Source of the DNA: Bacillales bacterium UBA5455
Lineage (GTDB): Bacteria; Bacillota_I; Bacilli_A; RFN20; CAG-826
DNA: 47,576 nt
Direction: 5' to 3'
Assembly: GCA_002427365.1 (NCBI GenBank)
Contig: DIQT01000007.1
Coordinates: forward strand, 1-47,576
The translations under genes were made by a program, and so were the position numbers. Below are positions 1 through 47,576 of the stretch, one piece after another. Under the pieces are notes generated by a model. It saw only the letters and a list, made by a program, of their open reading frames with translations, was not told where the DNA came from and did not search any database. The first letter of the stretch is position 1; each line of letters begins with the position of its first letter.

Positions 1-2
1 TC

Positions 3-473
3 GTTTCTATTTATGTAACGGATAAAAAAGTCTTGTTCTCCTTTAACTCCACGGTTGTTTCAAGTCGCTTAATTGCTGGCGAATATCCAAGTGTTCGGAA
101 TATTGTTCCAAGTAACTACGGCTATTATCTTGAAGCAAATGCAGAAGAATTACTTAAAGCGATGGACCGGGTGGCATTATTAAACGTTAACGAACGGGAA
201 AGCATCATTAAACTTACAATGAGTGATAGCGGTGTTTATCTTTCCACAAAATCCGCTCAAGCTGGTAGTGCAATCGAATCATTAAGCACATGCCAATTTA
301 CCGGTGAACGACTTGAAATTAGTTTTAACTCGAACTTCGTCGCATCCGCGGTGCGGGCGTGTAAATCTCAAGATGTAATTATCGGATTTGTTGGTGAAAT
401 GAAACCATTTAGTGTTCGTAATGTCGCTGATGATTCGCACATCCAAATTATCACGCCAGTACGCACATATTAG
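3..473 (+). CDS. dnaN: DNA polymerase III beta sliding clamp, 5'-truncated by the window edge
   Basis: Frame is open from base 3. SRLIAGEYP, ISFNSNFV and the C-terminal IITPVRTY match beta-clamp motifs. Position upstream of yaaA-recF-gyrB is canonical. Confidence 0.97.
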   Translation, partial: VSIYVTDKKVLFSFNSTVVSSRLIAGEYPSVRNIVPSNYGYYLEANAEELLKAMDRVALLNVNERESIIKLTMSDSGVYLSTKSAQAGSAIESLSTCQFTGERLEISFNSNFVASAVRACKSQDVIIGFVGEMKPFSVRNVADDSHIQIITPVRTY

Positions 474-503
474 AGCCGTTTTTAGCGCTTAAAATAAACG
501 AAT

Positions 504-534
504 AAAAGGGAATAGTAATGTTCCCTTTTTCTTT
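504..534 (+). terminator. Rho-independent terminator after dnaN
   Basis: AAAAGGGAA(504-512) / TTCCCTTTT(521-529) stem followed by a T-rich tract. Confidence 0.7.
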
Positions 535-540
535 AAAAAA

Positions 541-549
541 TGGTATAAT
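541..549 (+). promoter_or_regulatory. Extended -10 promoter for yaaA-recF-gyrB-gyrA
   Basis: TGgTATAAT 28 nt before the yaaA ATG; no good -35. Confidence 0.65.
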
Positions 550-576
550 TAAGGCAGCGTAAAAAAGGGAGAAAAA

Positions 577-816
577 ATGGCATCAAAACTAGAAAAAATT
601 GCAATTGAAAGCGACTACATTACACTAGGACAATTACTTAAAAAAACGGGCTTAATTTATAACGGCGGCGCCGCGAAGTTTTTTTTGAATGAGAATCAAA
701 TTTTAGTGAACGATGTAAGTGATTCGCGCCGTGGTCGAAAGCTGCGGCCGGGTGATAAAATTGTAATTAATAACGAACGGTCATTTCTAATTACGGATGC
801 AAATCAAGAATCTTAA
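577..816 (+). CDS. yaaA: S4-domain RNA-binding protein, YaaA family
   Basis: YITLGQLLK...GGAAKFFL...RRGRKLRPGDKI motif; located between dnaN and recF. Confidence 0.93.
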   Translation: MASKLEKIAIESDYITLGQLLKKTGLIYNGGAAKFFLNENQILVNDVSDSRRGRKLRPGDKIVINNERSFLITDANQES

Positions 817-1876
817 ATTAACGAATTTCCGTAACTTCACCAATCTTGATTTAGACTTAGTAAAAGGTCTAAATGTCATCATTGGACAAAACGGTGTTGG
901 TAAAACAAATATTGTTGAAGCAATCCATTATCTCTCTTTAGCTCGGAGCTTTCGCACTAATGATGATCAAACACTAATTAATTTAAACGCAAGCGAAGCA
1001 AAGATTATCGCATCTTTGCATGATTCGAAGCGTGATTATTTATTAGAAATAACGATTAATCAAACCTCTAAGCGGGTTAAAGTTAACGACGTTCCGATAA
1101 ACCGACTTAGTCGCCTCGCGGAACTAGTAAACGTTATTGTCTTTGAACCGCAAGATGTTAATTTTTTCAACGTAAGCCCAGGCACAAGAAGAAAGTTTCT
1201 TGATGTTGGTTTAACAAAAACGAAAAATCAGTATTTACCAGCTTTAACAAAATATGAAAAACTTCTCAAAGAGCGAAATTTAACGTTGAAAGCTGATAAA
1301 ATCGATGATTTACAAATTGATGTCTTAACAAACCAAATGGTGGAAGTCGCGGAAGTAATTGTTAGAAATCGGCAAGAGTTCATCGAACGCTTAAATGAAA
1401 TTGTTCCAACGATTGTAAGCGAACTTGATGAAAAACTCGGCGAAGTAAAACTTGTCTATCATCCGTTTGTTGAAGTGAGTGACAACTTTAATAGTGATGC
1501 CCTTAAGGCATTTAAAAAGAACAAACATAACGATTATAAATATCGTTCAACTTCAACTGGCATCCAACGTGAAGATTTCGATACATTGTTAAACGGTCAA
1601 GACGTTGCGTTATTTGCCTCGCAAGGGCAGAAAAGAATAATCGCCCTCGCTATCATGTTAGCGCCGTATTTCCTCGCTAAGAATGAGAAAGAGCGACCAA
1701 TTGTTGTTCTTGATGACGCCTTAAGCGAACTTGATGTTCGGCATCAACAAAAATTAATTGCGTTTTTAAAAAAGATTGACCAAACATTTATTACAACAAC
1801 TACATTCCCCTTTAACGGAGATGAGTTATATGAAGTTAAAGACGACCAAAAAATAATTACAAGGAGGTTCGTATGA
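797..1876 (+). CDS. recF: DNA replication and repair protein RecF
   Basis: FRNF, Walker A GQNGVGKTN, SFRT, ASQGQKR and LDDALSELD motifs; canonical synteny. Confidence 0.97.
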   Translation: MQIKNLKLTNFRNFTNLDLDLVKGLNVIIGQNGVGKTNIVEAIHYLSLARSFRTNDDQTLINLNASEAKIIASLHDSKRDYLLEITINQTSKRVKVNDVPINRLSRLAELVNVIVFEPQDVNFFNVSPGTRRKFLDVGLTKTKNQYLPALTKYEKLLKERNLTLKADKIDDLQIDVLTNQMVEVAEVIVRNRQEFIERLNEIVPTIVSELDEKLGEVKLVYHPFVEVSDNFNSDALKAFKKNKHNDYKYRSTSTGIQREDFDTLLNGQDVALFASQGQKRIIALAIMLAPYFLAKNEKERPIVVLDDALSELDVRHQQKLIAFLKKIDQTFITTTTFPFNGDELYEVKDDQKIITRRFV

Positions 1877-3954
1877 GTAATCACGAAAAACCCAAAACAA
1901 AAAAAGAAATATTAGCTGAAGAAGAGCAAGATCGGAAAACGGCTGAAGCGAACGCTAAACGGGCAGAAATCCAAGAAGAAATTAACGAAATCGAAGAAGA
2001 AAGAAGTAAGGCAGACGCCGAATATACTGGTGAAAACATTCAAGTTCTTGAAGGTCTTGAAGCGGTAAGAAAACGGCCAGGGATGTACATTGCGACAACC
2101 TCATCAGCAGGTCTTCACCATTTAGTATGGGAAATTATCGATAATGGGATTGATGAAGTTTTAGCGCATTACGCAAACTTAATCGAAGTAACTTTAAACA
2201 AAGACGGTTCCGTTTCAATTAGCGATAACGGCCGGGGAATTCCGGTTGATAACGTTAAAGGCAGCGATATTAGCGCACTTGAAACCGTTTATACAAAGTT
2301 ACACGCTGGTGGTAAATTTGGCGTTGGCGGTGGCTATAAAGTATCGGGCGGACTCCATGGTGTTGGCGCAGCAGTTGTTAACGCTTTAAGTGAATGGCTA
2401 GAAGTTCATGTTTATCGGGGCGGACAAGAATATTATGTCCGGTTTGAAGATGGTGGCAAAACCGTTCAAAAACTAACCGTTATTGGTAAAACAGATAAAC
2501 AAGGAACTTTAGTTACATTTAAACCTGACTCAACAATATTTATAGAAACAACCACTTTTGATTATGCGGCGATTTCCAAACGCTGTAAACAAATGGCGTA
2601 TTTAAACCGCAAATTAAAAATTCGGGTTATAGATGACCGTGAAGAAAAACCAGTAAGTGAAACCTTCTATTATGAAGGCGGAATTATTCAATATGTCGCT
2701 GATTTAAACAAAAATAAACAACCAATGTTTGAAGAAGTTATTTACTGCGTTGGCGCTGATGACGTTCAAGTTGCTGGTAACGAACAACCAATCCACATCA
2801 TGGCGGAAGTTGCCTTGCAATATAACAACGAATATAACGAAAATATTTATTCATTCACGAATAACATTTTCACTAAAGAAGGTGGAACGCACCTTGATGG
2901 TTTTCGGTTAGCGTTAGGTCGGACGATTAATAAATACGCGCGGAGTACGGGTTATTTAAAAGAAAATGATGATAACTTTGAAACGAGTGACGCAATGCAA
3001 GGGTTAACCGCGATTGTTTCGGTTAAACACCCAAATCCTCAATACGAAGGACAAACGAAAACGAAACTCGGTAACTCCGAAGTTCGCCGTGTTGTCTCCC
3101 AAGTTGTTGGTGAACAATTAGAACAATTTTTATTAGAAAATCCAAAAACTGGTAAAAAGATTTTAGATAAAATTAATAGCGCAGCGGAAGAAAGAAACGC
3201 GATTAAGCGGGCAAGAGAAAATGTTCGCCGCAAATCCGCCCTCGATATTACAACCTTACCTGGTAAATTAGCGGATTGCTCATCAAAGAATCCGGAAGAA
3301 TGTGAACTATTTATCGTTGAAGGGAACTCCGCTGGTGGTTCAGCGAAAAACGGTCGTGACCGGCATACGCAAGCGATCTTACCACTACGCGGTAAAATAT
3401 TAAACGTGCAAAAAGCCCGTCAAAAGAGAATTTTTGATAATGCTGAAATTGGAAACATCATTTCGGCAATTGGGGCAGGGATGGATCCAGAATTTGATAT
3501 TAGCAAAATTCGTTATCATAAAATCGTTATTATGACGGATGCTGACGTTGATGGCGCTCACATTCGTGTCTTACTTTTAACCTTTTTTAACCGGTTTATG
3601 CATGATTTATTAGCGCAAGGCAACATTTATGTTGCGCAACCACCGCTATATAAATTAGAGTATCGTGGCAAACCTTATTACGCGTATAGCGATCACCAAT
3701 TACAAACAATTAAAGATGATCTTGGCCTACGGGATAACTTCCCATTCCAACGGTATAAAGGGTTAGGGGAAATGAATGCCGATCAACTTTGGGAAACAAC
3801 TATGAATCCTGAAAATCGTAAACTCGTTCAAATTACCTTACAAGATGGCGTTGAAGCTGATGAAGTATTTGAAAACTTAATGGGCGACGACGTTGAACCA
3901 AGAAGAGAATTTATTATAAATAACGCTAAGAAAGTTAAAAACTTAGACGTTTAG
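1873..3954 (+). CDS. gyrB: DNA gyrase subunit B with a ~50-aa charged N-terminal extension
   Basis: LEAVRKRPGMY, EIIDNGIDE, DNGRGIP, GGLHGVG, PLRGKILN, MTDADVDG and QRYKGLGEM. AGGAGG RBS lies inside the recF end, with an ATGA overlap. Confidence 0.98.
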   Translation: MSNHEKPKTKKEILAEEEQDRKTAEANAKRAEIQEEINEIEEERSKADAEYTGENIQVLEGLEAVRKRPGMYIATTSSAGLHHLVWEIIDNGIDEVLAHYANLIEVTLNKDGSVSISDNGRGIPVDNVKGSDISALETVYTKLHAGGKFGVGGGYKVSGGLHGVGAAVVNALSEWLEVHVYRGGQEYYVRFEDGGKTVQKLTVIGKTDKQGTLVTFKPDSTIFIETTTFDYAAISKRCKQMAYLNRKLKIRVIDDREEKPVSETFYYEGGIIQYVADLNKNKQPMFEEVIYCVGADDVQVAGNEQPIHIMAEVALQYNNEYNENIYSFTNNIFTKEGGTHLDGFRLALGRTINKYARSTGYLKENDDNFETSDAMQGLTAIVSVKHPNPQYEGQTKTKLGNSEVRRVVSQVVGEQLEQFLLENPKTGKKILDKINSAAEERNAIKRARENVRRKSALDITTLPGKLADCSSKNPEECELFIVEGNSAGGSAKNGRDRHTQAILPLRGKILNVQKARQKRIFDNAEIGNIISAIGAGMDPEFDISKIRYHKIVIMTDADVDGAHIRVLLLTFFNRFMHDLLAQGNIYVAQPPLYKLEYRGKPYYAYSDHQLQTIKDDLGLRDNFPFQRYKGLGEMNADQLWETTMNPENRKLVQITLQDGVEADEVFENLMGDDVEPRREFIINNAKKVKNLDV

Positions 3955-3970
3955 AAAGGGGTATAAGTAA

Positions 3971-6556
3971 ATGATTGATAATAATAATCAAATCCCACCA
4001 TTTGATGGTGATGATGATATTAAAGACGACGTAAATGTTAATGAAGAGCAGCAAGATCAACCTGCCGAAGAACATCATGAAGAAATTGCTTCAACAATTA
4101 TTTCCGGGATTGAAACTGGTGTCTTTGAAGTTGATGTAACAAGTGAAGTTCGTTCAGCTTTCCTTGATTACTCGATGTCTGTTATTGTTTCACGTGCTTT
4201 ACCCGATGTTCGCGATGGTTTTAAACCCGTTCACCGCCGGATAATTTACGCGATGAATGAATCAGGCATGACCCCTGATAAACCATATAAAAAATGCGCA
4301 CGGATTGTTGGGGATGTTATGGGGAAATATCACCCTCATGGCGACCAAGCAATTTATTCGACTCTTGTTAGATTAGCGCAACCATTCTCGATGCGTTATC
4401 CACTTGTGGAAGGTCATGGTAACTTTGGCTCAATTGATGGTGATGAAGCCGCGGCAATGCGGTATACCGAAGCGCGGTTATCAAAAATTTCGATGGAAAT
4501 GGTTCGTGACATTAACTATGATACAGTTGATTTTATTCCTAACTATGATGGAACTGAAAACGAACCATTAATTTTGCCTTCAAGAATTCCAAATTTATTA
4601 ATTAACGGTTCGTCTGGGATTGCCGTTGGGATGGCAACAAACATTCCGCCACATAACCTTAGCGAAGTAATTAATGCGATTCATTTAATTGCGAAAGAAC
4701 CTGATGTTTCACCATTAGAATTAATGAACGAATGTTTATATGGACCAGATTTTCCAACGGGCGGCATTATTTTAGGCCGTGGTGGAATTAAAAAAGCTTA
4801 TGAAACTGGTCAAGGATCAGTTGTTGTTCGCGCTAAAACACACGTCGAAACCTTAAGTAATGGCAAAACACGGATTGTTGTTGATGAAGTGCCATATATC
4901 GTTAATAAAGCACGGATGATTGAAAAAATTGCGGAATTAGTAAAAGAAAAACGTGTTGATGGAATTACGGATATTCGTGATGAATCAAACAAAGAAGGAA
5001 TTCGTGTTGTTATTGAATTAAGAAAAGATGTGATTCCTGAAGTTATTCTTAATCAATTATTTAAAATGACGCAACTTCAAAGTTCCTTTGGTGTCATTAT
5101 GCTAACAATTGTTGATGGAGAACCAAGAGTTTTACCAATCACAAAGATTTTGCAACAATATCTTGATTTCCAAATCGAAGTTACCGAAAGAAAAACACGG
5201 TACTTACTTGAAGAAGCCGAACTAAGAAAACACAAAGTTTCCGGTTTATTAAAAGCAATTGATTTCATTGATGAAATTGTTTCAATTATTAGAAATTCAA
5301 TCTCACCTGAAGAAGCGTCAATTAATTTACAAGAACGGTTTGATTTTGATGAAATTCAAACAAAAGAAATTCTTGCAATGACACTTAGACGGTTAACGGG
5401 ACTTGAAAAAGGAAAACTAGAAGCTGAATTTGCGACATTAGTGGAAAATATTGAAACATATACCCACATTTTAAGTAGTCGTGAAAATGTTCAAGAAGTT
5501 GTTCTTAACGATTTAGATGAAATTAAACAAAAATTTGGCGATGATCGGCGGACCGAAATTAGCGATGACTTATCAACGATTGATGATGAAGATTTAATTC
5601 CTGTTGATGACGTAGTTATTTCGCTCACAAACCGCGGATATATTAAACGGACCTCACCAGATGCATTTAGAATTCAACATCGGGGCGGTAAAGGCGTCAT
5701 CGGCATGCAAACTTTAAGTGATGATGTTGTTGAAAAACTTATTCACACAAATACGCACACCGACGTCTTATTCTTCACCAACTTGGGGAAGGTTTATCGA
5801 CTCCGTGCTTACCAAATTCCGGAAGGAAGTCGGACAGCACGCGGAATTCCTGTGCAAAACCTCATTGGTTTAGACCAAAACGAAACAGTAAAAACAATCA
5901 TTAGTATTGATAATGAAAAAGCAGATGATAATCACTTCCTTTTCTTTGTAACAAAAGAAGGGGTTGTCAAGCGGACATCATTAAAAGAATTCGAATCAAT
6001 TCGGGTAAATGGTAAGATTGCGCTTACGTTAAAAGAATGCGATGAATTACTTGATGTTAAACATACGGATGGAACAAATCAAATCGGTATTGCTTCGAAA
6101 GCGGGCAAGATGGTTAAGTTTGTCGAAGATGATATTCGCGCAGTCGGTCGGAATGCCCAAGGCGTAATCGGGATGAGCCTTGATGGTAGCGAAGTTGTTG
6201 GCGTTACAAGCTCTTCGGAAGGAAAACTCATTTTAGCCCTAAGTGAAAACGGGTTTGGCAAAATGTCATACGCTGATGATTATCGGTTAACAAAACGTGG
6301 CGCAAAAGGCGTTATCACGCTTAATGTAACCGAAAAAACCGGTCAATTAGTTGGAATTCGCGCAGTTAATGGCGATGAAGACTTATTAGTTATTACTGAA
6401 ACCGGCACAATGATTAGAATTAATTTGAGCCAAGTTAGTATTAGTGGAAGAAACACCCAAGGCGTACGGATTATTCGTCTTGATGAAGGTGTAAAAGTTA
6501 GTTCATTTACGATTGTTGCTCAAGACGATCTTGAAATCGAAGAAGAAACGGAGTAG
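3971..6556 (+). CDS. gyrA: DNA gyrase subunit A with an acidic N-terminal extension
   Basis: [15 protein letters not shown], catalytic [10 protein letters not shown], GyrA-box QHRGGKG and C-terminal beta-pinwheel repeats. Confidence 0.98.
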
Positions 6557-6590
6557 TTACAATTAAACTGTTGTTTTGAACAAAATAATC

Positions 6591-6623
6591 GACTCGTGGT
6601 ACAAAACCGCGAGTCTTTTTCTT
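6591..6623 (+). terminator. Rho-independent terminator after gyrA
   Basis: GACTCGTGGT(6591-6600)-acaaa-ACCGCGAGTC(6606-6615) then TTTTTCTTT. Confidence 0.85.
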
Positions 6624-6663
6624 TATATTTTGATTAATGAAGTTAAATAAGAAACATTGTTAT

Positions 6664-6692
6664 TTGATATTTAGTTCAAATACAAGTAAAAT
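6664..6692 (+). promoter_or_regulatory. Sigma-A promoter of the serS leader
   Basis: TTGATA-17 nt-TAAAAT just before the T-box. Confidence 0.7.
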
Positions 6693-6698
6693 AATAAT

Positions 6699-6908
6699 GT
6701 TCGGTGAATAGGCTAGTAATGGTGATGTCTCGATAGTGACTAATCGATAGTGAAAAGATTAGGTGATTGACCCATGAATTCCACCTAGGAGAACAAAGTG
6801 AAAGCTTTCGTTGCCTGCGTTAAAGGCATTTGAGATTAAATCAATGGAAACGTGATTTATGAAGATAGGTGGCACCACGTTATTAACGTCCTATGGGACG
6901 TTTTTCTT
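6699..6908 (+). promoter_or_regulatory. Serine T-box riboswitch leader
   Basis: Specifier loop GAA-T-TCC-A (Ser codon UCC, 6780-6782) closed by TAGG/CCTA. T-box AGGTGGCACCACG (6867-6879). Antiterminator AGG..ACG/CGTCCT. Terminator AACGTCC-tatg-GGACGTT plus U tract. Downstream gene is serS. Confidence 0.95.
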
Positions 6909-6928
6909 TATTTAAGGAGGGAAAACAA

Positions 6929-8206
6929 ATGCTAGATCTTAATTTAATTAGAAAGAATTCAAAGTTCGTTCATGACGCACTACTTAAAAAAGGGTGGGAT
7001 GTTGATTTTAGCGAACTACTTGCCAATGATGAAAGACGGCGGGAACTTTTAACCAACGTTGAAGCAAATAAAGCAGAACAAAATCGGTTATCTGCCTCAA
7101 TTCCTCAAGTCAAAAAAGCCGGTGGCGACATTACTCTAATCTTTGCCCGCGTTAAAGAACTAAAAGCGCTAAACGCTAGTGGCGAAGAAGAAATTGCGGA
7201 ACTTGAAAAGAAAATGCAAAAGTTCTTAGAAGTTCTTCCAAACCTTCCTGACCCTGACCTTGTGGATGGCGGAAAGGAAAATAACGTAGTATTGCAAGTA
7301 TATAACGAAAAACCAACGTTTGATTTCGTACCTAAAGACCATGTTGAATTATGCGAAAGCCTTGGCTTAATCGATTATAAACGGTCCGCAAAAATTAGTG
7401 GATCAGGCACATGGATTTATAAAAATCTTGGGGCGCAACTAGAATGGGCGCTGTTAAACTATTTTATTGACGAACATTTAGCGGATGGTTATGAAATGAT
7501 CTTACCACCGCATTTACTTAATTATGAAAGTGGCTATACCGCTGGACAATTTCCTAAATTTGAAGAAGATGTTTTCTGGCTTGAAGGAATGGAACCGCGG
7601 CGGTTTATGTTACCAACCGCGGAAACGGCGTTAGTTAACTTACACCGTAATGAAATTCTAAGCGAAGATGAATTACCAAAACGGTATTTTGGTGTAACAC
7701 CATGCTACCGCTCCGAAGCAGGAAGCTATCGGACCGAAGAACGCGGAATGATTAGAGGATATCAATTTAATAAAGTTGAAATGTTCCAATATGCGACTTT
7801 GGAAGGTAGTGATGCGGCTTTTGAAGAATTAGTTGGTAAAGCTGTCTCGTTAGTTAATAAATTAGGCCTACATTTCCGGCTTAGCAAACTTGCGGCGGGC
7901 GACTGCTCACATTCCATGGCGAGAACCTATGATGTTGAAGTTTGGATTCCTTCAATGGGAATTTATAAAGAAGTTAGTAGTGCATCGAACGCTCGTGATT
8001 ATCAAGCACGGCGCGGCATGATTAGATACCGGGAAAAAGAAAGTGGAAAAGTTCAATATCTCCACACCTTAAACGCTAGTGGTTTAGCGACAAGCCGTCT
8101 AATTCCCGCGATTGTGGAACAAAACCAACAAGGCGATGGTTCAGTTATCGTTCCTGAAGTATTAAGAAAATATTTACACGGACTTGAAGTAATTAAACCT
8201 CTTTAA
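6929..8206 (+). CDS. serS: Seryl-tRNA synthetase (start moved from 6893 to the ATG at 6929 behind GGAGGG)
   Basis: MLDLNLIR N-terminus, coiled-coil arm, LPTAE, motif 2 YRSEAG...FNKVE, EVSSASN and TLNASGLATSR; Ser T-box upstream. Confidence 0.97.
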   Translation: MLDLNLIRKNSKFVHDALLKKGWDVDFSELLANDERRRELLTNVEANKAEQNRLSASIPQVKKAGGDITLIFARVKELKALNASGEEEIAELEKKMQKFLEVLPNLPDPDLVDGGKENNVVLQVYNEKPTFDFVPKDHVELCESLGLIDYKRSAKISGSGTWIYKNLGAQLEWALLNYFIDEHLADGYEMILPPHLLNYESGYTAGQFPKFEEDVFWLEGMEPRRFMLPTAETALVNLHRNEILSEDELPKRYFGVTPCYRSEAGSYRTEERGMIRGYQFNKVEMFQYATLEGSDAAFEELVGKAVSLVNKLGLHFRLSKLAAGDCSHSMARTYDVEVWIPSMGIYKEVSSASNARDYQARRGMIRYREKESGKVQYLHTLNASGLATSRLIPAIVEQNQQGDGSVIVPEVLRKYLHGLEVIKPL

Positions 8207-8228
8207 TTTATATTTAAAGAAACAAAAA

Positions 8229-8257
8229 TAGACAAAAATATTTTACATTGCTATAAT
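8229..8257 (+). promoter_or_regulatory. Sigma-A promoter of the SRP RNA
   Basis: TAGACA-17 nt-TATAAT with extended -10 TGc. Confidence 0.8.
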
Positions 8258-8263
8258 AAGGCT

Positions 8264-8342
8264 GCCATCGCAATGGAGGAGTTTCGAACCAGGTCAGGAC
8301 GGGAACGTAGCAGCCTTAAGGAATGAGTTCATGTGCGGTGGT
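8264..8342 (+). ncRNA. ffs: Small (4.5S-type) signal recognition particle RNA, ~79 nt
   Basis: Helix 8 signature GAACCAGGTCAGG-ACG-GGAA-CGT-AGCAGC with GGAA tetraloop. Terminal stem GCCATCGCA/TGCGGTGGT. Own promoter; next to tadA as in Firmicutes. Confidence 0.93.
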
Positions 8343-8355
8343 TTTTATTTAATAA

Positions 8356-8823
<468 letters not shown>

Positions 8824-8927
8824 GGCATTTTTAATATAATGCCTAATCATAAATGCCGCATATAATGTTAAAATAAAAGTTAGGATACTTTTTTGCGATT
8901 TAAAAATGCGACGAAAGGCGGTTATTT

Positions 8928-11831
8928 ATGTTAGAACTAAAAAATATCTACAAAGATTACTATATTGACAAAAAACCTTTGCATGTTTTAAAGGATGTCA
9001 ATATAAGTTTTCCTCGTCAACAATTCGTTTCGCTATTAGGACCGTCGGGTTGTGGGAAAACAACAACATTAAATATTATTGGTGGATTAGATCAATATAC
9101 AAAAGGCGACTTAGTTATTGAAGGTCGCTCCACAAAAGATTTTAACGCGGAAGACTGGGATGCGTACCGAAACGTTCGCATCGGTTTTGTTTTCCAAACG
9201 TATAATCTCATTTCGCATTTATCAGTTCGCGAAAACGTTGAAATGGGGATGCAACTTGCGGGCGTTAAACCCGAAGACCGGAAAAAACGCTCCGCCGAAG
9301 CTTTAGCAGCGGTTGGCTTAAGCGACGTTATTAATAAAGATGTTAAAAAATTATCTGGTGGGCAAATGCAACGGGTCGCAATCGCTCGCGCTTTAGTTAA
9401 TGATCCGGATATTATTCTTGCGGATGAACCAACGGGTGCGTTAGATTCGGAAACAAGCAAAGATGTCATGGAATTACTTAAAGAAATTTCCAAAACCAAA
9501 TTAGTAATTATGGTTACTCATAATGAACAACTTGCAAATGATTATAGTGACCGCGTAATTAGGATGCTTGATGGGGTGATTACAAGCGATTCCGCTCCCT
9601 ATGAAATTGATTATGACCGCGAAGAAAAAAGTGTTAAAAAACCAAAACGAACAAAAATGTCATTTTGGACAGCGTTAAAAAGCTCGTTAAGAAACATTTC
9701 GACAAAAAAAGGTCGGACAATCATGACCTCGATTGCCGCTAGTTTTGGTATTATCGGTGTTGGGTTAGTTTTAGCTATTTCTAATGGCTTTTCGAACTAC
9801 GTTGATCGCTTAGAACGAAGTACGTTATCGGTTTATCCGCTCGGCGTTTATTCAAGTACGATTACGTTAAAAAATGAAATATCACTTAAAACGGAGTTAG
9901 AACCATTCCCTGATCATGACACCGTCATAATTAGAGATAACACTCAAACAGCAAATCAAATATTTGAAATAGCGACAAATATTATTACGGATGATTCAAT
10001 TCGAAAACTTGAAGAAAATTTTCTTGATACAGGTCAGGCCGCTAGTATTGTTAAAAACTATAATATGCATATGCATCTAACAACAGTTCGTCCAAAAGGG
10101 AAAACCGAACCTGAAAAATTATTAACAACGGAACTAACAAATAACGGCACAGTTATTCCAATGCCTGGTGGTAATTTTCACCAATTATTTGGTTCAAAAG
10201 AATATATGACAACTTATTATGATGTTATTTATGGTGATTATCCAACAAGCATGAATGATGTTGTTCTTGTTGTTGACCGCTACAACCAATTAACATATTC
10301 ACAATTATATAATTTAGGAATTGTGCCGGCTGTTGAAGAAGGACAAACAGTCGCTGATATTGATAACATTCCTTTCTCGGATATTGCTGGCGAAAATGGG
10401 AAACGATATAAAGTTTATACAAATGATGAATATTACCACGAAGATGGAACTGTTGACGTTGCGGACCTAGGTATGTTAGGTGATGAATATACGATTATGG
10501 ATCTATTTAAGAAAAATAAAACGATCCAACGGTATCGAAACCCAACTAGTAGTGAACGATGGGCTAATTGGGATGAAAGTAGCGATACCGGTGTTGAATT
10601 AAAAATCACAGGGGTTTTGCGTATGAAAAACAGTTCTGTTTATACCGACTTAATGGAAACAGGATTATGTTATACGCCCGAATTAGCGGATTATATCGCA
10701 AAAGAAAATATCGCTAGTAAGTTTAGTGAAAATTATGAAAAAGCCTATATTCAAAATATTCCTAATGTAATTCCGGATAACGTTAAGAGCATGCTTCCAC
10801 CTGGAACGCCCGCGATGGGGTTATTTGACGTTATTGATGCTTTAAAAGTTCATTATGAAGATAAAGGTGAAGAAATTAACGCCTTAGAATTAGCAATGGC
10901 AATTATTGCGTATGGCATTCCAACTGGTGATGGCGATAAAACGATACCGGCATTTTCTTTCTACAACGTTATTAATAGTGGGTCAAATAATAGCGATCTT
11001 ACACAAAATGATTATGTTATTAAAATGACCGATTATCTTAAAAACGCCAGCAAATACGGGGCAATGTTTGTTCATGAAGATGAAAGCGGAAATAAAATTC
11101 CTTTTAATCAAGTAAAACCAAAAGACCGGTTCTTCATGGATATATTTGATGAAATTATTCCATATCCAAGTATGGATGCAAATGATGTTGAACTTCAAAT
11201 TCCTTATCGTGATTTAATTTATAGTATTTATGATTCTATTGCCATTTTCCCCGCCTCAAGCCAAGGGAAGAAAGCGATTATCGCTGGCATTAATTCCTAT
11301 AACGACCAAATGAATAGAGAATGGCACGATAACGGCCAAAAAGGAAATTCACCATATTTTATTACTGTTAGTGACTTAATTAGTAATATAAGCAATTCAT
11401 TAGCGATTTTAGTTCAAGTCATTAGTATCGTCTTATTAATATTCTCATCAATTTCGTTAATAACTGCGGCGGTTATGATTGGAATTATTACCTCGGCCTC
11501 CGTAATTGAGAGAACGAAAGAGATTGGGGTTTTGCGCGCTCTTGGGGCAAGGAAGAAGGATATTACAACACTATTTGAAGCGGAAACATTTATTATTGGT
11601 GTGATGGCAGGAATAATTGGTATATTGACGGTGCAACTTATCTCGTTACCATTAAACTATATTCTTAATCAACAATTTGCTTTTGCGGGGCTGGGAGCAA
11701 TTTCTAATTTAAAATGGTGGCATGCGATCGCGCTTGTTGGTGTTAATTTATTAATTACAATGTTTGCAAGTTTAGTGCCAAGTCGAAACGCCGCGAAAAA
11801 AGAACCGGTGGAAGCACTACGTAGCGAATAA
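8928..11831 (+). CDS. MacB-like fused ABC ATPase/FtsX-type permease with a very large extracytoplasmic domain
   Basis: [17 protein letters not shown] and ILADEPTG. One TM at ~aa265-285, three C-terminal TMs with [14 protein letters not shown]. Confidence 0.9.
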
Positions 11832-11855
11832 AAAAATAGGTCACTTTTGCACATT

Positions 11856-11884
11856 AAACTATCACTTTTGTGATAGTTTTTTCT
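11856..11884 (+). terminator. Rho-independent terminator after the ABC gene
   Basis: AAACTATCAC-tttt-GTGATAGTTT followed by T residues. Confidence 0.8.
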
Positions 11885-11941
11885 TATAAAAAGAAATAAA
11901 ATTCGGCAAGGAAGTTAACTTAGATACTAATTAGATTAATG

Positions 11942-11955
11942 AGGAAGCGTTTTCA
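11942..11955. promoter_or_regulatory. cre-like / LacI-family operator candidate
   Basis: AGGAAGCGTTTTCA fits 12 of 14 positions of TGWAANCGNTNWCA; upstream of a catabolic operon. Confidence 0.4.
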
Positions 11956-11992
11956 CACGAAGCAAAAATTATAATGTTATAAAAAAGCCCTA

Positions 11993-12010
11993 GATAATGG
12001 TAATATTATC
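11993..12010. promoter_or_regulatory. Palindromic operator candidate resembling a Fur box
   Basis: GATAAT-ggtaat-ATTATC: one substitution and one deletion from GATAATGATAATCATTATC. Confidence 0.35.
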
Positions 12011-12073
12011 AAGATAAAACTATCACCAATTAAACTAGTTTTTATTATATAATAGAGAAGAAGCGAGAATTAC

Positions 12074-14518
12074 ATGAATACCTTAATTGAAGAAAAAGAA
12101 TCCAAAAAATCCCGCGAAACTGCAGAACGTTACATGGTCGACGCCAACAAAGGTTTAAGTGACGAACAAGTTCGTGAACGCACGGAAAACGGCCTTGTTA
12201 ATAATGTTGACGCAACGGGAGGAAAAACCGTCTGGCAAATTACCAGACGTAACCTTTTTTCGTTTTTTAATATTTTACTTTATATAATCGCGATTGCGAT
12301 GATTGTTGTCAAAAACTTCGGCGGTCTTTTCTTTGTTGTAATTTTAGTGGCAAACTCGGGCATTGGATTATTTCAAGATTTTCGCGCGCAAAAACAATTA
12401 AAGAAATTGCAAATTGTTGCGGCCTCACGTTCTACGGTTATTCGCGAAGGTGAAAAAACAGAAATTCTTGTTTCCGCGCTGGTTCTTGATGATATTGTCG
12501 TTTTAAAACAAGGAAATCAAATTCCGGCGGATAGTGTTGTTGTTGAAGGTACTCTCGCGGTTAATGAATCATTATTAACCGGCGAATCGACAACGATTAA
12601 AAAACAAGTTGGTGCACGCCTTCTTGGTGGAAGTTATGTAACAAGCGGAACCGCTAAAGCGCAAGTTGACCGGGTTGGCGATGATACATACATTAATAAG
12701 CTTCAAGAAAAAGCAAAAATATTTAAACGGCCGAAGTCACGACTATTATCTGTTATTGATGGGTTATTCCGGTTAATTGGGATCGTTGTTATCGTACTTG
12801 GCATCATTATGATTATAATGGGAATAATTAATAAAGAAGACCCAATTAAGTTAGTAACGCGAATTTCTGGCTCATTAGTTTCAATGATTCCGTCGGGTAT
12901 GTATTTATTAACCTCTATGACGATTGCGGTATCAATTATTAACTTAGCTAAACGAAATACTTTAGCGCAAGAATCGTATGCGATTGAAATGCTTGCAAGA
13001 ACCGATGTTCTTTGTATTGATAAAACCGGAACAATTACGGATGGTTCAATGAAACTAAAAGATGTTGTTCCAATTAAGAACTTTGATGTTTCTCAACTCT
13101 CCTATGTTATGGGATCATTTCTAAGGGTTACTAAAGACGTTTCCCCAACCACAAACGCTTTAAAAAATGCATATCCGGAAAATAATTTATATTTATCCGA
13201 TAACTTTGTTCCATTTAGTAGTGAAAGAAAAAATTCGGCTGTTACTTTTGAAGGAATTGGAACATATATTTTAGGCGCCGCTAACTTTGTTTTAGATGCT
13301 AAAGCATATGAAGAAATTCGTGCACTTGAAGAAGATTATATGAGTCGCGGGTTACGAGTTCTTTTATTAGCGCACACGGATAAACCAATTAAAGATGACG
13401 TGATTCCTAAAAAAGCAAAACCATTAGTTTTATTTATAATTCAAGATCGTGTTCGCCCATATGTTGGCGATACATTTGATTGGTTTAGAGAAAATGGTGT
13501 TGAAATTAAAGTTATCTCGGGCGACCATCCAACAACTGTTGCGGAAATATGTAATCAAGTTGGGGTTGAAGGGGCGGACCGGTCAATCTCACTAGCGGGG
13601 TTAAGCGATGCTGAGGTCGCAGAAGCAGCACTAGCAAATGCGGTCTTTGGCCGTGTAAGTCCGGAACAAAAAGAAATCATTGTTAAAACCTTACAAAGTG
13701 ATGGTAAAACCGTCGCGATGGTGGGCGATGGTGTTAATGATATTCTTGCACTTAAAAATGCTGAATGTTCAATCGCAATGGGGAATGGTGCAGAAGCAAC
13801 ACAAGCCGTATCGCATATTGTTCTTGTGGATAACGACTTTAACTCCTTACCAGAAATTGTTAAAGAAGGAAGACGGGTTATTAATAACTTACAACGAACA
13901 TGGTCACTATTCTTAGTAAAAACAATCTTTGCCATAATTCTTACGATTGTCTTCTTAATCTCTAATAAGTCATATCCATTTGTTACTCAAAATATGTATA
14001 TTTGGGAAACTGCGACAATTGGGATTTCCGCATTCTTCTTATCAATGCAGCCAAACTATCATAAAGTTGAGGGGAGCTTTAACTCGAACGTTACAAAGCG
14101 ATCATTACCAGCAGCGATTACAATGGTCTTACTCGTTTTATCAATATTTGTGATGTTTAATTTTGAAGCAGATTATCCCGGATCAACGAAAATTGCTAGT
14201 GAAGAAGTGGCGATTACGATGGCGACAATAACGATGTCCGTATTTAGTTTTATTATTCTATTTAGAATTTCTTGGCCGTTTAACCGTTATCGGATAATTT
14301 TATTTACAGTCATTTTAGGTGTTACTGCGGTAATTTTAACGTTGGTTGGTGTTTCTCATTTAGAAGATATGTTTTTCAAAATTGATTTTAGTTTATTGAA
14401 TTCAACAAACATCTGGACAATTGTTATTACACTTGTGGTCGGGATAATGCTTTATTGGGTGTTAGACCGCGCCTTTGGTTATCCATTACGAAGTAGTAGT
14501 GAAGAAAAAAACATTTAA
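12074..14518 (+). CDS. P-type ATPase, CtpE-like subfamily
   Basis: LLTGES, phosphorylation site CIDKTGT, VISGD, MVGDGVND and ~10 TMs. M4 motif is IPSG. Confidence 0.9.
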   Translation: MNTLIEEKESKKSRETAERYMVDANKGLSDEQVRERTENGLVNNVDATGGKTVWQITRRNLFSFFNILLYIIAIAMIVVKNFGGLFFVVILVANSGIGLFQDFRAQKQLKKLQIVAASRSTVIREGEKTEILVSALVLDDIVVLKQGNQIPADSVVVEGTLAVNESLLTGESTTIKKQVGARLLGGSYVTSGTAKAQVDRVGDDTYINKLQEKAKIFKRPKSRLLSVIDGLFRLIGIVVIVLGIIMIIMGIINKEDPIKLVTRISGSLVSMIPSGMYLLTSMTIAVSIINLAKRNTLAQESYAIEMLARTDVLCIDKTGTITDGSMKLKDVVPIKNFDVSQLSYVMGSFLRVTKDVSPTTNALKNAYPENNLYLSDNFVPFSSERKNSAVTFEGIGTYILGAANFVLDAKAYEEIRALEEDYMSRGLRVLLLAHTDKPIKDDVIPKKAKPLVLFIIQDRVRPYVGDTFDWFRENGVEIKVISGDHPTTVAEICNQVGVEGADRSISLAGLSDAEVAEAALANAVFGRVSPEQKEIIVKTLQSDGKTVAMVGDGVNDILALKNAECSIAMGNGAEATQAVSHIVLVDNDFNSLPEIVKEGRRVINNLQRTWSLFLVKTIFAIILTIVFLISNKSYPFVTQNMYIWETATIGISAFFLSMQPNYHKVEGSFNSNVTKRSLPAAITMVLLVLSIFVMFNFEADYPGSTKIASEEVAITMATITMSVFSFIILFRISWPFNRYRIILFTVILGVTAVILTLVGVSHLEDMFFKIDFSLLNSTNIWTIVITLVVGIMLYWVLDRAFGYPLRSSSEEKNI

Positions 14519-14530
14519 AAGGTAGTGCTC

Positions 14531-15454
14531 ATGATTCGAATTAGTGAAGAAGTTGCGTTAGCGTTAAAAGAACATAAACCTGTTGTTGCTTTAGAAACAA
14601 CAATTATTTCGCACGGGATGCCTTATCCAAAAAACGTTGAAACCGCGTTAGCAGTTGAACAAGTAATTCGAAATAATGGGGCGACCCCCGCAACAATTGG
14701 CATAATTGATGGTGAAGTTGTTGTCGGAATGTCCAAAAGCGAAATTGAAGCATTTGGTATTAAAAAAGATATCGTTAAAGTGTCTCGCCGTGATTTACCA
14801 TATGTGTTAGCCAAAAAGAAATGGGGTGCGACCACAGTTGCCGCGACCATGATTGTTGCGGAAAAAGCTGGTATTGAAGTGTTTGTTACCGGCGGAATTG
14901 GCGGTGTTCATCGGAGGGCAACGGAAACCTTTGATATTTCCGCGGACTTAGAAGAACTAGCGAATACGAACGTTACTGTTGTTTGTGCGGGCGCAAAAGC
15001 AATTCTTGATTTAGGACTTACCTTAGAATATTTAGAAACAAAAGGCGTGCCGGTGTATGGATATAAAACAAACATCCTCCCCGCTTTTTATACTAACAAA
15101 TCAAACTTTTTTGTTGATGAACAAATCAATAGCGCTGACGAATTCGCGGATATTATTAAAGTAAAACGCGATAATAATCTTCGTGGGGGAATATTAATTA
15201 CGAATCCAATTTCTCATGAATACTCGTTAGATAGTGAAAAAATTGACAAGGTTATTGAACAAGCGATTAAACAAGCTGAAGCAGAAGAAATCCATGGGAA
15301 AGAAACGACACCCTATTTACTTTCCGCGATTGTTAAAGCAACAAACGGGAAATCGCTTGAAGCAAATATTAAACTTATTTTAAATAACGCAAAGTTAGGA
15401 GCTGAAATTGCATCTGCTTTAAGTAAAAAAATAATTAAGGAGGGGGCAAGATGA
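14531..15454 (+). CDS. psuG: Pseudouridine-5'-phosphate glycosidase (ATG at 14531 preferred over GTG at 14525)
   Basis: PVVALETTIISHGMPYP, GATTVAATM, TGGIGGVHR, DISADL, GAKAILD and TPYLL. Confidence 0.95.
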   Translation: MIRISEEVALALKEHKPVVALETTIISHGMPYPKNVETALAVEQVIRNNGATPATIGIIDGEVVVGMSKSEIEAFGIKKDIVKVSRRDLPYVLAKKKWGATTVAATMIVAEKAGIEVFVTGGIGGVHRRATETFDISADLEELANTNVTVVCAGAKAILDLGLTLEYLETKGVPVYGYKTNILPAFYTNKSNFFVDEQINSADEFADIIKVKRDNNLRGGILITNPISHEYSLDSEKIDKVIEQAIKQAEAEEIHGKETTPYLLSAIVKATNGKSLEANIKLILNNAKLGAEIASALSKKIIKEGAR

Positions 15455-16020
15455 AAACACAAACGAAATTAGCGAATGCGTTAAAAGAACTAATGGAAGC
15501 AAAACCATTAGATACAATTACCGTTAAAGAACTAACAGAAATAGTTGGAATTAATCGGCAAACTTTTTATTATCATTACAAAAATATTTATGATTTATTA
15601 ACGGACATTTATTTAAATGAAGTTGTTTTAGGTATGGAAGAAGTCGAAGAATGGCGGCCAGCCTTAACCGCGATTTTTGAGTACACAAAAACTAATTTTG
15701 CGTTTGTTAAAAATACGTTAACAAGTGCGGGCCGTGATTTGTTTATTGAATTTTTATATTCGGTAACGTATCGGACCCATTTAAATATTTTAAAGAAGCG
15801 TGATACAAATAACGTTATGTCGCATGATGACCAAAAATTTATTGCGGGCTTTTACGCTCCATCATTTGTTTATTTGGTTGTTCGGTGGGTTGATAATTCA
15901 ATGCGCGAAGATCCCAAAGAAATTATTGAATTAGTAGCGGCAATCGGAAGTGATTATTTACGCAACGCTCAAAAACGTGTGATTAATTATCGCGTCGCTC
16001 GAGGAGAAAGCCATGCTTGA
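15451..16020 (+). CDS. TetR-family transcriptional regulator
   Basis: N-terminal HTH ITVKELTEIVGINRQTFYYHYKNIYDLL; ATGA overlap with psuG. Confidence 0.9.
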   Translation: MKTQTKLANALKELMEAKPLDTITVKELTEIVGINRQTFYYHYKNIYDLLTDIYLNEVVLGMEEVEEWRPALTAIFEYTKTNFAFVKNTLTSAGRDLFIEFLYSVTYRTHLNILKKRDTNNVMSHDDQKFIAGFYAPSFVYLVVRWVDNSMREDPKEIIELVAAIGSDYLRNAQKRVINYRVARGESHA

Positions 16021-17191
16021 TTTTACTTTTAATATTCCAACAGAATTATATTTTGGCCGTGACCAAGAATTAGAAGTTGGCCGGATTTTATCAAAACACG
16101 GCGCAAAAAAGATTTTAATTATTTATGGAAAAGGATCAGTAATTAAAAGCGGTCTTTTAGCAAAAGTTAAAACCGCTTTAGAAGAAGAAAACATAACTTA
16201 TTTAGAATTAAGCGGTGTTGAACCTAATCCTGATGTTAGTAAAGTTAAAGAAGGATTAGCGTTAATTAGAAAAGATCCGGTTGATTTTATTTTAACGATT
16301 GGTGGCGGTTCCGTTATTGATACCGGCAAACTTATCTCCACCGCATATTTTTATGATGGGGACCCTTATGATATTTCCTTAAAGAAAGTTGAAGCAACAA
16401 ATCGGATTCCGTTAGGTGTGATTCTTACGATTAGCGCAGCAGGTTCGGAAATGTCGACATCCTCAGTTATATCTAATTCAGAAACATTAACGAAAACCGG
16501 GTATAACTCTCCTTACAATCGCCCCGTATTTGCGATTGAAAACCCCGAATTAACGTTTAGTGTTTCACCCTATCAAACAGCGGTGGGGGTTGTTGATATT
16601 TTAGCCCATACATTTGAACGCTACTTTAATCCATCCAGTGAATTTGAATTAAGTGATGGTTTTGCCGAAGGTTTAATGCGAAAAGTAATCGCAGCCGGAA
16701 AAGTAGCTGTAGAAGATCCAACCAATTATGAAGCACGGGCGACCTTAATGCTTGCGAGTTCGTTATCACATAACGGCTTAACAAGTATTGGAAAAAATTC
16801 GTATATGCCTGTTCATCAATTTGAACATATTATTAGTGGGTATTACCCTAATGTTGCCCATGGGGCAGGGCTTGCGGTGATGATTCCCGCATGGATGGAA
16901 TATTATCGGAAAATCGATCCGAAAAAATTCACAGCATTTGCTAAAAACGTCTTCGACTATGATAGTGGAGATGATTTAGATAACGGTCGCTATGCGACGA
17001 TTACCTTAAAAAGTTACTTTAAGAGTTTGGGAATGCCCATTTCATTAAAGGAACTAGGTATTGGCGCTCTTGATTTAAAGCGCTTTGCAGCAAGATTAAC
17101 AAACGATGGGAAAAAGAAACTACCCCATCACATTAAGCCAGTCGACAATCAAGTTGCGTATCAAATTTTTGAACTGGCTTTGGAGGAATAG
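16013..17191 (+). CDS. Iron-containing alcohol dehydrogenase (butanol dehydrogenase-like)
   Basis: GVEPNP, IGGGSVID (GGGS suggests NADP(H)), AAGSEMS, DILAHTFERY, HQFEH and HGAGLA metal ligands. Confidence 0.92.
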   Translation: MLDFTFNIPTELYFGRDQELEVGRILSKHGAKKILIIYGKGSVIKSGLLAKVKTALEEENITYLELSGVEPNPDVSKVKEGLALIRKDPVDFILTIGGGSVIDTGKLISTAYFYDGDPYDISLKKVEATNRIPLGVILTISAAGSEMSTSSVISNSETLTKTGYNSPYNRPVFAIENPELTFSVSPYQTAVGVVDILAHTFERYFNPSSEFELSDGFAEGLMRKVIAAGKVAVEDPTNYEARATLMLASSLSHNGLTSIGKNSYMPVHQFEHIISGYYPNVAHGAGLAVMIPAWMEYYRKIDPKKFTAFAKNVFDYDSGDDLDNGRYATITLKSYFKSLGMPISLKELGIGALDLKRFAARLTNDGKKKLPHHIKPVDNQVAYQIFELALEE

Positions 17192-17194
17192 TTT

Positions 17195-18337
17195 ATGAAT
17201 AAAGACGATTGGTCAGCACTGCTTGTCTATGCATTAATGTTAGTTGCGGCAATTTTTATTGGCATTCAAGTTGTCCAACCTGCATTAGCGGATCTTGGCT
17301 TAGAATCCGCGGGACAATATGCATTTGCCATTATTACAATTTTAATTGGGGCAATTATTAGTTCAATCTTTTTTGAACTCGGACATATTGTCGGGGCGAA
17401 AATTGGTGGGTACACCATTTTATCCGTTAATATTTGGGGCTTAAAAATTTATCGTTCAGGTAAAAAATGGAAAGTTGGTTTTCGGAGTTTTGAAGGCTTA
17501 ACCGGCGCGACCGAAATTGCACCAAAAAGCGAATCCGCAAATCCGCTTCCGTATTTATGGGGATCAACCATTTCATTTGTTATTGAAACAATAATTTTAA
17601 TTCTCGTGTTTGTTTTCACCGAAGAAATATCTTCACAAAGCGAATTTGTGTTAGAAGCATATTTCCATCATGGCGCACTTATTACCGTCGCAATTGGGGC
17701 AATGTTAGCAATTTATAATATTATGCCTTTTAAACTCGATACGCTTAATGATGGTCATCAATTAGCGTTAGTTAGTAATAAAATAAATAAAGAAGCGTTT
17801 AATGAACTTCGGAGGTTAAACGCGCTTACGTATGCTGGTCTTCCTTATGACGAGGTAAAAACGTTTACCACGATTACAACATTAACCGCTGAAGTTAATT
17901 TACGGGCAATCTATCAATTTGAAGATCAAGGTAAAAACGAAGATGCGTTGGCGTTAATTGAAGCGCTTAATACAAGTGATGTTCAACTTGACCCGATTAT
18001 GCGCGCGCGTATTCAAGCCCAAAAATTATGGCTCTTAATATTACTTGATCGAACAAGTGCCGCTAATGAACTATGGGAAAGTTTAGATGCTAAAAGTCGG
18101 AAAGCCATCGGTGATGACGATGCTTTAGAAACCATCCGCGCGTATTTCTTGTTTTCTGGTGTTGTTATTCATTCTGTTCACGAAAGTGTTTATGCGATTA
18201 ATTCGCTTCCAAAAGCGAAGAAAAAAGCCAAACACTCGTATCGGTTAGAAGAAGAAAAAGCATTAATGAATCAAGCGTATAAAGCCGTTCAAGAAGCAAA
18301 CCCTGATTGGGAAATCGTTGCCCCTGATCAACAATAA
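17195..18337 (+). CDS. Membrane protein of the peptidase M50 (site-2 protease) fold, with a degenerate Zn motif and a helical C-terminal domain
   Basis: FELGH at the HExxH position within a TM; NIMPFKLDTLNDG matches NxxPxxxxDG; 4 TMs. Confidence 0.7.
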   Translation: MNKDDWSALLVYALMLVAAIFIGIQVVQPALADLGLESAGQYAFAIITILIGAIISSIFFELGHIVGAKIGGYTILSVNIWGLKIYRSGKKWKVGFRSFEGLTGATEIAPKSESANPLPYLWGSTISFVIETIILILVFVFTEEISSQSEFVLEAYFHHGALITVAIGAMLAIYNIMPFKLDTLNDGHQLALVSNKINKEAFNELRRLNALTYAGLPYDEVKTFTTITTLTAEVNLRAIYQFEDQGKNEDALALIEALNTSDVQLDPIMRARIQAQKLWLLILLDRTSAANELWESLDAKSRKAIGDDDALETIRAYFLFSGVVIHSVHESVYAINSLPKAKKKAKHSYRLEEEKALMNQAYKAVQEANPDWEIVAPDQQ

Positions 18338-18391
18338 TGTATACAATTCTTTAATATTGATAGAGAGAAGCATTAAATTGCTTACTTCTAT

Positions 18392-18420
18392 TTTACAAAT
18401 ATTTATTTACCAAGTATAAT
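18392..18420 (+). promoter_or_regulatory. Sigma-A promoter of the riboswitch leader
   Basis: TTTACA-17 nt-TATAAT. Confidence 0.75.
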
Positions 18421-18449
18421 GATTTCGAATTGGTAAACAATTCTTCCTC

Positions 18450-18534
18450 AAAGGGGAGTAGTTAATTCTTACCGCCAACAACACGGAAATAACACCTGGT
18501 TGGTAAGACCGGATCTTCTGGAAACAAGACCTTT
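18450..18534 (+). promoter_or_regulatory. yybP-ykoY manganese riboswitch aptamer
   Basis: AAAGG-GGAGTAG (18450-18461) ... CAAGA-CCTTT (18525-18534) P1/L1 signature. TCTTACC/GGTAAGA helix. Upstream of a P-type ATPase, as for L. lactis yoaB. Confidence 0.88.
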
Positions 18535-18566
18535 AGGCCATTTTTTGGTTTAGAGGTCATTTTATT
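18528..18566 (+). terminator. Expression-platform terminator overlapping riboswitch P1
   Basis: GACCTTTAGGCCA-tttt-TGGTTTAGAGGTC then ATTTTATT. It uses the P1 3' strand, so it is mutually exclusive with the aptamer. Confidence 0.8.
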
Positions 18567-18586
18567 GTAGAAGGAGCAAATAAATT

Positions 18587-21286
18587 ATGATTGAAACAAA
18601 AACTAAGGACCAGCTGTTAGTCGAGTTTGATGTTGATCCTAAAAGCGGTTTAACAAGTGAAGAAGCAAGCGAGCGGCTAAGTCGTGATGGTAAAAATAAA
18701 TTACCAGATGAAACGAAGAAGTCGTGGATTAAAATCTTTTTCGCCCAAATGAACGATCCGATGATTTATATTTTAATGGTGGCAATTGTTATTTCGATTG
18801 GTATCGCAATATATGAACAAATAACATCGGGATCAGCCAGTTGGCTAGACGCTGTTGTTATTTTTCTTGTCATTATTATTAATGCGATTATTGGTACTGT
18901 CCAAGAAATGAAAGCAGAAAACGCCCTTGATGCGTTAAAAAAACTAAGCGCCCCAATTTGTGTTGTTCGGCGTAATGGCGAACTTCATGAAATCAAAGCC
19001 GAAGACTTAGTAGTTGGCGACATTGTTATCTTAGAAGAAGGAAGAACCGTCCCTGCGGACTTACGATTATTAGAAAGCGTTAATTTAAAAGCGGATGAAT
19101 CAAGTTTAACGGGCGAATCCGTTCCGGTTAATAAAGATGCTGAGCTTGTCTACGCTAATGAAATGCCCATTGGTGACCGGGCGAATATGGTTTATAGTTC
19201 GACGCCCATCACATATGGTCGCGGTGAAGGAATTGTTGTTCGAACAGGTAGTAATACCGAAATTGGTAAAATTGCGGACATGCTTAAAGAAGCGGAAGAA
19301 GAAAAAACGCCGCTACAAAAACGGCTTGGTGACCTTTCTAAATTATTAGGAATTGTCGCTGTTGTTATTGTTGTTGTTATGTTAGCAATTGGTTTAATTC
19401 AAGGCCGCGAATGGTTAGCGATGTTAATGACCGCGATTTCACTTGCGGTTGCCGCTGTTCCGGAAGGATTAACCGCGGTTGTTACAATTACGCTAGCGAT
19501 GGGTGTCCAACGAATGGTTAAAGTTAATTCCATCGTTCGTAAACTTCCAAGTGTTGAAACCCTTGGCGCTGTTAGCGTTATTTGTAGTGATAAAACCGGC
19601 ACATTAACCCAAAATAAGATGACGGTTACAAATGCTTATATTAATGGCAAAATGGGTAAAATTGCCGACTTTAACGATGGAGAATTAAACCGCTTAGCAG
19701 CCGGGATGAGCTTATCATCAAATGCATCTGTTGATCATGGTGTGTATGGAGATCCAACCGAGATTGCCTTAGTGGAGTTTGCAAATTACTTTAATTTACA
19801 TAAAGATGACCTTGAAGCAAGTTCCCCACGGATTGATGAACTACCCTTTGATAGTGTCCGGAAAATGATGTCAACCGCCCATAAGAATAACGAAGAAACA
19901 ATCGTTTATACGAAAGGCGCGCTTGATAAAATTTTATTAAAAACAACACGAATTGAAATTGATGGTGTTGTGCGGCCAATAACAAAGGAAGATATTGATG
20001 AAATTTTATTAGCGAATAATAAAATGTCTAATCAAGCATTACGGGTTCTTGCGCTTGCAAGAAGCGAATATAACAAAACAATTAATGAAGATAATTTAAT
20101 TTTTGTCGGTTTTGTCGGCATGGTTGATCCACCGCGTCCTGAAGTCGCTCCGGCGGTTCAAACCTTAAAAAGCGCCGGTGTTCGAACGGTAATGATTACT
20201 GGTGACCACGTTGATACAGCATTTGCAATTGCCGTAGAATTAGGAATTGCAGATGATCCAAAGCAAACGATGACAGGTGTCGAGCTCGATGCGTTAACGC
20301 CTGAAGAACTTCAAGATGTCGTTGAAACAATTCGGGTCTTCGCTCGCGTTTCGCCGCAAAACAAAGTACAAATTGTTCAAGCCTTAAAAGCTAACGGTCA
20401 TATTGTCGCAATGACCGGTGATGGTGTTAATGATGCGCCAAGTTTAAAAACTGCGGATATCGGGGTTGCGATGGGAATAACCGGCACAGATGTAGCTAAA
20501 GGCGCCTCCGATATGGTCTTAATGGATGATAACTTTGCTTCGATAGAAAAAGCGGTTGAAGAAGGACGCGGTATTTACGCGAATATAAAGAAAACAGTTT
20601 GGTTCTTATTATCATCAAACTTTGGTGAAGTTATCTTAATGCTTCTTGCGGTCTTATTAAATATTAAACTATTACCGATGGTTGCTTCCCAAATTTTATT
20701 TGTTAACTTAGTAACGGATGCTTTGCCCGCGCTTGCACTCGGAGCGGATAAAAATAACGCGAACCTTATGGAAGAAGCACCGCGTGATCCAAACGAAAAA
20801 ATCTTTGCCCACGGCGGACTTTCGACAACATTAGGCTATGGCATCTTAATGGCCTTAACGTCATTTCTCGCCTTCTTTTATCCCGCATTTCATAATGGTG
20901 CGCTTACCATTAGTGAAATTAATGCGTTTTATGGAAGTAATGAAGTAGCAGCGATGCAAGCCCAAACGTATTCATTTACCGTTTTAGCAGTTAGTCAATT
21001 ATTCCATATGCTAGGAATGCTTAATCAAAAGAAGTCGGTTTTCCGGACATTTAGTAAAGACCACTGGCTTGCTTGGGTGGCTTTTTGGGTTGGGATGGCG
21101 CTTCAAGTCGCGGTTACGGAAATTCCGTTTATGAACGTCGCATTTTATACAGCGCACTTATCATTTATTGAATGGTTAGATTTACTCTTACTATCAATGG
21201 CCCCCCTTGTGGTGCATGAATTAGTTGTCTTCTTCATGTGGATTGAAAGTAAAGTTAAGGCGAAAAAAGTTAAGAAAGATTATTAA
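18587..21286 (+). CDS. P2A-type cation (Ca2+/Mn2+) P-type ATPase, YoaB-like
   Basis: [36 protein letters not shown] and NLVTD; Mn riboswitch upstream. Confidence 0.93.
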
Positions 21287-21300
21287 AATAAAGTATAGAA

Positions 21301-21330
21301 AAAGGCCGTTAGTTAATAACGACCTTTTTT
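21301..21330. terminator. Bidirectional terminator between the ATPase and mscL
   Basis: AAAGG-C-CGTTA...TAACG-A-CCTTT flanked by A and T tracts, between convergent genes. Confidence 0.65.
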
Positions 21331-21348
21331 TAATTAGCTAAATTAAAC

Positions 21349-21876
21349 TTATTCTTCTTTGCTTTTTGTTGGGGTAGGCGCTTTTTCTGGCGCTGCTTTT
21401 TCTACTTTAAGCAAATCACGAATTTCTGTTAAGAGTGCAAGATCAGGACTTAATTCCGGTTCTTCTTCAACAACTTCTTCTTCGACAACTTCTTCGCCAT
21501 TTTCTTCAGCGTGTTTGGCTGCGTGTTTGGCGTGGAATGCTAACCGTTTTTCTGCCGCTTTCATTGCGACTTTCACAATGATGAATAAGACAAACGCAAC
21601 GATTAGGAAGTCGATAACTGTTTGAATGAATTGCCCATAACGAATCGCGCCTTCGGCAACAACTTCAACACCATCTTCAACGACCGCTTTTTTGAATATC
21701 CATTTCCAGTCCTTAACGTCAGCACCAACGAGTGTTCCAATAACCGGCATTAAGATGTCGTTTGTTAACGAAGTGACAATTGCTTTGAAGGCATTACCGA
21801 TAATAACCCCAACGGCCATATCGAGAATGCTTCCTTTTGAGATGAATTCTTTAAACTCTCTAAAAAACTTCTTCAT
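21349..21876 (-). CDS. mscL: Large-conductance mechanosensitive channel, 175 aa (start moved from 21966 to 21876, behind GGAGGAG)
   Basis: FREFKEFISKGSILDMAVGVIIG, YGQFIQTVIDFLIVAF and LLTEIRDLL. Confidence 0.95.
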   Translation of the reverse strand: MKKFFREFKEFISKGSILDMAVGVIIGNAFKAIVTSLTNDILMPVIGTLVGADVKDWKWIFKKAVVEDGVEVVAEGAIRYGQFIQTVIDFLIVAFVLFIIVKVAMKAAEKRLAFHAKHAAKHAEENGEEVVEEEVVEEEPELSPDLALLTEIRDLLKVEKAAPEKAPTPTKSKEE

Positions 21877-21953
21877 GAAACTTCTCCTCCATTTCTTCTC
21901 TATTATAGTGAAGAATAATGGAAACTTAAATAGGAAAATGTAAAAGTAGTTAT

Positions 21954-21980
21954 AAAAAAGCCACATTTTGGCAATGTGGC
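21954..21980 (-). terminator. Terminator after the DegV gene
   Basis: GCCACATT/AATGTGGC stem with a T tract on the minus strand. Confidence 0.75.
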
Positions 21981-22002
21981 GTTAATTGATATTTAAATTA
22001 CA

Positions 22003-22881
22003 CTAATTAAGAAGTTCGTTTTTAACATTACGGACATATAGAATCCCAATTGTTCCTTCACCGCAGTGGGCAGAAATTACGCAACCGGCTTTTTGTAAGA
22101 TAATGTTTTCAGGGGGAACAAGTTTAGAAATTTCTTCTAAATAATATTCGGCGTGCTCATCACCAAGGACACCACTAGAAGTAATAAAAACAGTGCTTGT
22201 ATCAATTCCTTCTTCAAGATGTTTTTCAAACATCTTAAGTTGGAACTTTAATGCTTTTTTAATTTTACCTTTTGGTAATTCCGCCGAATCCATTTTTCCG
22301 TTAGCGACAACGATATACGGATGCGCGCGTAATGCTTTTCCTAAAATAAACTTCGCTGATGTCATCCGGCCCCCGCGATATAAGTAGTCGATGGTTTCGA
22401 CAATGAATTGGGAACGAATTCGTTCACGAACATCTTTCATTCCTGCAACGACTTCCTCCACAGTTTTACCTTCTTTAATCATACGATCAGCATTAATAAG
22501 TAATAAGGCGATACCTGAAGATAAGTTTTCTGAATCAACGAAATGAATTCTTCCTTCGGGGAAAGATTTCGCCATCATTTTTGCAACGTTTAATGTTCCT
22601 GACATGCTCCCCGCAATGCCAGTAAAAATAATGTCATAATCTTCATCAATGTACTTTTTAAAAGTATCATGAAATAAAGTAGGCGCAGGTGCGGAACTAC
22701 GGGGCATTTCACCCGTTTCTTCAATTAGTTCAAACATGCGGTTTGTTGTTAGTTCAATACCATCTAAATACGGGTGACCCGCGATTGTGACGGTTAAAGG
22801 AATAACAGCGATATTATATTTTTCAATTAATTCATTAGAAAGATCGGCGGTTGAATCGGTAATTAATTTAATTTTACGCAT
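22003..22881 (-). CDS. DegV family fatty-acid-binding protein (start 22881, GGAGG RBS)
   Basis: LITDSTADL, SSAP, SGTLN, DSENLS, LYRGGR and ISAHCG. Confidence 0.93.
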   Translation of the reverse strand: MRKIKLITDSTADLSNELIEKYNIAVIPLTVTIAGHPYLDGIELTTNRMFELIEETGEMPRSSAPAPTLFHDTFKKYIDEDYDIIFTGIAGSMSGTLNVAKMMAKSFPEGRIHFVDSENLSSGIALLLINADRMIKEGKTVEEVVAGMKDVRERIRSQFIVETIDYLYRGGRMTSAKFILGKALRAHPYIVVANGKMDSAELPKGKIKKALKFQLKMFEKHLEEGIDTSTVFITSSGVLGDEHAEYYLEEISKLVPPENIILQKAGCVISAHCGEGTIGILYVRNVKNELLN

Positions 22882-22970
22882 AGGTTCCTCCGTATGAAAA
22901 ATTATAAACATTTATAATTTTAAAATCTATACAAGCAATTTATTTTAACATAAAAGACTTAAAATGTAAT

Positions 22971-22997
22971 AAAAAAGCTAGGTCTATGACCTAGCTT
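22971..22997 (-). terminator. Terminator after tldE
   Basis: Perfect 10-bp stem AAGCTAGGTC-tat-GACCTAGCTT with a T tract on the minus strand. Confidence 0.85.
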
Positions 22998-23004
22998 ATA
23001 AAGT

Positions 23005-24333
23005 TTATTCACCAGAAATCGCTAACGATTTAACTTTGATGGATGGAGTAAGAATTGAAGAAGGCTGTAATTCGAGATTATTACCAACTAAGACAACATC
23101 TTTAAATAACGTAACTAAATTGCCAGCGATTGTAATTAAATTAACCGGTTCCGCAATTTTGCCATCACGAATCATAAACCCATTTGCTTGTAAGGAGAAG
23201 TTACCTGATTGTGGATTAAGTCCTGCATGTAAGCCTTGAACTTCTTTAATGTATAATCCTAATGATACGGTGCTAATAATTTCTTCTTCGCTCTTTTTGC
23301 CCGGTTTGATTGATAAGCCCCGGAAGCCAATCCCGATTTTTCCACCGCCACCGACGGCATTACCAGTTGTTTCAACGCCTTCTTTAGCGGCCGTGCCTAA
23401 GTTATACGCATAAGATTTTAAGATTCCTTTTTCAACGAATGTTTTTTTGCTTGTCGCAACGCCTTCGCTATCAAAGTATGTATAGAAGATGTTATTCGCT
23501 AACGGATTTTCAATAATTGTTACTTTTTTTGAAGCAACTTGTTCATTAAGTTTACCAACAAATAACGATGTTTGCTTTTGGACGTTTTCCGCATTGGCGT
23601 TACCCATAAATGCTGCTAATAAACTTGCCGTTGTGGAGGGATTTAAAACAACTGGGTATTTGCCTGATTTAGCGGGTTTTCCACCAAGTTGAGCGAGAGC
23701 GTTTTTAGCGATTTCTTCAACTAATTTATCGACATCAACACTCGCAAGGTCATTACCTAAATGGATTTTATAACCCGATTTTACATCTTCATCTTGTTTA
23801 ACAATAACGGAACCATAAATATAAAAGTAATTAGATTTGGACCGTAAGTTAACACCATAGGAGTTGCGTTTAATCCGTTCCGAGGTTTCTTCACTATAAG
23901 CAACCGCTTCAACATCACTAATCCGTGGGTCATAGGCTGCAAGTTTCTTTTCGATTTCTAATAACAGGTTAATTTTTTCTTCCGTTGTAACACTCGCAAG
24001 TTCTTTTTTAAATGTCGTTTTGCGTTTATATTTTGGTGAACCTTTAAAAATAATCGCCGGTTGATCATCTTCATTAACCCGTGCGTTTTCAACAATCGCC
24101 GCAACGAGTTCCGCAGGAGTTTTAGCAGTGATTTTTTCCGTTGATGCCGCACCAAATTTTCCGTTTACGATTCCCCGTGCGCCAATAGCTTCCGAGTCAG
24201 CAACCGAGAATTGATCGACGACGCTTTTATAAATACTAATTTCTGTGGAGTTTTCTGCAACATAATTTACTTCCGCCGCTTCAATACCAGCAGCTTCGGC
24301 TAATGAGAAGAATTTTTCAAAGTTGAATTTCAT
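23005..24333 (-). CDS. pmbA: TldE/PmbA family protein
   Basis: YFDSEG, TTGNA, GNFSL and ITIAGN; no HExxH; translationally coupled downstream of tldD. Confidence 0.88.
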   Translation of the reverse strand: MKFNFEKFFSLAEAAGIEAAEVNYVAENSTEISIYKSVVDQFSVADSEAIGARGIVNGKFGAASTEKITAKTPAELVAAIVENARVNEDDQPAIIFKGSPKYKRKTTFKKELASVTTEEKINLLLEIEKKLAAYDPRISDVEAVAYSEETSERIKRNSYGVNLRSKSNYFYIYGSVIVKQDEDVKSGYKIHLGNDLASVDVDKLVEEIAKNALAQLGGKPAKSGKYPVVLNPSTTASLLAAFMGNANAENVQKQTSLFVGKLNEQVASKKVTIIENPLANNIFYTYFDSEGVATSKKTFVEKGILKSYAYNLGTAAKEGVETTGNAVGGGGKIGIGFRGLSIKPGKKSEEEIISTVSLGLYIKEVQGLHAGLNPQSGNFSLQANGFMIRDGKIAEPVNLITIAGNLVTLFKDVVLVGNNLELQPSSILTPSIKVKSLAISGE

Positions 24334-25727
24334 TTTAAGCTCCCTCCGCTTCCACCAACGGTAATTTCCCGAACACGGATTGTTGGTTGACCAACGTCGG
24401 CTTGGATGGAGCCACTACTTGCTCCACACATTCCTTGACCACGTTTTAAGTCATTACCGACCATGTCGATGTTTTGAATAATTTCTGCACCACTACCAAT
24501 AAGTGTTGCGCCTTTAACTTGTTCCGCAATTTTACCATCACGAATGATATACGCTTCGTTAGCGGCAAAGTTGAATGCCCCCGTTGCGGGGTTAACACTA
24601 CCGCCACCAAGACTTTTTGCGTATAAGCCTAATTTAACGGAAGCGATAATTTCTTCCGGTGTCGAAGTGCCATTATCGATATATGTATTTGTCATTCGAC
24701 TTGTTGGTTCATAGCGATAGTTTTCCCGTCGACTGGAGCCGGTTGAGGCTTTGCCCATTCTTCGACCATTAAAGCTATCGATCATGTAAGAAGTTAAGAT
24801 ACCATCTTTAATTAAAACGTTCTTTTTGCCAGGTGTTCCTTCATCATCATAGTTAACGGAACCCCATCCATTGGTTATTGTGCCATCATCAATCGCGGTA
24901 ACAACGGGATTTGCGATTTGTTGGCCTTCTTTACCAGTAAAGACCGAGAAGCCTTTCGCAACCGAACTAGCTTCTAAGGCGTGACCACAAGCTTCGTGGA
25001 AGATGACGCCACCAAAGCCATTACCAATAACAACGGGCATTTTGCCACTTGGAGCGGGTTTGGCAACAAGCGCACTTAATGCGGCTTCGGCAACACTCTT
25101 CGCCATTTCTTTTAAATCGATAACGTCTTCAAAGTATTCATAGCCACCTTGTAAACCAGGCCCTTCAAAGGCACTTTCAATACCGTTTTCATCAGCGGCA
25201 ACCGCCATTAAAACAAACCGTGTATGTTCACGCGCATCATTAATTTCTTTACCATCGGAATTAAAGATTTTAATTACTCTTCGTTCTTCAATAACACCAG
25301 TAACGGCTTGAACTATTTTTGGTGAGTATGATTTAATAATTTCATTTGTTTCTTTTACAAGTTCAATTTTCTTTTCAACAGGAATATCTTTTCCGGAAAT
25401 CTTCGCAGCGTGAGTTTTCTTAACACGAACTTTGGTAATGGAATCGACCGTTAACTTCCGTTCTTCGCGAAAACTTGCCGCGAGGGTGTTCGTTAGTTTT
25501 AAGAGCCCTTTTTTGCTAATATCGTTAGTGGAACCATAAACGCTATTAAAACCATTTAATAAGCGAATACCTGCGCCGTACGTCGTTGAGGAGCTTGGTG
25601 ATTGTGTTTTACCGTTTTCAACCCGGAGCCCATAATTCTCAATTTCTTCAAGATAAATTTCGACAAAGTCGGCACCAGTGGCTAAGCCAGCGTTGAGGAC
25701 TTCGAGCGCTAATTTTTTTGAAATCAT
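24330..25727 (-). CDS. tldD: TldD family metalloprotease
   Basis: HEACGH metal motif, DDGT, YDDEG, RMTNTY, C-terminal CG and GQPT. Confidence 0.92.
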   Translation of the reverse strand: MISKKLALEVLNAGLATGADFVEIYLEEIENYGLRVENGKTQSPSSSTTYGAGIRLLNGFNSVYGSTNDISKKGLLKLTNTLAASFREERKLTVDSITKVRVKKTHAAKISGKDIPVEKKIELVKETNEIIKSYSPKIVQAVTGVIEERRVIKIFNSDGKEINDAREHTRFVLMAVAADENGIESAFEGPGLQGGYEYFEDVIDLKEMAKSVAEAALSALVAKPAPSGKMPVVIGNGFGGVIFHEACGHALEASSVAKGFSVFTGKEGQQIANPVVTAIDDGTITNGWGSVNYDDEGTPGKKNVLIKDGILTSYMIDSFNGRRMGKASTGSSRRENYRYEPTSRMTNTYIDNGTSTPEEIIASVKLGLYAKSLGGGSVNPATGAFNFAANEAYIIRDGKIAEQVKGATLIGSGAEIIQNIDMVGNDLKRGQGMCGASSGSIQADVGQPTIRVREITVGGSGGSLK

Positions 25728-26000
25728 AGTTTACCCTCCTTTTGGATAAATTAAACAATAGTTAAGTTTAGTATAATAACTTTGATAATGCGATAAATAA
25801 ACATAAAAACACGCCTTTTTACCGCAATTAATATGTAATTTACATCATATTAGGGTGCTTTACCAACATAAATTTAACTTTCTTTGCGAGAAACCGCTTT
25901 CTATGATTGTTTTTGATTGATTTAGCCGAAAAACATGGTATTATAATCAAGCAAACTTACTTTGGAGCAGTAAGCTTCAAGGCGGAAGGAGAACAAAATT

Positions 26001-26213
26001 ATGAAGAAAGATATTCACCCAAAACACTACCGGGCAACCGTGACTTGTGTTACCTGTGGCAACACGTTCGAAATTGGCTCAACTGTTAAAGAAATTAAAG
26101 TTGATACATGCAGCAACTGCCATCCATTTTATACAGGTAAACAACGCTTTACAGTCGCTGATGGTCGTGTTGATCGCTTCAATAAAAAATACGGCATCAA
26201 AGAAGAAGCTTAA
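26001..26213 (+). CDS. rpmE: 50S ribosomal protein L31, Zn-binding (C+) type
   Basis: [23 protein letters not shown] and [11 protein letters not shown]. Confidence 0.97.
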
Positions 26214-26226
26214 TAAAAAAACTTAT

Positions 26227-26258
26227 AAACCGCCTTCAACTTTGATGGCGGTTTTTTG
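26227..26258 (+). terminator. Terminator-like hairpin between rpmE and metG
   Basis: AAACCGCC...GGCGGTTT followed by TTTGTT. Confidence 0.7.
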
Positions 26259-26279
26259 TTGTTAAAGAAAGGAACTCAC

Positions 26280-27866
26280 ATGAAAAACAAATTTTATATC
26301 ACAACACCGATTTATTATCCAAGCAACAAATTACATATTGGTCATGCTTACTCAACTGTTTTAGTTGATGTCTATGCACGTTTTCGGCGAATGCAAGGAT
26401 ATGAAACATATTTTTTAACGGGTTCTGATGAACATGGTCTAAAAATTGAACAAAGTGCAGAAAAAGCTGGGATGAGCCCCCAAGCATTTGTGGACGAACA
26501 AGTAAAAGGTTTTAAAAACCTTTGGAAAAAACTTGAAATTAGCAATGATGATTTTATTCGGACTTCGCAAGATCGACACAAAAACACTGTTCAACAAATT
26601 TTTGATGATATGATTAAAAAAGATGATATTTATTTAGGCGAATATGAAGGTTGGTACTGCGTTCATGAAGAAACGTTTTGGACGGAATCACAAGTTGGTC
26701 CTGACCACTTATGTCCGGAATGTCATCGCCCCGTTACCAAAGCAAGTGAAGAAACATATTTCTTCCGCACAAATAAATATTTACCTGAACTTTTAAAATA
26801 TATGGATAATGATCCAAAGTTTTTATATCCATTATCACGGAAAAATGAAATGATTAATACATTTATTAAACCGGGCTTAGATGATTTAAGCGTTTCAAGA
26901 ACGTCCTTTACATGGGGAATTCCTGTTTTAGCAAATCCGAAGCACGTAACATATGTTTGGTTAGATGCTTTAACAAACTATATTTCCGCTTTAGGTTATA
27001 AGAGCGAAGACGATTCGTTATTCCAAAAATTTTGGGCTGATGAAAATACGGAAATAATTCACGTTGTCGGTGCGGATATTACGCGCTTCCACGCGATTTA
27101 TTGGCCAATGTTTTTACTAAGTGAAGGATTACGTTTACCTGATCGGATTTTTGTCCATGGTTTATTAATGATGAAAGATGGCAAAATGTCAAAATCTCGG
27201 GGCAACACGGTTGACCCAGTTCCATTAATTGACCGTTATGGCGTTGATGCTGTTCGCTATTATTTAGTTAGAGAAACAACGTTTGGAAGTGACGGCCAAT
27301 TTACGCCCGAACAATTTGTTGAACGGATTAACATTGATTTAGCAAATGATTTTGGTAACTTACTCCACCGGAGTATTTCAATGATTCAAAAGTATTTTGA
27401 TGGGGTTATTCCAACATATAAGGGTGATGTAACACTATTTGATAAACAATTACGCGAATTAGCGGAAGAAACTGTTAATGATTATGAAGAAAAAATGGCG
27501 GATCTAAAAATTACCGAAGCATTTATAAGCGTCTTTAAACTTGTTAGTAGTGCGAATAAATATATCGATAATACCGAACCATGGAATTTAAAGAAAAATG
27601 AAAAAACTGAAGAATTAGCGAGTGTAATGAATCACTTAGCGAACGCTTTATATATTGCTGGAACATTATTACAACCAGTTTTACCTCATGCGAGCGCTGG
27701 TTTATTTGAACAACTAGGTGTAGAAGACAAAATACGCGATTATCAACTCGTTCATAAGTTTGGTGTTCTTGGCGGACAAACCGTTAATAAAGGCCAACCA
27801 TTATTCCCACGCTTAGACGTTGAAGAAGAAGTTGCCTATATTAAAAGCTTAATGAACGGAAACTAA
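26280..27866 (+). CDS. metG: Methionyl-tRNA synthetase, short form without the C-terminal tRNA-binding domain (start 26280)
   Basis: YITTPIYY, HIGH, TGSDEHG, YVWLDAL, KMSKS and LFPRLD end. Confidence 0.96.
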   Translation: MKNKFYITTPIYYPSNKLHIGHAYSTVLVDVYARFRRMQGYETYFLTGSDEHGLKIEQSAEKAGMSPQAFVDEQVKGFKNLWKKLEISNDDFIRTSQDRHKNTVQQIFDDMIKKDDIYLGEYEGWYCVHEETFWTESQVGPDHLCPECHRPVTKASEETYFFRTNKYLPELLKYMDNDPKFLYPLSRKNEMINTFIKPGLDDLSVSRTSFTWGIPVLANPKHVTYVWLDALTNYISALGYKSEDDSLFQKFWADENTEIIHVVGADITRFHAIYWPMFLLSEGLRLPDRIFVHGLLMMKDGKMSKSRGNTVDPVPLIDRYGVDAVRYYLVRETTFGSDGQFTPEQFVERINIDLANDFGNLLHRSISMIQKYFDGVIPTYKGDVTLFDKQLRELAEETVNDYEEKMADLKITEAFISVFKLVSSANKYIDNTEPWNLKKNEKTEELASVMNHLANALYIAGTLLQPVLPHASAGLFEQLGVEDKIRDYQLVHKFGVLGGQTVNKGQPLFPRLDVEEEVAYIKSLMNGN

Positions 27867-27872
27867 TTAACG

Positions 27873-29243
27873 ATGGCGAACCGGTTTGCGAAAGTTAATG
27901 AAATATATCATGGTGTTGGACAAGGCTATACGTTTGATGGTCTTGGTATTTTGCTAAGCGATGATGGCCAACGCTTTTTTGTTAAAGGTTTAATTAAAGG
28001 TGAAGAAGCCGATGTAAAAGTCACTTATGCTTCAAGAAACGCTAATTACGCGGACCTTATTAAACTATATTCATTATCACCCCACCGGATTCAGCCAAAA
28101 TGTCCCGTTGCGACCGCATGTGGGGGATGTCAATTTCAACATATTGCTTATGAAGAACAATTAAAGATTAAACAAGAAAAAGTTATAAACGCTTTTCGCA
28201 CAATTGCGAAAAGTAATTTTCCGGTCGATGAATGTGTTGGATCGAAAGCACCATACTATTATCGAAATAAGACGCAAATCCCCCTTGGAATGGATAAAAA
28301 AGGAAATATTATTAGTGGCTTTTACCGAGCGAAAACGCATGATATTATTCCTACACCCGAATGTGCGATTGAAAACCAACGGTCAAACGGAATTATGGCA
28401 ACTGTCCGAAATTTAATGAAGTCGATGAAGATTGATCCTTATGATGAAGATAAACGGACGGGAGTTATTCGCCACATTTTAATTCGCGCAAGTTACCATA
28501 CACCAGAAATAATGGTCGTTATCGTTGCAAACGTGCCCTCTTTTCCCAGTCGCAACAACTTTATTAATGCCTTAAGAAAAGCACATCCTGAAATTACCAC
28601 GATTGTTCAAAATACAAACACGCGCGCCACCAACGTTATTTTAGGCGAACATGATAAAGTTTTATTTGGCCCGGGCTTTATTTTAGATGATATTTTAGGT
28701 GTTCGGTTTCGGATTTCACCTCAATCATTTTTCCAAGTAAATCCCCTTCAAACGGAAACGCTTTATTCAATTGCGATAAACAAGGCGGCTTTGACTGGCA
28801 ATGAACGTGTACTTGATGCGTATTGTGGGATTGGAACACTTTCATTAATTGCCGCGAGTAAAGCTGGAAGTGTAGTTGGTGTTGAAATTAATAACAAAGC
28901 AATTAAAGACGCTAAAGAAAATGCGTTTAGAAATAATATTAGTAATGTTAGCTTTTACACGGCGGATGCTGGTGAATTTATGGAAATTGCCGCCCATAAC
29001 AACGAACAATATGATGTTGTTTTAATGGATCCACCAAGAAAAGGCGCTGATGAAAAGTTTCTTAATAGTTTAATGAAATTAAGTCCGCAAAAAATTGTTT
29101 ATGTAAGTTGTGACCCAGGCACACTTGCCCGCGATGTTGCAATTTTAAATAAGAAATACGAAATTAAATCAATTACACCGGTTGATATGTTTTCTCAAAC
29201 CCATCATGTTGAGACGGTCGTGTTGATGTCAAAAATCAAATAA
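27873..29243 (+). CDS. rlmD: 23S rRNA m5U methyltransferase, RlmD/RumA family
   Basis: Fe-S motif CPVATACGGC, SFFQVN, DAYCGIG, DPPRKG, YVSCDP and DMFSQTHHVE. Confidence 0.93.
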   Translation: MANRFAKVNEIYHGVGQGYTFDGLGILLSDDGQRFFVKGLIKGEEADVKVTYASRNANYADLIKLYSLSPHRIQPKCPVATACGGCQFQHIAYEEQLKIKQEKVINAFRTIAKSNFPVDECVGSKAPYYYRNKTQIPLGMDKKGNIISGFYRAKTHDIIPTPECAIENQRSNGIMATVRNLMKSMKIDPYDEDKRTGVIRHILIRASYHTPEIMVVIVANVPSFPSRNNFINALRKAHPEITTIVQNTNTRATNVILGEHDKVLFGPGFILDDILGVRFRISPQSFFQVNPLQTETLYSIAINKAALTGNERVLDAYCGIGTLSLIAASKAGSVVGVEINNKAIKDAKENAFRNNISNVSFYTADAGEFMEIAAHNNEQYDVVLMDPPRKGADEKFLNSLMKLSPQKIVYVSCDPGTLARDVAILNKKYEIKSITPVDMFSQTHHVETVVLMSKIK

Positions 29244-29490
29244 TAAAGGGCAAAAAAACCTGTAAAACAATGTGTTTTCACCGCTACTGAACTTATTTCC
29301 TAAATAACCTAACAATCATATGGTGAAACACTTGCTTTGCTTGAATAAAAAAGCAAACAAAGGTTGTTATTTACCTGTGTATAAAACCAAACAATAATTT
29401 TATCGGTATTTTTCTATTTAATAAAATATGTTAAACTTAAGACAGTTTAAAGTTTATGTCTAAATAACCGCACGAAGGATTTATTTACTA

Positions 29491-30783
29491 ATGACAAAAA
29501 ACAATAAAAAGAAAAAAGAAAAAAAGATTGTAAAAACGCGACATCGGGTTGCAACATGGTTTGCAAGGAATTTCATTTATCGTCCGTTTTGGGGTTGGTG
29601 GGCAATGGCAAAAAATGGTGTGAGCCGTAAACAAGCCAAAGAACTTCGTAAAGGCGGACCATATTTAATTGTTAGTAACCATATTTCTAACACCGATCCC
29701 GTTATGATTACAAACGCTGTGCGGATGCCAGTATATTACGTCGCAACCGAAGTCATTTTTTCGATGGGTTTAATAAGTAAACTCTTAACCTTCTTTTTAA
29801 AACCATTTCCTAAATCTAAATCGCAACCAGATATTTCTACAGTTCGCAATATGCTTCAAATTAGCAAAGAAGGCGGAAACGTTGGGGTTTTTATTGAAGG
29901 AAACGCAACTTTTAATGGCGCTCTTGCGTCAATGCCTGAAGCAATCGGCAAAGTTGCACTAAAAATGAAGCGGCCAATTTTAGTAATGAATTTTATTGAC
30001 TTATATTTAAAAATTCCCCGCTGGGCAATTAAAGCGCGGCATAGTAAAATTCGACCACGGGTTGAGGTAAAACGGGTAATACCTTATGAAGAATATAAAG
30101 ATTTAAGTCCAGAACAAATTAACGATTTGATTTATAAAGAAATAGAGTCTAGTCCATATGAAAATGTTGCGCCTGAACAATCATTTACAAGAAAACATAT
30201 GGCGGAATCGTTACATCGCTTATTATTTATGTGTCCGAATTGTCATAATGTTGATCAAATGCACGGGCATGATGAATTAGTTTGTAAAGCGTGTGGATTT
30301 AAAGCAACATACGATGATAAAGGATATATTAATTCATCAATTACTGGCAAACAAACATTAATTGAGGCGGACGCAAGACAAGTTATTAATTACGAACAAT
30401 ATTTAGATAAAAATCGCGAATATAAAATATCGTTAGTCGCCCGCCAAGTGTATATTTTGAAACAACGTCGCATTCGTATCGGATATTGTGATTTTATTCT
30501 TGATGAAAATGGTATTCGCTTAGATTTAAAATCAAAAGTTTGGCAAAGTAATAGTGAAATTATTCCATTTGAAACAATCTCCGCATTCGCGTGCCAAGGA
30601 AAATATCGAGTTATTGTTTATTTACGGGGTGGCTTCACCCGAATGTTTGAATTTAATAAAGATGTAAATACATATAAGATTTTATTAACACTCCAAATTC
30701 TTAAACAACGTAATTTATATAAAAACGGATTATCACCGTATAAGTTAGTTAGTGAAGATCCAACAAAACGGTTAGGTTTATAA
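29491..30783 (+). CDS. PlsC-like acyltransferase with a C-terminal zinc-ribbon and PH-like extension
   Basis: NHISNTD (HX4D), VFIEG; CPNC...CKAC. Confidence 0.8.
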   Translation: MTKNNKKKKEKKIVKTRHRVATWFARNFIYRPFWGWWAMAKNGVSRKQAKELRKGGPYLIVSNHISNTDPVMITNAVRMPVYYVATEVIFSMGLISKLLTFFLKPFPKSKSQPDISTVRNMLQISKEGGNVGVFIEGNATFNGALASMPEAIGKVALKMKRPILVMNFIDLYLKIPRWAIKARHSKIRPRVEVKRVIPYEEYKDLSPEQINDLIYKEIESSPYENVAPEQSFTRKHMAESLHRLLFMCPNCHNVDQMHGHDELVCKACGFKATYDDKGYINSSITGKQTLIEADARQVINYEQYLDKNREYKISLVARQVYILKQRRIRIGYCDFILDENGIRLDLKSKVWQSNSEIIPFETISAFACQGKYRVIVYLRGGFTRMFEFNKDVNTYKILLTLQILKQRNLYKNGLSPYKLVSEDPTKRLGL

Positions 30784-30821
30784 TTAAAATTTTAATAAAA
30801 TAATAATGATGGGAGAAAGTT

Positions 30822-32342
30822 ATGTCAAATTATGTTCTATATTGGGGGAATTTAGTTGATTTAGGAATCATTGGCGTTCTTATTTTGTTTGCGAATACTT
30901 TACGAAGAAAAGTTCCGTTTTTAAAGAAGTACGTTATTCCAACATCAATTATCGCGGGATTTATTGGTTTAGGTCTTAAATATCTATTCACAATCAAAAC
31001 TGGCTCAGGCGCTGCTTGGGGTTCGATCGATGGACGGCCTTTACTTGGTGGTGAATTTATGGGGATTGTCGCCTATCACACATTAGCGTTAGGCTTTATT
31101 GCAAGTAGTTTACGGAACACATCCAATAAAGAAAAGAAGGGCGTCGCTAAAGGGGGAACAATTAAAACTGGTTTAACAATTGTTACGTCTTATTTAATGC
31201 AAGCTGGATTAGGTTTAGTAATTACAATTGCCGGCTATTACATTTGGAAAAATACCGAATCATTAATGGCGAGCGGTCCTCATTCGGGGGTTATTCTTGC
31301 TTTAGCGTTTGGTCAAGGCCCCGGAAATGCGATGAATACGGGGCGGACCTTTGATTTAACATTAATTGGCCAAGGCTTATTACCCGTTGGTTCAAACGTT
31401 TGGGAAAGCTGGGGATTATCACTTGCAGCGATTGGTTTTTTAGCTGCTTGTATTCCTGGGATTATTTATATTAATTACTTAGTTAAGAAAAAGAAAATTA
31501 TTCGCTATGAAGGTGCGGATGATATAAAAGTTGAAGAAACAAGTCAATTCGCCGATGAAAATGAAATTCCTTTAAGTGAATCAGTTGATAAATTTACTGT
31601 GCAAATCGCCTTTGTTTTAGGAATTTACTTTATAACGTGGTTATTATTGTATGGGATTGAAGCGCTCCTCACTTTAGGCTACAAGAATGGTGAAAGTAAC
31701 ATCTTTAATACTGTTTCTAATCTTATTTGGGGCTTTAACTTTATTTTTGCGATTGTCGCAACAATGATTGTGAAACTACTTGTTAACTTACTCCAAAAGA
31801 AAAAGATCATGAAACGCAAATACACAAACGATTTCATGCTAACAAGAATTTCCGGTCTTGCTTTTGACTTCATGGTTGTCGCGGCCTTAACTGCGATTGA
31901 CGTTACGATTTTTAAAGACGCGGGACTTATTATTGTTCTAATTGTCGCTAGCCTTGTAGGCGCCGTTGCCACCTTCTTCTTAAATCGCTATCAAGCAAGA
32001 AAATGGTTTGCAAGTTATGAATACGAAGCATTTTTCTCCCTTTATGGAACATTAACTGGAACCAACTCTACCGGTATTGCTTTATTAAGAGAAATTGATC
32101 CATACTTTGAAACACCCGCGGCAAATAACTTAGTTAACGGGGCCGCAAGTGCGGTTTTATTTGGTGGGCCATTATTAATTGCGATTGCCTTTGTTCAAAA
32201 CTGGCCTAATTATGGTTGGTGGTATTTACCAGTTATTACATTAGGAATCTTACTACTATTTGGTATTTATATGATTGTTGGGGAGTGGTATAACAAACGC
32301 ATGGCCAAAGAAGAAGTTATTGAAAAGCCGGTTGAAGAATAA
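30822..32342 (+). CDS. Sodium:glutamate symporter (GltS/ESS) family-like membrane transporter
   Basis: About 13 TMs; AFGQGPG and YGTLTGTNSTGIALLR re-entrant loop motifs. Confidence 0.7.
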   Translation: MSNYVLYWGNLVDLGIIGVLILFANTLRRKVPFLKKYVIPTSIIAGFIGLGLKYLFTIKTGSGAAWGSIDGRPLLGGEFMGIVAYHTLALGFIASSLRNTSNKEKKGVAKGGTIKTGLTIVTSYLMQAGLGLVITIAGYYIWKNTESLMASGPHSGVILALAFGQGPGNAMNTGRTFDLTLIGQGLLPVGSNVWESWGLSLAAIGFLAACIPGIIYINYLVKKKKIIRYEGADDIKVEETSQFADENEIPLSESVDKFTVQIAFVLGIYFITWLLLYGIEALLTLGYKNGESNIFNTVSNLIWGFNFIFAIVATMIVKLLVNLLQKKKIMKRKYTNDFMLTRISGLAFDFMVVAALTAIDVTIFKDAGLIIVLIVASLVGAVATFFLNRYQARKWFASYEYEAFFSLYGTLTGTNSTGIALLREIDPYFETPAANNLVNGAASAVLFGGPLLIAIAFVQNWPNYGWWYLPVITLGILLLFGIYMIVGEWYNKRMAKEEVIEKPVEE

Positions 32343-32351
32343 TTACTAAAC

Positions 32352-32400
32352 AAACATCCTAAGACAAAATCAAACGTCTAATAAGGATGTTTTTCTTTTT
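32352..32400 (+). terminator. Terminator after the transporter gene
   Basis: AAACATCCT...AGGATGTTT followed by TTCTTTTT. Confidence 0.7.
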
Positions 32401-32503
32401 ATAAATAAATTTAAAGCATTTGCGTGTCGGAGTTGCTTTGTTTTTGGGTATAATGTTTATATTATCTTAACTAGTAAAAGTTAAAATGAAAGGAATGATA
32501 AAT

Positions 32504-34144
32504 ATGCGTTTATTAATAATTGGCGCGGTCGCAGCGGGTACATCCGCGGCCGCCAAAGCACGACGTAACAATGAAGAAAATCAAATTGTTATTTATGAAA
32601 AAGGTGAATACATTTCGTATGCGGGGTGCGGAATGGCGTATTATATCGCTGGTGATGTCGCAAGCGGAAATAGTATTCATCCGCGCAACGTAAAATACTT
32701 TAAAGATACATACAACGTGGATATTAAATTAGGTCATGAAGTAGTGAAAATCATCCCCGAAAATCAAACAATTATCGTTAAAGATTTAGCTTCTGGAATT
32801 GAATTTGTTGATCGTTACGATAAATTAATTATTGCAACGGGCGCACGGGCATTAATTCCACCGGTTCCTGGCGTTAATAAAGAACACGTTTTCCCTTTAA
32901 GAAATGTTAATGACATGTATAAAATTACTTCGTTCTTAGAAGAAAAGAAACCAGTAAACGCTGTTGTTGTCGGGGGTGGGTTTATTGGTTTAGAAATGAC
33001 CGAAAGTCTTGTTAAACTCGGTCTTAATGTTTCAATTGTTGAAATGAAAGACCAAATTGCAACAAACCTTGATGTCGATATGGCAAAACTAGTGGAACTA
33101 GAACTCCTAAAAGAAAACGTTAATGTTTATAAAGGTTTAGCGGCGGCCGAAATTCATGATCATAGTGTGACATTAAATAACGGTGAAACAATTTTAGGTG
33201 ATATCGTTATTATGTCCGCAGGCGTTCGACCAAATAGTGAAATTGCGGTTGAAGCGGGAATTAAAACGGGAAAATTCCGGGGTATTTTAGTTAATGACAA
33301 ACTCGAAACAAATCTTCCAAATATTTATGCCGCGGGTGATGTTAGTGAACAATATCATCTCTTATTAAAAGATTATGCATATCTTCCAATGGGCTCGACA
33401 GCGAATAAACAAGGTCGGGTAGCGGGCGATCAAGCAACCGGCGGCAATTTAATTTTTAAAGGTGTCTTTGGAACAAGCGTTTACCGCGTTTTTAATCAAA
33501 CTGTCGCTCAAACTGGCCTAAATGAAGCGTCCGCACTAGCGGCTGGGTATGAACCAGTAACGATTTTTAATATCAAACCAAATAAAGTTACATATTTAGG
33601 CGGCAAAGATATGACAATTAAAGCGGTCGCAGATAAGAAGAGCGGTAAAATTTTAGGCGCACAAATTGTTGGACCAGAAGGCGTTGACCGGCGAATTGAT
33701 GTACTTGCCACGGCAATTTATTTTGGCGCGACCGCATCAGATTTAGTTGATCTCGATTTAGCGTATTCACCGCCGTATTCCACGGTGCGCGATCCCGTCA
33801 ATTATACAGGAATGATTATTAGTAACATTTTAAACAAAGATACTCCCCAAGTAAGTTCGAAGGAAGTGTTAGAAAAAATAAAAAAAGGTGAGCCGTTAAC
33901 GATCATTGATACAAGACCCGCAATATTATATGGAGCCGATCATATTGAAGGGGCAATTAGTATCCCGTTAACGGATTTACGCAAAAAGGCGCCAACTTTA
34001 CCAACCGATCGGCCAATTTATTTATATTGTAGTCGGGGACTTGATGGCTATGTCGGCCAAAAGATTTTATTAAATCTTGGCTTTAGTAATGTTTATAACG
34101 TTCGTGGTGGCTATTTAGGTTATTTAATTGAAAATGATTTTTAA
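32504..34144 (+). CDS. CoA-disulfide reductase / NADH oxidase family flavoprotein with a C-terminal rhodanese domain (start 32504 preferred)
   Basis: GAVAAG FAD site, SYAGC (Cys42), GGGFIG, IYAAGD, LAYSPPYS; rhodanese IIDTR...YC. Confidence 0.9.
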   Translation: MRLLIIGAVAAGTSAAAKARRNNEENQIVIYEKGEYISYAGCGMAYYIAGDVASGNSIHPRNVKYFKDTYNVDIKLGHEVVKIIPENQTIIVKDLASGIEFVDRYDKLIIATGARALIPPVPGVNKEHVFPLRNVNDMYKITSFLEEKKPVNAVVVGGGFIGLEMTESLVKLGLNVSIVEMKDQIATNLDVDMAKLVELELLKENVNVYKGLAAAEIHDHSVTLNNGETILGDIVIMSAGVRPNSEIAVEAGIKTGKFRGILVNDKLETNLPNIYAAGDVSEQYHLLLKDYAYLPMGSTANKQGRVAGDQATGGNLIFKGVFGTSVYRVFNQTVAQTGLNEASALAAGYEPVTIFNIKPNKVTYLGGKDMTIKAVADKKSGKILGAQIVGPEGVDRRIDVLATAIYFGATASDLVDLDLAYSPPYSTVRDPVNYTGMIISNILNKDTPQVSSKEVLEKIKKGEPLTIIDTRPAILYGADHIEGAISIPLTDLRKKAPTLPTDRPIYLYCSRGLDGYVGQKILLNLGFSNVYNVRGGYLGYLIENDF

Positions 34145-34230
34145 ATAAGATCGTTCAAGAACTTATAATATAGATGTTGTTTAGGTCGTGCTTGCCTTAT
34201 AATAAGACACAACCAAAGGCGGATGATTAA

Positions 34231-34695
34231 ATGGATCATTTAGAAAAAGACTTAGCAAAAAAAGACGAACAACTTGATGAAGTATTAGGTGAAAGTGGTG
34301 AAGTAACTTACGAAGAACTAGCACCTTTTAGTAAAGATGATGTTCCAAAACATTATAAGTATGCGCGAAAAGGTTATATTATTTCCTCAATCGTTACTTT
34401 TGTCTTATTAATCGTTTACGTTTTTGCGCTTGTTATTATTAGTTATTTTGATCGTGATGGTTTTACTCCGCTCGCGGCTACAAAAGAAGACTTTGCACCA
34501 GTATTTTATGCCGCCTTAGGTGGCTTTGCCGTTATGATTACGTTTGCGATCATGAAGTTTAGCTTAGAAAAGAAACATCCGGAATATAAAATCATGGATG
34601 AATTAAAAGTTCGAATCTTACCCGACGATAAAGAGCTAGTAAGTGAAGAACCTAGCGAAAAAAAAGCGAAATTACGAAGAAATAAAATAAAATAG
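34231..34695 (+). CDS. Hypothetical two-TM membrane protein
   Basis: 154-aa ORF with host-like codon usage, RBS-like AAAGGCGG, two hydrophobic segments and its own terminator. Confidence 0.7.
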   Translation: MDHLEKDLAKKDEQLDEVLGESGEVTYEELAPFSKDDVPKHYKYARKGYIISSIVTFVLLIVYVFALVIISYFDRDGFTPLAATKEDFAPVFYAALGGFAVMITFAIMKFSLEKKHPEYKIMDELKVRILPDDKELVSEEPSEKKAKLRRNKIK

Positions 34696-34720
34696 AGCGC
34701 TCCTAAGAGCGCTCTTTTCT
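34694..34720 (+). terminator. Terminator hairpin between convergent genes
   Basis: AGAGCGCTC-ctaa-GAGCGCTCT then TTTCTT; A-rich on the other side. Confidence 0.8.
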
Positions 34721-34812
34721 TAATTTCATAAATTAAATAAATGATAAAATTTTATTTTTTTCTAGCGTAAACTATGCAAAAGGCTATTAAATTTAATTAA
34801 CGGCTTTAAAAG

Positions 34813-35766
34813 TTAATGGTGATGGTGATGATGATGGCTTTCTGATTCGCCATTTTCAATTTCACAGCGACCATCGACACAACCACTAGCGTCTCTTTCA
34901 AATTGAACGGTTAAATGGTTAATTTTATAATTTTTAGCAATTTCATTAACTTGTTCACGAATAAGATCAGCGTCTTTAAGTGTAAGACTTTCATCAAGTT
35001 TAATATGAACTGTTGCAAGGATTCCTTGGCCAGTTAATGTCCAAACGTGAAGATGATGAGCATCTTCAATAGGTTCGAGCGCTTTAATATCTTCGATGAA
35101 TTTGTCATTTGGAAAATCTTTGGGCGCTTTTTCAAGTAAGATATCTAAAATCTTAAACAAGGTTTTCATCGCACCGATAAAGATAACAATACTAATAACA
35201 ATTGTTAAGATCGGGTCGATTAAATAAATATATGGATTTTTGATTGTTAACATCAAAATCGAACCAATTAAAACAACAACCCAACCTAATACGTCTTCTA
35301 ACATATGGAAAAAGGTTGTCCGTTGATTTAAGTTTTCGCCACCGCTTGTAATTAGAACCGCAATGAAGTTAAAGATGATCCCAACAATGGATAAAATTAA
35401 CATCCCCATCGCGTTTACTTCTTCAATTTCGGGAGCGACTAACCGTTTAACAGCGGTTATAACCATAACGACCGATCCAACAATTAAAATCACCGCCATT
35501 AAAAGCGCGGAAATAATCGAATACCTTGAATAACCATATGTATAACGATCATCAGGTTTTCCTTCGGACTTTTTTTCTAACGCAAATGAGACACCAAGCG
35601 AGGTCGCATCGCCTAAGTCATGAATTGCATCGGAAAAAATCATAATACTATTTGTTATAAAACCACCAATAAATTCAATGATGGAAAAACTTAAGTTGAC
35701 AATAAAGGCAATTAAAATATTTCTTGTCGACTTATTCATTTTTGGTTTTTTCGTTTTCTTTTCCAT
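34813..35766 (-). CDS. czcD: Cation diffusion facilitator (CzcD-like Zn/Co/Cd exporter) with a His tail
   Basis: SDAIHDLGD, YTYGYSR, HMLEDVLG, HHLHVW, HLTVQ and C-terminal HHHHHH. Alternative start at 35739. Confidence 0.88.
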   Translation of the reverse strand: MEKKTKKPKMNKSTRNILIAFIVNLSFSIIEFIGGFITNSIMIFSDAIHDLGDATSLGVSFALEKKSEGKPDDRYTYGYSRYSIISALLMAVILIVGSVVMVITAVKRLVAPEIEEVNAMGMLILSIVGIIFNFIAVLITSGGENLNQRTTFFHMLEDVLGWVVVLIGSILMLTIKNPYIYLIDPILTIVISIVIFIGAMKTLFKILDILLEKAPKDFPNDKFIEDIKALEPIEDAHHLHVWTLTGQGILATVHIKLDESLTLKDADLIREQVNEIAKNYKINHLTVQFERDASGCVDGRCEIENGESESHHHHHHH

Positions 35767-36091
35767 ATAAATGCTCCTTGGTTGTCGTTAATAAACTTAC
35801 AACATGTTCATCATGTAACTGATAAAAGACTTCTTTACCGCTTTTTCGTGCTTTAACGAGGCGGTTTTCAATTAAAATTTTCATTTGATGCGAGATTGCG
35901 GATTTCTCCATCTCCAGTAAATAACAAATTTCATATTGGCATAACTCAGTTAGTTCAAGTAGAACAAGCAGAACGCGGGAACGAGTTGAATTACCAATCG
36001 CTTTGAAAAACTCCGTCAGTTGACTTGCTTCATCGCTTGAGGGGACTTGCTTTTTAACTTCATCAAGTAAGGTAATGTTATGTGTGTGCAT
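35732..36091 (-). CDS. ArsR/SmtB family metal-responsive repressor
   Basis: FFKAIGNSTR, SAISHQM HTH, GKEVFY and alpha5-type LHDEHV...EH ligands; directly upstream of the CDF gene. Confidence 0.9.
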   Translation of the reverse strand: MHTHNITLLDEVKKQVPSSDEASQLTEFFKAIGNSTRSRVLLVLLELTELCQYEICYLLEMEKSAISHQMKILIENRLVKARKSGKEVFYQLHDEHVVSLLTTTKEHLYGKENEKTKNE

Positions 36092-36100
36092 AGCGCCTCC

Positions 36101-36124
36101 ATAGTTGAATAATTACTCAACTGT
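36101..36124. promoter_or_regulatory. SmtB/CzrA-type operator
   Basis: ATAGTTGAATAA/TTACTCAACTGT inverted repeat (10 of 12 pairs) with core TGAA-N6-CTCA, between the -10 and the RBS of the arsR gene. Confidence 0.75.
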
Positions 36125-36127
36125 TAT

Positions 36128-36155
36128 ATTATACAACGCTCTTTTTTTAATGCAA
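36128..36155 (-). promoter_or_regulatory. Sigma-A promoter of arsR-czcD
   Basis: Minus strand TTGCAT-16 nt-TATAAT. Confidence 0.7.
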
Positions 36156-36156
36156 C

Positions 36157-36182
36157 AAAAAACCCCACAAAATTGTGGGGTT
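36157..36182 (-). terminator. Terminator after the DsbA-like gene
   Basis: AACCCCACAA-aa-TTGTGGGGTT with a T tract on the minus strand. Confidence 0.85.
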
Positions 36183-36206
36183 AAAAGTTTTCTTTCTTTT
36201 TATTCG

Positions 36207-37103
36207 TTAAAAGTTACAAACACCGCTTAATGGGTCACAAAACAAGGAACTTTTATGAATTGAAATTAATTCACCGGTGCCTAAATGGTCACGGTTAATT
36301 AAACTATTTTTTTCTAACGTATCAAGCCAATGAAGAAGTTCTTCATCACTTAAATTAAAACTACTTTGAATTTCAATGGGGGCAACAGGGCCAAACTCTT
36401 CAATAAACGCTAAGAGGGAATCTTCGTTCGCAGTTGGAATAACTTCATTTAAATTTGCGCCTAACATTTTAAAGACAGTAAGGAAATCTTCATATGTTTG
36501 GAAGCTCCGCATTAAAACTTGTTTGTCTTGGTATTTAACCATAAAAGCGGGATAACCCCGAACTTGGTATTGTTGGACTAAATACCGGTCTTCTTCAAAA
36601 GCGGCTTCCGCACTTCCATCTTGGAAATGAGTAATAAACTTAGAGACATTAAGACCAATTTCGCTTGCCAGTTCAACTAATACATCAAGACGCGAAGTAA
36701 TTTTTCCTTCGAGAATTGTTGCAAAGCGGAGCCGGCGTAAAAACTTATGAGCTAACTCTTCACTTTCAAATTGCGCGGCTTTGATCGCAATATTTTGCGG
36801 ATACGTCGAAGGATATTCGTTACTAAATAAGTTAAACCCTTCTTTAATAATGGGCATTTTGTGTTTTGCTGTTGCTTCTAGCCAACTTAATGGAAGGTTT
36901 TTGTTATTTGCTACAATTGGATCAAGGTCGGGATTTCTTACATCATACCAATCACGAATATCACGGACTAATCCGCCCATAACAAAAGCAAACTTAATTT
37001 GATCACCGAAGTGGTGTTGTAGTTTTGTAAGAATTGGTTCCGAGCCATAGCACCAAGTGCAAACTGGATCGTTAAATTCAATAATTTCAATGTAATCTTT
37101 CAT
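36207..37103 (-). CDS. DsbA/FrnE-like thioredoxin-fold protein with a C-terminal winged-helix-like segment and CX6C tail (start 37103)
   Basis: DPVCTWCYG, cis-Pro VRGYPAF and terminal CDPLSGVC. Confidence 0.82.
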   Translation of the reverse strand: MKDYIEIIEFNDPVCTWCYGSEPILTKLQHHFGDQIKFAFVMGGLVRDIRDWYDVRNPDLDPIVANNKNLPLSWLEATAKHKMPIIKEGFNLFSNEYPSTYPQNIAIKAAQFESEELAHKFLRRLRFATILEGKITSRLDVLVELASEIGLNVSKFITHFQDGSAEAAFEEDRYLVQQYQVRGYPAFMVKYQDKQVLMRSFQTYEDFLTVFKMLGANLNEVIPTANEDSLLAFIEEFGPVAPIEIQSSFNLSDEELLHWLDTLEKNSLINRDHLGTGELISIHKSSLFCDPLSGVCNF

Positions 37104-37169
37104 AAATATCTCTCTTTCGCACTTATTGTATATGATTTTTACTTCATACAAAAATTTATGCTTTTGGTG

Positions 37170-37178
37170 TGGTAATAT
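37170..37178 (+). promoter_or_regulatory. Extended -10 promoter predicting a leaderless ABC-F mRNA
   Basis: TGgTAATAT; the ATG begins 7 nt after the hexamer; no SD. Confidence 0.55.
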
Positions 37179-37184
37179 TTAGTT

Positions 37185-39053
37185 ATGATTTATATTAATG
37201 CGCACGATATCGCGAAAGCGTTTGGAACTTCATATTTATTCGAACATCTTTCTTTTAAGGTGGATAGTAAAGATCGTCTGGCCTTAATTGGTGACAACGG
37301 CACTGGTAAGACGACCATTTTAAAAATTTTAATTGGTCATAGTGATATATCACGAAACGCGGATGGAAGTTTAGGAACAATCGCGACCGCAAAAAATTTA
37401 CAAATCGGTTATTTATCGCAAGATGTAATTTCTTCGCTCGAAAATACTTTGCTTGAAGAAGCAGAGTTAATTTTCACAAACTTAATTGAACAAGAAAAAG
37501 ACCTCGAAGCATTAACGTTACAACTTGCTCACGATCCACATAATAAAACATTAATTGATAGTTATGGGAGAAAGCAAGCTAGTTTTGAAGCGAAAGGTGG
37601 GTATGACTACCATTATAAAATAAAAACGATTTTAACAAAGTTTGGTTTTTCAATTGAAGAATGGAACCGGCCGATTAAAACGTTTTCGGGTGGTGAGCGG
37701 ACGAAAGTCGCTTTTATTAAACTTTTGTTAATGGAACCGGATTTATTAATTCTTGATGAACCAACCAACCACTTAGATGTGGAAACGATTGATTGGCTCG
37801 AAACGTATTTAAAAGCATATCAAGGCGCAATTTTATTTGTTACACACGACCGGTATTTTATTAATAATGTTGCCTCCCGGATTATTGAATTAGAAGATGG
37901 TCATTTAAATGAATATAACGGAAACTTTGATTTTTATTTAGAAGAAAAGAAACGCCGATATGAAGAACAACGGAAAGCATATAAAGTTCAACAACGGGAA
38001 ATTGAAAAGATGGAACGCTTTATTGCCTTTTTTAAACCAAAACCCCGATTTACCTCACGCGCGAAAGACCGCGAAAAGAAACTCGCGCGGATTGAGCGAA
38101 TTAAAGAACCAAAAAACCAAAAGCAAGCAATTAAATATCGCTTTCAAGGATCAATTAAAAACACCAAAGAACTAATCGCCTTAACAGATATTGTTGCTGG
38201 CTATGATGAGCCATTAATTAAACCATTATCAATTGATATATATTCGCATGATAAAATCGCAATTATGGGTGATAACGGGGTGGGAAAAACAACATTAATT
38301 AAAGTAATTGAAAAGTCACTTGCGCCAATTAGCGGTGTTGTAACCCATTATGGAAATTTAAAAATTGGTCATCTCGAACAAAACGACTTTGATTTGCCAG
38401 AGAATCTTACTTTATTTGATTATCTTCATGATGCCTTTCCTTATATGAATAATACGGAAATTAGAAATCACTTAGGCCAATTTGGCTTTCGCGGTGAAGA
38501 AGTGTTTAAACTTATTGGGGTAATTTCTGGTGGCGAAAAAATGCGTCTACTACTCGCACGTCTTGTCTTATTAAAGTTTGATGTTTTGTTATTAGATGAA
38601 CCAACCAACCACCTAGATATGTTAAGCCGCGAAGGATTAATCGAAGCGATGCAAGCATTTAATGCGACAATCATTTTTATTAGCCATGACCGTCACTTCA
38701 TTGATAGTGTTGCGACAAGAATTATTTATATCCAAAAACAAATCCCGACGGTTTTTGAAGGGAATTATGAAGAATATAAAGAAGTGATGGAAGTAGAAGT
38801 GATAAAAGAAGAAACAAAAGTTGTCGCAAGTAAAAATAAACAAACACCAATCTTTAAAGGTAAAAGTAAGAAGCGGTTAGAGTCAGAACTAGGGACCTTA
38901 GAAGAAAAAATCACCGCGAATAAAGAAGCCCAGTTACTTGATGAAAACCTTCGTGACTACCAAAAGTTTGCTGCGCTTGAACAGGAAGCAAAAGAACTCG
39001 AAGAACAATATTTACGTGTCATTGAAGAGTTAGATAAGTTTAATAACGATTAA
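37185..39053 (+). CDS. ABC-F family ribosome-associated ATPase with a C-terminal coiled coil (YdiF/Uup-like)
   Basis: Two NBDs: GDNGTGKT, FSGGE, LDEPTNHLD; GDNGVGKT, ISGGE, LDEPTNHLD. No TMs. Confidence 0.93.
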   Translation: MIYINAHDIAKAFGTSYLFEHLSFKVDSKDRLALIGDNGTGKTTILKILIGHSDISRNADGSLGTIATAKNLQIGYLSQDVISSLENTLLEEAELIFTNLIEQEKDLEALTLQLAHDPHNKTLIDSYGRKQASFEAKGGYDYHYKIKTILTKFGFSIEEWNRPIKTFSGGERTKVAFIKLLLMEPDLLILDEPTNHLDVETIDWLETYLKAYQGAILFVTHDRYFINNVASRIIELEDGHLNEYNGNFDFYLEEKKRRYEEQRKAYKVQQREIEKMERFIAFFKPKPRFTSRAKDREKKLARIERIKEPKNQKQAIKYRFQGSIKNTKELIALTDIVAGYDEPLIKPLSIDIYSHDKIAIMGDNGVGKTTLIKVIEKSLAPISGVVTHYGNLKIGHLEQNDFDLPENLTLFDYLHDAFPYMNNTEIRNHLGQFGFRGEEVFKLIGVISGGEKMRLLLARLVLLKFDVLLLDEPTNHLDMLSREGLIEAMQAFNATIIFISHDRHFIDSVATRIIYIQKQIPTVFEGNYEEYKEVMEVEVIKEETKVVASKNKQTPIFKGKSKKRLESELGTLEEKITANKEAQLLDENLRDYQKFAALEQEAKELEEQYLRVIEELDKFNND

Positions 39054-39129
39054 TTTAAAAATTACTTTTCTTTTAAAAGAGCTTTAAGCAAGCGATAATA
39101 TTACTAGATACTCGTAAGGAGAAAACGCT

Positions 39130-39849
39130 ATGGATAACAATCAAGACTTTTTACGCAACTATAAACGCCTCGAGGCTTTACTTGAAGAAAAATATAATTT
39201 AGATAGTGGAAGTAATAATTCATCGTCAATTATTCGCTACTACCATGAATTACGAAAATCTTATTCGGTCCGCGATAAACAACGGGCGGTTAAACTCGAT
39301 TCCTGTCGAACAATTCGAAACATGCTTTCGCATGAAGATGTATTAGACGCAATTACGGTAAGTGATGAATATATAATGTTTCTAAGTGACGAAATAAAAC
39401 GGATTGTTAATCCAATCACCGCCTTACAAGTTGCTGTTAAAATTGATAAAGCATTCACTTGTTCTTTAGATGATGAAGTCCGAAAAGTTATGGAGGTCAT
39501 GGTTAAACGCGGTTTTTCTCATGTCCCTGTAATCGATGAACAAGGTTATCTTATTGGTGTCTTTTCCCAAAAGATTGTTTTCCATCGGCTTTACGCGGAA
39601 GGTGATATTGGTAGTGATGAGAAGGCAATAATAAAAACATTTGAAAAGTATTTACCAATTAGCGCCCATATTAGTGAAAATTATGTGTTTGTTTCCGCGA
39701 ATGAAACGATTGATAAAATTACGCGCGTGTTTGAAGAAAGTCGGGGTCAAAAAAACAAAATCGGTTTAATCTTTGTAACAAAAGAAGGAAAACCAGCGGA
39801 AAAGATTCTAGGTTTTATTACACCATACGATTTAATCTATTATCATTAA
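39130..39849 (+). CDS. HEPN-like N-terminal domain fused to a CBS pair
   Basis: Helical N-terminus with LEALLEEK and RNMLSH (R63-H68). CBS motifs FSHVPVID..LIGVFS and ILGFITPYDL. AAGGAG RBS. Confidence 0.8.
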   Translation: MDNNQDFLRNYKRLEALLEEKYNLDSGSNNSSSIIRYYHELRKSYSVRDKQRAVKLDSCRTIRNMLSHEDVLDAITVSDEYIMFLSDEIKRIVNPITALQVAVKIDKAFTCSLDDEVRKVMEVMVKRGFSHVPVIDEQGYLIGVFSQKIVFHRLYAEGDIGSDEKAIIKTFEKYLPISAHISENYVFVSANETIDKITRVFEESRGQKNKIGLIFVTKEGKPAEKILGFITPYDLIYYH

Positions 39850-39898
39850 TAAACATTAAGAATGTTTTCTCATTTTACTTAAATTTATATGATAACGC

Positions 39899-39927
39899 TT
39901 GCATTTTATTTTAAATTCTATTATCAT
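39899..39927 (+). promoter_or_regulatory. Sigma-A promoter of the candidate ncRNA
   Basis: TTGCAT-17 nt-TATCAT. Confidence 0.65.
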
Positions 39928-39933
39928 AAAGCA

Positions 39934-40119
39934 GTTCTAAAAACTTTAACAAAAGTTCTTTAGAATTTTGGAAGTTATCGCAACAAGATGATAAAAAACA
40001 ATGGATCCCCCTTCCTATAATAAAAATCGTCTTGTTGTTACTTCCATAACATTATTTGTCCTTGACTATTGATGATTTTTAAAATAGAAATGAGTAGGAG
40101 CAATCTTACTCATTTTTTT
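39934..40119 (+). ncRNA. Candidate structured non-coding RNA, ~186 nt, unknown family
   Basis: Promoter in front, two long helices and a 12-bp GCAA-capped terminator with a U tract; no ORF with an RBS. Confidence 0.55.
40088..40119 (+). terminator. Rho-independent terminator
   Basis: AAATGAGTAGGA-GCAA-TCTTACTCATTT then TTTT. Confidence 0.85.
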
Positions 40120-40190
40120 ATGTAAAAAAGATTAATGAAAGTAACATTCATTTCCTAAATAAGGTAAAATGAATAGCGGTAGGTTTAGTA

Positions 40191-40601
40191 ATGGGAAATA
40201 AACGATTAATTAGCGAATTTTATGAATTAAGCTATAACCAAAAAGATTATGAAGCGGCGAGTGCATACTTAGCGCCAAGCTTTTTTGACCATTCCCCGGT
40301 TGCTTCTAAAAGTCGCGAAGAAACGCTTGCCGCAATTAAAGATGTTCATCATGCCTTTCCAGATTTAGAAGTTCGAATTCTCGATTTAGTGATGGAAGAT
40401 GACGTTGTTGTCGTACAAGCTTTTTTTAGTGGAACCCAAGCTGCGCCATATTTAGGCGTAGAAAATCACGGCAACAAAATTGAATTTTTTGCCTTAGAAA
40501 TGTATCGCTTTAATAAGATGGGAAAGATGATTGAATCGTGGGGCTATTGGCCGAACCAAGCAATTATTGAGCAATTAACAAGATTAGAGGAAGAAGAATG
40601 A
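40191..40601 (+). CDS. SnoaL-like ester cyclase / NTF2-fold protein
   Basis: FFDH, AFPDL, LVMEDDVV, FSGTQ..YLG and YRF...GKMIESW. Confidence 0.85.
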   Translation: MGNKRLISEFYELSYNQKDYEAASAYLAPSFFDHSPVASKSREETLAAIKDVHHAFPDLEVRILDLVMEDDVVVVQAFFSGTQAAPYLGVENHGNKIEFFALEMYRFNKMGKMIESWGYWPNQAIIEQLTRLEEEE

Positions 40602-40861
40602 AAGCATTAATTAGTTTATTAAAATCTTTAGTTATCGTAACGCTTTTATCTGGTGTTGCTGTTTTCTTTTATGGTTTATTAATGGCGGATAACCACCGTC
40701 TTACGCTAATTCTAATTGGTTTAGGACTCTTAGTGGTTATGGGGATTCTCCTTGTTGTTTTATATTTTGTTGGTAAGCGTCATGATAAGAACGAAGAACA
40801 TTTAGAAGCCGTTAATAATGAAAAAGATAATAATGAAGAAGAAAATATTCCGTTAGAATAA
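40598..40861 (+). CDS. Small two-TM membrane protein with an acidic tail
   Basis: ATGA overlap with the SnoaL gene, GAGGA RBS, two hydrophobic helices. Confidence 0.7.
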   Translation: MKALISLLKSLVIVTLLSGVAVFFYGLLMADNHRLTLILIGLGLLVVMGILLVVLYFVGKRHDKNEEHLEAVNNEKDNNEEENIPLE

Positions 40862-40921
40862 TTTAAAATAAATAATTAAAATTAAAATAATAAATAGACA
40901 TCATTTTGAATTGGAGCACGT

Positions 40922-42403
40922 ATGGAACAAGCACTCGACAACAACTTATATTTAAAATTACAAAACGAAAGCATTAAACAACGGGTTGCCCGCTTTGGGA
41001 ACAAGCTATATTTAGAATTTGGTGGTAAGTTATTTGACGACCGCCACGCAACACGTGTTTTTCCGGGCTTTCAAATCGACTCCAAAGTAAAAGTTTTGTT
41101 ATCGATGAAAAAAGACGTTGAATTTATTATTACAGTGTCCGCAGATGATATTCAAGATGGTAAAATTCGCAGTGATACCGGCTTAAGTTATGAAGATGAA
41201 ACATTACGGTTAATTGATGAAATTACAAATGTTGGTCTTACAATATGCGCGGTTGTCATTACCAAATATACCCATCAACCCGCGGTTAATGTGTTCCGCC
41301 GGTTATTAAAATCATTTAAAATTCCAACATATATTCATCAACCAATTAAAGGATATCCTCATGATATCGATTATGTTTTATCTAACGAAGGCTTTGGCCA
41401 AAATGAATATGTTAAAACGTCACGTCCAATTGTTGTTGTTACTGCGCCTGGTCCTGGATCAGGAAAAATGGCGACATGCCTATCGCAAATCTATTTAGAT
41501 GATAAACGGGGAATTAAATCAGGTTACGCAAAATATGAAACATTTCCCGTGTGGAATTTGCCATTAAAGCACCCCATTAATTTAGCGTATGAAGCCGCGA
41601 CCGCGGATTTAAATGATGTAACAATGGTGGATTACTACCACTATGAAAAGTATCAAGTTGCCGCTGTTTCGTATAACCGCGATATGGAAGTGTTTCCAAT
41701 TCTAGCAAAAATGTTTGAACGGATTTATGGAGAATCACCATATTATTCACCCACGGATATGGGTGTAAATATGATTGGGTTAGCAATTTCGAATAATGAT
41801 TCAGCGGTTCAAGCCGCAAAAGATGAAATTATTCGCCGCTATTACCAAGCATTATGGAAAAATAAAACGGGTCGCTTAAGCGATGAAGGCTTAGAGCGAA
41901 TTCATTATATTGTGAAAAGTTTAAATCTTGATCCGCAAGTTGATCGGATTCCTGTTTTACCGGCGCTTAAAAAAGCGGAAGAAAAGAATGCCCCCGCTGT
42001 TGCAATTTTATTAAACGATGGAACGCTTGTTACTGGTAAAGAAAGCGCCCGCTTTACCGCGGGAGCGGCTGCCCTAATTAACGCGCTAAAATATTTAGCG
42101 AGCATTAATAAAAAACTTCATTTACTCGCGCCAAAGTTAATTGAAACGATTCAAAACCTTAAAAAAGAAAACATGCGTTCGCAATCATTACGACTATCAG
42201 TGAACGAAGTATTAATTACGCTAGCGATTACCGCAACAACCAACTCATTTAGTGAAGTGGCTTTAAATCAAACCGAATTTCTTGCTCACGCCCAAGCGCA
42301 TTCAAGCATCAGAATGAATAGTGAAGATAAACAAGCATATAAAGAATTAGGCATTGACGTTACAAGCGAACCGGTGCAAACAAGTTATTTTCTTAAAGAA
42401 TAA
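40922..42403 (+). CDS. DUF1846 (UPF0371) family protein
   Basis: KLYLEFGGKLFDD.HA.RV.PGF, TAPGPGSGKMATC, KYETFPVWNLPL.HP.NLAYEAATADL and SPTDMGVN. Confidence 0.88.
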   Translation: MEQALDNNLYLKLQNESIKQRVARFGNKLYLEFGGKLFDDRHATRVFPGFQIDSKVKVLLSMKKDVEFIITVSADDIQDGKIRSDTGLSYEDETLRLIDEITNVGLTICAVVITKYTHQPAVNVFRRLLKSFKIPTYIHQPIKGYPHDIDYVLSNEGFGQNEYVKTSRPIVVVTAPGPGSGKMATCLSQIYLDDKRGIKSGYAKYETFPVWNLPLKHPINLAYEAATADLNDVTMVDYYHYEKYQVAAVSYNRDMEVFPILAKMFERIYGESPYYSPTDMGVNMIGLAISNNDSAVQAAKDEIIRRYYQALWKNKTGRLSDEGLERIHYIVKSLNLDPQVDRIPVLPALKKAEEKNAPAVAILLNDGTLVTGKESARFTAGAAALINALKYLASINKKLHLLAPKLIETIQNLKKENMRSQSLRLSVNEVLITLAITATTNSFSEVALNQTEFLAHAQAHSSIRMNSEDKQAYKELGIDVTSEPVQTSYFLKE

Positions 42404-42456
42404 TTAATTTTCATAAAAAATACCGACCACAAATGTTATGGTATAATAAATTTAGT

Positions 42457-42981
42457 ATGGGAAAAAATATCTTTATATTATTAACGTTTGATGATGAAAC
42501 AACAAAACGCTTACAAGCTTTTAAAGAAGAATTGTACGCTTTTGATGTACATTTTGATTATAATCATCCCCATATCACGATTGCTAATTATCCAGGCATT
42601 AATACGGTTACGATAAAAAAGTACGCCGAGCACTTTTTTAAGAAAATCAAACCATTTCCAATTATATTAGCAAAACTCGCCTTAATTGATAAACATTTGC
42701 TTGTAATTGAACCAATTGATAACTCGCGACTAAATGAAATTCATCACACATTTCATGAAGCATATGATGAATATTCGACAATTTATACAACGATGAAAGA
42801 CGGAAAATATATGCCGCATATTACGCTTCATTATGATTTAGAACGGGATTTAAAACCGATTTTTGAAGAACTTGCGCCGAAATTTGTTAGTTTTACTGGT
42901 TTTATTACGGGTGTTGAAGTAAGTCAAATTAATGATAACGGCTTTAAAATCTTACGAAGAATCTTGTTAAAGGGTGCATAA
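42457..42981 (+). CDS. 2H phosphoesterase (2'-5' RNA ligase-like) family protein (start 42457)
   Basis: Two HxT motifs: HPHITIA and MPHITLH. Confidence 0.82.
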   Translation: MGKNIFILLTFDDETTKRLQAFKEELYAFDVHFDYNHPHITIANYPGINTVTIKKYAEHFFKKIKPFPIILAKLALIDKHLLVIEPIDNSRLNEIHHTFHEAYDEYSTIYTTMKDGKYMPHITLHYDLERDLKPIFEELAPKFVSFTGFITGVEVSQINDNGFKILRRILLKGA

Positions 42982-43170
42982 AAAATCGATTTTGTGCAAT
43001 GAATTTCAAAAAATAACAAGCTATAATTAAAGTAGGTATGATACTAACAATAGAATCATTACTCAAATGTCAAAATTAGGGTTGATTTACAAGATAACGA
43101 TATATAAAAAATAGTGTTATTAAGAAAAACGCCGCAACTTTGACATTGAAAATGGGAGTTGAGGTACTTT

Positions 43171-44313
43171 ATGATTATAACTATTGTTGCTGATGTTTTG
43201 GGTGATGAAAATAATGGCACGACAATCGCGGCCTATAATTTAATTAGAGCGCTTCGTAAACGGGGACATCAAGTCCGTATCCTTTGTTGTGATCAAGATA
43301 AAATTGGCATGGAAGATTATTATGTTGTTCCAACATATAATTTTGGAAAAGTAATTAATAATTATATTCTAAAAAACGGTGTACAACTTGCTAAACCGGA
43401 TAAGAAAGTAATTGCGGCGGCTTTTGATGGATGTGATCATGTTCATGCTATGGTGCCGTTATCATTAGGGAAAGCCGGCGTGAAAGAAGCACGAAAACGG
43501 GGCTTATCCGTAACAGCGGGCTTTCATATGCAAGCCGAAAATCTTTCTTCACACCTTTTCTTAAAAAACGATCCGTTATTTAACTGGATTGTTTATAAAG
43601 TAATGCACAATAGTTTTTATAAACATGTCCACGCAGTTCATTATCCGACCGAATTTGTTCATCAACTTCATTTAAAATACGCCAAAGAAACAAATGCGTA
43701 CGTTATTAGTAATGGAGTAAATCTCGCTTTCCAAAATAATGCGAAAAAGGATAAACCAAAACAATTTGAAGATAAATATCTTATTTTAAATACAAGCCGG
43801 TATAGTGATGAAAAATGTCAAAAAGTTTTATTACGCGCGGTTAAAAAATCGAAACATGAAAAAGATATTCAAGTCGTCTTAGCGGGCGCGGGCCCATTAG
43901 AAAAGAAGTATCGGCGGATTGGTAAGAAACTTACGAACAAACCGATTTTAAACTTTTTTACTCGTGAACAAATGATTGAAATTATACAAGAAGCTGACCT
44001 ATATGTTCACCCAGCGGATATTGAAGCGGAATCAATTGCGACTTTAGAAGCCATCGCCGGTGGCCTTGTTCCCGTTATTAGTAATTCAAAACGGTCTGCG
44101 GCCCGATATTTTGCTTTAACTGAAGAAAATACTTTTAAAAACAACTCCCCCAAAAAACTTGCGGAACGAATTGATTATTGGCTCGAAAATCCTGACAAAT
44201 TACAAGAAAACAAAGAAAAATACGTTGGTTTTACCGACCAATTTGCTTTTGAAACATGTATGGACAGAATGGAGATGATGATAATTGAAACGCACGAAAA
44301 ATTCAGAAGTTAA
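43171..44313 (+). CDS. Glycosyltransferase family 4 (GT-B), possible glycolipid synthase (start 43171 behind GAGGT)
   Basis: NGTT, GFHMQAEN, ISNGV, SRYSDEK and LYVHPADIEAESIATLEAIAGG. Confidence 0.88.
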   Translation: MIITIVADVLGDENNGTTIAAYNLIRALRKRGHQVRILCCDQDKIGMEDYYVVPTYNFGKVINNYILKNGVQLAKPDKKVIAAAFDGCDHVHAMVPLSLGKAGVKEARKRGLSVTAGFHMQAENLSSHLFLKNDPLFNWIVYKVMHNSFYKHVHAVHYPTEFVHQLHLKYAKETNAYVISNGVNLAFQNNAKKDKPKQFEDKYLILNTSRYSDEKCQKVLLRAVKKSKHEKDIQVVLAGAGPLEKKYRRIGKKLTNKPILNFFTREQMIEIIQEADLYVHPADIEAESIATLEAIAGGLVPVISNSKRSAARYFALTEENTFKNNSPKKLAERIDYWLENPDKLQENKEKYVGFTDQFAFETCMDRMEMMIIETHEKFRS

Positions 44314-45151
44314 GTTTCGTCCATATCAAACAATATTTTATAACGACCCGTTAAATGATGATTTTGCCAGCAATAATATTGTGACAAAACCATTACGGGC
44401 GAATTTTAAATATGATAATAAAAATATTTTTTATCGGATTGGTTCCTGGTGTTTATACTTTTTAGTTGCGATACCAATTTTAAATACATATAACTTCTTT
44501 AAACGACATAAAGTAGAAAACCGTAAAGTCATTCGCAAACTAAAAAAGCAAGGTTTTGTCGTATATATGAACCATGTAACTGACCTTGACCCGTTATACT
44601 TAATGGGGTTTATTCTTGGCTATCATCACCGCCGGGCTTACGTTATCGCGGGCCTTGATGCTTTTTCAATTAAAGGTGTATCGTGGATTGTTAAAGGTTT
44701 AGGCGGCTTACCTGTTCCAGAAAATTATCAAAACGCAAAAGATTTAAAACATAAAATCAAAGATGTGTTAGAAGATAAAAACCAAGTTCTTTGTGTTTAT
44801 CCTGAAGAACATATTTGGCCGTACTTTACGGGAATTAGACCGTTTAAAGCAACGTCATTTCGTTATCCTGTTGATCATAATGTACCCGCAGTCCCAATTG
44901 TTACCGTTTTTGCGTCGCGGAAGAAGTGGAATAAAAAACCAAAACCACGCTTTATAATTTGTGAACCAATTTATCCAGATATGAGTATTGAAAATCGGAG
45001 CGAACGAAGTCAAAAACTTCGTGATGATGTTTATAACCAAATGGTAAAAGTTTCTTCCTCTTACCCAAATGATGAATATATTAGATATATTAAACGGACA
45101 ACACCAAAAGCTAAACAAACCGATGCGTTAATAAAAGATTCGCAACAATAA
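44285..45151 (+). CDS. PlsC-like 1-acyl-glycerophosphate acyltransferase family
   Basis: NHVTDLD, VYPEEH and FKATSF; TTG start overlapping the GT4 stop by 29 nt. Confidence 0.85.
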   Translation: MKRTKNSEVKFRPYQTIFYNDPLNDDFASNNIVTKPLRANFKYDNKNIFYRIGSWCLYFLVAIPILNTYNFFKRHKVENRKVIRKLKKQGFVVYMNHVTDLDPLYLMGFILGYHHRRAYVIAGLDAFSIKGVSWIVKGLGGLPVPENYQNAKDLKHKIKDVLEDKNQVLCVYPEEHIWPYFTGIRPFKATSFRYPVDHNVPAVPIVTVFASRKKWNKKPKPRFIICEPIYPDMSIENRSERSQKLRDDVYNQMVKVSSSYPNDEYIRYIKRTTPKAKQTDALIKDSQQ

Positions 45152-45192
45152 CCTAAACATAAAATGTGGTAAAATATAAGTGGTACAGAGCA

Positions 45193-45729
45193 ATGATGGA
45201 TAAACCACAAGTAGAAAAAAAACCACGGAATATTTTTGCGCAAATTGGGTTAGGGCTCATGATTGTTTTTTTGAACGCTAGTTTTATTGCCGATATTGTT
45301 TATTATTTCGATTTAAAACATCATAGCGGTCATATTCCCAATCTTCTAATAGGCGATATTATTTTTATGGTTTTGTTTTTAAGTATGAGTGTTATTACTT
45401 GGCGGCATAGTTTTAATAATCCTGTCTTATGGGAAGAAAAAAAGAAACTCGCAATTATTGTCGCGCTTTTATATTTCTTTTACTATTTATATTTTATCGG
45501 TTCCAAGCTAAGCGACCGCTGGGATGTTGATTTTGGTGTTTTCACTTTAGTAATGTATGCGGCAATTATTCCGGATGGTTTGTTATGGTGGGATATTTAT
45601 GGAACAAAAGCGCGCGCCGATAAATATTTCGCCTATCTATTTTCATTAAAACAGTTATCCTTATATGAGCAACGGAAACTTCAAGCGTTTAATAAAGAAG
45701 ATTCCTCTAAGCAAGAACAAAATAACTAG
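45193..45729 (+). CDS. Hypothetical four-TM membrane protein (start 45193; the called GTG at 45166 overlaps a TGgTAAAAT -10)
   Basis: Four hydrophobic segments, host-like codon usage. Confidence 0.7.
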   Translation: MMDKPQVEKKPRNIFAQIGLGLMIVFLNASFIADIVYYFDLKHHSGHIPNLLIGDIIFMVLFLSMSVITWRHSFNNPVLWEEKKKLAIIVALLYFFYYLYFIGSKLSDRWDVDFGVFTLVMYAAIIPDGLLWWDIYGTKARADKYFAYLFSLKQLSLYEQRKLQAFNKEDSSKQEQNN

Positions 45730-45756
45730 GAAGTATAAATAAGTAAGAAGGAAATT

Positions 45757-46737
45757 ATGAACAATCGTAAACGAGACGCAATTAAAGGGCGGGTTAGTAA
45801 ACCCACGCCTAAAAAGAAACAACCAAAGTCTTCAAGTCCAAGAAAACCAAGGAAAGATGACAACAAGGCTTTAGTGACCATTAATGTTCACGGCCAAGGC
45901 GAATTGCTTGAATATTTAATTAAGCAATTACCAAGCTATTCACGTACAAAGATTAAAGGCTATTTATCACGGAAACAAATTTCGGTTAACGGTGTTCCAA
46001 TTACCCAATTTGATTATCCATTAGCGAACAAAGATACAATTATTATTCATGAAAAGACTTTGCGGATTAATAAAGAAGATTCGCGGCGACTTAATATTAT
46101 TTATGAAGATGATGATTTTATTGTTATTAATAAACCAGCGGGCTTATTAAGTGTCGCTAGTGATAACGATAAACATGAAACGGCTTATCGCTATGTTAGT
46201 GATTATGTTAAACAAACGCATCCACGCGCGCGAATTTACGTTGTCCAACGACTTGATAAAGAAACAAGCGGTGTTCTCGCCTTTGTCAAAAGCGTTAAAA
46301 TGCGTAATGCCTTAACAAAAGATTGGAATACGTTAGTTAAAGAACGCGCGTATGCCGCGGTTACCGTTGGAACACCAAAGAAACTTGAAGACACATTAGA
46401 AGATTATTTATTTACGAACTCAACAAATTTAATGTTTGTTGGTAACAAATCACCCGAATCCGTTTTAGCTATTACAAAATATAAAGTTACTGCGCATAAT
46501 GATAAATTCGCGCTCCTTGATGTGCGGATTGAAACTGGAAAGAAAAACCAAATCCGTGTTCAACTAAAAAATATCGGAACACCGATTATTGGTGATGAAA
46601 AATATGAAACGCACGCTGATCCTCTAAAACGGTTAGGGCTTCATGCGTATTCACTCGTCTTAACTAATCCAATTACGGAACAAATATTACACTTTTCCGC
46701 CCCAACGCCGGATTCGTTTTTTCAACTAGTTAAATAA
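45757..46737 (+). CDS. RluA/RluD family RNA pseudouridine synthase with an S4-like domain
   Basis: INKPAGLL, catalytic QRLDKETSG, ETGKKNQIRVQ, IIGDEKY and LGLHA. Confidence 0.92.
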   Translation: MNNRKRDAIKGRVSKPTPKKKQPKSSSPRKPRKDDNKALVTINVHGQGELLEYLIKQLPSYSRTKIKGYLSRKQISVNGVPITQFDYPLANKDTIIIHEKTLRINKEDSRRLNIIYEDDDFIVINKPAGLLSVASDNDKHETAYRYVSDYVKQTHPRARIYVVQRLDKETSGVLAFVKSVKMRNALTKDWNTLVKERAYAAVTVGTPKKLEDTLEDYLFTNSTNLMFVGNKSPESVLAITKYKVTAHNDKFALLDVRIETGKKNQIRVQLKNIGTPIIGDEKYETHADPLKRLGLHAYSLVLTNPITEQILHFSAPTPDSFFQLVK

Positions 46738-46816
46738 CGAGAAAAAAGCGCCAAGAAGTTTGCAAAAACGCCGTTTCTCGGTTATTATTTATTTAAGAAG
46801 CAAAGAGGTAAAAATA

Positions 46817-47260
46817 ATGTTAAGTAATCAAACAGAAACAATCTTACGGTCTTATCAAAAATTAACACCTGCCGAACAAGAAACGTATAAGAAAGAATTT
46901 AGCGAAGACACAAAAAATCTTTATGATTATTTATTAGCGCTCGGCTGGTTGCCATTACTATTCTTAATTGTCCCCGTTTTACGGAAAGTCTGGTATATTT
47001 GGGTGATTTTAACAATTGCGGCGTTTGTCTTTTTACAACTTTTCTACTTTAGAAAATTTGCGCTTCATTTACTTAAAGAAAAGAACATGCGTGGCTTTAT
47101 GGAATTTCTTATTAAAGCCGAATTAGTGGGCGCACCCGAACCAATTGATGCGGATAAACCTAAACCAACCATTGAAGATAGTTTTATCCGTAGTTCCACT
47201 CCCGAAAAGCAACCGCCTGTTGAAGAAAAACCAGTTGAGGAAGAACCAACGGTCTTATAA
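46817..47260 (+). CDS. Hypothetical two-TM membrane protein (start 46817)
   Basis: GAGGT RBS, promoter TTGCAA-17 nt-TATTAT at 46760-46788, Pro/Glu-rich tail. Confidence 0.7.
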   Translation: MLSNQTETILRSYQKLTPAEQETYKKEFSEDTKNLYDYLLALGWLPLLFLIVPVLRKVWYIWVILTIAAFVFLQLFYFRKFALHLLKEKNMRGFMEFLIKAELVGAPEPIDADKPKPTIEDSFIRSSTPEKQPPVEEKPVEEEPTVL

Positions 47261-47274
47261 TAAAGCAAATAATG

Positions 47275-47305
47275 AACGCGCGCGAAAGCCGCGTTTTTCT
47301 TTTAT
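47275..47305 (+). terminator. Rho-independent terminator
   Basis: AACGCG..GC-GAAA-GC..CGCGTT followed by a T tract. Confidence 0.7.
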
Positions 47306-47447
47306 TTTCTTTTCCGCACAATTAGTTGCAAAAGCCATATATTTATAAGACAAAAGACAATTTTTGTTAAATTGTTTTCTTTTGTTAAAGAGATTTTTTA
47401 ATGTATAATTAAAAAGATCGAAATGAAGTATTGAAAGGAGATAACAC

Positions 47448-47576
47448 ATGAAATCGTTTCTAAAAAATTTACGTGAATCTTCCTTATCAATTGTTCCAGT
47501 AACAGCGGTTGTTTTTGTCCTCTTCGCCTTTGGCTGGATTGACATGTCCGGACCTGTTATTGTCCGCACCGTTATA
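47448..47576 (+). CDS. DUF1538-like membrane protein, 3'-truncated by the window edge
   Basis: AAGGAG RBS; MKSFLKNLRESSLSIVPVTAVV resembles DUF1538 N-termini. Only 43 codons are visible. Confidence 0.6.
   Translation, partial: MKSFLKNLRESSLSIVPVTAVVFVLFAFGWIDMSGPVIVRTVI

What the first reader, a model, noticed from the sequence alone, without database searches (positions are those of the whole stretch)
39899..40119. Independently transcribed, highly structured ~186-nt RNA of unknown family
Seen: TTGCAT-17-TATCAT promoter. Hairpin 1 is GTTCTAAA-AACTTT/AAAGTT-C-TTTAGAAT (39934-39966). Hairpin 2 is TGGAAGT/ACTTCCA plus a 13-bp GCAACAAGATGAT/ATCGTCTTGTTGT helix (39969-40046), capped by a C-rich loop TCCCCCT (40006-40012). 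A GCAA-tetraloop terminator ends it. I recognise no riboswitch, tRNA or tmRNA motif. Inference, three options: (a) an anti-SD-seed sRNA like RsaE/RoxS; (b) a divergent 6S RNA, since an alternative rod fold gives ~13/14-nt central bubble strands and the length fits; (c) an RNA partner of the adjacent HEPN protein; a leader of the SnoaL gene is also possible.
Basis: partly seen in the sequence, partly recalled or inferred. Interest (0 to 1): 0.75.

Follow-up and report, generated by a model that had tools for sequence, protein, structure and literature searches.

The report
Orphan structured small RNA candidate
A roughly 186-base, strongly folding RNA element sits between a CBS-domain gene and that gene's old terminator in one uncultured small-genome gut bacterium and its close lineages only; it looks like a young, selectively kept small regulatory RNA, not a 6S RNA, a riboswitch or a partner of the neighbouring protein.

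Summary
In detail: every motif is at the stated coordinates. The + strand folds into hairpin H1, hairpin H2 and a terminator (-56.6 kcal/mol, z -8.4; minus strand z -2.4).

No Rfam family matches. No 6S is detectable in this genome or in 40 relatives of the family.

The element is single-copy. It has no sequence or covariance-model homolog in about 550 related genomes, phages, plasmids or public contig sets. The sister species keeps the same gene order but has only a 115-nt spacer (terminator plus SnoaL promoter). So H1, H2 and the promoter-like stretch are lineage-specific DNA placed in front of an ancestral terminator.

It is present in all 17 samples of the species whose contigs span the spacer. 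A lineage 21.7% diverged at 4-fold sites shows:
- promoter-like region: 0/32 changed
- H2: 3/78 changed, all pair-preserving
- open C-rich apical region: 0/33 changed
- H1: fast-evolving, but with a compensatory change
- linker: variable

Best reading (about 40%) is an orphan base-pairing sRNA that uses the C-rich loop against G-rich ribosome-binding sites. Rivals are a cis-acting 3'UTR element or a neutral insert. The 6S, HEPN-partner and SnoaL-leader readings are not supported. Interest is modest.

The parts
39899..39927 (+). Promoter-like site: TTGCAT (39899-39904), 17-nt spacer, TATCAT (39922-39927). It would start transcription at about 39933-39935, the first base of H1.
   Evidence: Sequence. 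The generic scan did not list it. About 0.25% chance of such a motif in the right 7-nt window. 0 of 32 positions changed in a lineage that is 21.7% diverged at 4-fold sites (Fisher p 5e-4). Its left edge coincides roughly with the start of DNA that the sister species lacks.
39933..39967 (+). Hairpin H1: 15 bp, AACA loop, one bulged C. Proposed 5' protective stem.
   Evidence: Fold and helix probability 0.94. About 6 changes in the divergent lineage, including A39942T paired with an inserted A (A-U becomes U-A). The hairpin is kept with 14 pairs.
39969..40046 (+). Hairpin H2: 7-bp base, 13-bp helix with two G.U pairs, a 10x10-nt A-rich internal loop and a 3-bp cap.
   Evidence: Fold and probability 0.94-0.98. 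3 of 78 positions changed against 119 of 548 at 4-fold sites (p 2.5e-5). The three changes are 39985 A>G (A-U to G.U), 40029 G>A (U.G to U-A) and 39979 C>A (adds a pair).
39993..40025 (+). Open apical region of H2 with the C-rich loop UCCCCCU (40006-40012). Proposed seed CCCCCUUCCU.
   Evidence: Unpaired probability at least 0.95 except for the 3-bp cap. 0 of 33 positions changed between lineages (p 4e-4). It pairs with the translation-start regions of 897 called genes better than 59 of 60 shuffled seeds.
40047..40085 (+). Variable linker.
   Evidence: 5 of 39 positions changed in the divergent lineage, plus a 1-nt deletion in another strain.
40086..40119 (+). Intrinsic terminator (stem 40086-40117, GCAA loop, U-run to 40119). 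Ancestral terminator of the upstream CBS-domain gene.
   Evidence: Fold. A terminator followed by TTTATGTAAA aligns with the sister species. The only change is G40100A in the loop.
39130..39849 (+). Upstream gene: 239-aa protein with a helical N-domain (weak DUF6548 match) and a CBS pair. Its transcript has no convincing terminator before 40086, so the element is at least part of its 3'UTR.
   Evidence: ORF. Pfam: CBS 7e-15, DUF6548 5.7e-4 (below cut-off). No PADLOC match.
40165..40190 (+). The SnoaL gene's own -10 box (TAAAAT 40165-40170) and ribosome-binding site, downstream of the terminator.
   Evidence: Promoter scan. Aligns with TAGAAT of the sister species.

Best explanation
The element is a young, lineage-restricted small regulatory RNA gene of about 186 nt.

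Shown:
- A strand-specific three-hairpin RNA structure.
- Presence in every sampled strain whose contig spans the spacer, and absence from the sister species and everything else searched.
- A pattern of variation that points to selection on the RNA.

Inferred:
- It is transcribed from the TTGCAT-17-TATCAT site, starts at the base of H1, and ends at the terminator that originally served the upstream CBS-domain gene.
- It is therefore also present in that gene's 3'UTR through read-through.
- H1 is a 5' protective stem. Its sequence is free to change but its pairing is kept.
- H2 displays an invariant, unpaired 33-nt apical region. The CCCCCUUCCU tract in it pairs with G-rich Shine-Dalgarno regions (AGGAGGGG-type) of target mRNAs and blocks translation initiation, as C-rich loops of Firmicutes sRNAs do.
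For: - Strong strand-specific fold: z -8.37 against -2.37. Helix probabilities 0.94-0.98 and an open apical region.
- Promoter-like site placed exactly at the base of H1, about 0.25% by chance. This organism uses canonical sigma-70 promoters for another RNA gene, the SRP RNA: TAGACA-17-TATAAT.
- Present, essentially unchanged, in contigs from 17 samples.
- Variation between lineages 21.7% diverged at 4-fold sites: promoter-like region 0/32; H2 3/78, all pair-preserving; apical region 0/33; H1 changed but compensated; linker 5/39. Both lineages fold to the same architecture at -56.6 kcal/mol.
- G.U pairs and A>G / G>A changes preserve pairing only on the + strand.
- The seed pairs with translation-start regions better than 59 of 60 shuffled seeds, and several top sites cover SD plus a G-run.
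- C-rich motifs that bind SD regions are an established sRNA mechanism in Firmicutes (PMC6158497).
Against:
- The -35 hexamer is weak, and the generic scan did not list the promoter.
- Some other spacers in the locus are equally conserved (1/76 and 0/81), so low divergence alone does not prove an RNA function.
- There are only two deep lineages, so covariation support is thin: one double-sided change and two wobble changes.
- The target scan gives no coherent gene set, and the genome-wide top duplexes are not at start codons. Shuffling destroys the C-run, so that control is lenient.
- There is only one C-run, whereas RsaE-type RNAs have several.
Confidence: 0.4

Rival explanations
1. It is a cis-acting 3'UTR element of the CBS-domain gene. 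The two hairpins are transcribed only by read-through from that gene. They act on its own mRNA, either by blocking 3'-5' decay or as a binding platform for a protein, with no independent promoter and no trans targets.
For: No convincing terminator lies between the stop codon (39849) and 40086. The small post-stop hairpin is weakened in the divergent lineage. The terminator is the ancestral one of this gene. The promoter match is weak.
Against: The invariant promoter-like stretch is positioned exactly at H1. An invariant open loop is not needed for a simple stabiliser. The sister species and other orthologs do without the element.
Confidence: 0.25
2. It is a neutral or selfish insert. A palindromic piece of DNA, from a duplication or the remnant of a small mobile element, was fixed in this lineage and folds well only because it is palindromic.
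For: Absent from the sister species. No homolog anywhere. The promoter-like stretch resembles a tandem copy of the preceding 23 nt (78% identity).
Against: Single copy. No terminal inverted repeats or target duplication were recognised. H2 and the loop diverge far less than 4-fold sites (p 2.5e-5 and 4e-4). The changes keep RNA pairing on one strand only. It is retained in all 17 samples whose contigs span the spacer.
Confidence: 0.12
3. It is an RNA partner of the adjacent HEPN-like/CBS protein, acting as an antitoxin, a substrate or a guide-like cofactor in a toxin-antitoxin or defence module.
For: Adjacency and the same strand. An invariant loop could be a protein-binding site.
Against: The protein's orthologs in 37 of 151 family genomes, including the 67%-identical sister, lack the RNA. 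There are no tandem repeats as in ToxI-type antitoxins. The protein matches no PADLOC defence model, and Pfam finds only CBS plus a weak DUF6548 match.
Confidence: 0.07
4. It is a leader or riboswitch controlling the SnoaL operon through the terminator.
For: The layout is structured RNA, then terminator, then gene. An alternative 20-nt pairing exists between 40012-40031 and 40071-40090 (I3).
Against: The SnoaL -10 box lies after the terminator and is conserved in the sister species, which has no element. The alternative helix barely touches the terminator core and is hit by T40077G in the divergent lineage. The linker that would be the expression platform is the most variable part. There is no Rfam match.
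Confidence: 0.05
5. It is a divergent 6S-like RNA that binds RNA polymerase.
For: The length is about 186 nt. No 6S is detectable in the genome. H2 has a 10x10-nt bubble containing UAUAAU.
Against: No RF00013 match even at E<=10. There is no closing stem between the ends. It is absent in the sister species. The whole family lacks detectable 6S (0 of 41), so that absence is a family trait. Reduced genomes commonly lose conserved ncRNAs (PMC4779614).
Confidence: 0.03

Closest known systems
RsaE/RoxS and other C-rich-motif sRNAs of Firmicutes (for example the C-rich hairpin loops of S. aureus RNAIII)
   Same: A short, Hfq-independent-style sRNA layout that ends in an intrinsic terminator. A C-run sits in an unpaired hairpin loop and is complementary to G-rich Shine-Dalgarno regions (PMC6158497).
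   Different: No sequence or covariance-model similarity. One C-run instead of two to four. A much longer carrier hairpin with a 10x10 internal loop. Restricted to one species-level group, whereas RsaE is described as highly conserved amongst Firmicutes (PMC6158497).
sRNAs embedded in 3'UTRs with their own promoter that share the mRNA's terminator (for example DapZ and MicL of enterobacteria; from general knowledge)
   Same: A promoter-like site lies just after a stop codon. The RNA ends at the terminator of the upstream gene, so the same sequence is both 3'UTR and potential sRNA.
   Different: Those examples are Hfq-dependent and proteobacterial. Here the promoter is outside the coding sequence, and the whole unit is an insertion that the sister species lacks.
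6S RNA (RF00013)
   Same: Similar length, and a bubble flanked by helices within H2.
   Different: No model match, no end-to-end rod, and not conserved.
ToxI-type antitoxin RNAs of type III toxin-antitoxin systems
   Same: A structured RNA next to a putative RNase-like gene.
   Different: No tandem repeats. The RNA lies downstream, not upstream. It does not co-occur with the protein's orthologs.

Membership tests
6S RNA (RF00013) | Match to the covariance model at or near the gathering score | tested here: not met
   No 6S match in 39800-40250 at E<=10, nor anywhere in the genome at E<=10.
6S RNA (RF00013) | Rod-like fold: 5' and 3' ends pair in a closing stem around a large central bubble | tested here: not met
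   MFE and centroid are three independent hairpins. The expected number of pairs between 39930-39968 and 40047-40119 is 0.10.
6S RNA (RF00013) | Conserved across related species | tested here: not met
   Absent from the sister species at the syntenic site and from 150 family and 400 order genomes. 0 of 41 family genomes, the window's own included, have any 6S match.
6S RNA (RF00013) | Binds sigma-70/sigma-A holoenzyme and templates product RNA | not testable with these tools
   Biochemical assay needed.
RsaE/RoxS (RF01820) | Match to the covariance model | tested here: not met
   Not among the matches at E<=10.
RsaE/RoxS (RF01820) | Two or more C-rich motifs in unpaired regions | tested here: not met
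   The only C-run in 39930-40119 is CCCCC at 40007-40011.
RsaE/RoxS (RF01820) | C-rich motif exposed in a loop and complementary to SD regions | tested here: met
   Loop unpaired probability about 1.0. Pairs with translation-start regions better than 59 of 60 shuffled seeds.
Independently transcribed trans-acting sRNA (generic kind) | Own promoter and a discrete transcript | tested here: inconclusive
   A well-placed, invariant promoter-like site, but a weak -35.
Independently transcribed trans-acting sRNA (generic kind) | Intrinsic terminator at the 3' end | tested here: met
   14-bp stem plus U-run at 40086-40119. Homologous to the terminator in the sister species.
Independently transcribed trans-acting sRNA (generic kind) | Structure and seed kept under sequence change | tested here: met
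   Changes at paired positions of H1 and H2 keep a stable hairpin (the T39947 deletion costs H1 one pair), and the seed is invariant at 21.7% neutral divergence. Only two deep lineages are available.
Type III toxin-antitoxin antitoxin RNA (ToxI-like) | Tandem direct repeats upstream of the toxin gene | tested here: not met
   No tandem array; the only direct repeat is a 23-nt pair at 78% identity. The RNA lies downstream of the protein gene.
Type III toxin-antitoxin antitoxin RNA (ToxI-like) | Co-occurrence with the protein partner across genomes | tested here: not met
   Orthologs in 37 of 151 family genomes lack it.
Riboswitch or transcription-attenuation leader of the SnoaL operon | Lies between the gene's promoter and its start codon | tested here: not met
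   The conserved SnoaL -10 box (40165-40170) is downstream of the terminator.
Riboswitch or transcription-attenuation leader of the SnoaL operon | Conserved, mutually exclusive terminator and antiterminator | tested here: inconclusive
   An alternative pairing 40012-40031/40071-40090 exists. It overlaps only the first bases of the terminator stem and is hit by T40077G.
MITE or interspersed repeat | Multiple copies with terminal inverted repeats | tested here: not met
   One copy in the genome. No terminal repeats stood out among the inverted repeats found.

The most novel reading that the evidence does not exclude
A complete sRNA transcription unit (promoter, protective hairpin and seed-bearing hairpin) was born or inserted between a gene's stop codon and its pre-existing terminator within one genus of reduced-genome gut Bacilli. 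It has since been kept by selection as an anti-Shine-Dalgarno regulator. That would be a datable example of recent sRNA gene origin in an organism that has lost conserved ncRNAs such as 6S. Two further C-rich-loop hairpin-plus-terminator units in the same genome hint at a small class of such fast-evolving regulators.
Probability: 0.3. Interest if true: 0.45.

Novelty: new member of a known kind. Interest (0 to 1): 0.3.

Why it matters
If it is real, this is a clean case for how new regulatory RNAs arise. The sister species shows the empty site, the terminator is borrowed, and within-species variation already shows the division of labour: a free-to-vary stem, an invariant seed and a variable linker. 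It would also show that an uncultured gut bacterium with a 1-Mb genome and no detectable 6S RNA still evolves private riboregulators. It opens no long-standing question, and there is no expression evidence yet, so it is of modest interest.

Tried and rejected
Searches for relatives of the element, all empty:
- Rfam at gathering score and at E<=10 gave only noise.
- 6S model against the own genome and the family gave nothing.
- BLAST of the element against the own genome and 60 relatives found only itself plus two 25-28-nt chance hits.
- The single-sequence covariance model R1 (H1+H2) against 150 family and 400 order genomes found only itself.
- blastn against phage and plasmid collections found nothing.
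- The exact 19-mer of the loop had 0 hits in GTDB species genomes, IMG/VR and JGI metagenomes. Records of the own genome may be hidden by the tool.
- A protein-based locus search in genome contigs found no relatives.

Other tests:
- Small ORFs. The 23-codon ORF 40001-40072 has no SD, and its changes in the divergent lineage are 4 nonsynonymous and 0 synonymous. The 10-codon ORF 39988-40020 has its start buried in the 13-bp helix. Both were rejected as coding.
- Target scans. The best genome-wide duplexes are not at start codons. The scan restricted to translation-start regions shows an enriched signal, but the gene set is heterogeneous.
- Paralogy with a second C-rich-loop hairpin on contig 18 is not significant (p 0.014 for the hairpin, 0.6 for the whole RNA).
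- Apparent long gene-free gaps after some orthologs were an artefact of my script. Convergent genes fill them.

Full report
**Observation**

The window is contig C7 of a 1.06-Mb, 35.6% G+C genome in 21 contigs. The 341-nt spacer 39850-40190 lies between a 239-aa gene (39130-39849) and a SnoaL-like gene (40191-40601). The upstream gene has a CBS pair and a weakly DUF6548-like helical N-domain. All genes here are on the + strand.

RNA 39930-40119 folds into three hairpins:
- H1, 39933-39967.
- H2, 39969-40046. It has a 7-bp base, a 13-bp helix, a 10x10-nt A-rich internal loop, and a 3-bp cap with loop UCCCCCU.
- A terminator hairpin, 40086-40117, followed by a U-run.

The MFE is -56.6 kcal/mol against -26.4 +/- 3.6 for shuffles (z -8.37). 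The opposite strand reaches only z -2.37. The helices have ensemble probabilities of 0.94-0.98, and the 33-nt apical part of H2 is unpaired except for the cap.

The promoter is the weakest part. TTGCAT matches the -35 consensus in 3 of 6 positions, and the generic scan did not list the site. Even so, a TTG/TAnnnT motif of this quality occurs only 759 times in 2.13 million positions. The chance of one ending where it would start transcription at the foot of H1 is about 0.25%. The SRP RNA gene in the same window has a canonical TAGACA-17-TATAAT promoter, so sigma-70-type promoters apply in this organism.

**Known families**

No Rfam family reaches its gathering score in the region. At E<=10 there are only noise hits: snoRNAs, plant miRNAs and terminator look-alikes. 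The 6S model finds nothing in the genome at E<=10.

**Distribution**

- The element is single-copy.
- BLAST finds no homolog in 60 relatives.
- A covariance model of H1+H2 finds only itself in 150 genomes of the family and 400 of the order.
- Phage and plasmid collections give nothing.
- The 19-mer of the loop has no exact match in GTDB species genomes, IMG/VR or JGI metagenomes. The tools may hide the own genome.

The CBS-domain protein has orthologs in 37 of 151 family genomes. The only other species of the genus (67% protein identity) has the same order: ABC-F, CBS protein, SnoaL, small membrane protein. Its spacer is only 115 nt and holds a simple terminator and the SnoaL promoter. Three further contigs of that lineage show 115-124 nt.

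In the alignment, three features are shared between the species: the terminator, the following TTTATGTAAA, and the SnoaL -10 box (TAAAAT 40165-40170 against TAGAAT). About 180-225 nt upstream of the terminator have no counterpart. In other genera the gene is mostly followed within 0-134 nt by an unrelated gene or by a convergent gene.

From this I infer three things:
- The terminator is the ancestral terminator of the CBS gene.
- SnoaL has its own promoter after the terminator.
- The promoter-like stretch, H1 and H2 are lineage-specific DNA placed in front of that terminator.

Gain is more likely than loss, but it cannot be strictly polarised.

**Variation within the lineage**

Exact-protein look-ups recovered about 28 contigs. 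Contigs from 17 different samples span the spacer, and all of them carry the element.
- Strains 0.1-3.4% diverged overall show no change in the spacer, with two exceptions: G40029A in one clade and a 1-nt deletion in a T-run in one strain.
- One clade (L057-L059) is about 93% identical overall and 21.7% diverged at 4-fold degenerate sites (119 of 548).

| Region | Changes in the L057-L059 clade | p against 4-fold sites |
|---|---|---|
| Promoter-like region 39899-39930 | 0/32 | 5e-4 |
| H1 | about 6 events in 38 nt | not below neutral |
| H2 | 3/78 | 2.5e-5 |
| Apical region of H2 | 0/33 | 4e-4 |
| Linker 40047-40085 | 5/39 | not significant |
| Terminator | 1/34 (loop G40100A) | not tested |

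Sources.

The three H2 changes all preserve or extend pairing:
- A39985G turns A-U into G.U.
- G40029A turns U.G into U-A.
- C39979A adds a pair.

In H1, A39942T is matched by an inserted A on the other arm (A-U becomes U-A), with a shift of the bulge. Both alleles fold to the same architecture at the same energy, -56.6 kcal/mol. The wobble-type changes are tolerated only on the + strand.

Caveats:
- Two neighbouring spacers are also very conserved (1/76 and 0/81), although a third is neutral-like (13/60).
- There are only two deep lineages, so this is suggestive rather than statistical covariation.
- One contig (L055) is a recombinant with a breakpoint inside the element.

**Mechanism**

The anatomy has four parts: a stem free to vary in sequence at the predicted 5' end, an invariant open C-rich apical region, a variable spacer, and a terminator. 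This is what a base-pairing sRNA looks like.

The tract CCCCCUUCCU complements AGGAAGGGGG-type sequences. I called 897 genes crudely and took the region from -35 to +21 of each start. The 33-nt apical sequence gave stronger duplexes there than 59 of 60 shuffled versions (top-10 mean -19.8 against -16.6 +/- 1.1 kcal/mol). Several top sites cover an SD followed by a G-run.

The candidate genes have no common theme. Genome-wide, the best duplexes are not at start codons. The shuffle control is lenient because it breaks the C-run. C-rich motifs that bind SD regions are documented for RsaE/RoxS (PMC6158497).

I therefore commit, at about 40%, to an orphan trans-acting anti-SD sRNA. It would also be carried on the CBS gene's 3'UTR, because no convincing terminator precedes it.

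**Rivals**

- Purely cis-acting 3'UTR element: about 25%.
- Neutral palindromic insert: about 12%.
- RNA partner of the CBS/HEPN-like protein: about 7%. Orthologous loci lack the RNA, there is no repeat array, and there is no PADLOC match.
- Leader of SnoaL: about 5%. The conserved SnoaL promoter lies after the terminator, and the would-be expression platform is the most variable part.
- 6S-like RNA: about 3%. There is no model match and no closing stem (0.1 expected pairs between the two ends). It is absent in the sister species, and 0 of 41 family genomes have any 6S match, so the absence is a family trait. That fits the reported loss of conserved ncRNAs in reduced genomes (PMC4779614).
- Small ORFs inside the element were rejected as coding.

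**Not done**

Independent transcription is therefore untested. The organism could not be named with the tools at hand.

**Verdict**

This is a real, strand-specific, selectively maintained RNA structure of no known family, restricted to one species-level group. It is a new member of a known kind (a small regulatory RNA or 3'UTR RNA), of modest interest. The more exotic readings, 6S and HEPN partner, are not supported.

Noticed in passing
G000:C18:170224-170399, minus strand (locus L068 925-1100, minus strand): A second intergenic unit, after a pseudouridine-synthase-like gene. It is a long hairpin with apical loop GAACCCCCUUC, then a small hairpin and a terminator. The fold has z -4.99. There is no Rfam match and no DNA homolog in 60 relatives. 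Its similarity to H2 is not significant.
   Followed up: partly
G000:C6, about 7960-8080, minus strand (locus L069): A third hairpin with a C-rich loop (GAGGAUACCCCCUCCUC), directly followed by a strong GC-rich terminator. No Rfam match at E<=0.1. Together with the contig 18 unit it hints at a small class of C-rich-loop RNAs in this genome.
   Followed up: partly
window 39871-39893 and 39902-39924: A 23-nt direct repeat at 78% identity and 31-nt spacing. The promoter-like stretch looks like a tandem copy of the sequence just after the stop codon, which may be a trace of how the insert arose.
   Followed up: no
window 39888-39895 and 39921-39928: A perfect 8-bp inverted repeat, TATGATAA / TTATCATA, brackets the -35 hexamer and overlaps the -10. 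It is invariant between lineages and could be an operator.
   Followed up: no
L055 (contig from ERZ12298798), equivalent to window 39931-40029: A recombinant haplotype. It carries divergent-lineage alleles up to 39985 and reference alleles from 40029 onward, so lineages exchange DNA within this spacer.
   Followed up: no
window 40598-40861 and 40862-40921: The 87-aa membrane protein evolves much faster between lineages than its neighbours: 15.5% change at codon positions 1 and 2 against about 2%. It is 82 aa in the divergent lineage. The following spacer is neutral-like (13/60).
   Followed up: no
L041/L061 (ERZ23500301), equivalent to window 40922-42403: The DUF1846 gene is called as 447 aa instead of 493 aa in one strain, so it may be truncated or frameshifted.
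   Followed up: no
window 8229-8262: The SRP RNA gene has a textbook promoter, TAGACA-17-TATAAT with an upstream TG. It is useful as a local yardstick for promoters in this organism.
   Followed up: partly
whole family (41 genomes, including the window's own): No genome of the family gives any match to the 6S RNA model. Either 6S is lost family-wide or it has diverged beyond recognition.
   Followed up: partly
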